Shown: piece by piece, positions 1 to 64,000 of the stretch
Layout: every line of letters begins with the position of its first letter
Numbering within the stretch: position 1 is the first letter of the stretch
From: Podarcis filfolensis
Taxonomy: Eukaryota
Strand: one strand, 5' to 3'
Assembly (NCBI GenBank): GCA_964270895.1
Contig: OZ185440.1
Length of the DNA: 64,000 bases
Program-made: the position numbers and the translations under genes
The notes under the pieces: generated by a model
The model's database searches: none
Told to the model about the DNA's origin: nothing
The model's input: the letters and a program-made list of their open reading frames with translations, nothing else

Positions 1-494
1 AATATGGTTGTGTTTCCAAAGGGGCGGCCTTCATTTGCCCAGCATGCCTTTGTGTAACCCGAGATCTTTTGCACAAGGCACACTTCTGACCTAATTGCTC
101 TGCAATTAGTCATCATGATCTCAGGACTGAAGTGAAGCATAAACAGGGCTTGGAAACACACTTTCTTCCAAAAGCTCCCAGAAATTGAATCTCAAGGACT
201 TAATACCAGAAAGTCTTGCCCATGAGAAGCTGAGATATCCAGGAATCTTTAGCCTTGACTTCCATTTGAAGACACCGGTGTAAAAGAAAGGATTTTTAAA
301 TATTTGATCCTGAACCTGAAATCTGAAGCACAGGAAAGGACTTAACCATGTGCTTTTTCTGAACATACAGATTGGGTCTCTGGGCCTAACCACACATGAC
401 GTTAATCACTTGGTTTGTCCTTGAGTGTGCCATTTTTCATTACAGAAATACCTAGCACGGGAGGGCTTATCTAGATTAGAACCCTGGCATGGGG

Positions 495-906
495 AGGTAA
501 TGGGACTTTAGCTGCAATACTTCAAGGACTTTCCTCTCCTCATATAAACCAACCCAGACTCTGCAATCATTATATGAGGTCCTTCTTCATGTGCCTCCTC
601 CATGAGAGTAGCAACACGAGAACAGACCTTTTCTGCAGCAGCTCCCCATTTGTGGAATGCTCTCCCCAGGGAAGTTCATCTGGCATCTTCATTATACATC
701 TTTAGGCGTCAGGCAAAATTGTTCCTCTTCAACCAGACCTTTGGCTGAGTAATTTCTACAACCTTTAAAATCTGCTTGTGGGAGGGGGGTTATTGTTTAG
801 TTTAGTTTTTGTTTTAACTATTTCTTTTGTGCTTTTCTGCTGTATTTTTATCTTGTGAACTGCCCCGAGATCTTCGGATCTCAGGTATATAAATTTAATA
901 AATAAT
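495..906 (+). mobile_element. L2-like LINE 3' fragment
   Basis: Matches the copy at 16.94-17.39 kb (aaggac...gtgcctcctcc...tggaatgctctccccagggaagttc) and ends in an aataaataata tail. Boundaries approximate. Confidence 0.7.
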
Positions 907-929
907 AGCTCCAGCAGTGGTCCTGACCC

Positions 930-1300
930 AGATTGGTCCTCTGGCACCTGCAGTTTGAATGGTGGGAAAGCTCCCGTTCACTCTGACAGGACTTGTCCTT
1001 CCAGAAGCCATGCTGACTCTTTAACAAGGCTTCTTCTATATGCTTGGCTATTTTATCTTTAACAATACTTTCCACCAGTTTTCCTGGGACAGATGTTAAG
1101 TTTACCAGGCTGTAATTTCCAGGATTCCCCTGGATCTCTTTTTAAAATATGTTCTTACATTGTCTACTTTCCAGTCCTTGGTTATGGAGGTGCAAATCCA
1201 CATTCTGCTCTGGTACAGATAGGTCCCCAGATTCCTCATGTTATTCACAAATTGTGTCACTAGGTTCCTCATTTAGTATTTAAGTGTAATGTTTCTTTTC
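930..1300 (-). mobile_element. CR1 LINE ORF2 fragments
   Basis: Minus ORF 881-1075 reads ESIVKDKIAKHIEEALLKSQHGFWKDKSC, a typical CR1 RT-proximal motif (SQHGF..C). Confidence 0.75.
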
Positions 1301-1595
1301 AAGTTCTGTTGCAAAAAGCCTCTTGTCTTAAAACGTTGTAAAGAATTCTATTCTTATAAACACTGATAACATTACTGTAACATGATACACACAGTGCATA
1401 ATTTCCTTATGATCTCACATTGATTTCCTTAGTTTAGAGGTCCTCAAGTGTCAGCCCTATTCCAAAACATGCAAGAGTAATCCTCCCATCAAAAAATGTC
1501 TGCAAAAGAGCCTACTTGCTATAGGTCCTTTAGAAGTAGAAATTCCAGCCCAGTCTTCAACTTCAATTAAACAAAAAGGGATAAATGCAGTATTC

Positions 1596-1861
1596 ACTAT
1601 AGAGCACAATTCTAAACTGCATTCAAAAAAACCATGGTGAAGTCTTTGCTTGTTTGATTTCTTGTTTATTTGTAGGTATGGGGTGCACAACTCTGCTTGT
1701 GAAGAAAGTTCGAGGCAAGTTATTAGCCTGGGGAACTTGTCACGGAGCAAGGGGAAGTCGTGAAGTAATGCACCCCACACCTACAAATAAACAAGAAATC
1801 AAACAAGCAAAGACTTCACTACATTGTTTTTTTAATGCAGTTTTGCATTGTGTTCTACAGT
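1596..1861. repeat. Long inverted repeat (foldback/MITE-like), ~92-bp arms with 81-bp spacer
   Basis: 1596-1687 is the near-exact reverse complement of 1769-1861, including an uninterrupted gtgaagtctttgcttgtttgatttcttgtttatttgtaggt block. Confidence 0.85.
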
Positions 1862-2542
1862 CTCCAACTTCAGCATAAGATAACATCAACACAGCTTTCT
1901 GCTAAGCAGCCATTTAAGCTAGGACAAGCATACCAAAGAGCAGGACCGGCCTTACGAGATTCAAAGCAGATGGATTCAATATGTTTTGAGTCTTTTGAAT
2001 GGCATGTGGAGTCTCACTAGTCAGTCCTGCGCGGTGTTAAGATTACTAGCAGACAGTCTGGATTTTGATCCTTGAGTCATAGATGTCAGAATCGGAAGCC
2101 ATGCATGTTCTTTTAGCTTAAATGGCTGAATCTTGATGTGACCAATATAGATGAGCAGTGATGAACTTTAAAGCACAGCCCTCAAGCAATATACTTCATT
2201 TTAGACCCAGAGCAGTTGCACTGATGTGAGTGGAATTATACTGGAATCAGGAGCCTGGAGGAATGTGGCCTACATTCTCAGAATTCATGAGCGGATGTGG
2301 TTGCATTTTTCTTACCCAGTTACTAGGGATTTTCCACCCCCATGAATGAGAAGGGGGGGAAATACATTATTTCTATGATACTGGATTGTTAGCGAGCAGA
2401 AGAAAACCTGGTTCCTAGGGTAATACATGAATTGTGTTGTTTTGAAATTTTAGCATTTTTTTACCTCTCCAGGACAGAACATCTCCATGCTCTCCATTAA
2501 ACAAGAATGAATTAAAGCCAGTCTTGAAGGGGACTAGAGAGA

Positions 2543-2731
2543 CTATTCCTTGGTGGTAGAGCACATGCACTGCATGCAGGCTCATATTGTAGCATCTCTA
2601 GTTAAAAGGATCTGGTAGGCAGCAATGTGAAGGACCTCTGGTCCCTGGAGAGCTGCCATCAGTAAGAACAGACAATACTGCATTAGATGAACAGATAACC
2701 TGACCTGGTATAAGGCAACTTAACTTCCTAT
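2543..2731 (+). mobile_element. Degenerate tRNA-derived SINE (Squam/MIR-like)
   Basis: A-box-like head (ggtagagcacatgc) and a core shared with other old SINE copies in the window (9.5 kb, 56.1 kb). Confidence 0.55.
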
Positions 2732-3404
2732 GTTGCAGGCTAAGTAACTAGTTAAAAGACAAATATGCTCTGGGCAACATTATCCCATTTATGCCACTTT
2801 TATTGCCATGCCTTCCTCCGCCAAATAATCCTGGGGATTTTGTAGCTTGGCAAGTGAGTGGAGAGTTCTCTCTGAAAGATATTGATCTTGCTCTCTCAGA
2901 ACTACAGATCCTAGCATTCCCACATGAGCTACTGAATCTGTGTGTGGTTTGAGCCTGATCTTCTTTGTTTGCCTGCTACGTAAGGTACCAACCTACATAA
3001 AACCTTCAGCCCCAAGAAGTCGCCCTCAGCCTACATACCTCAAATGGCCCCTGGGTGTCTGGAGCCGCCACTCTTAAGATGAAAGAGCTCTCCATCACTT
3101 ACAGGAAAATTCCTTAAGACCTGCTTAAAAGAGCCCCCTGTCTCCCCGCAATTGAGTTCCCCAGGTAGAGATGAGGGAGAAATTTGATTCAGTTTGTATT
3201 TGAAGACGAATCTATCAAATTTCCACATTCCAAAACAATGTGTGGATCGAAACCCAGCTATCCTTTGAAATTCACGCTTATCCTAATTTTGTGATGCATT
3301 TTTTCAGCCAGCGTTTACGAAACTGCATGTATCAGGGAGAGTGTACAAGAAAATGAATACATTAATGGAGGTAACATACAAAAATGCATTCTGTTAGTGG
3401 CATA

Positions 3405-3758
3405 GGTAAAGGTAAAGGGACCCCTGACCATTAGGTCCAGTCGTGGCCGACTCTGGGGTTGCGGCACTCATCTTGCTTTATTGGCCGAGGGAGCCGGCGT
3501 ACAGCTTCCGGGTCATGTGGTCAGCATGACTAAGCCGCTTATGGCGAACCAGAGCTGTGCACAGAAACGCCGTTTCCCTTCCCGCTGGAGCGGTACCTAT
3601 TTATCTACTTGCACTTTGACGTGCTTTCGAACTGCCAGGTTGGCAGGAGCTGGGACCGAGCAACGGGAGCTCACCCCGTCGTGGGGATTCGAACCGCCGA
3701 CCTTCTGATCGGCAAGTCCTAGGCTCTGTGGTTTAACCCACAGCGCCACCCGTGTCCC
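3405..3758 (-). mobile_element. Sauria SINE, full length
   Basis: tRNA-like head GGGACACGGGTGGCGCTGTGGGTT...GGTTCGAATCCC on the minus strand, (ACCTTT)n tail, 11-bp TSD ttagtggcata at 3394-3404 and 3760-3770. Confidence 0.92.
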
Positions 3759-5954
3759 ATTAGTGGCATACATTAGTCCCAAATGTATACAAAAGTATTT
3801 GCACTGAATCCACCTTCTGCCTTGGCCTCACCATGTTTTAAGAGCCCATCACTGAGGATGCCACCAGGGGCAGATGTTGCTGTTTCAAATTTCAGTGGTT
3901 CTCTGTTTGTGGTTCCGCCTCCTCTTGTCACAATGGCAACACCCTGCAGCACCCCCCTTGGCTCGGCACCCAGTGCGAGGTAACTGGTCCCACTTCTCAA
4001 AATCCACCTCTGATGCCACGTCCCAACATAGTGTGCTCCCATTGCTTCCAGCCTGTCGTTGTTAATGTCTGGCCAGGCCCAAAGACTGTATCAGTGGCTC
4101 CTCCTTCTTAACCCTATTTTATGTGCAAAAACACTGCTTCCTTCTTTCATGGACAGGTTGCCATTGACAATGAATCACAGAGGTGCTTAAGTTGTGCCTC
4201 TTCAGAATGTGGAAGAGCTCTGCATTTCAGAAATTATGTCAGCATTTTTGGGAACAAAAAAAAACTGTTGTTTTTTTTAAAAAAAAAATATTTCTTTAAG
4301 AGACCTTTTAGTGCACTGACCTTGTTTCATGGCTCCCCGCCCCAACTCTTCTTTCCTTTAGGGGATTTCTGTCAGGTTGCTTTAACACTTTACTTCACTT
4401 CAGCTGTAGCCTAGAAATTTTTCAGATGGAAATAGCCCAGTCCTTCCAGAAGAAGCTTATTTTAAAAAAAACAAAGCTATTCTGCTTTCTTATTTCATAA
4501 GATCAATTCTTAAGGACTCACCAAATAACGCATATGAAAATAAAGACAGTTATATAAAAATGCTTCATAGACAGCCAACGTGCATAGCAAAATATTTAAG
4601 CCTTTTAAAAAAATAACCTGCATGTTTCCCATTAGTCCTCACAAAATCCCTTTGTAGTGCCATTTGTGAATGGGAAACTAAGGCTGTGACGGCCTTGTGT
4701 GCATTGAAAATAAACTTTCTTCTGCTCTATGTGGTGTCGATTCACTGCATTGTGGTCATGATTCAGGCAAATGTACACATTTTTAAGTCTCATTGAATTT
4801 CAATGGAAGAGACTAATCAGAAAGCCAGCCCTCTGATGTAAAATTGTAAAATTGGCATTATTACAGTGTCCCAGCTAGGAGTGCATCAAATAACCCGCAG
4901 GTTTACTTTTCAGGCCCAAATCAGCCATTTTTGTGTCGTAGAATCCCCACACACTTTCACTTAGCCTGGAAGTACATGTTGTGTTGTCTTTAGTTTGATA
5001 TTCTGCAATACTAATTTCTGAAACTTTCCCGTCCTTCAGCAACCCCTCACCCTAAAAAAATCAGATGGACATCTTATTCTGACTATGTTTTTCAGCACAT
5101 GAGACGTCATAAACTACTGATACACATTTAAGATGTGTTTGTCTTATATGGATATAAACTTCCTTAGAATGTTATTTCAGAGTTGTGATATGGGTCACTC
5201 CTCTTGGATCACATTAACAATTGAAAGTTCAACCAGGGAGGTGATGGCTCCGCTTTAGATGAAATAATCCAGAATGAGACGTGTGTGATCTTTCCTATAG
5301 ACTTTCAGAGATTGTCTGATAGAAGATACTGTCAAAATGTGCTGTGGACTCTTGTTATTACCAAATCTTCTGCCGTCTGATTTTGCTTTGCTCACTTAGT
5401 TCTCTGGTACGTGCTGCTAGACAGCTACTTGCGTTATCTAGATGCACAAAGCACTTTTTGTGCAAGGACTGACTCACAGCAAAAAATGCCAGTTAGAATA
5501 TTTTCCTCAGGAATGCACTGGAGCTTGGCTTACAAAGTCTGAAAATGAAATCAAGTGAAATAGGTCAAACCCGGAACTATGTGTCCTTATGCGTCCTCGT
5601 GTCCTCTTTTTGCAACAGAGCACATAGTTTTGCCCAAACTTTGAAAGCTACTTTGATTTCCTTAATTGCCTTGGTCTGTGCTTGTCTTGCCTATATGCCA
5701 AAGACTGTCTGCTTGCAACATTGTCCTTTAGTATTAGCTATCGCATTTAAACAACCGAGTCTCTTCTTTCAATGAACAACAAACAAACCCAAAACCTCAC
5801 AATGTGTACAATGTGCTGACACTTAGCAGTGGGGCTGTCAAAATCACTCCTGTGTTAACAATTAATTTGAATGTCCCTTGAGAGACATAGGGCTGGTTGA
5901 ACAAAGATTGAGTGCATGGGTTACACTGAACCAGATCATTGGTAATCTAGGTTA

Positions 5955-6088
5955 GTATTCCTCAACCTGGTGCCCTGCAGATGTTGTTGGACTACAACTC
6001 CCTACATTCGTGTTCATTGGTTGTGCTGGCTGGGGCTGTTAGGAGTTGGAGTTCAACAACAATTGGAGGTCAGCAGGTGGGAGAAGGA
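5955..6088. mobile_element. Palindromic 'ggactacaactccc' MITE family copy
   Basis: gttgttggactacaactccc...ggagttggagttcaacaac internal palindrome; related copies near 33.0, 37.4, 37.8, 51.5 and 53.3 kb. Confidence 0.6.
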
Positions 6089-6093
6089 TGGGG

Positions 6094-6985
6094 TTTTTTA
6101 AAATAAAAATATTTTTTCATTTTCTCATTTTACAAACTTATAACAATACAAATTAACGCATCCAAATTAAGATACCAAATATTAATATCGACCCCTCACC
6201 CTTTCTGCGGTTGCTTCTGTAATATCTTTTATCACTGCATATCCAATTTAAATCTATTTATTAATTGTCCTTTATACTCAATTTAAATTATTTTACTGCT
6301 TGTTTTTAATTCAATCCTGCTAGTGTTTTAAGTTGTTTACAATAGTTCTTCAAATAGTCCCTAAATATTCCCCATACTAAGTTTAAAAGTCTCTCTTCTT
6401 GTTTTCTTATTCTTTTGGTAAGTTTTGCCATTTCTGCAAACTCCCAACAGTTTTTGCTGCAAATCTTCTTTGGTTGGGACTGCTGCTTCTTTCCACCTCT
6501 GGATGTATGTCATTCAAGCATCTGTTGTGACATACATTTTTTTTCCCCTGTTCTTTTGGTATCTCACTTCCTATTATTCCTAAAGAGAAAGACTTCTGGT
6601 TTCTTAATAAAAGTTTTAAAGATTTTTTTTCAACTCATTATATATCATTTCCAAGAATGTTTTACCAACCTTACAAGACTACCACATATAGAAAAAGGTA
6701 CCTTCCTTCTCTTTACATTTCCAACAGATATATGATGTTGAGTTATCCATTTTTGCTAATTTACTAGGTGTCAGATACCATCTATACATCATTTTCATAT
6801 AATTTTCTTTTATCCCATGACATGCTGTTAAATCCATATCTACATTCCAGTCACCTCCATGCTTACATTTCAATATTATGTCCTATATCCATTGCCCAAT
6901 GTATGATTGATTATTTCACCTGTTTGTCTTTTGTTTGTCATTCTAATAAAATCTTATACATTTCTGACATCACTTTTATTGTCTA
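6094..6985 (-). mobile_element. L1-clade LINE, 5'-truncated 3' end
   Basis: Minus ORF KENYMKMMYRWYLTPSKLAKM...CWKCKEKEGTFFYMW is homologous to the ORF2 C-terminus at 28.6-28.8 kb; frame is disrupted. Confidence 0.88.
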
Positions 6986-8433
6986 GCAGGACTTCCTTCT
7001 ACTTGTGAGGTTTGAGTCATAGGATGATGGGAATGTATCCAGCTAAGTCTTATTCAGAGTAGACCCCTTGAAATTAATCAATCTACATTAGTCATGTCCA
7101 TTAATGACAATAGGTCTACTCTGAGTAGGACTAGCATTAGCTGCAACTCTTGGTTTTCAAAAGTACTGAATGAGGACAAACCTTAACAGCATATTTTGAT
7201 CCTTTCATAGGAAAGCTGGCAGCAACCTGTGCATTATTGTTGTTATTGATTGCTTTTTGCAAGATAGGCAAATAAGCTCAACACCTAGTACCCAGGAAAG
7301 GAATTTTCATTTACAATCTTCAGAAATGAGACAATGAAACATACACTGAAAACTTCCCTTTACTTAATCTTTGGTCACACAGATATTGCCCAACTAGAAT
7401 AGCTGTCTGATGGCACCTGCTATATCCTAGGTCCTAGGTAATAAAAAAAAAGCTTCCTTCAAATGAAATTTGGAGAGATGTGATAAATAAGAATTCAGAT
7501 CTATGATTAAATTAAATGATACAATACCTTGGGGCCATCTTAGAATTAGACACACAACTGACAAATTGCATTGAATACCATGACTTCACATCCTCTTCTT
7601 AAATTCTTTCTTTGTGACATCTGGCTCAATTCCACTGAAGTATTTCATGGCGAAATCATAGTCATGTATCATCTGACCTTTATCCACATGAACTGAGAAG
7701 AATAGTTAATTATCAGTTTATGTGGAAGTTGACTGCTGGCCTTGGTGGACTCGCACCTGGTCTAGCAATACATTTTTAGTCATTCTCATTTGTTCAGTTT
7801 CCAGTTTTTCTCCCATGAAAAAGACAGAAGTACAAGAGTGCTAAGCATCTATACACAGAGTAAATCCCACTATATTCAATGGTGTTTACTCCCTAGATTT
7901 ACTGTTGTTAGGCTTGCCTATATATTCCTGTGTGTTCACTTTGATCAAAATGGGAGGAGAAAGGCCTTTTTTTTTGAGAGAGAGAGAGAGAGAGAGGGAG
8001 GGAGGGAGGGAGCCGAGTTCATCTATATCAGTTGAAACCCACTTACCGATCTGTGGCGCATTATAATTTATTAAACTCAATCAATACTTAATCTGCAGTT
8101 CAAATTTTTTGTTAGATATTTGCAGCGCGTCTAAGGAGACACTCATGTCAGGGAATAAAAATTTTCTCCCGGCTGTGATTGTGATGAATTTATAATGTGC
8201 TCTAAGAGTGATGCATTGACCTAAATTCGCAGAATGTACTGTCTGTTACATTTGTTGTTATGAATCATGGCCCAGACTCTGGCTTGCCACTTTGAAGTCT
8301 TAGGAGGCTTATTAAAAGAACTGCGGCCGAGATCAAGGCAAGGAGGAAAGCACTGAGGGAAGGAGTGAGTGAGGGAGAGCGGTGCCTGCAAAATACTCGT
8401 CTGTGGCGAACCAACTGCATGAAACTGCCTCAC

Positions 8434-8567
8434 CAAACCGGCATCTCTGAGTTTTCTTTTGTCTGTCGGCAGCCAGGATGAAATTCCACATGGAGGCAAT
8501 ATGGCAGGTTACATCCCTGTTCTTGAGCAGAGCTGAGCTGCGGGGCTTGATCTCAATGCTAACACGT
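8434..8567 (-). other. Candidate 134-nt exon
   Basis: Acceptor cctctattctctccggcag, donor gtgagg. One frame is open: RVSIEIKPRSSALLKNRDVTCHIASMWNFILAADRQKKTQRCRF. Not recognised. Confidence 0.33.
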
Positions 8568-8840
8568 CTGCCGGAGAGAATAGAGGTTACCCCTTAACAG
8601 CAGGGTTTGGAGGGCGGGGGGGGGAGGTTGCATGAGGAGGACGAGGGGGGGAGAGGGAGCGGAGCCAGGCCTTCTGACTGGCACCAGCCAGCTGCTGCAC
8701 CACAGGGAGCTCGCTGCCCCATTTCCAAAGGCTTTGTCTGCCTCCATTGCGAACACAGCTCTGGTTCTTTTCTCCCGTTTTTTTGCCGCAGCCCCTCTAT
8801 TGTGTTTTATCGTCTTCTCCCCACCCACCCCTGCACTCAC

Positions 8841-8897
8841 CCGCCACATATCAATTCAGTGGTATCTACAGATATTCAGAGGTAGCAAAGCCCAAAC
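8841..8897 (-). other. Candidate 57-nt exon ending ATG TGG CGG (possible start exon, M-W-R)
   Basis: Acceptor ttttttttaattttcccttccag and donor gtgagt. Stops occur in all frames upstream of the ATG, so it is UTR or a start exon. Confidence 0.4.
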
Positions 8898-9231
8898 CTG
8901 GAAGGGAAAATTAAAAAAAAGCATTACCTCTCTGGTTTTTGTTTTTTGGTTTTTTTGCCAGTCTGAAACAAGGGTAAGATTAATACGAAAGGGATAGGGT
9001 AACCTATATCCTTACGGCAAAAGGTTGCTGGGCTGTTGCTGTGCGCAATATTAAGTTGCTGTCACACAGAAGCAGTTGGGATTAAAGCTCTCTATCCAGG
9101 ATTAAAGCCGGCAATTCATTAAGCAGTCTCCTTCGGGATTAAATGGAAAGAGTTAAATTGCTCACAGTAACTATATGCAGAAATTAAGGAGACGGGGCAC
9201 CGTGAAATAATATGATATGTTGTTGGAAGCC

Positions 9232-9232
<1 letters not shown>

Positions 9233-9292
<60 letters not shown>

Positions 9293-9300
9293 AGAGAGAG
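9233..9300. repeat. (GT)n(GA)n compound microsatellite
   Basis: Seen directly. Confidence 0.95.
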
Positions 9301-9499
9301 GGACTTACTAGACATTCTCCAACATTTACTGAAAGAAAACAGGACCCTTGGGGGGGTGTTTTTCAATTAAAGGGTTAATTGCAGGGTTTGATTTGTGCCA
9401 GGGCTCAGCCCCAGATGTTTTCAATGACAAAGACAGGCAGAAGAACATCTGAAGTGGTAAAAGAATCTGATCACAATAGGAAGCACAAGCAGCTGATTT

Positions 9500-9660
9500 C
9501 TACCCAGTCAGACCACTGGTCCATGTAGCTTAGTATGGCTTGGCAGTAGCTTATCAGGATTTCCGGAGAGCTCCTCTCCCAGCTCTACCTGATGAGGCTG
9601 GGCATTGAACCTGGGATCTTCTGAATGCAAGACAGACACTCTGCCACGGAGCTATAGCAA
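9500..9660 (-). mobile_element. Degenerate tRNA-derived SINE
   Basis: Reverse complement gives atagctccgtggcagagtgtctg...cccaggttcaatgcccagc (A- and B-box-like motifs). Confidence 0.55.
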
Positions 9661-10066
9661 GAGGCGCCATCTTCTTAAGCACTTTGGAGGGGACTGACAT
9701 GAATTTCTGGCATCACATACACAATGTCGTGCAACATCATGTAACATCTTCGCATCATTCCACTCCCAGCCTCAACTATGGGGGGGGGCGCAGCACCCTA
9801 ATAATAAAAAATAAAAATATTAAAAATTTAAAAATTAAAACTGAGATGGCCCACAGTGCTTCAGGGCCCTGGAGCCAGCACCTGTGGCTGTAGTCCTTCC
9901 CACAATCTAGCAGAAGAGAAGGGCGCCTCCAGACTGGTGTTTTATTGTGGTCGTGTTCTGCAATATGTCACTGATGCAATAATAGTGGTGAATTTACACT
10001 GGGCCACCCACACATCATTCCACTTTATTAGTTATACTGCAGTGCTTCCCCAGCTTTAGCAAATTA

Positions 10067-10080
10067 TTGCCACCTGGAGG
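10067..10080 (-). promoter_or_regulatory. CTCF-like motif
   Basis: Minus strand CCTCCAGGTGGCAA resembles the CTCF core; motif match only. Confidence 0.35.
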
Positions 10081-10702
10081 GGCAAAAGTGAGACGACACC
10101 CCTCCCCCACCCCCAACATTCGTGGTATAAAAAGTTGCAGGACTTCAGGAGGAAATTATGGGACTAGCTCTGACCTGAAACAAAGCAGTATGTCTGCCCT
10201 GAATCTTCGGCAGGAGCAAACAATACTGAAAATGGGATTGTGTCTAGCTGCCTGCTACCATCATGAGCACAAATCTTCATCATGAGGGCACAATCGAAAG
10301 GATATCAGGAGGTGTTCTAAATCAGTGGGACTGAAGTCTATATGTACAGGATAATGGGCACAATATATAGGTCTGATCAATCCTTCTGAAAAATGGTTCA
10401 CATTTTGGAAAAGAAAAGTGCAACTGGGATGGCCAAGAGACACCTTTCCTAAAATGAAAGCTGAAGATTTGGGGGCTCTTAAGAAAAATGGGGAGAGAAG
10501 ACAATTCTATACTTGTCTGCTTGGATGTAAGCCCCATTGAGTTTCATGAGATTACTTCTTCTTCTGCGATCACTTGTAGCCGAGTAAGATTGTCTTCCAT
10601 AAACACGGTTTTCAAAAGTGAGTCTGTCAGTGACTGTGGAGGCCACTTCTGGATCCACACATCCTTCCACAGTGGGGAGATTGGTTTCCGGGCACAGGAG
10701 CA

Positions 10703-11672
10703 AAGGAAGGCATCATGACACCTGGGGTGTCGCTACATATGACGCATGCGCCGTACGTAGTGACGCCACAGATGCGCTGTACATAGCGGTTTGCCGGTGG
10801 CGCCACTTTGGTGCTGTACAGACAGTGCCGGGATCCTCTGCTCGCGGCTGCAGCCTCGAATGGAGGATCCTCCATTCGCGGTTGTAGCTGCGACAGAGGG
10901 ATCCCGGCACAGTCCATACGGTGCTGGAGCACCGGCACCGGCAAACCGCTATACAGCGCATGTGCGGCGTTGCTACGTACAGTGCATGCGTGCGACGCCT
11001 CACATGCTCTGTACTTAGCGGTTTGCCACCGGTGCCAGGATCCTCTGCTCATGGCTGCAGCCGCGAACGGAGGATCCTCCACATGCGGCTGCGGTGCGAT
11101 GGCTGCTCGCGCCACAGCGAGCTCCCACGGGGTGACTTCTTTTTTATTATTTTTTAATACAATTTTTATTAGTTTTTTTTTAACATATCATTTTCAACAG
11201 TAATTAAACATACTTTTATATCTTATTCAAATTTTTGACTTCCATCAATCCTGTCTGAAAATTTTCCAATCTAATCTCTCAGTATGCATTTCTTATCTTC
11301 CCTATTACATTTCAAACTCATAACCAATATCTCTATCTTTTTCTACTTTGTAACACTTTGTATATTTCTCCTTACAAAACTTCTTGTAGTCCTACTAGCG
11401 TAATTTGTTGATTACAGTTGCTCTTCAAATAATTCATATACTTCTTCCAATCTTCTGTAAATCTCTGGTCCCGCAGGTTTCGAATCCTTCCTGCCATTTT
11501 GTCCAATTCTGCATAGTCCATTAATTTCATCTGCCATTCTTCTTTCGTCGGAATTTCTTCTTGTTTCAATTTCTGGGCTCCACGGGGTGACTTCTTGTCA
11601 CCCCCACAGACATGGAACCCGGGGCGCCCCGCGCCCCGCCCCCCGCCCCCGCCCTCCGTTGCGATGCCACTG
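10703..11672. mobile_element. CpG-rich probable non-autonomous DNA transposon with alternating inverted internal units, interrupted by an L1
   Basis: Right end ...gttgcgatgCCACTG (CAGTGG-type terminus), gtcacccc subterminal motif, three related units in +/-/+ orientation. Left terminus and TSD not found. Confidence 0.55.
11142..11579 (-). mobile_element. L1-clade LINE, 5'-truncated
   Basis: QKLKQEEIPTKEEWQMKLMDYAELDKMAGRIRNL...EDWKKYMNYLK ORF2 end, A-rich tail, 17-bp TSD ccacggggtgacttctt at 11125-11141 and 11580-11596. Confidence 0.92.
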
Positions 11673-11835
11673 TCTGGGCGGGAGTTGATCATGGTGAGGG
11701 TTTGCCAAGCGTGCCTTTCTCTTAGCACATTTCTCCCTTTCGTCCTGGTGACACATTTGGTAAAGGCTATTCTCCAACTGGAGCACTCTCAGGCCAGTGT
11801 TTCCCAGTTGTCAGTGTTTATACTACTCAGTATAG

Positions 11836-12086
11836 CAGGGGTCAGCAAACTTTTTCAGCAGGGGGCCGGTCCACTGTCCCTCAGACCTTGTGGGGGCCGG
11901 ACTATATTTTGAAAAAAAAATATGAACGAATTCCTATGGCCCACAAATAACCCAGAGATACATTTTAAATAAAAGGACACATTCTACTCATGTAAAAACA
12001 CGCTGATTCCCCAGACCATCCGCGGGCTGGATTTAGAAGGCGATTGGGCCAGATCCGGCCCCCGGGCCTTAGTTTGCCTACCTATG
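11836..12086. mobile_element. hAT (Charlie-like) MITE
   Basis: TIR-like ends caggggtcagcaaact / agtttgcctacctatg; degenerate 8-bp TSD cagtatag / cggtatat. Confidence 0.8.
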
Positions 12087-13282
12087 CGGTATATTGCAAC
12101 AAGAAGTGCAAGAGACTTAAGTGGGAGAGACTAGAATTCACTGCCTAAAATGGAAAGCTGGGGTTGACAGGAAAACTATTCTGGTCTGGTTTTCAGGAAG
12201 TATATTACAGATGCACCTATATAAAATGAGTAGCCCTTTATATATAGCACAGTGAGAGAGAAGCCGACAAAAATAATAGATTTGTATGCCACAGCTCGCT
12301 CAATGGCACCATAATTTGTTTCTTTTTCCACCCGAGCCATTAAAAGAAGTTGACTTTAGCTCACATGTGAAACCTTCTGCACAGCAAAAGTGGTTTTCTT
12401 ATGGCTTCAGCACAAGAAATGTCCAGAGGATTTCAGGAAGTGTATAAATAGACTTTGTATCCTTGCAAAATGTTGTGCAGCTCTTCCCCCGCGCCCACCC
12501 GCCCGCCCCCCGTCTCCTAAGAAGAATAACTGAAAGTTCTATCATTTTCTATTTAATCTGGGTTTTTCTTTGACTTTCTCTTGGAAATAATTATGACAAT
12601 AAATGCAACGAGGTAAATTACATTAAATTGCTGCTTCTTGAAGCACTGGCTAGTAGTTAGGCTAACATAAAAATTGTTGCTCAGAGACACCCACACCCCA
12701 GGCTGGGGAAGATCTTTGTCTGCAGCCTGGGTGGGGATAGATTGCAATGCTTACACTGCGGCAGCAATATTGCAGGCCAGTCCACAACAGGGAGAGTGCT
12801 TCTTAGGTCTGACAGGTCTAATCATCTTGTTCCTTAATCCAGTGGTGAAAGGAGGTGATCAGGAATCCCTGACGATGACCCAACACCAAGCTGAAATATA
12901 CAACAAGGATTTACCTCTGGACCGACCCAGATAGTGAATGCTTGGTAACGTCCAAGCTAAGTTAAGATTGGCGGTAGGCGTTTAAGGGCGCTGAGCCAAG
13001 TTCTTGCTGCTAAGATGACTGCTTCTGCCCACATGCTGCTATACGGGGGGGGGGGGGTTACATCTGTGCTGACTGCTGCTGTCTAATTCACCAGAACCTG
13101 GCATGAGACTGACATGCCCCAGTTTTTTCATGCCCCACAGGCAACTTTCAGTGGCAGAATGTAATCTGACTGCGTTAAGACTGCAGGCTCAGAACCAAGG
13201 AGAAGCTATAGCACTGCCACTCTGCAAGGCCTGCTGCCCTTACTAAGCCTCTGAGCAAGCATGCATTGTTCTTTTCATCTAC

Positions 13283-13696
13283 CTACGGGACCGCCTCTCC
13301 TAGTATGCCCCACAGGGGACCTTAAAGTCCATATATAGCAACACCCTAGAGGTCCCGGGCCCTAAGGAAGTTAGATTAGCCTCAACCAGAGCCAGGGCCT
13401 TCTCAACACTGGCTCCGGCCTGGTGGAATGCTCTGTCTCTTGAGACCAGGGCCCTGCGGTTTCTGATCTCTTTCCGCAGGGCCTGTAAGACAGAGTTGTT
13501 CCACCTGGCCTTTGGCTCAGAATCACTTCCCCCTCTTTCTTTTTCCTTTCTCCTCCTATGAAGAGATTGTTCCCTAATGGCTTTAAGGTTGTATCTTAAT
13601 CTTTTAAATTGTATTTTAATCAACTTGTTTTTATTATTGGTTGTTAGACGCCCTGAGCCCAGTCTTGGCTGGGGAGGGCAGTGTATAAATAAAAAA
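13283..13696 (+). mobile_element. L2-like LINE 3' fragment
   Basis: Encodes RAFSTLAPAWWNAL (the L2/CR1 AFS..AP..WN.L motif), followed by a 3' UTR and a (TAT)n tail. Confidence 0.78.
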
Positions 13697-13699
13697 TTA

Positions 13700-13741
<42 letters not shown>

Positions 13742-13766
13742 CATCGTCATCATCATCATCATCATC
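13697..13766. repeat. (TAT)n(CAT)n compound microsatellite
   Basis: Seen directly; explains the poly-Y/poly-H ORF at 13577-13798. Confidence 0.95.
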
Positions 13767-14078
13767 TTAAAAATGTGCTTATTTATTCCACTTTATAGTG
13801 CATTCCAGTGGTGGCTGTTGCTCATCAGGACTGGTAGGGTGAAAGGCAGGGAGCCCAACAGTAGGTGGAGCCAGAGATGATGACAGGCACAGATGACTCA
13901 TTCCAGAGTTGCCCCTATCCTCCTCCCTGCTGAATGTACAGCAAAATTGAGACTACAAGGTGGGGAAGTTAATATCCAGGGTCGCCTCCTAGAAGGCAGG
14001 CAGGTGAGGGATGCCTGAGAGTTTGCCCTAATGTACCATCCTCCACTGGCACCCTCCTATACATAGTTACTTGGGAAT

Positions 14079-14362
14079 AAAGGTAAAGGTAAAGGTACCC
14101 CTGACCATTAGGTCCAATCATGGATGACTCTGGTGTTGTGCACTCATCTCGCTTTACTGGTCGAGGGAGCCGGTGTTTGTCCACAGACAGCTTCCAGGTC
14201 ATGTGGCCAGCATGACAAAGCCACTTCTGGCGAACCAGAGCAGCGCACGGAAGCACCATTTACCTTCTCGCTGGAGTAGTACCTATTTAACTACTTGCAC
14301 TTTGACGTGCTTTTGAACTGCTAGGTGGGCAGGAGCTGGGACCGAGCAACAGGAGCTCACCC
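14079..14362 (-). mobile_element. Sauria SINE lacking its 5' head
   Basis: Closely matches 3405-3680 and has the (ACCTTT)n tail. Confidence 0.88.
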
Positions 14363-14367
14363 ATCAC

Positions 14368-14574
14368 TTAATTCTGTTCTTAACCTGAAACTTTTCTTAA
14401 CCTGAAGCACCACTTTAGCTAATGGGGCCTCCCCCTGCCACCGCGCCACCGCTGCACGATTTCTGTTCTTATCCTGAAGCAAAGTTCTTCACCCGAGGTA
14501 CTATTTCTGGGTTAGCGGAGTCTGTAACCTGAAGCGTCTATAACCTGAAGTGTCTGTAACCTGAGGTACCACTG
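14368..14574 (-). mobile_element. Tc1/mariner (Tigger-like) MITE, one end missing
   Basis: Ends ...aacctgaggtaccactg followed by TA; reverse complement of the 27230-27443 family. Confidence 0.82.
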
Positions 14575-16699
14575 TAATCCCCATTTAATACAGTCTTTCA
14601 TTTAAAATATTCTTACCTGCCATTTGTCACAAGATCACAGGGTGGTGGTCACAAGTCTAAATAAATTCATTCCTACAACATACAAATGAAATTTAAAAAC
14701 AATAAATAGGAATGACAAAATACAAGGAGACTTTTTTAAAAAAGGTAAAAGCAGAATAAAATGCATCTATAATCCAAAATGCCTTGCAATAAGGAAGCCC
14801 CTCACCTGTTGCTTGTAATGCCTGTAATGAATAGAGTGGGATTTACTTTTGAATAAACATGCCTGGGATTGTGTTGTCATTGTTTGAGGTTAATTTCAGC
14901 AACCTTGTTTGTTCAATCTGGACTTGGAGGCCCATTTTTCATTCCTGGCCAGTTCACACCTGGGAGCAGACACCCAAGTTGGCCTCCCCCTTGGCACATC
15001 ACTGCACATGCTACACGGCCACCTTGCAGTGCTGATTAAAGAGAAACCTCCCAAGTCACAGCGGTCCCCAAATTGTCCTTTGATGCTGTCAAATAGATTT
15101 GCTTTGATCTGTGGTATTTGAACCTGGACATGTGTTGAGGAGTCAAACATGCTGAACATTGGGGAGTCTTTTTTTTTATTTCCCCCTTCCCTTGTCGAAC
15201 AGGAGTAAACATGGAATTTGCCATTGGGGGGGGGGAATCAGTTGCTCTTGCAGTGGGGGAGTGAAAATTTGGTTTTTGTGTTTTGTTTTGGAGGGTGTTT
15301 TTTTGCAGTTGTAAAAGACATTTAGCAGCTGTGTTTACACTGGCACACAATTTGGCTATTAGATGGCTGGGCAAGAACTGAAGATGTACAATATTGTTCC
15401 GACAATGTGCACTTACAGCTCATTTCCTTGGAAACGTGTTATTTTATATTTCCCTCGGTGTTATTAATCACATTTCACGATGCTTCGCTATTTCGGCGCT
15501 CTTCTCCATGGCTTGATTCATTTTGTAGCCCTGCTCCTTAGTGGTTACTGAATATTATTTGAGCAGGCAGGGAGCCTGCTACACAATATAGTCTTCTCTG
15601 CTTTAAGGGCGGGTGGGGGAGAGAAAGAAAGCAAATAAGCTCAAGCATGGCCCCGTGTAAGTTAAAATAACCCGTTAAGAGTTAAAAAAAACAAAATCTG
15701 CAGTGTATCAAAACAGTATTTAGCTGCTGGAGTTGAACAGAAAGGCACATATTTAGTCATTGTTTTTAAATGTAATGTATTTCCTTGGAGAACATATCAA
15801 CGTTTTCAACAAGAAGAGATTGTGATGGTTACAATTATGATTTGTGTGCAACTATACATTTACATAGTGGATCCTAGAGTAACATAAGCAACCTCCCAAA
15901 ACAGTCCCTGCCTCAAGGAGATCACAATCTAAATTTTAACAATGTGGAAATAAAACAATGAGGTAAGGGGAAAGTCCAAGCAGGATAGCACTACAAGGGA
16001 GAGGGAGGGGAGGGGAGGAGAAATAGCAAACATTGATTTGCACGTTACCCAATTTTGACCCTGGAGGGTCTATTTCCCAAAGCCCCCACAAAGGCAATTG
16101 GTAGAGCTGACAGTATGGTTGAAAGTAGAGCAGGCAAAGGCAGGAAAGGCCATGATTCCAGTATTATAGAAGTCCTGGCCTTTTGTCAGGATCCTATCCT
16201 ACCCTTCAGAGGGAAGAGACTTGGGGTCCCACAGAGTACTCTGCTTCAGCTGAAGACCTGGAGGAACCCGCACTCACCATGGCTACTTTGCAATGACAAA
16301 GTAACCTCAATCCCACACCCATCAAGATTGTGACTAATATCTGTCAAATAAGTAGAGGCAGAAAAACAGAAGCCTCTTTTGCAGGGGAAGAAATCAGGGT
16401 ACACGTTTCAGCACAGCACTATGTACTTAGAACAATATAGAACAGAAGAATAGTCCAGTGGTTTTTAATCAGTGTGCCATGCATTGCCGAATTTATGTAT
16501 AGGCTAAGTAGGCTGAAGCCTAGGGCCTCTAAATCTAGGGGTCCTTACCAGCCAGCCCGCTCCCCAACGAGCAGTCTCCCCTCTCCCAAAATTGCAAACC
16601 CAAGACTTCATGCAAGGGCAGGGCAACTCAGGCCTCCAAGTACTGGGCAACCAAGTACTGTGTACATATGCATGCTTCTACTTCTCAGAGGTCCAATAT

Positions 16700-16938
16700 T
16701 GCTCTATTTGCAGTCCTTGTTTTGCTGATTTCATTTAATATTCTAATTTTCTGAGATTGTTAATTTGGGGTTTTCATCAGCTGTACACCATGATCATCAC
16801 AATTATAACAAATAAAGGCTTGACATATCTTGCTTTGCATGTCATGAGTCTATCTCATGTATTAGTTTCACCTTTTAAGTTGAATTACTGAAATAAATGA
16901 ACCTTTCCACGATAGTCTAATTTTCCGAGTTTCACCTG
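16700..16938. mobile_element. Tc1/mariner terminal fragment
   Basis: Ends ...ctaattttccgagtttcacctg followed by TA, typical of Tc1-like TIRs. Left boundary approximate. Confidence 0.55.
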
Positions 16939-16940
16939 TA

Positions 16941-17385
16941 TAAAGCCTTAAACGGATCAGGACTGCAATACCTCAAGGACTGCCTCTTCCCATATGAACC
17001 TACCCAGTCCCTGAGATCATCTTCTGAGGCCCTTCTTCTTGTGCCTCCTCCTCGAGAGGTCCGGAGGGTGGCAACATGAAAATGGGCCTTCTCTGCAGTG
17101 GCTCCCCACCTATGGAATGCTCTCCCCAGGGAAGTTCTCCTGGCGCCATCATTATACACCTTTAGGCACCAGGCAAAAATGTTCCTTTTTATCTGGGCCT
17201 TTGGTTGATCTTATTGACATCCAACACCCTTCTAGAATGTGGCTTTTTTGGTGGAGGGGGGTGGGTTTATTAGGTTATTGCTTTTGATTTGATTTTATAT
17301 GTTGTGGTCTTGTTGTGAACCACCCTGAGACCTCCGGGTATAGGGTGGTGTATAAGTTGAATAAATAATAATAATAAATAATAAT
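16941..17385 (+). mobile_element. L2-like LINE 3' fragment
   Basis: Same family as 495-906; (AAT)n tail. Confidence 0.78.
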
Positions 17386-18330
17386 ATTTTTTAAAAAAAA
17401 TGGGGGGAGGAAAGACCACATATGGAGAGGAAGAGGGTAAGCATAGATGGCAAAAAGCACCATTAGTATTTCAGATTAGCTTCACATAGTCCAGCTTTCC
17501 TTCTTTGGAATAATATTCTACTCACAGAATGTGTAGTGCGGCTAAAGTCCTGTTTTGCGGCATAAACATACTTGACTGGGCTGCTTCTGTGTTCAGAGAG
17601 ATTGCCCAAGCCATTTGCCAACAGCATGAAAGACTGTAATTCTGCATTTCCCTATTTTATTCATATTTTCCTATCCGGAGCTTTTATTCCGTGGGGAGAA
17701 GTTGCAACGTGTGAAGCAATGTTCAGTGATTTAGCCTTAGGGTGGTTTCTTCTGCTATGCTTTGAAATGAACATATGGGAAAATACAGTGTGGAAATGAC
17801 AACACATGTGGCTTCCTTGGGGGTGAGGAAGACCTTTGAACTGTAGAGCTGTATCCTGCGCCTTCTCTTCTCGCAGCTCCGTAGCATAGTGAGGTTTTTC
17901 CTACTAAACTTCATTGGCTGCCACTTGTGAGGGTGAGGAAGTGTGCAACAGTGACATCATGTCATGCTCCTCCCCCCTCCTTTAAATTTTGATTTTCCAT
18001 TTGCACCTGCCTATGAAGATGGGCAAATGACAGCCTCCTGGTGGTCCTGTCTCATTATGAGGTGTGTGGTGTGTGCCCCAGGAAACAGCTTTTTCCATGG
18101 TGGCTCTTCAAAGGCGGTTCTCCCTCCCTACTATGGTATCTGGCCCCATCTCCTTATAGTTTTAAGCGACTATTTAAGATGCATCTTTTTCAGCAGGTGT
18201 TTGGAAAAGGAGGGACCTCATTGCTGCTGCTGTTAGTTAGGGCTGTCATACGGATGGAGTTTCCTGCTCAGAAATTCTGCAGTCAGAAGCAGTGTCTGGG
18301 TGGAAATAGCTGAAGATAGATGGATAAAAC

Positions 18331-18990
18331 TTTATTCGCATTAGCCTATGGCCATAGCAACATTAAAACATTACAGTATAGGCAGAAAAGGAAATTTGAT
18401 ATAAGAGCACAATTTAAAGTCCTGAATCAGCAATCAGTTAGTGGCCCTTATTCTGATTGCCCCTGCTATGAACCTAGCAACCTTTGCTGTTATCTGCTCA
18501 TTTTGATCTGATAGAAGGACATTGTTCTAGTGGCTGAGTGCCCTGGGATGGTTAGTATGAGTGGGGTGATGATCTCATTCCTCAGGTCTTTGTAGAGAGT
18601 ACAAGACAGGAGGACGTGTGCCGCTGTTTCGGTGCTACCATCTCCACAGGGGCAAAGACGTTTCTCAGGGGGGATCTTTTGGAATCGACCCTCAAGTACC
18701 GCAGATGACAAAACATCCAGTCTTGCAAGTGTAAAAGCACATCTGTATTTTGGGATAATAAGTTTGTGCAGATGTGGGGCCAGAGAATCAGAATGGAGAG
18801 GTGGAAAGTGAACATACCAAGGGCAGAATTTCCTTAGAGTGGCCAGGTTGTTCTGATGCTCGATATCTTTTAGACGTTGACCACTTAGACTATTTGCTTT
18901 ATTAGGGCCCATAGTGAGTAGGTGTTGTGGGGATAGCCACAAGATTGAAGTTTTTTGATAGAAATAGCTGAAATGTCCTTGAAAATCTGG
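18331..18990 (-). mobile_element. Non-LTR retrotransposon ORF2 C-terminus (RTE-X/I-like; clade uncertain)
   Basis: YRCAFTLARLDVLSSAVLEGRF...RLCPCGDGSTETAAHVLLSCTLYKDLR (C-x-C...H...C zinc-knuckle-like motif); terminal hairpin followed by AATAAA. Confidence 0.72.
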
Positions 18991-20188
18991 ACGTATGGCA
19001 ACCCATGTCAGAAGTCTAGATTTCGTCGAATTTCCTTAAAAAGAGCTCAAAAACATCTTTTTTAAGATTTTGTATGAAACAAGGCGAATAAAGCTGTTAA
19101 CCTGATTTAACAGTTTTTCATTATTTGGAAGCTATGGTTCTAACAATACATCAGGCTTTTTTGCAGCTGCATCACACTGCCGACTTGTGTTCAGCTTGAA
19201 ATCAACTTCATCCCTAAGATCCTTTTCTTCTACTGCCAAGTTAGGTATACCAACCCCAACCTATACCTGCGCTAATATTATTATTCTTGTTGTTGTTATT
19301 CCTACCAGTAGAAATGTGTGTGTGTCTTTGAGAAAACATAATCTGAGAAATGACCTTTGGTTTTGCTGGTGTGCTGGTGGGTGATACTAAACTAGATAAC
19401 AAAAAATCAAACAAATAAACCAGGAAACAGGAAACAGTTTTAGAATATGCATCATAGTTCAGAATATAGGTTTATGAAATTCCTGCACATGACCTCTCTC
19501 CCTTATATTTAGTGATTTCCCTGAGAATTCTAGATTCTAATCCCACTTTCAGGATTTTCTTGTGATCACGTCTGTATTTTGGATCTCTTCTATTGTTTCT
19601 ACAGAGCCTCAATACTCCACAGGGGGAAATACAGGATTGCTATTTGTAGGCTCAGATTTCCATGGAAGAAAACACCAACTCAGTGTACTTTTAAATGAAG
19701 AGGAAAATATTTCAAATTCTGAACACAGAATAAAATATGCAGAGAAAACAAAGACAATCAGAGAAGAAGATGGAGATATCTGGTCAAAAATTTAAATTTG
19801 GTCTCTTGCACGTCATAGGTTAAGTTTGAAGGTGCATTCTAGGTTACAAAAGATTGGGGAAATACTAAATTAAGCTAGTTGAAGTAATAGCATGTTACAT
19901 AGCATGGGTAAAATGCAAGATACCACCCTGTAGAAGGGAAGGACGTTGGTCCTTAAATAATTGTCTGAAAGAAGTAGGCTTGACAAGCCTAAATTTTAAG
20001 TTCAGTAACAGATATTATTTAAGTCTGCCTAGAAATGAGATGACTGATGTTATATTTACAGATTGCTTTAGGAAACCATTAGCTCTGTCTGGTTCCCCTT
20101 TCCATGACTTGCTTCAGGGGAACTCTAAATATAACTTTCAGGCTTCTTCGTCCCATAGTTTAATGTGTAGCAGATAGGGATTTTTTTA

Positions 20189-20189
<1 letters not shown>

Positions 20190-20247
<58 letters not shown>
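20190..20247. repeat. (TA)n microsatellite
   Basis: Seen directly. Confidence 0.95.
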
Positions 20248-20253
<6 letters not shown>

Positions 20254-21182
20254 CACCTGCACACCACCCAGTTCTGTTTACAGTGTATGGCCGAGCCACA
20301 CCTAGAGGAATCATCTGTACTATTTTTGTCCTTTTTATTGCCCTAGCTGCCTTTTCGTGGTGAACTCTGAGATGATTTCAAGCTACCTTCTCAGAACTCT
20401 CATCCAAATTGGTTGGTTCTTTTGAAAATGTGGCCTTGTGTCTTGTCAACAGGAGTAGGACTGCTTCTGGAGAGGACAGTGGTTCATTCTGTGCACACTG
20501 AGGTCTTTCAGAAATGTTTACTTGGGCAAGCGCTTACAGAGCATGCTCAGATGTGGGTTCTTCCCCCACCCCCCGACTCCCCTGTGCCATAGCTTTATTA
20601 ACAGCAACACATTTCTTATGGAGCCTTTCCCCCAGCATTTTGAAGGCCAGCAGTTCAAAAAGTACTTTGGCTAAAATCCTACACAGACTTACTATGGAGT
20701 AAGACCCACTGAATTCAGTGTGGTTTACTAGTGCCAAGTCAACATGCAAAAGAGTTGGTCTTCATAGCCAGATGTGGACAGTCACTTTTCAGTATTAGCT
20801 TATCCAGCATACTTTTTATTGCACTTTTACGATGATTTGGGATAATGTTGCTGTTGGGTTGGTCATACAGTACATGATCCCACTTTCAATACTATTTGCA
20901 CCTGCCAAATTTCAGGGGCAGTCACAGTGCTTCATTTCCAATCAGTGTATATCCCTTAACTTCCTGCTGAAATCCCATAACTTTTTATGCCACAAATGTT
21001 CAGGTTTTCGTCCCACTTTTTTGCACTATGGGCATATCCACCCTTACTTTTTTTTTTTTTTTGCTCAGGAGCTTTCCCCACAAAAACCAACTCTTTAAAG
21101 CTCAGTCAGAGCAAACAGCAATTCATATAAAACCTGAATTGATGTTTGCTCTGATTGAGAGCTAAACAGCAGGTTTTTGTGG

Positions 21183-21976
21183 TTCGAGGAACCGATCCCC
21201 ACTTGGAGGAATAAAGACACGTGGACACAGTGTATAAGGTTAATGGGCAAGAAAAGGCCACAACTTTATTGATTACAGCAAGTGAGAAGGTATTGGCTTA
21301 GGCATTGGACCACGGAGGATTTGACTCCACCCACTCAGAGAGGGGTGAGTCTGAAGAGGGGTTAACCACCAGTAGGGGGAGCCTGTTGATGCTAATACAA
21401 CTATAAGCTCTCCCCTGATGTCACCGAGGGTCGTGCCATGGCCCCCTGCCACATAGGCATCGGACAGGATCCACGACCACCGGATTCCTTTAACGGAATA
21501 CCCAAATTAGAAGGGGTAGGCGATGGCCACACCTTGCCCTTCCACACATCAACAACACATTCCAATGCCTAACTGCCAAATACCAAGAAAGTTGTGACGA
21601 TTGCTACGAGGTAGGCGAAAAAACCCAAAGGCCGGTGCCAATTTGCCAGTTGGAAAAAATTCCTACCAGGCCCCCTGGGCAACCTGGGCGACCAACCATA
21701 GGCCCATAGCAAGGTCAAGAGAAAAGCTAAGCCCTAAGCCTAAGGGAGTGGTGAGTGGGTGACTCGCGGCGAAAAGGTGAGCAAATGGGCGGAATGGCTG
21801 GCGCGGCTGCATCTTGAGCAGCAAACCACACCCCCGCCAAGCCACCCGGTTGGGCGCTCAACCGGGGGCGTGGCGCGCCAGCCATGTGAATGGAGCAGGG
21901 GGCATAACGCCCCCTGCATGACACAGGAATCGTCTCCCGCCCACAACACACACCCCCTCCGGAAGGAGGAGAGGCC
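21183..21976 (-). mobile_element. Solo-LTR-like element, copy 1
   Basis: Shares blocks with 61856-62611 in the opposite orientation (cctggtaggaattttttcca, ctactggtggttaaccc, ccaatgcctaagccaata, caataaagttgtggcc); AATAAA at 21265-21270 on the minus strand. Canonical TG..CA ends not confirmed. Confidence 0.7.
21610..21667 (-). other. ENE-like U-rich internal-loop RNA hairpin (copy 1)
   Basis: GGUAGG-AA-U6-CCAA-CUGGC...GGCCU-UUGGG-U6-CG-CCUACC. Confidence 0.55.
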
Positions 21977-22823
21977 TTGCAGGGGAAGCTCTGAAGCAAA
22001 AAAACAAAACAAAATAAAAATAAAAATGGAACTTTACAATGCAGACCTGTGCCCGGAAAAAGCAGGCTAAAGTTAAGTGTGGATAGCCCTATATCCACTC
22101 TGGGCAGCTATAGTCTGATAGCATGGGGAAAACATTAGAGAACAGCATACAGCAGAATAAATCTGTTCGTATTTGTAATATGATTTCATTGGGAATGTAT
22201 TTCACAAATAATGAATGGTATTGGGAAAGGAGATAGCAGTTGGCAATTGGCAGGTTATTTCTGTTAGTTCTGTCTTGACTGTGAAGGTAAGAGGTGTGAG
22301 GACTTCATGCAGATGCTGTCCGGAGGAGTTTTGTAAATAATACTTGTTGTTCAACTGTTACCAACATGTCAAGTAAAAAGATTTCTCTTCAGCTATTTGC
22401 GTAAGGCAGAGAGAGAGATGTATCACAAATAGCTAACAAAATCTACCACACTAACACACTATTATTGTGTCAGGAACATGTCCAGAACACACCCATAACA
22501 AAACACTAGTTTGGAGGGCCCTCCATAAATTAAAAGCAATAAAATCATTTCTACAATTGTGCAATTAGTTTGTGACACTAGTTGCACTATTGCTCAAATA
22601 CATGATTTGCCCTTATAATCATTATCATATGTTGCCATATTATTCAGTTGCAAAGTATTGTTGAAGAGCACAAGAGGGTTGGGGGATTTTTTGCTCCCCG
22701 AGGTGCTATAAGTCTTTAATTTAATCAGAATCAAATAAGAATCCAGAGGTTTGATCCAGCATGTTTTAAACTGGCAACCTGACAGTCATCATCAGTAAAT
22801 TAAGAAAAGTGTATCTTCTCACA

Positions 22824-23164
22824 GGGACGCGGGTGGCGCTGTGGGTAAAACCTCAGTAAGGTCGGCGGTTCGAATCCCCGCAGCGGGGTGAGCTCCCGTT
22901 GTTCGGTCCCAGCTCCTGCCAACCTAGCAGTTCGAAAGCACCCCCAAGTGCAAGTAGATAAATAGGGACCGCTTTATAGTGGGAAGGTAAACGGCGTTTC
23001 CGTGAGCGGCGCTGGTGCTGGCTCGCCAGATGCAGCTTCGTCACGCTGGCCACGTGACCCGGAAGTGTCTTCGGACAGCGCTGGCCCCCGGCCTCTTAAG
23101 TGAGATGGGCGCACAACCCTAGAGTCGGACACGACTGGCAGGGGTACCTTTACCTTTACCTTTA
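22824..23164 (+). mobile_element. Sauria SINE with a short internal deletion in the head
   Basis: GGGACGCGGGTGGCGCTG head, GGTTCGAATCCC B box, (ACCTTT)n tail, TSD tatcttctca at 22812-22821 and 23163-23172. Confidence 0.92.
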
Positions 23165-25691
23165 TCTTCTCATAGAGACATTTAGAATTCCCCAGTGAAA
23201 AGGCTTGGTAACTTCAAATGCATCAGATGCTTCTTATTGGCTGATTGTTATTAAATACTTTCTCACAACATCTTTGGGATAATTTGTTCCAGTTTCTGCA
23301 GTTTAACTATGTAACCTTCTTTGTCATCTTAATTTTTCCTTTCCCAAAATGGTCTCTTGTCTTGTAGAAAAGGAATTCAACCTTAAAACTCGCCCAGCTT
23401 TAGTCTAGTTCTCATTAACCTGCCCCTGGGCTGCATTATTGAGGTGATGGTGGATTAGGAATACATAACTTTATTTCCCTTAATAGAAATATATATGTCT
23501 TTAAATAGAAACCTAAGGTAGCATTTGCATGGACATGTATCTGTGGATGGAGGCAGAGGTAGACTTGCAAGCCCTGCCCTCAATGTCTCCATGTGTGTCA
23601 TCCCACTTATCTCTCATATGTTGAGTGGAGAAGGTCTGCAGGGGGCTTTTACAGACATTTGCTTGAAGGTGTGTAGAACTTTCCATGAGATCAAGGACCC
23701 TGCTTTCAGCAACGCCCCCTTCTCCGAGGGTTGTAAAAAGGTGAAAGGGGGGCATTAAAAGGTGAGAAAAGATTAATTTAATTAGAATAATCCTACCTTC
23801 AACCTGTTACAAGCTTCCATTTGGAGTCGCAGAAAAATAATATTCAAAATTTAGCCTTTGACAGGCAAAAGCCTTCAGGTGAGCTATGAAATAAATTGTC
23901 TAAGTTCATCCCTGCACAACACAAATGCAAATATTCTCTTTGATATTTTTAACATCCCAAGAGCTCAGAAGAAGCACATTACCACCTTAAATCTACCATG
24001 CATAGGAGCTGATTATGCCACACACTTTTAAAGTGTTGCAGCCTATTGACATGTGGGCCAACAAACGTAATAAAAATCAAATCCATATTCTAATTATTAC
24101 ACTAGAAAAGACATTACATTAATCAGAGGCTAATAGAGTGATGCTTTCATGCATGTCGTTTTGAATTGGCATCTTGTTGACATGAACTAATTAGTCATCG
24201 TCCCAGTTCACCTGCACTAATATGCTACTTTACCAAGTGTAACATCAGTGGCGTAATTGGAAGTGGCACATTTTGTAATCAGTATTGTAAGTGTGTATTA
24301 ATTGTTGGAGAAGGAATTGGCTTAGCCCTTAGTTTGTGCTGTTCTAAAAAAATAAAAAAAAAAATTAATGCCTGGTTAATAATTTCACATAGGAATATTC
24401 TGCAATATGCAAAGAAAACAGGGGAAGGAATTTGACTCCATTTCAAATCAGAGCAAGCATTTGGATTTCGCAAAAAATAGCTATTGCTATTAAACTACAT
24501 TCTATTAAACTAAGTTCCCGAAACATACAGAAGTTGGCCGTTGCTTTCAGGAAGTGGTCCTGTGAAACCTGCTATACAGTTTGTGATTTCATTTTTAACT
24601 AATTCTGGTGCATTATCAAGCCAGGCTGCAATATGCCTTTTTAATGGGTTGTTATGCTTGGTGCACACTGATGACATCATCAGCATAAGCCAGGGCCCAG
24701 CAAAACAAATAAGTGTCCAAAATAGTAACCGGATGATTAAAAAAGTAAACTGGTGAATTGGAGTGATTACCAAACCACAATCAATAGTGCAACCATCCAT
24801 ACCGGACATGAAATTGCAAACATGAATTGTCTGATAGCAGAATACAAAAGGTTGAAGTTTTGGTTTAGCAGAGCTGGAGCATTTTGTCACTGGACAAAAT
24901 TTTGTTGCTGACGGATCTTCTATCCTCTGTTTTCACCTTGTTTTCTCATGTGTCTGTAATGCGTGTAATAATTCACATGTAGGGTTGATAGGGCGCTGCA
25001 GGTCTTTAAAGATTATGCCATTCTGCTTTGATTCAAGTCCCTTTTTTGATTTAAAGGCTCTTTGGGGGTATATAGTAGTGTTTAGTTCCCCATTCTGAAA
25101 TGCTTTCCCCTAAAATATTGGTCAGCTGAAATAATGGATGGTTTAATTTCTTTCTCATAAGATGGAATGGGCAACTCTTCTTGCTTCACAGGTGTTGAGT
25201 AAGTGTGCATGTCAGTCCATGATGGAATGACACCACTGAGCAATTCTCTTTCCCTGAAGGTGAATTCTTTTGACTTGAACTGTCCATTGCAAACCTAATC
25301 CACATTCCTTGATACTTCAGAAACATTCACACTATGGGAAGTTTAAAATAAAAATTCTCTTCCTAGCCTGATCTTGACAAATTTTTGCTAATCTCACAGA
25401 AATACCATGAATTGGCAGGAAAACCCCTCAGACATTCTACCGAGAAAGAAACTTGAATATTTGATTCAATCTGGTGGCAAACTAGCAGTGGCAATGCACC
25501 AAATCCACTTGGAGAAATTTTGCTAGTCTTATTGAAGGGTCTCTTGAAAACTTGACTTCGCTTAAAAATTCCTCAGGTGTTTCAGCTTGCCAGGAATGCC
25601 ATTTTTTTATTTAAAAAAAATGCCATAAGAGAAGAGAAAATTTTGGGCAAATCCAGTAGGCCAGTACACAGCTATGTGAAAAAGCAGCAAC

Positions 25692-25790
25692 ACAGAATCA
25701 TAGACTAGTAGAATTGGAAGGAACACTATGGTCATCTATAGCTGCCTGCAATGCTGGAATCCCAGCTAAAGAATCTTTGACAGATGGCCA
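25692..25790 (-). mobile_element. CR1 3' terminal fragment
   Basis: cagaatcatagactagtagaattggaagg is the reverse complement of the CR1 terminal repeat region. Confidence 0.55.
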
Positions 25791-27229
25791 TCCTGTGATT
25801 ACCAGTCGTTCCACATAAAGCACAGCTACATTGCAGAAACGGCTATTTTCTAGTGCTGTCTGGTTCACACCAGGGCTGTGCAACAGATTTGGCCAAAGCC
25901 TGAACGGAATCAGAGCTGTCCAGAGCAATCGGGGATTGTCAGGGAATGATGTGTAGGACAGGAAGGAGAAGCAAAATAGGGGTTGCCAAGGTGAGGGGTG
26001 TGAGGTGACAGGATAAAGTATCCTTTTACAGGAGGCTTGGGGTTTGGGGGAGAGGTGTGTTAGGAAGAAGGGGAATAAAGGGAGTCCCCTGGGAGCTGCT
26101 GGGCAGGCCAGAACTCCATGCAGTGGTTGGAGATCAGACCCATCTTGGCTGCTGGCTGAAGGAGGCTGCACTAAGATACTGGAAGCCAGGAGTGACTGCT
26201 GCTTTGTACCCTAGCTTGCTGAAGGTCTGAGAGGGGCAATGAGAGACAACTCTTGGGATATAATGCTCTGCACCTCTTCCACTGCAGACTTCCAAGTGTA
26301 AATATGTATTAAGAAACCATATTTCTTAAAGACACTAGCCTCCGTTCTGCCTCGATCTTCCCAACAGAAACACAACCCTGGGTGAGTGCCTGGGAATCTC
26401 GCCCCAATTGTGGGATTGCATGTAACAACTATCTAAATTTGATTTGCCATTTTACATTCTAATGCAAAATGAGACGTTTCAGTACTCATGCTGGAATTCC
26501 TTTAATCATATCTTGGAGAAAATCTGCAAATAAAATTAAATGTGTGGCCTTAATGAACTGTGATGTTTATTTATAAAACTGTCAAACTTGCATGTTCTTT
26601 CGATTTTAACTGGCTTGAAAAGAAGAAGAAGAAGCTCTCCTCATAGATTTTAGGTGTGTGATTTGCTATTCATGAAATCGTGCAATACGAAAACCGAGCG
26701 TTTACATAGCACTCAAAATACCTCGCTTGCTCATCCTCATAATCTTAGCAAACTTGTAAAGTTGGCCCGTATTATTATTATCTTCACATGGATGAGGCTC
26801 TGAGGCTGAAAGGAGCTTACCTAAGCCGGAAGTAAGATTTAAAATGAGGGTTTGCTGTCAGTGTTATTCTCTTAACCATGCTGGCGTTTAATCATTCTAG
26901 CACTTCTGAAATGCTAGCAGCTCCCAACACTGGTAAGACAGGGATAAGGAACCTTTGCAACGTTTGGGGATGGGGGTTTCCTACCTCTGCTGTAATAAAT
27001 TGGTCTTCCTTTTATGTATGTTGCAGGAACAGCTGGCAAGGAAGTGCCACAAAGCTTCCCTCCTAATAGCAGTTTCACTCACTGCTGCTGACCTGAATGG
27101 TGTGGGGTCAGCCAGGGTGAAGGTGAGGTCATGTGTACCCACGCAGCCCAGACCTCACTGCTGCCTGCCCTGACCCCACATTGCTCTGCTAAGCAGCAGC
27201 CGCACCAAAGCTGGGAGGATAGCTATGTA

Positions 27230-27443
27230 TAGTGGTACCTCGGGTTACATACACTTCAGGTTACATACACTTCAGGTTGCAGACTCCGCTAACCCAGAAA
27301 TAGTGCTTCAGGTTAAGAACTTTGCTTCAGGATGAGAACAGAAATCGTGCTCCGGCAGCACAGTGGCAGCAGGAGGCCCCATTAGCTTCAGGTTAAGAAC
27401 AGACCTCTGGAACGAATTCAGTACTTAACCTGAGGTACCACTC
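27230..27443 (+). mobile_element. Tc1/mariner (Tigger-like) MITE
   Basis: TIRs (c/t)agtggtacctcgggtta / taacctgaggtaccact(c/g), flanked by TA at 27228-27229 and 27444-27445. Confidence 0.88.
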
Positions 27444-27758
27444 TACTACCACCTTACCACATGGGCCATTCCTGGTGTGCCACTTCCTTCAAGTATTTTG
27501 TACCTGCACGACAAAATCAAGATTAAAAATCAGCCAAACAGCAGCACCAACATAATCTGATCCATTTTCCCTGCCAACCCACAAAAGCACAAGGTGATAC
27601 CCCGTGTTAGCATTGCTCAGAGCAGACCCACTGAAATGAATGTATTGCAATAACAAGTCCACTGATTTGAAGAGATCTCCACTGAGATTAATTGAATATC
27701 AAGCCTACTTTTTTGTTTTTTGCAAGTTTTGCTAAATGCCTATAAAATCAATTTTATG

Positions 27759-29141
27759 AAGAAAGATCTAGAGATATGGTCAAACCTGAAGCTTTCCTTG
27801 TTGGGAAGAATTGCGGCTATAAAGATGAATGTATTGCCAAGGATGTTATTTTTGTTTCAATCTTTGCAAATTGTGGACAAGATGGACTGTTTCAAGAAGT
27901 GGCAGAAGGATATTTCTAGATTTGTCTGGCAGGGCAAGAAGCCTAGAATAAAATTTAAAATACTAACCGATGTAAGAGAAAGAGGTGGTTTCGCCCTGCC
28001 AGACCTGAAACTCTATTATGAATCGGCCGCATTTTGCTGGCTGAAAGAATGGCTGCTTCTTGAAAACACAGACATTTTGGATTTAGAAGGTTTTAATAAC
28101 GTTTTTGGGTGGCATGCATATCTGTGGTACGACAAGGTCAAAGCTCATAAAGCATTTAAAAACCATATTGTCAGGAAAGCATTGTTTAACGTCTGGTTAA
28201 GATATAAAGACTTATTGGAGAACAAAACTCCAAGGTGGTTGTCACCAATGGAGGCAAAGGCACTTAAAAAGTCCAATATGGAGGCCAAATGGCCGAAATA
28301 TTGGGAAATATTGGAACAAGAAGGAGATAAATTGAAATTGCAGAGTTTTGAGAAATTAAAAGATAAGGTGCGAGATTGGCTGCACTATTTTCAAATAAGA
28401 GAAGCCTATAACATGGATAAAAAAATAGGTTTCCAGGTGGAAAAATCAAAATTGGAAACTGAGTTGTTAGAACCCAAAACTAAAATACTTTCAAGAATGT
28501 ATAACTTGCTGCTAAAATGGAATACGCAGGATGAAACAGTTAAATCTGCTATGATTAAATGGGCACAAGATGTTGGTCATAACATCATGTTTGCTGACTG
28601 GGAACGGTTGTGGACCACAGGTATGAAATTTACGGCATGTAATGCCCTAAGAGAGAATATTATGAAAATGATATATAGGTGGTACATGACACCAGTCAAG
28701 CTTGCAAAAATCTACCATTTGCCTGACAATAAATATTGGAAGTGTAAAGAAAGTGAAGGAACATTCTTTCACCTTTGGTGGACATGCCCAAAGATTAAGG
28801 CTTTCTGGGAGATGATATATAACGAAATGAAAAAAATTTTTAGATATACATTCCTTAAGAAGCCAGAGGCCTTTCTCTTGGGCATGGTGGGCCAATTGGT
28901 GCCAAAGAAAGATAGAAATTTCTTTATGTACGCAACAACAGCAGCAAGAATTCTCATCGCAAATTATTGGAAGACACAAGAGCTACCCACCCTGGAAGAA
29001 TGGCAGATGAAGCTGATAGACTATATGGAATTGGCGGAAATGACTGACAGAATCCGAGACCTGGGAGAAGAGTTGGTGGAAGAAGACTGGAAGAAATTTA
29101 AAGACTATCTTCAGAAATACTATAAAATTAATGAGTGTTAA
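27759..29141 (+). CDS. L1 ORF2 C-terminal portion (post-RT region with Cys/His zinc-binding motif); truncated
   Basis: WSNLKLSLLGRIAAIKMNVLPRMLFLFQ...GGFALPDLKLYY...WKCKESEGTFFHLWWTCPKIKAFW. The first 13 codons of the listed ORF are flank/TSD, not element. Confidence 0.85.
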   Translation, partial: KKDLEIWSNLKLSLLGRIAAIKMNVLPRMLFLFQSLQIVDKMDCFKKWQKDISRFVWQGKKPRIKFKILTDVRERGGFALPDLKLYYESAAFCWLKEWLLLENTDILDLEGFNNVFGWHAYLWYDKVKAHKAFKNHIVRKALFNVWLRYKDLLENKTPRWLSPMEAKALKKSNMEAKWPKYWEILEQEGDKLKLQSFEKLKDKVRDWLHYFQIREAYNMDKKIGFQVEKSKLETELLEPKTKILSRMYNLLLKWNTQDETVKSAMIKWAQDVGHNIMFADWERLWTTGMKFTACNALRENIMKMIYRWYMTPVKLAKIYHLPDNKYWKCKESEGTFFHLWWTCPKIKAFWEMIYNEMKKIFRYTFLKKPEAFLLGMVGQLVPKKDRNFFMYATTAARILIANYWKTQELPTLEEWQMKLIDYMELAEMTDRIRDLGEELVEEDWKKFKDYLQKYYKINEC

Positions 29142-29545
29142 AATTGTGCTTGGATGGGTAATAAGTGGTAATTAGTGATAAAAGTTATTAAGATTATGCA
29201 AAAAAGGTATTGATAATTGGTTGAAAAATATGGATATAGTATATGTTATGGCACAAAGTTTAAACATTTGATAAAGGGTAAGAATTTGCTGAATTAAATA
29301 TTTGAATGGGAATACAAAAAGGGGAAGGTGCGAGGAGGTCAAGAACATAAGCATATGAAATTGAGGTTATTGGAAAAATGGAATGGTTTTATTTTTTCTT
29401 TGTTTAAATTTAATTTTTCTTAATTAGTTGTGTTTTTCTTTCTGTATTTTTTTTCTTTTGTGTGTTTCTTATGGTTTTTTATTCTGTGAATCTCTACTTT
29501 TCTTTTTTGTAAAACTTTAATAAAAATTTTATAAAAAAAATAAAA
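27760..29545 (+). mobile_element. Young 5'-truncated L1-clade LINE
   Basis: Uninterrupted ORF2 3' half, U-rich 3' UTR, AATAAA and A-rich tail; 17-bp TSD taaaatcaattttatga at 27743-27759 and 29546-29562. Confidence 0.95.
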
Positions 29546-29637
29546 TAAAATCAATTTTATGACTTCTCCATATGAGTAGTATACTCGCCAGGAACTATGT
29601 GGCATGCATTACACACCAGACCTATAGAAGTAGTAAG

Positions 29638-29726
29638 TCAAGTCATCAGCATGTATTGCGTTTCAGAAAGAAAGAAAAATCCACTATCTTCTTCTTTGAC
29701 CTTCAAATATTTGAGGTCAGAGGGAA
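29638..29726 (-). CDS. Candidate terminal coding exon of an unidentified gene
   Basis: Acceptor ttttcttttcttttcttag; phase-1 frame (I)PSDLKYLKVKEEDSGFFFLSETQYMLMT*; joins in frame to the 30483-30589 candidate. Confidence 0.3.
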
Positions 29727-30482
29727 CTAAGAAAAGAAAAGAAAAGTCATTTATTTGTGAATCATGCTGAAGACTCACAGTGCTCATTATAGTTTGGCAA
29801 CATCGCATTGTGATTTTTTTTGCAAGCATAACCTGTTTCTTATTCTGCACTCTAGAGAAAACAATCACTTTTATTTAGTACGTGCATTAGTGTATGTTTG
29901 AATCTTCAGTATGTTAGTTCAGAAGGATCTGTATCTTTGGAATAGCTATAATATTTCAAAGTATCGGGGGCAGGGGGAAGGTGCCCTGGTGGGGGTCCTA
30001 AAATCTCAATAAAGGGCATTAGAATCAATGTGTAAATAAATCTAAATACCCTTGTGGCAAGGACCTTCTTTTTCTTTTCTTTTAAAGTACATGTATTTAC
30101 TTATTAACGGTATTTATGTCACCTGATAGCACACACTTGTATCCAATGCAGCACTATGTGAACATTCTGTCTGCACAAGCATTTCTGCAAAGGAACATTA
30201 TTCCCCATATATCCCCCCTGCACTCCCTAAAATTGTCCTAGGGGTTGCCCCAACTCTCAGGAGCAGATTTGGGGAGGGTGCAGGAAGGATGGGAGTCCAG
30301 TTGCACAAGTGGAAATCCTTGTACTGATAGGATGTGTTAGTCTTCCAGGTGGCTCACAACAACAAAAATTAAAATACAACTCTAAGCCATAATGACAAGA
30401 ATATAACACAGCGTTTAACAGAATTCCAGCAGCAGAGTATCAGCATGGACTATATTCATTATTTTACTTATTTAAAACTCAC

Positions 30483-30589
30483 TTTTTTTGTAACAAGTCA
30501 CAGTCAAACAAGTTCCATCAGTATCACCAGTTACGCCAAAACGCTGTTGTTCTTCAAAATCATCATCTTTAGGAGTGAGCAAAATCTCA
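30483..30589 (-). CDS. Candidate 107-nt internal coding exon of an unidentified gene
   Basis: Acceptor acattttttttctcag, donor gtgagt; open frame EILLTPKDDDFEEQQRFGVTGDTDGTCLTVTCYKK (phase 2 to phase 1). Confidence 0.4.
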
Positions 30590-33500
30590 CTGAGAAAAAA
30601 AATGTTTATCGACATTCTTTAGGCTTCCTCCAAAATTCCTCAGATGTTTTGCTGGAGGATAAATCTACACATTTGCTTCAAATTTGTCCTTACATGAAAT
30701 ACGCTGACAATCTAATGCTGTGCAGAACATCTCGGAGAAATGTCACTAGTTAGATCAGGATTCTGGTTTCACGGAGTTCCAGAACTGAGAGAAGCCTCCC
30801 TGAAAAGAGATTAATGTGTGAATGGCCTTCAAGCCTCAGACCATTACACTAATGCATGGACAGTGGGGGCAAGCCTGGGGGAGCAGCGTGCTATGGTCAC
30901 AGGGTCAAAAGCATAGCCTTGCAGTTTCCCTACTTCTTGCTTTCCCTACACCCATGAATAACATGGGAAGTGAGCTAGTCACCATATGGCAAGGACTCAC
31001 CATGTGAATGTGGATGAAAGTCATAAGGATGTTTTTGGTTTCTGCAGAACATCTTTTGAACGCTACTCTTTTCTTTGCATCTTTTCATCCAGTTTCAATA
31101 CATTTTAATGTGTGGATTTGCTTCTATTACTCCTAACTTAATATACCTGGATAGTAACATGCATGGATATATTTGACCTTTTGAGATAGTGTCTGACACT
31201 CTGGTTCTATAAAAGTAAGGTAGGGGGCGGGGAGAACCAAGAACCATCTTTATAATGCCAAGAGGCTAGGGTTTTAAAGAACTCAGATAGGCCTCTACAG
31301 TCTTGAAAATCTGCACGAAAGCTAACAGGCCACAAACGTTGTTGGTAGTCCACCTGATTTCACATATCTGTGTTAACCATTAAGTCCATTGTCTGGTCAC
31401 TTGGTGGTAATTCTTCCCCAGCCTAGGCATCCCAAGCAAGAAGTATTTACAAGAGTAGGCTATACATTATATTTACTTTTTGATTTGATTTGATTTGAAC
31501 ATCCTGGAGTGGTTTAACAATGAAAATACCACCAAAAACGAAAACACATAAAGACATTTTCAGATCTAATACAGAAACGAACCGGGAAAGCTATCAACTC
31601 AACAGCCTTCTTGAAAAAGGAAGGTCTTCAGCAAACATCAAAAAAGGCAACAGAGCTGGCAGCTGTCTAACATTTAAGGAGAGGGAAATGGAAAGAGTAG
31701 GTGCCACAGCACCATAGGCCCAATTCCTAGGCTGTGTGCAATGGACCTCCAGGCCTTCACGTGCAGAACACAGTGATCAACTGGGAATATAAGGAGTGTG
31801 GTGATCTTTCAGGTATCCTGAACCCAAGTTATATAGGACTTTTGTACACCAGTACCAGCATGTTAGGGCTACAAGTTAGTTACCCAAACTATACTCAATG
31901 CATGCAAAGGAGAAGAGCTACAGACTTAAGTAGCTCTCCCTGTAGCCTCTTACTCTAAAGGAAGCACTTCAAAGGGAAACTACTTGGCATGCAGCTGAAG
32001 TATGCAAAACGTAAATATTTGTTTAATTTTTTGTTTTGCTTTTACATATAAGCAAGGTCCTCTGCTCTTGACATCAAAAGTCCTCTCTTATCTTGTGTGC
32101 CCGTTTTCTCTCCTGCCCTCCCCATCTCCTCCTCAACACTGAAATGTCACTGAGCATGAAACAGAAAAGCTGGTGTCTTTCCGGGGTTCCTATTAAATTG
32201 GATATGATAGAATATTAGATTTATGTTTATCTTGTAAATTGCAATTATAGTTTTGGCAGCAGGAGCCAGGATGGAGAGAAAAAAACAACTTCTTCCTTTC
32301 CCCTTGTTTTGTCCTGGCTCCTTCCTTCCTCTGCCAACAATCACAATTCTCTCTTCAAAGGGGGAACATGCAGTGAAGCAGACCGCCTGACTTTTCAGTG
32401 TGCATTTTGTGCTGTGTAGGCTGAATCCTGTTCTGCTATTTGACTTGAGGTCCTTTGTCCTAAGGCAACTGACATTGTCTCTGTGAAATGTCCTGAAATG
32501 GCTTCTCTCCACTGCACTGCCACTGCTTTCATCAAATATGAAACCCAGTCTGAGTTTAAAATGGTATTTATTTTGTATGTGTTACAACAAAGGCCTCCTC
32601 ACTGCTTTGGGGCCTCCCACCACACTGGAGTGTAGAAGGTGGGCACTCAACGTAAAGATCCTCCTGGAAGATGGTTCTGTGTCCTGGAGGCTGGTCCATT
32701 GTAGCAAAATGGAGCACTGCCTCAGTCCATTCCACCTGGGTGCCTTCTTACTTAAAATCAGCCCAGCTTGGTTGCAATGTTGCGCTTACAGTTGCAATGT
32801 TGCACTTACAGAATTCACCAGGGAGAAGGATGGGGAGGAAAACAATAATTAGTTTGCTCTGCCTGTCATTGGCTCTGGCTCCCCCTACTGCTGGCCTCCC
32901 TGCCGTTATGGCATGGCCGTTGTTTTCATGGTTTGCGGGCTGCCTGGAATGACGTTGGGTGCCCACAACTACAGGGTGTATTTCAGTGACCCTCCATAGA
33001 CTGTTATACTCCAGCTCCCATCAATCCTAGCAAGCATGGCCGGGGGGCAGGGAGTTGTAGTTCAGCAACGTTTGCAGGACTACAAGTTACCCACCCCTGA
33101 AATAGACTCTCATCTGACCTAGCAATTCTCTTCTTGTGTTCTTACTTAGATTGCCCCTTTCAAAACCATTCCAGATATTGAATTTAGGCAGGAAGCCCAA
33201 AGGGAGTTCTGTGGCAGACCCCACTCTACCTATGCATCCATTGCAGTGATACGCTTCTTCTGTTTTCTGCTCCCCTTATCATCTAAGATCAGTCTGTAGC
33301 AGCAGGCTTCTGAACAGCTACAGGCACATGGCACACACAATTCCTTTTGGCATTGCTAGAGAAATAATACACAGTGACATTTCCGTGACCAAATCTAACC
33401 ATGAGACAATATCAAGAGGTCTGGCAAGCCCTGTAATCCCTATATGCTGACCTATGTCGAACTGTAAAATAGTGATAATATGGCTAGCCTATGTATAAAA

Positions 33501-33661
33501 TGTTTGGAATGCCTCCAATGGAAAGTTCCTGAGCTAAGCATCGTTAACATTTTTCACAGATGTCTTGTTCCTTCATGTTGTTCTTTGGGGAATTGGTACA
33601 TTGACTAAAATAGGTGATTTACTGATCCTTGACAATCATTCCCTCAGGTCTCACTTTTCAG

Positions 33662-33706
33662 AGGAGGAAACCTCAGACAACAGTACGACAGCATCCCAAG
33701 GAGAAT
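33662..33706 (+). other. Candidate 45-nt symmetric micro-exon
   Basis: Branch-like ctgat/ttgac, acceptor cttttcag, donor gtaagt; phase-1 reading EEETSDNSTTASQGE. Confidence 0.3.
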
Positions 33707-33777
33707 GTAAGTATTTGGGTCATATTCCTGGCAACATTGCCTTTACATCTGATCTCAGTTTGTGTCTGATGTTTATA

Positions 33778-33779
<2 letters not shown>

Positions 33780-33827
<48 letters not shown>
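33780..33827. repeat. (TA)n microsatellite followed by (GA)n
   Basis: Seen directly. Confidence 0.95.
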
Positions 33828-33831
<4 letters not shown>

Positions 33832-35192
33832 CAGAGAAAGAGAGAGAATGAGAGAGAGAGAACGAGAACGGATATTGTAATAGGATGCTTGGAGGGAAAT
33901 TAGAATTTCAAAATTACAATGTTTACATAATTTGACATAATTATGTAATTTATTGTGGGATGAGCTATACAGGGGCATATTTCACAAAAATGTCCACAGC
34001 CCAACTTCAAAACTTCAGCAATTTGGGGATGAAGGCGGGGAGGTTAGTAGTGTGGGAAAGTGTTTTATTGATTCAGAGTGAAGTCAGGGAACAATGTCCA
34101 CACTGTAATCTAGCTTTGTGACCTTATTACACAGTCAAAACTGATTGGCTATGACAACATCATAACATCATCACACTCACCACATGATCTTCAATCAGCT
34201 GGTATCACAATTAATCCCCGAGACAGGAAACTTTTCTCCAATGGTGTCTGTTGGGGAATGAACAGGCAGTGTACAATTGTAAATAAAAGGGAGGAGTAGA
34301 CAATTCACGCACAGTACTCTGAAAATGTTCTCATTTGACTATTTGGTGCAGCTCCCTATGCCAATGCTTCTTTGACCACTATCCAAACATTTAGCATCTG
34401 AAAGATTAATGTGTAGTTCTATACACTATTTATTTTTGTTCTAATTTGAAATGAGTCTGTATGATATTGTGACGTAGAACTAAGTTTATCGTAGTTTTAC
34501 TTCATCGTAGTAAAAGTGTCATAGCCTTTCATGAATTTCCTACGTACATTTCACCTGGGCAGGGGCCTCTAGAATTTCCCTTTCGGCAACTCAGACTGTA
34601 CGAAACCCGTCTGTGATATTTTCCTAATCTTGTAGTATTAAGTAACTGTCTATAGAACGTTATTCAAGGGTCATGGCCAGGTCTGTGTAGCATGCTGTGA
34701 TCCCACAAAAGCACAGGAAAAAAAGAGGTTGTATAAAGGTAATGCTCAAAATATCTTAACAAGGTTTAAAACATGCATGTTAGGGTTTGCCTGGTGCAAA
34801 AGAGAACTGGGCTCCTGTCTTTAATAGCCTTGCAGAAGAGAGGCACGAAGAGTGGTTTCTGCTCTAAAACAAAAATCCAAGGTATTCTGTCATAATACAA
34901 TGGGGTGTGGGTGGGTGGGTGTAAGCCCTGTGGGTTAGAGTGCTTTTCCTTGCTTTGTCAAAAATTGCGAAGACAGAGCCCATTGTATTCTAGCGCGGAA
35001 CCTGTCCTGTGACCCTCTGGATAGTGTGGGACTCCCATCTGCCCCAGACAGCCCGGCCAATGTTCAAGGAGGATGGCAGCTGTGTCCAGGAACATCTGGA
35101 AGGTCTCAGGCTTCAATCCTTGTTGAAGGGGGTGGGAAAGAGAGGTTGATGTCAGGGCCCTGAGACTGAGAGCTTGTCCAAACTTCCGCTTG

Positions 35193-35452
35193 AGAGCCAG
35201 TGTGGTGGAGTGGTTAAGAGCGGTAGCCTCGAAATCTGGGGAACCAGGTTCACGTCTCCGCTCCTCCACATGCAGCTGCTGGGTGACCTTGGGCCAGTCA
35301 CACTTCTCTGAAGTCTCTCAGCCCCACACACCTCACAGAGTGTTTGTTGTGGGGGAGGAAGGGAAAGGAGAATGTTAGCCGCTTTGAGACTCCTTAAAGG
35401 GAGTGAAAGGCGGGATATCAAATCCAAACTCTTCTTCTTGTTGTTGTTGTTG
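35193..35452 (+). mobile_element. tRNA-derived SINE (Squam3-like)
   Basis: A box tggtggagtggttaagagc, B-box-like ggttcacgtctcc, ctgggtgaccttgggc core, (CTT)/(GTT)n tail. Confidence 0.8.
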
Positions 35453-37441
35453 CATGCCCAGAAAGGAAGGGAGCAAGAGGTTTTCTGCTTGTCCCATGCT
35501 ATTTAGGCATGGGTACAAGTGGTTTTTCATATGTCCCACTGCTTTCGTCGAAGTGTTTACCACTGATTTGGAACAAACGTCAATCTGCAGGAAAACTAAT
35601 TGATATTTGTGCTGATTCAGCAGTAAACAGTGGCTTTTCCCAGAGAAAATACGCAGGACAGGCAGGAATGTGGTTGAGCCCAGAGAGTGAGGAATTCTGC
35701 TCAAGCTGGAGTTGGGGCAGACATTGTAAAGTATGTTCTTTACTTTCCCCTTAGTCTTAACTAGTGCTGTCTGACTGGAAGGAAACACTAGGGTAGATAA
35801 TGGCGAGGCTGCTTTTTAATTACACCATCAAGAGTTGGTAGATACTGCTTTTCAAATGGACTTGGTGGCTTGGCTTGATTGCACAAGTCATCTGGCAGGG
35901 ACTTCTTTGGCACGTTCTCAGTTTGCACACTTGACACTTTCCACTTCTTGCTGGTACACACAGGGCGAGTTGCTCAAGTACACCTGAATCTGGTCCTGCA
36001 TTTTACATTAGCTCAGTTCCTCTCCGCCTCCTGCCTCCCAACTTCCCCTTTTCATCCTTTATATTCATGTATTCTGCATTCTTGTCAGCAAGTGAAGTTT
36101 TCTTCTGGTTAATATTTATGGTGCCCTTTAATGCCTAGAGCAGAAAAATGCCTGAAATGATTAGAAGTTACATTGTAAGGCAGTTAAAACCTAATGCAAC
36201 ACAATCATATGAGGACCAGTTGAATCAATTTATTGTGGTGGGGTCCCACACACACACAAGCAAAAAGAAGAAGAAAAATAACACAGCAATAGCGTAACAC
36301 TACGCAGCTGCACAGCAACATTGGCAAGCTGGACTGTGAATTTCAAGTGTGAACCTGAAACACTGAATGCGCTGTATTTTTAAAAGAAATCCCCTTTTGT
36401 ATGAGATATGTAATGTCCCTTTGTGCCAGAATGGTTTGCATGATAATGGTTCTCTTTTGTTGCTTGTTGTCACATGACAGAACTAAGTGAGCTGTGGAAG
36501 AAACAACATAAAAGATAATCTTCCATTTTCCCAAAGTCGTCTTTTTCTCTCTCCACCAAGAATATATTTTTTGAAAATTTCTTATGCACTGTAAATACTT
36601 CTTTAGTGTTTTAAAAGAAGTATTCTGCTATTAGCCTATCAGCCCTAATTGGTACTTTGCCTTATCTACACCTTCTCAGCTCAGCCTTTATTAAGAAAGC
36701 ATTGTTACTTTTTCCACTCATGGAGAAAACCTCAAGGCCAAACTGAATGGCTGTTTTCTGCCCCCACATGGTTAAGTTCATCATCATTGGGCAGGATCCA
36801 GTCAAAGTCCAGCACAAGCTTAAACCTCTCCTGACAATATATATATATAAAAGGTACTTAAATTTAGCTGAATTGTGCCCTCTCATATTGACCAACCAGG
36901 ACCTGAGGGCAATAGGAGGCATATTGCTGGACACTAGGGAGAACATCACCACCATGGCTAGTAGCCATGGATAGATTCATCCTCCACAAATTTATCTAAT
37001 CCTCTTTTAAAGCTATCCAAGTGAGTGGCCATCACTAGGTATTGTGGGAGAACATTCCATAGTTTCATTATGCTCAGTGTGAAGACATACTTTTTATTGT
37101 GTTCTTGTTTGTTAGAACAACCTGAAAATGTTGATGCCCAACTCGGCTAATTTCTAAACTCTTAAGAGCGGCCTCGCTTGCAGAAATTTAGCAGGCAACT
37201 CTGCCATACCTGGTGATGGAAAAACCTTCACCTACATAATTTCTGCAAGCTGTTAAGCAGAAGGGAGCAGGGTTGGGGGGGGGGAGGTGATGCCCCTACT
37301 GGTTCCTGGGATTGCCACTAGTCAAATAGCTATTCTATTTAACATTGATAGGACTGTGTTTCCCCTATTTGTGCCCTTTCTGAAGTCACTCAGATCTGTG
37401 TGGCTCCACACGGATGCCTAGTTCTGTAGTTTAGTTTAGAG

Positions 37442-37577
37442 CAGTGTTTTCCAAACTTGGGTCTCTAGCTGTTGTTGGACTACAACTCCCATCATCCTTA
37501 GCTAGCAGGACCAGTGGTCAGGGATGATGGGAGTCGTAGTCCAACAACAGCTGGAGACCCAAGTTTGAGAAAGACTG
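37442..37577. mobile_element. Palindromic hAT-type MITE
   Basis: cagtgttttccaaacttgggtctc...gagacccaagtttgagaaagactg; whole element nearly self-complementary. No TSD found. Confidence 0.75.
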
Positions 37578-37770
37578 ATAAATAGAGCCTAATTTAGAGA
37601 GAAAAAGAAGCATCAGGCCAGGATATGCTCTGAGTAAGTAAGGTTGGGCATGACTAAATGTGACCTGTGTGCCAATGGAGGAGGGTGGGATAGAGGGGAG
37701 AATACTGCCCACACCAATCCACTTTTGCCCCAACTATTGCTGTATCTTTGAGGTCATTGTCTTTCTAGGA

Positions 37771-37901
37771 CAGGCGTAGGCAAACTCGGCCCTCCAGATG
37801 TTTTGGGACTACAACTCCCATCATCCCTAGCTAACAGAACCAGTGGTCAGGGATGTTGGGAGTCATAGTCATTTTGGGAGGGCCGAGTTTGCCTATGCCT
37901 G
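37771..37901. mobile_element. Palindromic hAT MITE, 131 bp
   Basis: TIR caggcgtaggcaaactcggccctcc / ggagggccgagtttgcctatgcctg; exact 8-bp TSD ttctagga. Confidence 0.9.
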
Positions 37902-38459
37902 TTCTAGGATCATTTTCCTGCCAGGGGTGTTGAGACTGGCAATCCCTGTTCCATCTTCAGGGCAGAAATTTGCTCAGCTGAGCATCTGTTTCTGTTTGTC
38001 TCCTCCCTCCCTCCAAAGTACAGCGTATGGAGTATGGAGACGGAGTGGCAGTCCCTTACAATATCCCATCCAGGTTTTTTTCCCGTCCTCTTGCTATGTC
38101 ATGAAGAAAGCAAAGCAGTAGAACTATGTTCTCCTGTGTCTGTTCTCCACTTCCCATTCTTCCTCCCCCTCCAAAGCCAACGCTTATGTTGATATAAACT
38201 ATGATACTTAGTCAGCTGGGCTTAAATGTTTACATCCTCTTGTCACTTGTGAAGACATATCAAGTAACATGTAGCCAGTTATTCAGATATCTTTGCCGCT
38301 GGCTGATGCACAATAACAGGAGAAATCTCACTCATTCTTATTGATCCTTTAGTTCCTATACATAGACACACTGAAAGTATGAGTCTAGTTTAACCCCTCA
38401 CAGAGCTACAATTCCCATCACCTATAACAAACTACAATTCCCATCACCTATAACAAACT

Positions 38460-39030
38460 GGTGACAGCAGTCATGAAATTAAAAGACGCCTGCTTCTTGG
38501 GAGAAAAGCAATGGCAAACCTAGACAGCATCTTAAAAAGCAGAGACATCACCTTGCCAACAAAGGTCTGTATAATTAAAGCTATGGTTTTCCCAGTAGTG
38601 ATGTATGGAAGTGAGAGCTGGACCATAAAGAAGGCTGATCACCAAAGAATTGATGATTTTGAAGTATGGGGCTGGAGGAGACTCTTGAGAGTCCCATGGA
38701 CTGCAAGAAGATCAAACCTCTCCATTCTGAAGGAAATCAGCCCTGAGTGCTCACTGGAAGGACAGATCCTGAAGCTGAGACTCCAGTACTTTGGCCACCA
38801 CATGAGAAGAGAAGACTCCCTGGAAAAGACCCTGATGTTGGGAAAGATGGAGGGCACAAGGAGAAGGGGATGACAGAGGACAAGATGGCTGGACAGTGTT
38901 CTCGAAGCTACCAGCATGAGTCTGACCAAACTGCGGGAGGCAGTGGAAGATAGGAGTGCCTGGCGTGCTCTGGTCCATGGGGTCACAAAGAGTCGGACAT
39001 GACTAAACGGCTAAACAACAACAACAACAA
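38460..39030 (+). mobile_element. RTE-BovB LINE 3' fragment
   Basis: MANLDSILKSRDITLPTKVCIIKAMVFPVVMYGSESWTIKK...LEKTLMLGK (BovB ORF C-terminus), (AAC)n tail, acaaact on both sides. Confidence 0.93.
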
Positions 39031-39392
39031 ACTACAGTTCCCAGGATTCTTTGCAGGGGGTGGGGAACGTGCTTTAAATGTATGAGGTGTGCATACTGGT
39101 CAGACTGGGTCTTTTTCTTTTTCCATTACTTTCAATGACAATTCTAAAAGTGTGGGGCTATGTTTCAGTAAACTGAGCTCTTAACCTGCTCTCTGACCTG
39201 TCTATATTAGAATGTTGAACTCAACCTCAAAGAGCTTCATGATCTGGAATTAACTTTTTAAAAAATCACAACAATCCATTATTGAAATCACTTCTCTAAG
39301 CAGCCAATGTTGAAGTTCCTTTGAATTCAAAGAAACCTAAAAAGTCCTTGATCTCAGTTCATACAAGAACAAAAGATTAATTCTTGCTTATT

Positions 39393-39393
<1 letters not shown>

Positions 39394-39428
<35 letters not shown>
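39394..39428. repeat. (TG)n microsatellite
   Basis: Seen directly. Confidence 0.95.
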
Positions 39429-39430
<2 letters not shown>

Positions 39431-39904
39431 CACCCCACTAATGCTGTTTACTTTTTATGATGCTGAAGGCAAGACTGTGCTTTTTGTGTGCCAGTGCGTT
39501 TGATTGTAAGTGACCGTTGCTTTAAATGTATAGGGAGTTTCTTGTTGTTCATGCATAAAAATCAAATCCCAGTGCAATGTTTACTTAACTCCCTGCTGGA
39601 GTTGAGCAACAGGCATCTTTGGAAGAGTCTTACAGAACTTTTCCTAATGATGCCAGTGAGAGTAATGCCAAGATTATTTTTTTAAAAAAGTGTGTGCTGC
39701 TAAATGCAGACAAATGTAGAATTGTGTCAAAATTAGCTGAGTAAAAATAATCCGCACTCTGCCTGCTCCCTGTTTGACTTAACAGACAGTTGAGTGACTG
39801 TGGAATATACCAATGAGAAGGAGGGGCCAAGGTTTGCCCTAAGTCCCAGACTCAGTGAGAGACTGTGGTCCTTGATCAGAACTTTGGCTGCTTGTAGCCA
39901 GGTT

Positions 39905-40185
39905 AATTCCATTAAGTTTCACAAAATCCACTGTCAGAAACTTCTTCCTGATACTTAATTGCTACATCATCTATGAGACAGCCCTTTAGATATTTTAAGA
40001 TGGCTGTCATATCTCCTCTCAGTCGCCTCTTTCCCAGGCTAAGCATGCCCAACTCCTTCAACCATTCCTCATAAGGCTTGGTTTCCAGACCTTTGATCAT
40101 CTTGGTTGCCCTCCTCTGCACATGTTCCAACTTTGCCAATATCCTTCCTAAATTGTGGCTCACAGAACCAGATACAGTACGGCAA
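39905..40185 (-). mobile_element. CR1 LINE ORF2 fragment
   Basis: [41 protein letters not shown], a CR1 hallmark. Confidence 0.9.
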
Positions 40186-41943
40186 GTGTGGCCTGACCAA
40201 GGCCCTGGAGGCTCTGGGCCTTCAACGCAACCTGTGGAGATCTGGGGATGTCTCAACCTTACTCAAACCAGGCTCAGATCCCTCTGAATTGCCCCAGTTT
40301 TCTCTGGTTTCAGGCCTTGGCCAAATTTGGTGCACAGCCCTAGGAAATACAAGCATATAACTAGATAAAGCGAGTCAAGTATGTGAAAGGACACCTAGCT
40401 TGATCTAGCAGCTCAATTCTTACAAGGCATTTTTATAGTGCACTGTTTCTGAAGTTGATGCCTCTTACTCTGATTGGCTGAGCCGGTGTGGTGGCATGGA
40501 ATATTCACAGATATTCCAGCTGCTCAGATATAACTAAGCTGTTGTGATGTTTGCAGCTTTTGCAGGGAAAGATTAAAACCTCTCTGGGTAGGATTAAAAC
40601 CTCTCATCAGCAATAGAGTTCACTGTGCTAGAAAGATGAATCTGAGGGAAGAATGGGTGGGGGTGAGGGTGACAGGAGGGAGACGGGCCAAGAATGGTCT
40701 GGAAACAATGAGCAGATACGTGTGCTAGGTAGAACCTTACAAATACTTGTTTGCCCACAGAGAAAAGCTCTTCCTTTGGAAAACCAGGAATTTGCCATCT
40801 ATAAAGAATTATGTCACCCACATAGAATGGGAAAAGATCAAACAAAAACAGATTAATAGATCATGTCAGATGAAGTGAAATGAAAGCAAGGCAGACTCCC
40901 AACTCTGTACTCAATTGTCCCAGCTGATCCTGAACCACAGCAAGATACTGCATGCAAAGACTGCATGTGATATTTTAATTTACTGGCTGTCTTAATACAA
41001 CTTACAAAGATGAAAATTGTAAACAAGTCTCTCTCCTAAATATTTTCTGCATATTTTATTGCATTAACATTATTGGGCTCTTTTCACAACAAACTATTTA
41101 TCAGTTTGAAATGCATGTTTCCTTTCCATGTTGATAATCCATTCGCTTTGAAAACCGTAGTCTTCAGGGTAGGAGAAATGAACCAGAAATGGGAAAGGCG
41201 TTTTAAAAATAAGCTACCAATAAAGTGCAGTCAGACCTCACAACAACCACTAGGAGGTAAATTAGGCTGAGATATAATAGCTTGTTCAAGTCTACCCACT
41301 GCATTTCACAGTCAAGCAGGGATTTGAACAGTCTTCCCACTTCATCTGCTAGAGTCTGTGTTAAAAGATGGTAACAATGCAAGCCGTGAATCACACTTTG
41401 TGTGGTGTTTATTTATTTTTGCTGCATCAAAATGGATGGAAATTCTGACAAGCCAGAGGAAGACAGAGAACATGAAGAATGTATGAACTTTGCCGTTCCA
41501 GATTCATAGCTCAAGTATGCTTCCTTTTTGCTTCATCCACTAGCAGGATCATGAATTGATCAATGGAATCCCCCCTATGATCCTTGTGTCTATGACACCC
41601 AAGTCCTTATGGCTGGCTCCACAGTTGTGGGATCCTAGCCCATTCATCCTAGCCAGGGCTTTTTTTCCCTAGGAAAATAGGTGCCTGTACACACAATGCA
41701 GTTGTTACAATAAGTGTCACACTTTTTAACAACACAAAAAAAGAGGTGCCATTACCATGTGACCTTGAGTACCCCCCTCACAAAAAAAAGCACTGATCCT
41801 AGATGCCAGTTTGGGAAGGTTGAAGTTCACTGTGATGTGGATGTAGCCTTCACAGTAGGCATCCCCCTGGGGTATTTGCTTTTTCTGCCCTTGCATATAT
41901 CAGAAGCTAGCTGTCTTGACTGCATGGAAGTGTACGCATGGAC

Positions 41944-42545
41944 ATAATAATAATATAATTATAATAATTTATTATTTATACCCCGCCCATCTGGCTGAGT
42001 TTCCCCAGCCACTCTGGGTGGCTCCCAATCAAATCTTAAAAACAGTACAGCATTAAATATTAAAAACTTCCCTAAACAGGGCTGCCTTCAGATGTCTTTT
42101 AAAGATAGGATAGCTGCTTATTTCCTTCACATCTGAAGGGAGGGTGTTCCACAGGGTGGGCGCCACTACCAAGAAGGCCCTCTGTCTGGTTCCCTGTAAC
42201 CTCACTTATTGCAATGAGGGAACCACCAGAAGGCCCTCGGCACTGGATCTCCATGTGCGGGCTGAACGATGGGGGTGGAGACGCTCCTTCAGGTATACTG
42301 GACCGAGGCCGTTTAGGGCTTTAAAGGTCAGCACCAACACTTTGAATTGTGCTGGGAGTCAATGCAGATCTCTCAGGACCGGTGTTATGTGGTCCCGGTG
42401 GCCACTCCCAGTCTAGCTGCCGCATTCTGGATTAATTGCAGTTTCTGGGTCACCTTCAAAGGTAGCCCCACGCAGAGTGCATTGCAGTAGTCCAAGCGGA
42501 AGATATGCATGCACCACTCTGGCGATACAGTCTGCGGGCAGACTA
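41944..42545 (-). mobile_element. L2-like LINE 3' fragment
   Basis: RLDYCNALCVGLPLKVTQKLQLIQNAAARL (L2 RT C-terminal motif); (ATT)n tail. Confidence 0.85.
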
Positions 42546-45500
42546 TGCTCATCCATAGGCTACTTGACCGCAGATAATCATGTAGACATCTGGAGGTGGG
42601 GCCAGCAGCGTTCCCTGAGTCAACCAGGAGCACAGCCCAGGAATTGCATCATGCCCCTTTCACATGAGTAATGTGTAAAGAGGGCTTGTGTCATCACAGT
42701 TCATTTTTATTTTTATTTTTATTTTTTTGCTTGATCTGTTTTGTGTGGAAGTGAATGTATTCAAGTGAATACATGGAAGCTGGGGATGAGGCCAGCAGGT
42801 GCGATCCTACCATTCCCCCATTCCTTTGTTTCAACATATGTGAAGAAGCGAATAGGGCATTTGAAAAGCAATAATCCAGAGTGTTTCTAACTCCTACTTT
42901 ATTTGGAATTCATTTCCCCTGAATGGGCAGTGCAGACATTGTGCTGAACTGTTGCCCACTGATGTCTTCCATTAGCTCCCCAACTAAGAACGTGTTCTTG
43001 AAAATTTCCAAATTGGAGCTATAACACTTCCAGTGTTAATGAGCGCCCTTGTACAGCGCTATCATTTGCTGCAAGAACAAAAGTCCTGTTATGATATTAT
43101 ACTATAGTGTTGTATAAAGGCAGCACTGGTTCCCTCTGGTCCAACAATAGACGTGATTGTCCATTGTCTTTAGTAGATCAGTATTTCTCCCAGACGCACT
43201 ATCAAGCAGAGTAGTTTGCCGTTCGTTACTCTTTACTCTCTTTTTGTTCAGCACTATTGAATGTGCCGTGCTATCAACAACAAATCTGTATTTCATCCAA
43301 GCCAGGGATCTCAAATTGCGTAGCAAGCTTCCCTCCAGCATTACAAGCAGTATCTACAGAATATGTGGGATTCTTCTTGGTGTCCTCAGCTCAGAATTTG
43401 TGTTCCACAGTTGGGCCATGAGCCAGGTCTTAGCAGACATCTACTCTCTGGTTGTGATGTTTGATTATGGATAGAGTTTACTAGGGTTTACTGAATTTGG
43501 TTTGAATTTCATTGTTGGTATTCTGGTTTTGAATTAGTATGGGGGTGCATGACTGAAAAGCAGCCCAGAAATGAACTAAAACATAATAGATCACTTCCAC
43601 CTCATGTGAGAGCTAGAAGCATACACCAATAAGTCCCTGAGCCAAATATCACCTCAGCCTAGGGGACCTTTCATAGGCATGTCATTTTAGGGAGTCAATC
43701 TTAATTTTTGCAAATTTCTTCAGTGATGGTCTTAAAAATATGTTTTGGGGTTTGAGAAACTCAAATTTGCTATTATTTCTGTGATTGGACAATGTTTAGC
43801 TTGATGAAGAGGCACATGAACTGTTTTTGGAAAACCAAACATTTTAAATTTTACTTTCTGAAAATGTCAGGTAATGCTAAATGCTAAGTAATATTAATAT
43901 ACAAAATAACTTCAAGTACTTGGCAATCATTTTTTATTATTTCTATGCAATTGTACACACATTTTACTTACTAAGCAAAATTATGTAAATTTATGTAAAT
44001 TATGTAATTTGTGTAAATTTAACCAAAATATCTTTAGAATTCCCAAGTCATATTACAGCTTTTTAGCATCCCTCATTTTTGGAATTTGAAAGTTGAATTC
44101 ATGTCACAGTTTCTAGACCCTTTCTCTCCTCCCCCCAGCCCCACCCCCATCATAAGGTAATAATAATATTGAATTATGGGAGGCCACATACAATTGTTCC
44201 CAGCGGAGAAGCAACTGTGACAGCCGTTCTGAACCTAAATTTTCAGTTTAGAGAGGTGCTAATTATTTGTATAACGGCACTGCTTTAGCATCCGCGGTAT
44301 CTTGGAAAGGGAGAAGGATGGGGGGGGGGATTGGAACAACTTGCCATGGCCCTGTGACCTCATTGGCCATGCAGCCATGACTTCCTAGAAGCCCTTCCGG
44401 GTCCACTGGGAACCAGTTGCCACTGGTGTAGGAGCCGGGTAACGATGGGAAGCAAGTTGTGTCCTGGTGTAACGTTAGAGGTTCAAGGAAACTTTCAGGC
44501 CCATATTTCTTCAGAGCTGGTGAGTGTTTCTTTGCAGAGGAAAAGGGATAAACAAAAGGAGCCAGCAATGGGCTAGAAGAAAGAAAAGGGAAACATTGTG
44601 ATTACAGCTGCTCAGTATTTAAGATTCCTGCCTACAGCAACCCACCAGGCCACATGTAACATGATTTGTGAAAGGTGGTGTGATGAACTGAGGTTTTGAA
44701 AAAGATCAGTTATTCAGTTAAAATACATTTTGACAATGTTGTACAATTTTCCATTTGACACAAGAGGCTTCATAATGAGTATTTGAGAAATCTGGTTCCC
44801 AGTTAACTCGCCTAGAATAGAAGGCATATATTAATTAACTGAGGATTATAATGATATTCCCATAAGCATGCATGTGAAAAAGATTTTTTTGCTTTATTTC
44901 TCTTGTTGAATGAAAGTAGTTGCAGAATATTTAGGTTTAACTAATTCTGGTTAAATGTGCAATCCTTGACATGTGCAGATAGGCAATAGTCTTATGGGAG
45001 GCCTATTTTAGATGGCTGTGTGGTTATTATTTTTAGCTGTGAAGCACACTGTTAAGTTTACTCTTCCCATGCACATACCATTCCATACTTTACAACTTCT
45101 TTTACATTCCTGATATGTTAGAGCAAGACAGGCAGACAAACAAAAGTAGTTTGCCATCCCTGATTTTAATTTTAGAAAATTGAATTCTCTGAGCATGTGT
45201 AGTTTTGAATTTTAATCTCCTATAAATCACAGCACCATCTAGGCCACAGGAATAAACTGGAGTTTGCTTCTGCGGCTTTGATGCTTAACTCATTGACTTG
45301 GGAATAAGCACCATTTTGATGGAGAAAAGGATAATAAATCATAAAGTGAGCATCTGTAATCATATACATGTCTGGCTAGTCACTTACTGACTATAAAAAG
45401 GTTTTAAAATGAGAATAAAGGAAGGTGTAGTGACCAGGAATCATCCCCAGAGAATCCGCTTGATCCCATGATATGGGATTTGTCTCTCATGATATGGGGA

Positions 45501-46036
45501 TGCCCTGGGCTTTTGAAGATCCAGCCTGAAGATCAGTCTGAAGATCCAGCCCCAATTGCACCTACTCCAAATTACTTGGAATATTACAACTTAAAAGTGT
45601 AGACCAAAGATCAGAGTTGAAATGAATATGGAAATATTCAGAATCCATCAAAGATTCCACTCAAATACCAAACGTAACTATTAAATATCATTAGGTACTA
45701 TAAACCATTTTTAAATCCTGCTGATTGAAATACCATACAATGCCAAATATTCAGCATATATTTTGAATATTCAGAGGTAATCTGTAGAACATTCCACATC
45801 AAAACGTGCAGAGGATAAATGTTGAGAATTATGGGGAGCAAAAAGCTCTCAGCAGAGACTTCAAATCAAAATAGTGACAGCAGATCACTATTTTATAAAT
45901 CTGTTATGTGACAGATTTATACCATATTTAGATCTCCTGATATTTTCTAAAAATTCGAATTAAGTCAGCACTCTGTAGATTTTTACAGAACAGTTTAATG
46001 TTCTACACTGCCCAGCTAAATTCCAAGTCTCATAAC

Positions 46037-46127
46037 CATAGCTGTCAACGTTTCCTTTTTTTTTAAGGGAAATTCCCTTATTCCGAATAGGATTCCTCGC
46101 AAGAAAAGGGAAAAGTTGAAAGCTATG
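46037..46127. mobile_element. 91-bp MITE
   Basis: TIR catagctgtcaac / gttgaaagctatg; exact 8-bp TSD ctcataac (hAT-type). Confidence 0.88.
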
Positions 46128-48237
46128 CTCATAACCTAATGAAAATTCCCAACCAGAATCCCGTCAGAATATATTTTCTAATTAAGTGCTAAAGTTTCAG
46201 AAATGTGACATGTCTATTTCTTCCATTATTATTTTTTTAGCATACATTGTATTGTTTCATTGTCTCAAGGTGAAGAATCTGATTAGCTCTGTAACGTGCC
46301 TTTTGTTTATATCACCCATGTTGAATTGGATGGAAGTGCAGAAGGAAATAGCCACCCCAATCAATCCTTTCCTTGCTCCAGTTATTTTTCAGAGGGGCTT
46401 TTAACATTACGCATTGAATTCTGTGCGTGCACTTAGCTTTCAAATTTGGATTATAAAGGCTGGAATGAACAAAATTATTAAGTGTTTCTTTTGGACAGCA
46501 AACTGACAAGGCAAAGGAAATCCCTTGCTAAAGGATATTACAGTTCTGGGTCATGAACATTTAAGCAGGAGTTACTGCCATCCAGAGGCAGAAAGCCATA
46601 AACTGTCACCTTCCATTATTCTTTAAACCCAAAAGGTAAGCCCAAATGAGTGCATTGGTTGGTTCACTTTAGTCTGAATTAAGGCATCAAAGGACAGAGT
46701 AATAACACGTGTAACCTGAGGTTTTTGTGTCTTGTTTTATTTAGTATATAATTTAGACATTTGTCAGCCAAGTACCATATGCTGGAGAAGAGGGGTCCAC
46801 ATGGACATGTGCTGAGGGAGGTGAGAGAGAATAAGACCACTTCTTCTTGCCATACATTTTGAATTATCCTACATAAGAAGAAAGCTGATATACATTTGAA
46901 GTGAGCCAAAACCTCAGTACGATCGGCATGTGAGTTACAAGCTGTCCCTGATCAACATTTGATCGTCGGGCAACAAGAACTGTGTGTGGTTGGGGATGCA
47001 ATGTATCTCTCTACACATTGCCTCTCCATGGAGTCTTTGGCAGCAGGAGATGGAATGAATGAGATCTTCTATCCCAACTGTAGTAGGTGCCAAGGTCCTG
47101 GGCTCTGAATGCGCTGCAAGCATTTTCGAAATATGGGAGGCTGCACTAAGCCTCCACCTTATATAAGAAGAGGGTTGGTGCAGTTTGGCATCTGTGTGAT
47201 TTGCTGCAGTAACAATTGCTTGCATCTTGAACTGCTTGCTTAGGTCAGTGGGACAACCCTCTCCTTTAATGGCAGGATTTGGCCTTACTTCATGTGGGGT
47301 TTTGAAGTACCTGCAATAGATTAAATCAGCCCTACTTTGGGACTGGCAGGATTGATTGGTCCACTCAATAAATAAATAAAAATGTTAGAGGAAGGAATGG
47401 TTCCGGTACGATCTGCAATACCTACTGGTGGGTCATGGAAGAGGGAGACTATTCCACAATCCTCTGTAATTCCGTGTTAAAAACTTGTGCTATCAACAGG
47501 TCTGCTGGCAGGGAAGTTGCACATGTATTGGTCCCCATGCCAGCAGAGGCCCCAGAGTCTTAGCTTTCATTTTTTAAAAAATAAATAAGTCAATCAGACA
47601 TTTCTAAAGAAAGTTATGAAACAAAGTGTGGAGACAACTCTAATGCTTTGGTACTTGGCAAGCAGCACCATTGCGAAGGATTCTTAATTACTTAATCACT
47701 GTTGCTAAGCAATTAGAGGAAGGAATGTTGGCCACCCCTATGTGGATTCAGGAGAGGGACCTCCCAGAGGAGCAGAAAAAGCTGGAGAAGCTGGATGGAG
47801 GACACCACTGGGACACATTTGTTTAAGCACTTTCCTTGTAGCCACCTTATTTCATTCACTCCCCGCGTGTACTGCCTTTCCGGAATAGAACACAAATGGC
47901 TGTCTTTTGTATGTTTTACTTGGCAGTAAATAAACAAGGTCCTGTATCTTGATTTTCCAGGTGCTCAAGGCTGTGAGCGCTTTCTTCCCCTTCCCCCTTT
48001 TATCTTCATAACAGCTGTGTGAAGTAGAGTTGGCAGTTCAGGCACCAAAGTGTGAAACTGCACATATTTAGAATATTTTTGTTTCTTGCTTGTTGTTATT
48101 TATCAGGGTTGGCAAAAAAAACCAAACACCATGTTGGTTCATTTTGGTAGGAAAATTATAGGACTATGAAACATTGCAGTTAAAGGAAAGAGGAAGCTTT
48201 TTTTCTGACTTTCTTTACATGATCTGGGAACGACCTT

Positions 48238-48470
48238 ACATGAGAACATAAGAATAGCTCTGCTGGATCAGGCCAATGGACCAGAATCCTGTTCTCACAG
48301 TGGCCAGATGCCTATGAGAAGCCCACAACCAAGGCCTGATCACAACTGCATTCTCCCCTCCTGTGGTTCCAAGCAACTTGCATTCATGAGCATAAGCAGC
48401 AGTTCTTGTACACAGATTGTGGCAGGTGGGGTGGTGCAGGGCCCCCAAAATCACATACAGCATAGCAGGC
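48238..48470 (-). mobile_element. CR1 3' end
   Basis: catgagaacataagaatagctctgctggatcaggccaatgg is the reverse complement of a CR1 terminus. Confidence 0.7.
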
Positions 48471-48637
48471 ATGAGGAATCATGTTGACATCTCTGGTTGG
48501 AAAGGGTCAGTGATGTTCTCCTCACCATGCTTGAGATATGCTTAGGATCATAAGCCAGCCAGCAGAGACTGGGAGGGTCTTTTGGCTGGTGAGCAAGGTA
48601 AAAATATTTCAGATAAAAAACGTACACCATACTAGAA

Positions 48638-49060
48638 TAGGGATGGGCAAATCTGCCCATTTCAGTTTCTCATTTTTCCTATCTTAAGTTCTCCACCTTT
48701 CCACATCAGTTTGCAATTTTTATTTTGTTTTTAAAAGTCTGGTGAAAATTCATCAGCATTTTTATGTCAATGTCTCCTTATATACACATTTGGATGCATT
48801 TTTGCCTCGTGTTTTATTTTGCAAAGCAGTCTTTCTTAATATAAAACACTTTTGTATGTTATTTTCACCAATATATGTATTTTGATCCAGTTGTCACCTA
48901 TCTACTACGTGCATTTTTGTACACATTGCTTGGCTGGAGAACTGTGCTGGAAAATTCAGAGAAGTGCAAATTTCAAAGGCGGTTGCATTCCAATTTGCGT
49001 ATTGTTTCGGAATGCGCTAATTAAGGAGGCTCACCTTTGGGTGTGGTTTTCCTCAAGCTC
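48638..49060. mobile_element. Probable TAGGGATG-type non-autonomous DNA transposon fragment
   Basis: Begins tagggatggg; related degenerate sequence surrounds the SINE at 3.2-3.8 kb. Right boundary approximate. Confidence 0.45.
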
Positions 49061-49964
49061 TTATACTGGAACCTTGGGGTATGCAGGGAGAGAACAAAGA
49101 GACCAAAAGTGGGCGGTGTCTCACTAGGCCTTCCCTTGTTGGCTTGAGAGCTTGCAATGTGAAGTCGTTCAGTTTCCAAGAACTGATCTTGCAGCTTAAT
49201 TCTGCTCCTGGCCAAGTTCAGCAAGAGAGAAATAGCAAAAATAGCATCTTGCATGATTTTACAGCTGTTGTACTACAAAGCCCATCAGCCCTAGCTGTTG
49301 GCCATGCTGACCAGCACCGATCGAAGCTGGAATCCAACAGAACATCTGGAAGACGGCAGGTTCTTTTCCCCTGTTTTACACCCCACTTAAGCAAATAGTT
49401 TACAGTGGGTTTCAAATCACCAGGTGTTCTATTGGAATTGGTCTATATACTGCCTAATAAAAGCTTTGCATTTTTATTTTTATTTTATATATTAAAAAAG
49501 TCAACATACTAGATTATTTGGCTTGAATGCCATGCTTCCATTAACTGAACGTGTACTCTGCAAAAGTATGTCTGCTTCAATGTTCATCACTTTGTTACTT
49601 TCCTCTTCTATTAATCTCAAAGAAGGTGTTTCTTTTGGAAACATTATATAGAGCCCTTTCTGGTGAAGGGAATCTTTTCTCTGCCGGGCTTTTGTAGGTT
49701 TTATAAAAGCAGGTTTAAGAGTGCCCTCTGCTGGTGTCATGGTGGAAAACAGCAAAGAATGCCACAAGGCAACCAGTAAAAGGGTTGTATCTGGGATATG
49801 AGAAGCTTTCCCATTTTGTTTGTTTTGCCATGCTGAAAAGCAGGATTACATCTTTGGAATACTTATCTGCAAATATAACCAAATCATTTTCAACAAGTTA
49901 TGGTTTTGAAGAAATTGTTTTTCTCTCGTGTATTTTAGATTCCAGGGAAAGTGAGCTGGCTAGG

Positions 49965-50340
49965 TGTCAGGGAACTGCCATCGGAGCCCGAGGGAGAGGG
50001 AGGGCTCCAGAGGGGTTCCGGAGAGCGTCCCGGGAGGGAGAGAAGCAGCCCATCTTCTGGGGAAGGAATTCAGTGTAGCACCAGTGGAGAAGGGGGGCAG
50101 ATGGGGGAATCGGAGAGGAGGCTCCAAGACTCCTCGACAGAGACCAGCGGAGAGAGCACGGGTCCTCCGCTGCCCACACCCTCCCTGCACAGAAGGCTTC
50201 CGTGCAGGGAGAGTAGGCGGAGACTAGGCGTCAAAGAGCTTCTTTGCTGGAAGAAGTTCAAGAAACGCCCACTGACGGATTCTGCCAGCGATTGAGACAG
50301 CCACGGGTGAGTGGCTGTCCGGACAGAAAGGGTTCACCCA
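49965..50340 (+). mobile_element. Probable LTR-type fragment with three hairpins
   Basis: GC/CpG-rich island in AT-rich flanks, starting TGTCAGGG and ending ...CCCA; no AATAAA seen. Confidence 0.4.
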
Positions 50341-51321
50341 GGTAACCTAGCCAGGTGTGGCATCGATTTACGCACGAGCAGCCCCTAGAACCATTACACT
50401 AGGCATAAGAATTTCATATTTAAATTGTTTTCCAGCTTGCTGTCACACAAAGTATCAGGCTATTTCTCATCATTCCCTGTGGAAATTGCCAGACAGCTTG
50501 CTATCGTGCACGATGATGGACAGATCTCTCCCTACAATTGCTAACTGTTTAGAAACTTGTTGCTGTATTCAGCTGCCAAGAGAAATACATGATTTATCAC
50601 TCCCGAGAATTTTAAATCACAGATACAATATTAACCATGTTGTGAAACATATTTTATGAAGATGTTAATACTTTTGAGAGACACTGGCTTTGGTTTCTAA
50701 TTCAAATATATTGTTATCTGTCCTCCATCCGCTGCTGCATTTGCTGCGCTTTATTTATGGACAATTTAAACATTTGTTTTAAACTATCATCTGCCCCCCC
50801 CCAACTGTTCCTTGGTTATGTCATACTTGTTGAGTTTCTACACAAGCAAAGGCTTTTAGCATAGTGGCACCAGTACCTTGGAGCACCGGAATCATACAGA
50901 CAGTCACAGTTCTGATATTTCACCATCTGCCGAAAGTATTTCTGTTTCAGGGAATTTTAGCGAATTAGTAATCCCTTGGGTTTATTTGGCTAAAATCTGG
51001 TTGGAGAAAGATAAAAGAGCTGAAGGTGCTTTGCACTGTGGTTTGTGGTGTGTGCTTTCATACCACAACTACTTCAGAGAAATAGGTTTTGTAGATTTAC
51101 ATCACAGCTGGTGTCAATATGCAGTATACCCGAGCGGTGATCTGGGCATCATCTCTGTGGCAAAGCCAGACAGTTGCCTTTTGTTGTTGCTGTTGTTTAT
51201 TTTACAGCACTTCAATAAGTGGGAGGCAGCTGGGTCTGGAAGCTACCATTTCAATTTCCAACAATGTACCCTGGAACAATGCTAAATCAGGGCCATAATG
51301 AGACATTAAAATTACAACTCC

Positions 51322-51335
51322 ACGCCACCTAGTGG
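51322..51335 (-). promoter_or_regulatory. CTCF motif
   Basis: Minus strand CCACTAGGTGGCGT is a close match to the CTCF core and lies outside recognisable repeats. Confidence 0.5.
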
Positions 51336-53424
51336 TGTTCATACTGCTGTTGCTTCATGCTTTGCTGTGCTCTTGCCACCACTGCCGAACAAGTTCATTC
51401 ACAAAGGAGGCCCACTGAATGGCAGTTTTCTGGTGAGCCCCCTAAGCCTGGGGCTGGTTTCCATCATGTTTCAACCCCCTTTCTAAAAGCAAGAGTGGGA
51501 CAAAATAAATGTTATGTGCATGCACCGGTGGTCGCAAAGATGTGACCCTCCAGATATTCCTGGACTACAACTCTCATGACCTCTGACCATTGGCCATATT
51601 GGTGGCAGCTGATGGGAGCCGGAGTTGAACACCAACAGGACGGCCACAGGATAGCAACTCCTTGTGTACACCCTGGGAGGCAGGGACAAACCCTTCTTCC
51701 TCTGTAACCATGCTTGTTTCCATCTTCAGCATGACCCGTGTAACAGTTGGCTGCTATCCAGAGTTGCTGTTCCACCATCAGCAGATATCCACTTGCATAG
51801 TGGAGCTCCCCTCTCCTCTCCTCACCCCTGCACAACCTTGAAATCTGCTCCAGGGGGTTATACCTAAGGATGGGGGAGAAACTCGATTCAGGACTCGTTA
51901 CTTCCACTTGCCCTGTGCCTAGAAAGCACAGGTCTGAGCAGTTTCCCCCTTGCCCCGTTCCTTTCCCAAGGAAAATCCACTCTTTAGCACTAAATCAGAG
52001 CAAACGTCAATGGGGGGGAGGACCCAATTTGCTGTTTGTGCCAATTGAGCACTAAAGAGTGGTTTACCCTGGGGGAAAGCAGCAGGAGAAGAGGAGGTCT
52101 GGGTGAGCCCTCAGTTTGCATTTAAAGGGGAAGCTATTGCATGAATTGGAACACAGCACTCCTTCAAAACCCTTCTCTGACTTTGTTCAGTGGAGGAAAC
52201 TAATGTGGAAATGTGCATAACTGAACGTAAGAACTGAAAAGTGAGAAAGTAGAGAGAGGAGAGCAAGGGGAAGTATCACTGTGCAAGTGGAAATCTACAC
52301 AAGCAGCGTTGGGTATGACCCATTGTAATTCCAATTTAGGGTTTCTTTGTCACAAGTTCACAAACGGAACATACCTATAGCACATTCGGGCTGAACTAAA
52401 CACGTTGATACTCAGATACCACAAATGAAAGTGTCACTGTATGAGATAAATGTCATAAATGTCCCAAATCTCAGTCCTCACAATTCAGAGCTGAGAAAAG
52501 CAAGTTAGGGCACAACTGCTCCACTCTGCTGAATCTGAGAAACCAAAGTTGCATAATGGCTCAAAAGATCAAACTATTGGTGATACAGGATGCTCAGTAA
52601 TGAAGAAGTATCCAGAGAAGCAATAATATTCCAGTAAACATTTAAACCAATAGTATGCCTGCCCAGTTTTGAGATTTATTGACTAAGGTAACAGAGAGGT
52701 CAAAGGCAATGAGCCTTCGACTCTGGTAAATTATGTTCCTGGTGACCTACTACAGGAATAATAATCGATCTCCTCTTGTAACTTCTGTACCTGCAGAAAA
52801 GGATGGTTAAATATGGGGGTCCCTTAAACAAAACCTTGAGAAGATCAAAGAGACAGCTTTACCTTTTTTAAAAACCGTTATTTATTTATTTATTTGCTTG
52901 ATTGTTTCCCTTTTTAAAATGAAAGATTTGTTTTAACTGAGACACAGGTCGCATTCCCACATCATGCTAGGCTACAGTTTAGTGTGATGTGCGTGAGCCT
53001 TCATGCAGCTGCAAGTAGGAGGTTTGTAAGCTTATGCTTCTATTTTTGTTTAACTACAGGTTGGATAACACACCATAACATAAGACAAGCCCACCTGGAT
53101 CAGGACAGAGTCTCACATGGTCCAGCATCCTGTTTCCACTGTGTGTCATAACCCCTATATCCAGCAGTGCTCTGGGCACAGTGTTAGAAGCTGCAGGGGC
53201 CACCATGGGGAGCCAGGTCTGGACTCAGAACTGACTGCAGAAGATAAGGAGGCCATTGCACCTGAGGTGGTTGGACAAGAATTCAGGTGTGGAAAACGTT
53301 TGGCCCTCCAGATGTTGCCGAACTGCAACTTCCATAATCCCTGGTCATTGATCATGCTTGCTGAGGCTGGGGGAAGTTGTCGTTCAGCTATATCTGGAGG
53401 GCCAAAGGTTCCCCATGCCTGCTG

Positions 53425-53750
53425 TTAATTATATCTTTTCATCGTCTTCCCACCAGTTTTCCCAGAACAGATGTTAAGCCAACCAGCCTGCAATTTCATA
53501 GATCTCCTCTGGATCCCTTTATTAAAAATGGATGTTACAATGGCCACTTTCCACTCCTCAAGAAAAGAGGCTGGTTTTAGGGAGAAGACACATGTTTTTC
53601 TTAAAAGATCAGCAATTTCACATTTGAATTCTTTTAAGAACTCCCAGCCGGATGCTGTTCAGACCCAATGATTCGTCTGCTTTTATTTTGTCAACGTGTC
53701 ATCTGTTGTCACCTCCACTTGCCTCAGTTCTTCAGATTCCCTTCCTGAGG
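53425..53750 (-). mobile_element. CR1 ORF2 fragment
   Basis: Matches the CR1 at 1060-1200 (ccaccagttttcc...cagatgttaag...ctggatc). Confidence 0.7.
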
Positions 53751-56700
53751 AAAAATCTCTATGCTGAATGTTAAAACCTGGTTAGATTATATTTCACACC
53801 TAGGTTTCTACCTAGAGTGAGATTAGGAGCAAACTTTGGTTTACAGGCTCATTTCCTCACTTCCTTCACCGTAGGTAGGAGATAACACATAAACCACATA
53901 TTTGTACCTGTGGTTTTTAGTCTTTTGCATCCAGGATCTCCAGGTTAATTTAGTCACTCAAATTTTAGTCCATTTTAATGCCTTGTGCCTGAAAAGAGGG
54001 ACGAGAGGAAGCATTTGCTCTGAGGCATACTCCTCATCTGCCCTTGGATAGATCTGTGGGAGCAGAGCTAACTAAATCTAGCATGGTCAATGTTCAAAGA
54101 TGATGGGGCTGTAGAGGATCACCAACATCTGGAGGGCCACAGATTTCCTACCCCTGCTTTAACAAGAGATGCAAACATACTGAGATATTGGCCTTCCCCA
54201 GATCGCTAAAATGCTACCAAGACATAAACATATTGACTTCACTTGACAACTTGATGAGACATTGAAGTTGGTAGACTCCCAGGCTGAGCCACATATGTAC
54301 GGCTGGGACTTGACAACCTACCTCATATGTTCACTAGAACGCTCTGTCACCGCCACATATTTTGACAGGCATGAAGAACCACTGATCTTTGGGATGACAG
54401 ATTATTCCACAGGCTGCAGCATCTAAGATCCAGGTAGCAGAAACAGCCAGCTGCTTCCAGCTGAAAGTGAGCATCGGGAAACACTCCATTTTATGAGGCC
54501 ATGGTCATGTGTGTTGATTGTGCAACCACCAAACCCAAACTAAACTTTGCCAGTAGACTCCATAAAAAGCAGAGGGGTGGCAGTGTTTACCATTGGATGG
54601 GCTTTTTCCAGCACAGCAGATCAGACGAATGCAGACGAACTCTCAAGGCTTCGGCTGCAACAAGGGGGGTGTTTTATTTCACTGGCAAGACACGGAAGGA
54701 GGAAATCTCCAAGTGGATGAAATCATTGCTGTGAAGCTTTGCTTGTATATTTTAAGGCAATCGGAAGCCAAGACAATGCTTTGGAAGCAATTTATGGTGG
54801 TAAAAGGGTGCTTCCCCCGTTACCGAATGCATCAAGCTGGCCTGACCTGGCTTCCTACATGGACACATGCCAGTACAAACTGTCTGTGATAGGTGCTGCC
54901 AAAAGAAATTGTCATTCATTGCAAGCCGGCTCCATCTGGCACCTTCCACTATACAAACAAACTGATGGATTGACTGTGAGCTCAGGAAGTGACAGTGAAA
55001 TGCAATTCTCCATTTTATGCCCTTCTTTGTGCAGTAGTGTAGGTCTGTGTACGTTGCTCCAAAGAACTTTGCAAGTTATTGGGCAGCTAGCAAACAGCCC
55101 ATCATAGTTTTGTTTTTGTTTTTCTTTTTTGTGGGAAGCAGGTCTGGGGAGTTCTCCAGCTCTTCCTCTACCATTCCTTTCACTCCTGCTGTTAACCCTT
55201 CCCCACCCCTTACCTCCAAGCTCCATCCTCTGCTCACCCCCCCCCCCCAGCTGATGAGAAATCTCGCAAATTCCCTACTTTTAATTAGAGCAGCTGTGAG
55301 AAATTTCTGAGGTTACTGTACTCTTGAAGTCTATTTCTTTGCACGTGTACATCTATCGGACATGCAGGTGGCCTACGCAAATAATGCACACCTCAGTGAA
55401 ACGTTCCAGCATTTAGTAACTGTGAAGACATTAGGCACAAAGACAGAGATTCCTAGTAGAACATTGGGACGCATTCTTGTGAATGCTATCAACAAGCATG
55501 TGCCAAAAATAATGGTTGGCAACCCGCTCACACAAACATACAAATCTCCCAAGCCAGATGACATCAGAATATCCTTCCACCATTGGCCTGTGTGGTGCAA
55601 CCACGCAGCCCCGACCTCACAATCACCCTACATTGGAGGGGTTCACAGCATCAACACCCCAAGAGAGCCTTGCTTCCCTCGTAGCTGCAGCCTTGGATTC
55701 AAACAGAAACCCGGCATGGCTCTGTCTCTCTCAGTTCCTCGCCTGCTGCTTTCCTTTTTGCTCACATCACTTCACTCTGCCATCAACTCTGGCTTTGTCT
55801 TTCTAACTACCTGCAAGTTGAGGGAAGAAACCCTATCCATTTGCTATCTCCCACAGAGCCACTTCCTCTGCGCTCCTTAATGGCTCATCGCCTCACCAGG
55901 AAGCTAGCTTGGCTATTCCAGGAATTAGAAGGGAGTCAAAGCATTCAGCCTGCCCTCCACCCAAAAAAATACTCACAACACTACTTTCAAGCATCTGTTT
56001 TCTCATCCACAACCTTAGATTCTTAGGTGTACATGTGAAACATCTCGGCTTCCCCTCACCCAGAACAGCCAAAAATAGGAATGCAAGAAGCCCATGACTC
56101 TGTGGTTGACATCTGCCTTGCATGTAGAAGGCCTCAGCTTCAGTCACCGGGATGTCCAGATATGGATTGGAGACATCCCTACCTGAAATCCTGGGGAACC
56201 ACTCTCAAGCTAGATAGAAAGTCTGGTTCAGTATACAGCAGCTTCTAGTGTTCCTATGTCTGAACAGAAAAAACACAGGCATCTTCAAGATCCCTTCATC
56301 GCCCTGGGGAAAAAAAAAGGTATAGCAAGACAGTTTCAACTGGAAAAAAGCCCTTTAACTGGTATGTCTGGATAATCCCTCAGGCTCCTCCTGCAGTCGA
56401 TACAGCTACCTCCTGCTTCCTTGCATCTGTGAACATTTCCTGTTCTTTTCAGCCTCTATTAAAGAAGGCTATTCCAGAAAAGCAGACAAAACACAAGTCA
56501 TTATGTACTTTGGGGCAAGAGAAAATAGCATACTTTGCTCGGTGCTTTTCTAATGTATTGGATGGGAACCAGCATCAAAGCTCTGAAATGTTTGGAGAAT
56601 CTCAGCTCTATTCCAATGGGTATACTTTGTCCCGCCTGAGAATATCATTCTTTTAATTTCCTCCTGGACCTGTCTTCGCAACAGTTGAGAAAGGAGACCT

Positions 56701-57200
56701 CGTCAGGAGTGTCAGTTACACGAGGATCAGTTATCTAGAAGGGGATTAGAATGCTGGAAATGTTTCCTTGCCCACCAGACATCTGAAAAAGTTGGAGGTG
56801 GGAAACAAGCCGGCCTGTGCCATGTCTGCACTTCCTTCGTTCATGTTTTCCTGCTCAAAAGAGAGAAGGCCGCAAAAGGAATTCATAATTGTCTGAGAAC
56901 TCCAGTGGACCTGCCTCCCCTAGAGGAGCTGTTTCATTAAAGAAATATCCTTTGGTGTCACTATTAATACAGCTCTTGGCTGGAATTTTCTTTGTTGATG
57001 ACAACTATCGTTTTGCTCTCCTGGTGAGAATTAAAAGAGCCTGAGTGATGTTTTAAAGTTGCTGAGAGGCGCTTTTGGCAAGAAACCTCCACTGCCAAAG
57101 TTGAGAGTCTTCCTTAAAGTGAGCGAAGCAGTTTCACAGCTAGTTCAATACTTGCCCTGTGGTGGCTGCTGCTGCCCACTGCGACTGGTGGAATGGAAGT

Positions 57201-57202
57201 CG

Positions 57203-57233
<31 letters not shown>
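57201..57233. repeat. (TCA)n microsatellite
   Basis: Seen directly; explains the poly-S and poly-D ORFs. Confidence 0.95.
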
Positions 57234-57234
<1 letters not shown>

Positions 57235-57572
57235 TACAAGGGCAAATCTGAGTCTCAGGAGGAAGATGGCAACCTGAGCCACTCCCTGCTCTGACAGGGA
57301 CCAATTTTCACTGGAACTGTGATTCGACATCTGGTTGGCCACTGTGAGAACAGGATGCTGGACTCGATGGAACTTTGGCTTGATTCATTCAGATCTTTTC
57401 CTCACCCAGCTATTTTTGATCCTTCCACCAAAACTACCAGGGATAGAACCTGGAACTTGGTAGATGCAGAGCACATGCTGCAACTGCCATCACATTTCTG
57501 AACTGCGTGGACAGCTTGCCACCAGGTTTGCTGCTTGTATTGTTAATAAATGCTTAGCAGATTAGAATATCA

Positions 57573-58593
57573 TTTATTACGGCCATAGGCCCATACAGGT
57601 AAAAACAACACATAAATAACAGTTTGTGCCGTAAGGAGAAAAAAAAAACGATCGCTAAAACACCACTATAACAATAAAATACTATAAAATGGAAAGGCAT
57701 GCTACGCCTTAATTAGCTGTAGAGCTCCTTGGCGTCGCTTTTGGGAAAGGACAGCAACTAGGAACCTAGCCACCTTCAGGGTCGTGTGGGTATCCTTGTC
57801 CTGCAAGATTTGGGCAAGGTGGAATTTTGGTGGGGTACCCTCTAGTTTCTGTATGATTGATCCCAACAAATTTGCCCGTGGCACATTAAACAAGGGGCAA
57901 GTGAACATAATGTGCTGGAGCGACTCCGGCGTCACCTTATCACATTCGCACACAGCGGGGGCTTGGCCCTTTGAGAACCTATGTCTCAGGACATTAGAGG
58001 GAAAAACGTTAAACCTCGCTTTGGTGAAGGCCAGTCTATGGGCAACAGTCGAAAGGGAGGAGAGGTATGATGGAACGCAGTAAGTTAAAGTGATACCAAT
58101 GTTCTGGGGCGAACAAACACCTCCCCCCAGCGTATAATTTCGCTGTAAATCGATGTCATCCAGTCTTTGGCGGATCAGTCTCTGAGCAGTGATTTGGTCT
58201 AGTTTTAGGGAATCTGAGGGAGAGATTCCATAACTCAGGAGTTTGGCATGAATTCTACTAGTCCAAAGGCTAGAGAATTCATCTCGCCATAAGCATTGGG
58301 CAAGGTAATGGTTTGGTAATCTATGCCACAATGATAGCCAGTAATTGAAGACTGCTTAGCAGATTTTTCAGGGAGGTTNNNNNNNNNNNNNNNNNNNNNN
58401 NNNNNNNNNNNNNNNNNNNNNNNNNNNNNNNNNNNNNNNNNNNNNNNNNNNNNNNNNNNNNNNNNNNNNNNNNNNNNNNNNNNNNNNNNNNNNNNNNNNN
58501 NNNNNNNNNNNNNNNNNNNNNNNNNNNNNNNNNNNNNNTCGCACCAAAGCAAGAAAACTGGCAAGTCTCTCCACATGTTTGTGCTGAGACCAA
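57573..58593 (-). mobile_element. Non-LTR retrotransposon ORF2 C-terminus (RTE-X/I-like), spanning the gap
   Basis: HRLAFTKARFNVFPS...VCECDKVTPESLQHIMFTCPLF is related to 18490-18942 and has the same hairpin + AATAAA end. Whether sequence right of the gap belongs to it is uncertain. Confidence 0.72.
58379..58538. other. Assembly gap (160 N)
   Basis: Run of N. Confidence 1.
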
Positions 58594-58666
58594 GATAGAT
58601 AGATATAGATTAGATATAGATATAGATATAGATATAGATATAGATATAGATATAGATATAGATATA
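58594..58666. repeat. (ATAG)n/(ATATAG)n microsatellite
   Basis: Seen directly. Confidence 0.95.
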
Positions 58667-59830
58667 AAACAAGATTTATGTGCTGCTTAATTTAAAACAA
58701 CAACAGCATTCTCAAATGGTCTTACATACAGTAATCACCACCCGTGATGTGCTTAATTCATACAGTTGCCACTGAATATAGGGAAATGCCACTAACATTT
58801 TAAGGTAAATGTGGAGGCTCCTTCTTGAGAGAATCATCCAAGAAATATTGAGGAAACTGAAAAGACTTTCAATAAAAGTAATAAAATGCCTTGAGAAGGG
58901 GAGGGTGCATAATTGTTTATTTATTATTTTATTCATTTAATGTGTGCTCTGCTCCTTATTACAAGTAATCCCAGGGCGTATTTCAACAATTAGAAGATGA
59001 TAATAATAATATAACAATAAAATATAGTAAAATGTCATCAGTGATAATATATTCTGTCATATTTTCTCTGACCAGTTAGCAAACCTATTCAAAAGCCTGG
59101 AAGAAGGCAACTAGCTTCAGCTGGTGTCGGAAAATGGGCAGAGTAGGTGCTGGCCAAACTTCATAGGGAAAGATGTTCCATAAGTAAACTTAATTGATTT
59201 CCACATCCTTAGCACTTAGTCCCCTTTCCGCTGCAAGCCGTGATCAGGGAACCATGTATCACTTATTTATGGAAGAATTTCTATGCTGCTATATAATGAA
59301 ATACCAAGGCAATCTACACTGCTAACACATAAAACATCATTTACAAAAAAGGTTTTTTTATTAAAACAAAAAGAGAAGCAGAGACCCTTCAGTGTAAAGG
59401 CTAAAAAGTGAAGCTGATGAACATCAGAGAGTCAGTACAGAGAGTAAGGCCTGGTTCAGATGTTTGCCTGTTGCTCCATGTGCAGTGAAGGACGCAGTTG
59501 CATGAAGGAAGTAGCATCTGACCTGGCACACCCACAGATACAGCCTCTGCTTCCCAGCCGTGATTCACATGACTGCATGAGAAAATCCATACCCCTATTC
59601 ATGCCTCTCAAGGCCAGGAAGTGATGGCTGTATATAAGGAATCAGATGTTGCTTTGTCACTGTGGCTCTCTGTCAAGAAAGTGATGAAAATCTGTGCTCA
59701 CCACTAGAACACAATCAGTTCAGTTAAGGCACATTTGGTCCTATTCGTTTCAACAGAAGAGGTTTGGGCGAACTATCTATTGAAATGAATGGGACATCAT
59801 TTTGGCTGAATTGGACTCTTTCCTATAGAG

Positions 59831-60036
59831 CAGGCACACCCAACTCCCAAGAGACTGCGATCTACTAGCAGTATAAAAAAACCGGCTGTGATCTACCTAT
59901 TGTCATTGCCAGGAGTTGTTGAGTTTTCTTCAGGGGAGGGTTGGCCAAAGGCGATCACTAAAATTCATACCGCAATCTACATGGGACACCCCCGTGATCT
60001 ACCAGTAGATCACGATCTACCTGTTAGACATGCCTG
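59831..60036. mobile_element. hAT MITE
   Basis: Ends caggcacacccaac / gttagacatgcctg, repeated gatctac motifs, exact 8-bp TSD ctatagag. Confidence 0.88.
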
Positions 60037-60386
60037 CTATAGAGTATTTGCAAGTGGATGTCATGCAAACTTACCAGCCTAAGCTAAACATAACCATGTC
60101 AGATAAGCAACGCTTGTGCCAATGAGTCCTAGTTTATTGATGCTATCAGAGGTACCTCTTTGGACTACTATGTGTTTGCACAGCCCCAGCTGCTTGAGCA
60201 GTCCTGGGTGCTGTACACACAGCCTGTATTTATACTCACAAGTCCTTCATCAGCTATACACCCACAGAAGCCTACTTCTCAAAGCATATTTTCTCTCCTA
60301 GTAAGCAGATCCTAGCACAGTGGCCTTTGAATTGTTTCAGTGGGAACAAAGTGTGCAACACGGGAGCAAGCCAGTAGATGGGTCCC

Positions 60387-60388
<2 letters not shown>

Positions 60389-60442
<54 letters not shown>
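60389..60442. repeat. (TA)n microsatellite
   Basis: Seen directly. Confidence 0.95.
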
Positions 60443-60446
<4 letters not shown>

Positions 60447-61855
60447 TCTTCTTCATATATTTTGAGTTTGAGAAATTGACTCTATTGAAGCCATCCGTTT
60501 GCATAAACAACTTGACTATCTTCTTGCCATATCCAATCTAAAACCACTGTAATAATGTGAAACCTTGTTTATTTCAAGCTCGCAATATTTACCAATGCAA
60601 ACCATACCCAAATGGTAGTCTGAAACTTCCTTACCAATTCTTTCCTTTCCTTTATTTTTATTTTTTTCAAACAGGCTTCTCTGTTAGAAAGATATATTCA
60701 CATATAATTCAATGTGGCTTGTTTAAAACTGTACAGTTGGTAGCTTAATATATATTTTTTGTATTTGGAGTACAAAGGCTATATTATGCTTTTGTTGGCA
60801 TCCTTGCTAGTCCGCATGCCAGCGGCATAATTTTCTTCTCTGCAATATGTCAGGCTCTGAGTGCCGAGGGCTCAACAGGTGGCGGTTGGATAAAGTTCTG
60901 GCAAATCAAATAGGTAATGTGGTTATTTCTTTTGTCAAATTATAATTAGAAGCAGATCGGAGTCAAAATGAAACTCATATTTTTTTGCTGGTCCAAACAG
61001 AGTGTGAAATTAAATACAATCAGTTTCTATGACAAAGGCACATCACTGTAGAAGTTTGTTCCTTGTACAAATGTAACCACCTTAACTTTGATCAGGAATC
61101 ATGCTAATACTTGTACAGTTCTCAGCATAAAAAGATATCAGCATCAATATTAAGGATACTTTAAAAAACCCCACCATTTTACTCTACCAGGATTTTCTTT
61201 CAAGCATGCTTCACTTGCCTCCTCGGTGCTTATCTGGAAAAGTCTTCTCCCAACCCTCTGCCTTCAGGCATGTACCGCCTTATAATTTGAATCCCAGTGA
61301 TAGCTTGTTTTTATCGTGTACAGTGGTGGTTGGTTCCCCACCATTGAATGAGTGCCTCTAAAATATCTATTTCACTTTTCCTATGTGAACATGAATTGTG
61401 GGAATGAGTCACCCAAAGCCAGACAGTAGGACTGTGGCAGAAAATCCTTACATACAATCAATCCTTGGCTTACTTTTAATAAAGAAATGCTTCTTCTTGT
61501 TGCTTAATGTGATTCAGCCAATCAGGGATCATATAATCAGTGAGATGGCACTGTAGTGATATGTAGCCAATCAGATTTTGTTATATAATTGTGTCATAAA
61601 GCCAAATAAGAGTGAGATCAATGCTTTCTAATCTCACTGGTAAAAAAAAAAAATTGCTCTGTTTTGCAGGCCCATGAACTTTTGCCTAAAGGGGCAGAAA
61701 CAAATTTCACAGAGTATTTTGTTCACTGGTTTATTGAAATGACCCATCTCCTTCATTCTGTTTCATCCCTTTGGTTCATCCATAATGCAGATTAAGAACT
61801 AAAGCGGAAATGAGAGGATCTGGGCCATGGTTAGGTAAAGCCACTTCCGAACTAG

Positions 61856-62611
61856 TGAGGAGGTGGAGTTGTGGGCTTCACACCCCCTCCATGTCTGCGG
61901 GAGCTGGCCCTCAGCCTCCACGCGATTGAGGGAATCCCCGGCCGCGTCATCCCCTGGCCAGCCAATCGGCTGGCTTGGGGGGAGTGGCCTGGGCTATTTA
62001 GCCCCAGCACGGCCAGGGATCTCCCTCTTTTGCCGCTGCAGCTGCTCCGGTTTCCTACCCTCCCGCCCTTTAAGGTTTTCCTTTGTCCTTGCGATGGACC
62101 TTGGTTGGTCGTTGTTAAGGGGCCTGGTAGGAATTTTTTCCACTTGGCAAATTGGCACCAGCCACTTGGTTTTTCACCTACCTCGTAGCAAATCATCAAA
62201 ACTTCCTTGGATTGGTGGTTAGGGATTGGTATGGGTATTGTTATGTAGATGAAGGGGGAGGGTAGTCCGACAAAGGGTAGTCCATACTGAAGGGTAGTCT
62301 GATAAAAGATTGGGGGGGGCATGGCCCTGTCCGAAGCTTGAGGTGAGGGCCTAAGGCATGCCCCCGAGCAGTGACCCCAGGGGAGTTCCGAGTTGATGTG
62401 CATCAGCAGGACTCCCTCTACTGGTGGTTAACCCTTCCCGGACTTCATGCAATCAGGCTGAAGCCGGATAGTCGGTTAGGACCAATGCCTAAGCCAATAG
62501 CGCTCATCACCTGTAACCAATAAAGTTGTGGCCAATTTTTGCCCCTTAACCTAAAATAACTGTGTCATGTGTCATTATTTCCACCGGGGGGAGGCGGGAA
62601 CTAGCCACGCA
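61856..62611 (+). mobile_element. Solo-LTR-like element, copy 2
   Basis: CCAAT 61962-61966, TATTTA 61995-62000, AATAAA 62519-62524; block homology to 21183-21976. gaactag occurs at 61849-61855 and 62598-62604 (possible TSD). Confidence 0.7.
62126..62182 (+). other. ENE-like U-rich internal-loop RNA hairpin (copy 2)
   Basis: GGUAGG-AA-U6-CCA-CU-UGGC...GCCA-CU-UGG-U5-CA-CCUACC. Confidence 0.55.
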
Positions 62612-63784
62612 AAAAGTCTGTCTGTTGCTGTCTGATGCTAAACCATTAAGGGATCCTGCACCATACATTCCTGCCTGGAAGAATTTTGATGGAAGAAGAT
62701 AACTTACTCTTCCTATTGCTCCAGGACTCCACCCTGCAAACACGAATACAGCACAAAGTGTACTTTGGCATGTGCTGAACATTCAATACATGCGGAATAA
62801 TCACCAGTCATCAAGCACAATCAAAACCTATTTATCTGGGAATAGGGAGGAAGGGAGAGCATCCCAGCTTGATGTGCATGATTTCTCATATCTCTTTTTA
62901 GAAATGAAACTGGGGACCAAATGGGGAGGGGATTGGGATGGGCAAGGAGGACCTCCCCAGAAACAGGGGAGGAAAGTGAAAGAGTAACAGGCTAGATCAG
63001 TAGTTCCCAAACTGTGGTCTACAGAGCACCAGTAATCTCCGAGCATCATTCAGGTGGTCTGCAGCTTGTCTGTGAATAATGGCAGAAGCAGGAGCTGTGA
63101 ATTTCAGGCACAGTGGCTGCTCTGTTGTTCTTGGGACCTAGCAGTCCTCCCAGACAGACTCAACAGGCACATCCATTGTGTTTAATATCCATACCGATTT
63201 GTTGTTGTATTCTTATTGCTTCTTCTGTTTCTTATATATTGTATATTATGGTCTTACAATTTGAATTCCATATTCAAATGGAAAATTCAAATTGTGATAC
63301 AATAAAATGCAGTATGTAAGAAATAAAGAGAGCGATAATTAAAAAAAATACAATCTATGACAAATAAAAGAAGCTATAAAAATTAGAAATCATCCATCGC
63401 AGAAATTGCTATAACAGGCAGTTTGGGAATCACTGGACTAGATATATTGGAGAATCCAGAAGAAGGAAAATCAGGGTGGTAGAAGGTTATGGCTCAGAAA
63501 AGGTAACTGGACAGAAAGGCTAGAAAAGTAAGTTATATTTATGAGTAGGTCTTGAGAAGAAACATGATTTTGGCAGCAGTATTTCTGGAGGGAGGGGGAC
63601 TATAGCTTGGGGTGCAATGCAGCAAGCATGATCTTTAGGGACAGCTAGGAAGGAAGACACAAGCCTTCATCCCAATTAGCCCTTTCCCCCCTGCCCTTGC
63701 CAATTCTTTGCCCTTACTGTGAACCAAAACCCATCTGTAACCAAAGTTTCCACTGCTGCTTTGGCAGACAATGAAAAAAAGAAA

Positions 63785-63798
63785 TCCCCCCTAGTGGC
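63785..63798 (-). promoter_or_regulatory. CTCF-like motif
   Basis: Minus strand GCCACTAGGGGGGA; one core mismatch. Confidence 0.3.
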
Positions 63799-64000
63799 TA
63801 ATCGCCAGTCAGCAACAGCCAGAGAGAAACAGCGTCATTTCATTCCATAGTTGCGCTATTATTTATTAGTCGTATTAGTATTATACTGCACCTTTTAAGA
63901 TAACTCCTTACAAGGCAGATTACAAAATTTGTAAGCAATGAAAACAGCATTATAATTGGTAAAAAATAATAATAAAGAAATAATATCATAATAAAATAAC

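Follow-up and report, generated by a model that had tools for sequence, protein, structure and literature searches.

An ENE-like hairpin in the unique spacer of a Ngaro tyrosine-recombinase retrotransposon from a lizard

The hairpin and the element that carries it

The window, a stretch of 64,000 nucleotides of Podarcis filfolensis DNA, had been predicted to contain an ENE-like, poly(A)-clamping hairpin within an LTR-like repeat. The locus raises two questions: which kind of mobile element carries this hairpin, and what its two opposed U runs do for the RNA of that element. The sequence at 62126-62182 reads GGTAGG-AA-TTTTTT-CCA...TGG-TTTTT-CA-CCTACC. Its minimum-free-energy fold is the ENE-like architecture described, with two opposed U runs in an internal loop between stems (-15.9 kcal/mol, z -2.46, 6 of 200 shuffles equally good). 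The upper stem begins with two C-G pairs, and its apical portion is variable in length. A second copy at 21610-21667 is present as the original prediction had it, but it lies on the minus strand, which had gone unstated; it folds at -16.4 kcal/mol (z -1.08, 29 of 200 shuffles equally good). The folding energy is modest and strand-blind: for the first copy, the antisense strand gives -18.5 kcal/mol (z -2.90). A motif detector that calls for two runs of at least 5 U, G-C flanks and a lower stem of at least 6 bp, and that was built after the motif had been seen, matches only the two hairpin sites within the window and nothing in 100 block-wise dinucleotide shuffles. The hairpin region is also among the best-conserved parts in the alignment of the window's two repeats. 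The hairpin pattern has 5,242 exact matches in the genome, compared with 0 for a reversed control; the hairpin exists in at least 5,242 copies in this genome. The hairpin at 62126-62182 is confirmed by its sequence, its fold, the detector and the genome count.

The repeat around the hairpin belongs to a Ngaro tyrosine-recombinase retrotransposon, of which it is a solo A-X-B unit; the full element has the order A1-gag-RT-YR-SGNH-B1-A2-X-B2. A DNA search of the genome with the window repeat returned 4,296 first-look candidates, 40 of which were scored. The units are ~780–800 bp long and have sharp ends (termini of 30 copies). Neither TG..CA ends nor a target-site duplication was found in 60 copies whose ends and flanks were checked by eye; an LTR retrotransposon or the solo LTR of an ERV was rejected on this ground, and the label 'LTR-like' proved wrong. 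A pattern for the end-to-start (B/A) junction of the unit has 20 matches and its control 0, and only the 3' part of a unit lies upstream of most of these matches. In the long elements, B1, A2 and B2 come after ORFs for a gag-like protein, RT, tyrosine recombinase and SGNH hydrolase, and this layout identifies the window copies as solo units of a Ngaro retrotransposon. Their A pairs and B pairs are 94–100% identical.

In the Pfam scan, RVT_1 matches three of three RT ORFs (E 5.6e-13 to 2e-12). Phage_integrase matches the L228 element above the cut-off (E 2e-06) and two others below it, while L090 shows a SAM-domain match only. Lipase_GDSL_2 matches three of three SGNH ORFs (E 5.6e-07 to 2.3e-04), each below the Pfam cut-off. 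A methylase domain, which would mark PAT, has 0 matches in 12 ORFs scanned against general Pfam profiles, and a PDB search with one YR ORF returned no match. The closest named hydrolase proteins come from Podarcis and are 48–64% identical, as expected for a lizard. The window's two solo units are 62% identical to each other and belong to separate subfamilies. Their features are as follows.

61837-62612, plus strand: solo A-X-B unit of Ngaro; ends AAAGCC ... CGCAA
61837-62053, plus strand: A repeat, ~215 nt; 3' end placed from the A1/A2 boundaries of related long elements
62054-62212, plus strand: spacer X; a single one per element, separating A2 from B2, and none behind A1 or ahead of B1
62089-62096, plus strand: 5' strand of P0, the predicted closing helix; one change in the window copy
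62126-62182, plus strand: ENE-like hairpin with a lower stem of 6 bp and an internal loop of AA+U6 / U5+CA
62184-62191, plus strand: 3' strand of P0, CGTAGCAA; best-conserved block of the unit
62195-62204, plus strand: 5' strand of the predicted tether helix; decayed in the window copy, with two mismatches
62213-62612, plus strand: B repeat, ~400 nt, holding the poly(A) signal, a GU-rich stretch downstream of it and, as recombination end, CGCAA
62219-62229, plus strand: 5' strand of the long-range B helix; one mismatch in the window copy
62482-62492, plus strand: 3' strand of the long-range B helix, CCAATGCCTAA; closes ~270 nt of B
62519-62532, plus strand: AATAAA (62519-62524), candidate poly(A) signal, overlapping the tether 3' strand (62523-62532)
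21177-21978, minus strand: second solo A-X-B unit, of another subfamily, from sequence comparison
21610-21667, minus strand: ENE-like hairpin of the second unit, from sequence and fold
21589-21598 and 21257-21266, minus strand: tether strands of the second unit
21265-21270, minus strand: AATAAA of the second unit

The A repeat (61837-62053) is a putative promoter, with CCAAT at 61962-61966 and a TATA-like TATTTA at 61995-62000. The 5' strand of the tether, decayed in the first window copy, is intact in the second window copy and in young elements.

Exactly one hairpin, always between A2 and B2, is found in each of 18 long elements that were chosen for carrying both B1 and B2. A1 was found in 15 of these elements, and there its match always stops short of X. 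Only transcripts that continue past B1 or are initiated at A2 therefore carry the hairpin. Among 52 copies picked by the B motif alone, the hairpin is intact in 21 and carries point changes in 12 (by eye); five others are B1 repeats behind the hydrolase and have no hairpin, 13 are cut short or show no X in the stretch examined, and one is unrelated. The distance from the hairpin to AAUAAA is 330–354 nt in four copies and shrinks to ~62–67 nt once the B helix is closed. In the L228 element (2975-3050), X opens with three tandem pyrimidine-tract/CAG motifs that resemble splice acceptors, the last of which is followed by a donor-like GTATG.

Selection on base pairing and the larger predicted fold

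Searches with the hydrolase reached lineages whose units are only 44–53% identical to the window family, and the hairpin is kept in all of them. Covariation was weak in a first set of 23 copies (17/500 shuffles). In a blind test, the genome was searched by the 3' arm alone (949 matches), and 40 of 100 listed matches were taken, favouring uncommon variants. A 5' arm was parsed in 33 of the 40 copies and none in the remaining seven. Stem pair 4, which is U-A in the window family, is paired in 31 of these 33, as C-G in 19, A-U in nine and U-G in three. The lower stem of 32 hand-picked copies is 92% paired, with a double change in four of seven pairs and a covariation score that was reached by 0 of 500 shuffles, although kinship among the copies inflates such scores. 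Visual reading of the B-repeat tree suggests that compensatory changes arose independently four times or more. As judged from these alignments, the lower stem is under selection for base pairing. Whole lineages carry G-U pairs that would be A-C mismatches on the other strand, which points to sense-strand RNA. The strand of the hairpin is also that of the element ORFs and AATAAA, and the refuting condition set by the original prediction, transcription from the opposite strand only, was not borne out.

The pairs of the lower stem nearest the loop (two G-C and one A-U) are almost invariant. These lower G-C pairs are kept in 128/133 and 132/133 cores but stand 1–2 nt off the U runs, whereas the G-C pair on the upper side adjoins the loop. 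The extra nucleotides between the U runs and the lower-stem G-C are AA or AG on one side and CG, G or CA on the other. In the upper stem, the first C-G pair is present in 23 of 23 copies with no double change, and the length of the apical part varies freely. Both U runs, mostly of 3–7 U, occur in all 133 parsed cores (20 of 153 were unparsed), so that the U tracts are kept family-wide. Their two lengths vary jointly, from 3/3 to 6/7 (Spearman 0.60 over 133 of the 153 cores, the copies not being independent). The window lineage has 5–6 U per side and others, such as L228 and L267, have 3–4; in one common subfamily a G interrupts the 5' U run.

An RNAalifold consensus fold of 16 copies from four lineages returned, unprompted, four helices that correspond to P0, the lower stem, the tether and the B helix. 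Jointly, 97.2% of their cells are paired, a level found in 0 of 500 shuffles. P0 (helix 1) is predicted to join the conserved block that follows the hairpin to a partner ~35–45 nt upstream, with the lower stem stacked alongside; 92.7% of its cells are paired, with a double change in one pair and one-sided changes in three. The tether is a predicted 10-bp helix between the end of X and bases that overlap and follow AAUAAA. The B helix (helix 4) has 12 bp, closes ~270 nt and shows a double change in three pairs. Double changes are thus found in P0, the lower stem and the B helix and are absent from the tether, in which seven of ten pairs never vary; the predicted tether pairing is therefore argued solely from invariance and complementarity. 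Since the tether overlaps the last two A of AAUAAA, it might hinder cleavage. Each element has a single 5' strand of the tether but two partner strands, one after B1 and one after B2, so the tether can form locally only at B2.

The upper stem was not recovered by RNAalifold from the 16 copies, because the apical lengths differ and the stem is misaligned. In folds with 550 nt of context, the probability of the lower stem is ~1.0 in L090 and L228 and 0.06 in L141; for the window copy, whose tether and B helices contain mismatches, it is 0. The window copy is an old solo unit in which these two helices have decayed, and it is probably no longer functional.

Possible roles of the X-B2 fold

We favour the reading that the hairpin is a PAN-type ENE that selectively protects the genome-length RNA, with a probability of roughly 0.55. 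In this role, the two U runs would form U.A-U triples with the poly(A) tail, clamping it and slowing deadenylation. X and B2 would fold into one domain, with the B helix looping out ~270 nt and the 10-bp tether pairing X with the bases just past AAUAAA, such that the tail would start beside the base of the hairpin. The poly(A) signals of B1 and B2 are identical and X lies upstream of B2 only; RNA ending at B1 would remain unprotected, and read-through, genome-length RNA would be stabilised. Since it alone holds the B1/A2 junction needed for rebuilding the ends, the genome-length RNA would have to continue past B1 and terminate in B2. The same protection would extend to a short RNA initiated at A2. 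The architecture fits an ENE, in that the opposed U runs match each other in length, can be longer or shorter, and are bounded by near-invariant G-C pairs. In the Evade ENE, G-C pairs next to its U loop are a requirement (PMC12501189). A textbook PAN ENE, in contrast, forms five triples (PMC7583470); loops of 3+3 U fit it poorly, as do the additional bases at the lower stem.

An extended version, which we hold only tentatively and consider doubtful, is a self-loading ENE: the tether would bring the poly(A) site to the foot of the U loop, only the tail of the genome-length RNA would be clamped, and the clamped 3' end would be the start of reverse transcription. For DIRS-1, the start of cDNA synthesis and its primer are described as unknown (PMC7192593). 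If the self-loading reading is true, a tyrosine-recombinase transposon of a tetrapod has an ENE that names the start signal of its class, and the genome holds thousands of small PAN-like RNA cassettes, each with a promoter, an ENE and a poly(A) site.

The main rival is that the X-B2 fold is a replication signal, its U-U loop and invariant AA/YG being bound by Gag or reverse transcriptase to mark the genome-length RNA for packaging and to set the cDNA start. This is possible but on balance unlikely, and tail clamping could operate alongside it. Among the RNAs of the element, only the genome-length form has the fold at its 3' end, and a 3' hairpin has been suggested for the DIRS order, whose primer is described as unknown (PMC7192593). 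The solo A-X-B units, in thousands, and the 5'-deleted copies that join A1 to mid-element sequence are as expected if copying starts in X-B2, and a 3+3 U loop could suffice for a protein. However, a protein site would more likely fix the loop length, and the joint lengthening of the U runs up to 6/7 is left unexplained.

X might instead select the poly(A) site, with the U runs as an upstream enhancer and the tether setting the accessibility of AAUAAA, such that B2 is favoured over the identical B1. Two identical signals do need a discriminator, and a helix that overlaps AAUAAA and has one 5' strand for two partners could provide it. We nevertheless regard this as improbable, since an unstructured U-rich enhancer needs neither opposed runs nor a covarying stem 330 nt upstream.

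RNA reads bear on the remaining readings. Four raw RNA read runs (6–12% of each, from a species that may differ from that of the window) were compared with the hydrolase-B1-A2-X sequence of the L081 element at 88% likeness. X is covered at a depth of ~5–20 and is joined to B2 without a splice joint in all four runs. X-B2 is transcribed, and the source may be read-through, a start at A2 or host transcripts. At this low depth, no poly(A) end was seen among the loose ends shown, with 57 further ends outside them. In one run, ten reads start 2 nt upstream of the hairpin, preceded by what we take to be a template-switch tag; the variable part of the tagged reads resembles the upstream G run, so they are likely an artefact and were not counted as a 5' end.

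Splice signals are a far less credible explanation of the conserved letters. A GT at 62127 and a pyrimidine tract with AG at 62188 would delimit a 62-nt intron or provide a terminal-exon acceptor; the window reads CTG/GTAGGA and TTTTTCACCTACCTCGTAG/C at these sites, and the AG is nearly invariant. This reading fails because whole lineages (L228, L268 and L267) lack the GT and because the AG sits in helix P0. A 62-nt skip is not listed in any of the four runs at depth ~5–20, and together these points largely refute a micro-intron.

Equally hard to sustain is a self-contained triplex of the MALAT1 type, in which genomic AGCAA(A) would serve as the third strand of a processed, non-polyadenylated end. 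AGCAA is invariant 5 nt past the stem, and triple-helix-plus-mascRNA loci have been reported in dozens of anole transcripts (Zhang 2017, cited in PMC10869381). However, the A run is just 2–4 nt (2 nt in 47/133), its length is anticorrelated with the U length (rho -0.50), and it is paired in P0. ARAGORN found 0 tRNA-like genes in eight loci. Rfam searches at E up to 10 and 5 with the window unit and four divergent copies gave only chance-level miRNA and snoRNA matches and nothing related; a degenerate mimic could be missed by both programs. The reads also continue from X into B2. The short A run and the missing tRNA-like domain led us to reject this type, in line with the original prediction that both an A tract and a tRNA-like domain are absent.

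Least probable of all is that the fold arose by chance or belongs to the antisense cDNA: although the antisense folds as well by energy and DIRS-1 has single-stranded cDNA intermediates (PMC7192593), the compensatory changes effectively refute a chance fold, and the G-U pairs of the sense strand become A-C mismatches on the other.

Comparison with known systems and accompanying observations

By its sequence, the hairpin looks like a single-domain ENE. It shares with the KSHV PAN ENE and single-domain transposon ENEs a U-rich loop, short G-C-rich stems, a downstream poly(A) site and a place in the RNA of a mobile element (PMC7583470; PMC13541005). It differs from those described there in its host, a reptile tyrosine-recombinase retrotransposon, and in its U runs of 3–7, the two extra bases between the loop and the lower stem and the predicted tether to the poly(A) site. 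Transposon ENEs have been reported in plants, fungi, a slime mold and stickleback retroviruses, and the host lists of these ENE reviews name neither Ngaro-class elements nor reptile transposons (PMC7583470; PMC13541005). Among the literature matches listed, none joins Ngaro or DIRS with an ENE, though the locus lists of the primary ENE surveys may overlap with our copies.

Evade (Copia93) of Arabidopsis likewise has a unique spacer, upstream of its 3' terminal repeat, that holds a U-loop hairpin with flanking G-C pairs (PMC12501189). According to that account, Evade is an LTR/integrase element with four U tracts for which a triplex and a boost to mobility have been shown, whereas the lizard Ngaro has one loop and split direct repeats. 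The A1-gag-RT-YR-SGNH-B1-A2-B2 order with near-identical A and B pairs is that of the SGNH Ngaro DIRS-53_XT of Xenopus (PMC9210276), and solo AB repeat units occur in Cafeteria (PMC8547959). In these descriptions the Ngaro termini are given as B1A2B2, with no spacer or RNA structure, whereas the lizard elements have a unique A2-B2 spacer of at least ~160 nt with a conserved fold (PMC9210276, PMC8547959). MALAT1, NEAT1 and the MALAT1-like loci of the anole also have a U-rich loop between two helices and, in the anole, many copies in a lizard genome (PMC10869381; PMC6379651). Compared with MALAT1 and NEAT1 as described (PMC6379651), the Podarcis hairpin lacks a long genomic A tract, the matched C/G interruption and the tRNA-like domain, and a canonical AAUAAA follows it.

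If the preferred PAN-type reading is true, an ENE in a reptile tyrosine-recombinase element widens both the known host range and the element class, and a helix that delivers the tail to the loop is a new ENE design. Natural variants, with 3–7 U per side, provide a graded set for finding the minimal triplex length. Whatever the loop binds, a conserved single-copy RNA domain is exposed at the 3' end of the Ngaro RNA, and the X-B domain offers a handle on how identical poly(A) signals are told apart and on the cDNA start site. With more than 5,000 copies, the hairpin could also affect host RNAs that contain it.

Two wider scans were made. A metagenome scan with the hydrolase alignment gave six loci of 1.0–3.4 kb, none with a model match. 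Three matches of a pattern scan of viral contigs have no hairpin or poly(A) motif and were set aside as chance.

Several further observations concern the element itself. Full-length elements have a long AT-rich leader of 1.4–2.2 kb between A1 and gag (L090, oriented 1619-3777; L337, L345, L349 and L352). In six 5'-deleted elements (L081, L083, L338, L340, L342 and L348), a near-identical A1 of 197–263 nt is fused to mid-element sequence, as expected of a strand jump in reverse transcription. The gag-like ORF of L337 (3644-5185) has a weak match to a ZAP-like CCCH zinc finger (E 2.7e-4, below the cut-off), a candidate for the RNA-binding part that would recognise the X-B fold. Among 95 loci selected by the hydrolase (L141-L266), 38 keep B1-A2-X-B2, 41 are classed as ending exactly at the B1 end, about four of which look miscalled, and 16 are other. 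The B1-ending loci and the thousands of solo A-X-B units suggest that two halves of the element arise or insert separately, possibly by recombination between repeats, by the recombinase acting at the B1/A2 junction or by short-circuit copying. Inverted arms surround the B/A junction, formed by the B end CGCAA/CACAA (62603-62612) and by GTTGYGG ~30 nt into A (61868-61876); they are candidate recombinase sites, and the tether strands resemble this GTTGYGG/CGCAA motif. Many hydrolase-bearing copies are clustered on one 43-Mb contig (C19), as for a repeat-rich chromosome.

Elsewhere in the window, a 481-aa open frame at 27696-29141 (plus strand) is presumably the 3' part of a LINE ORF2. An 85-nt inverted repeat at 10783-10952, which has no spacer and is 74% complementary, lies within a duplicated stretch.
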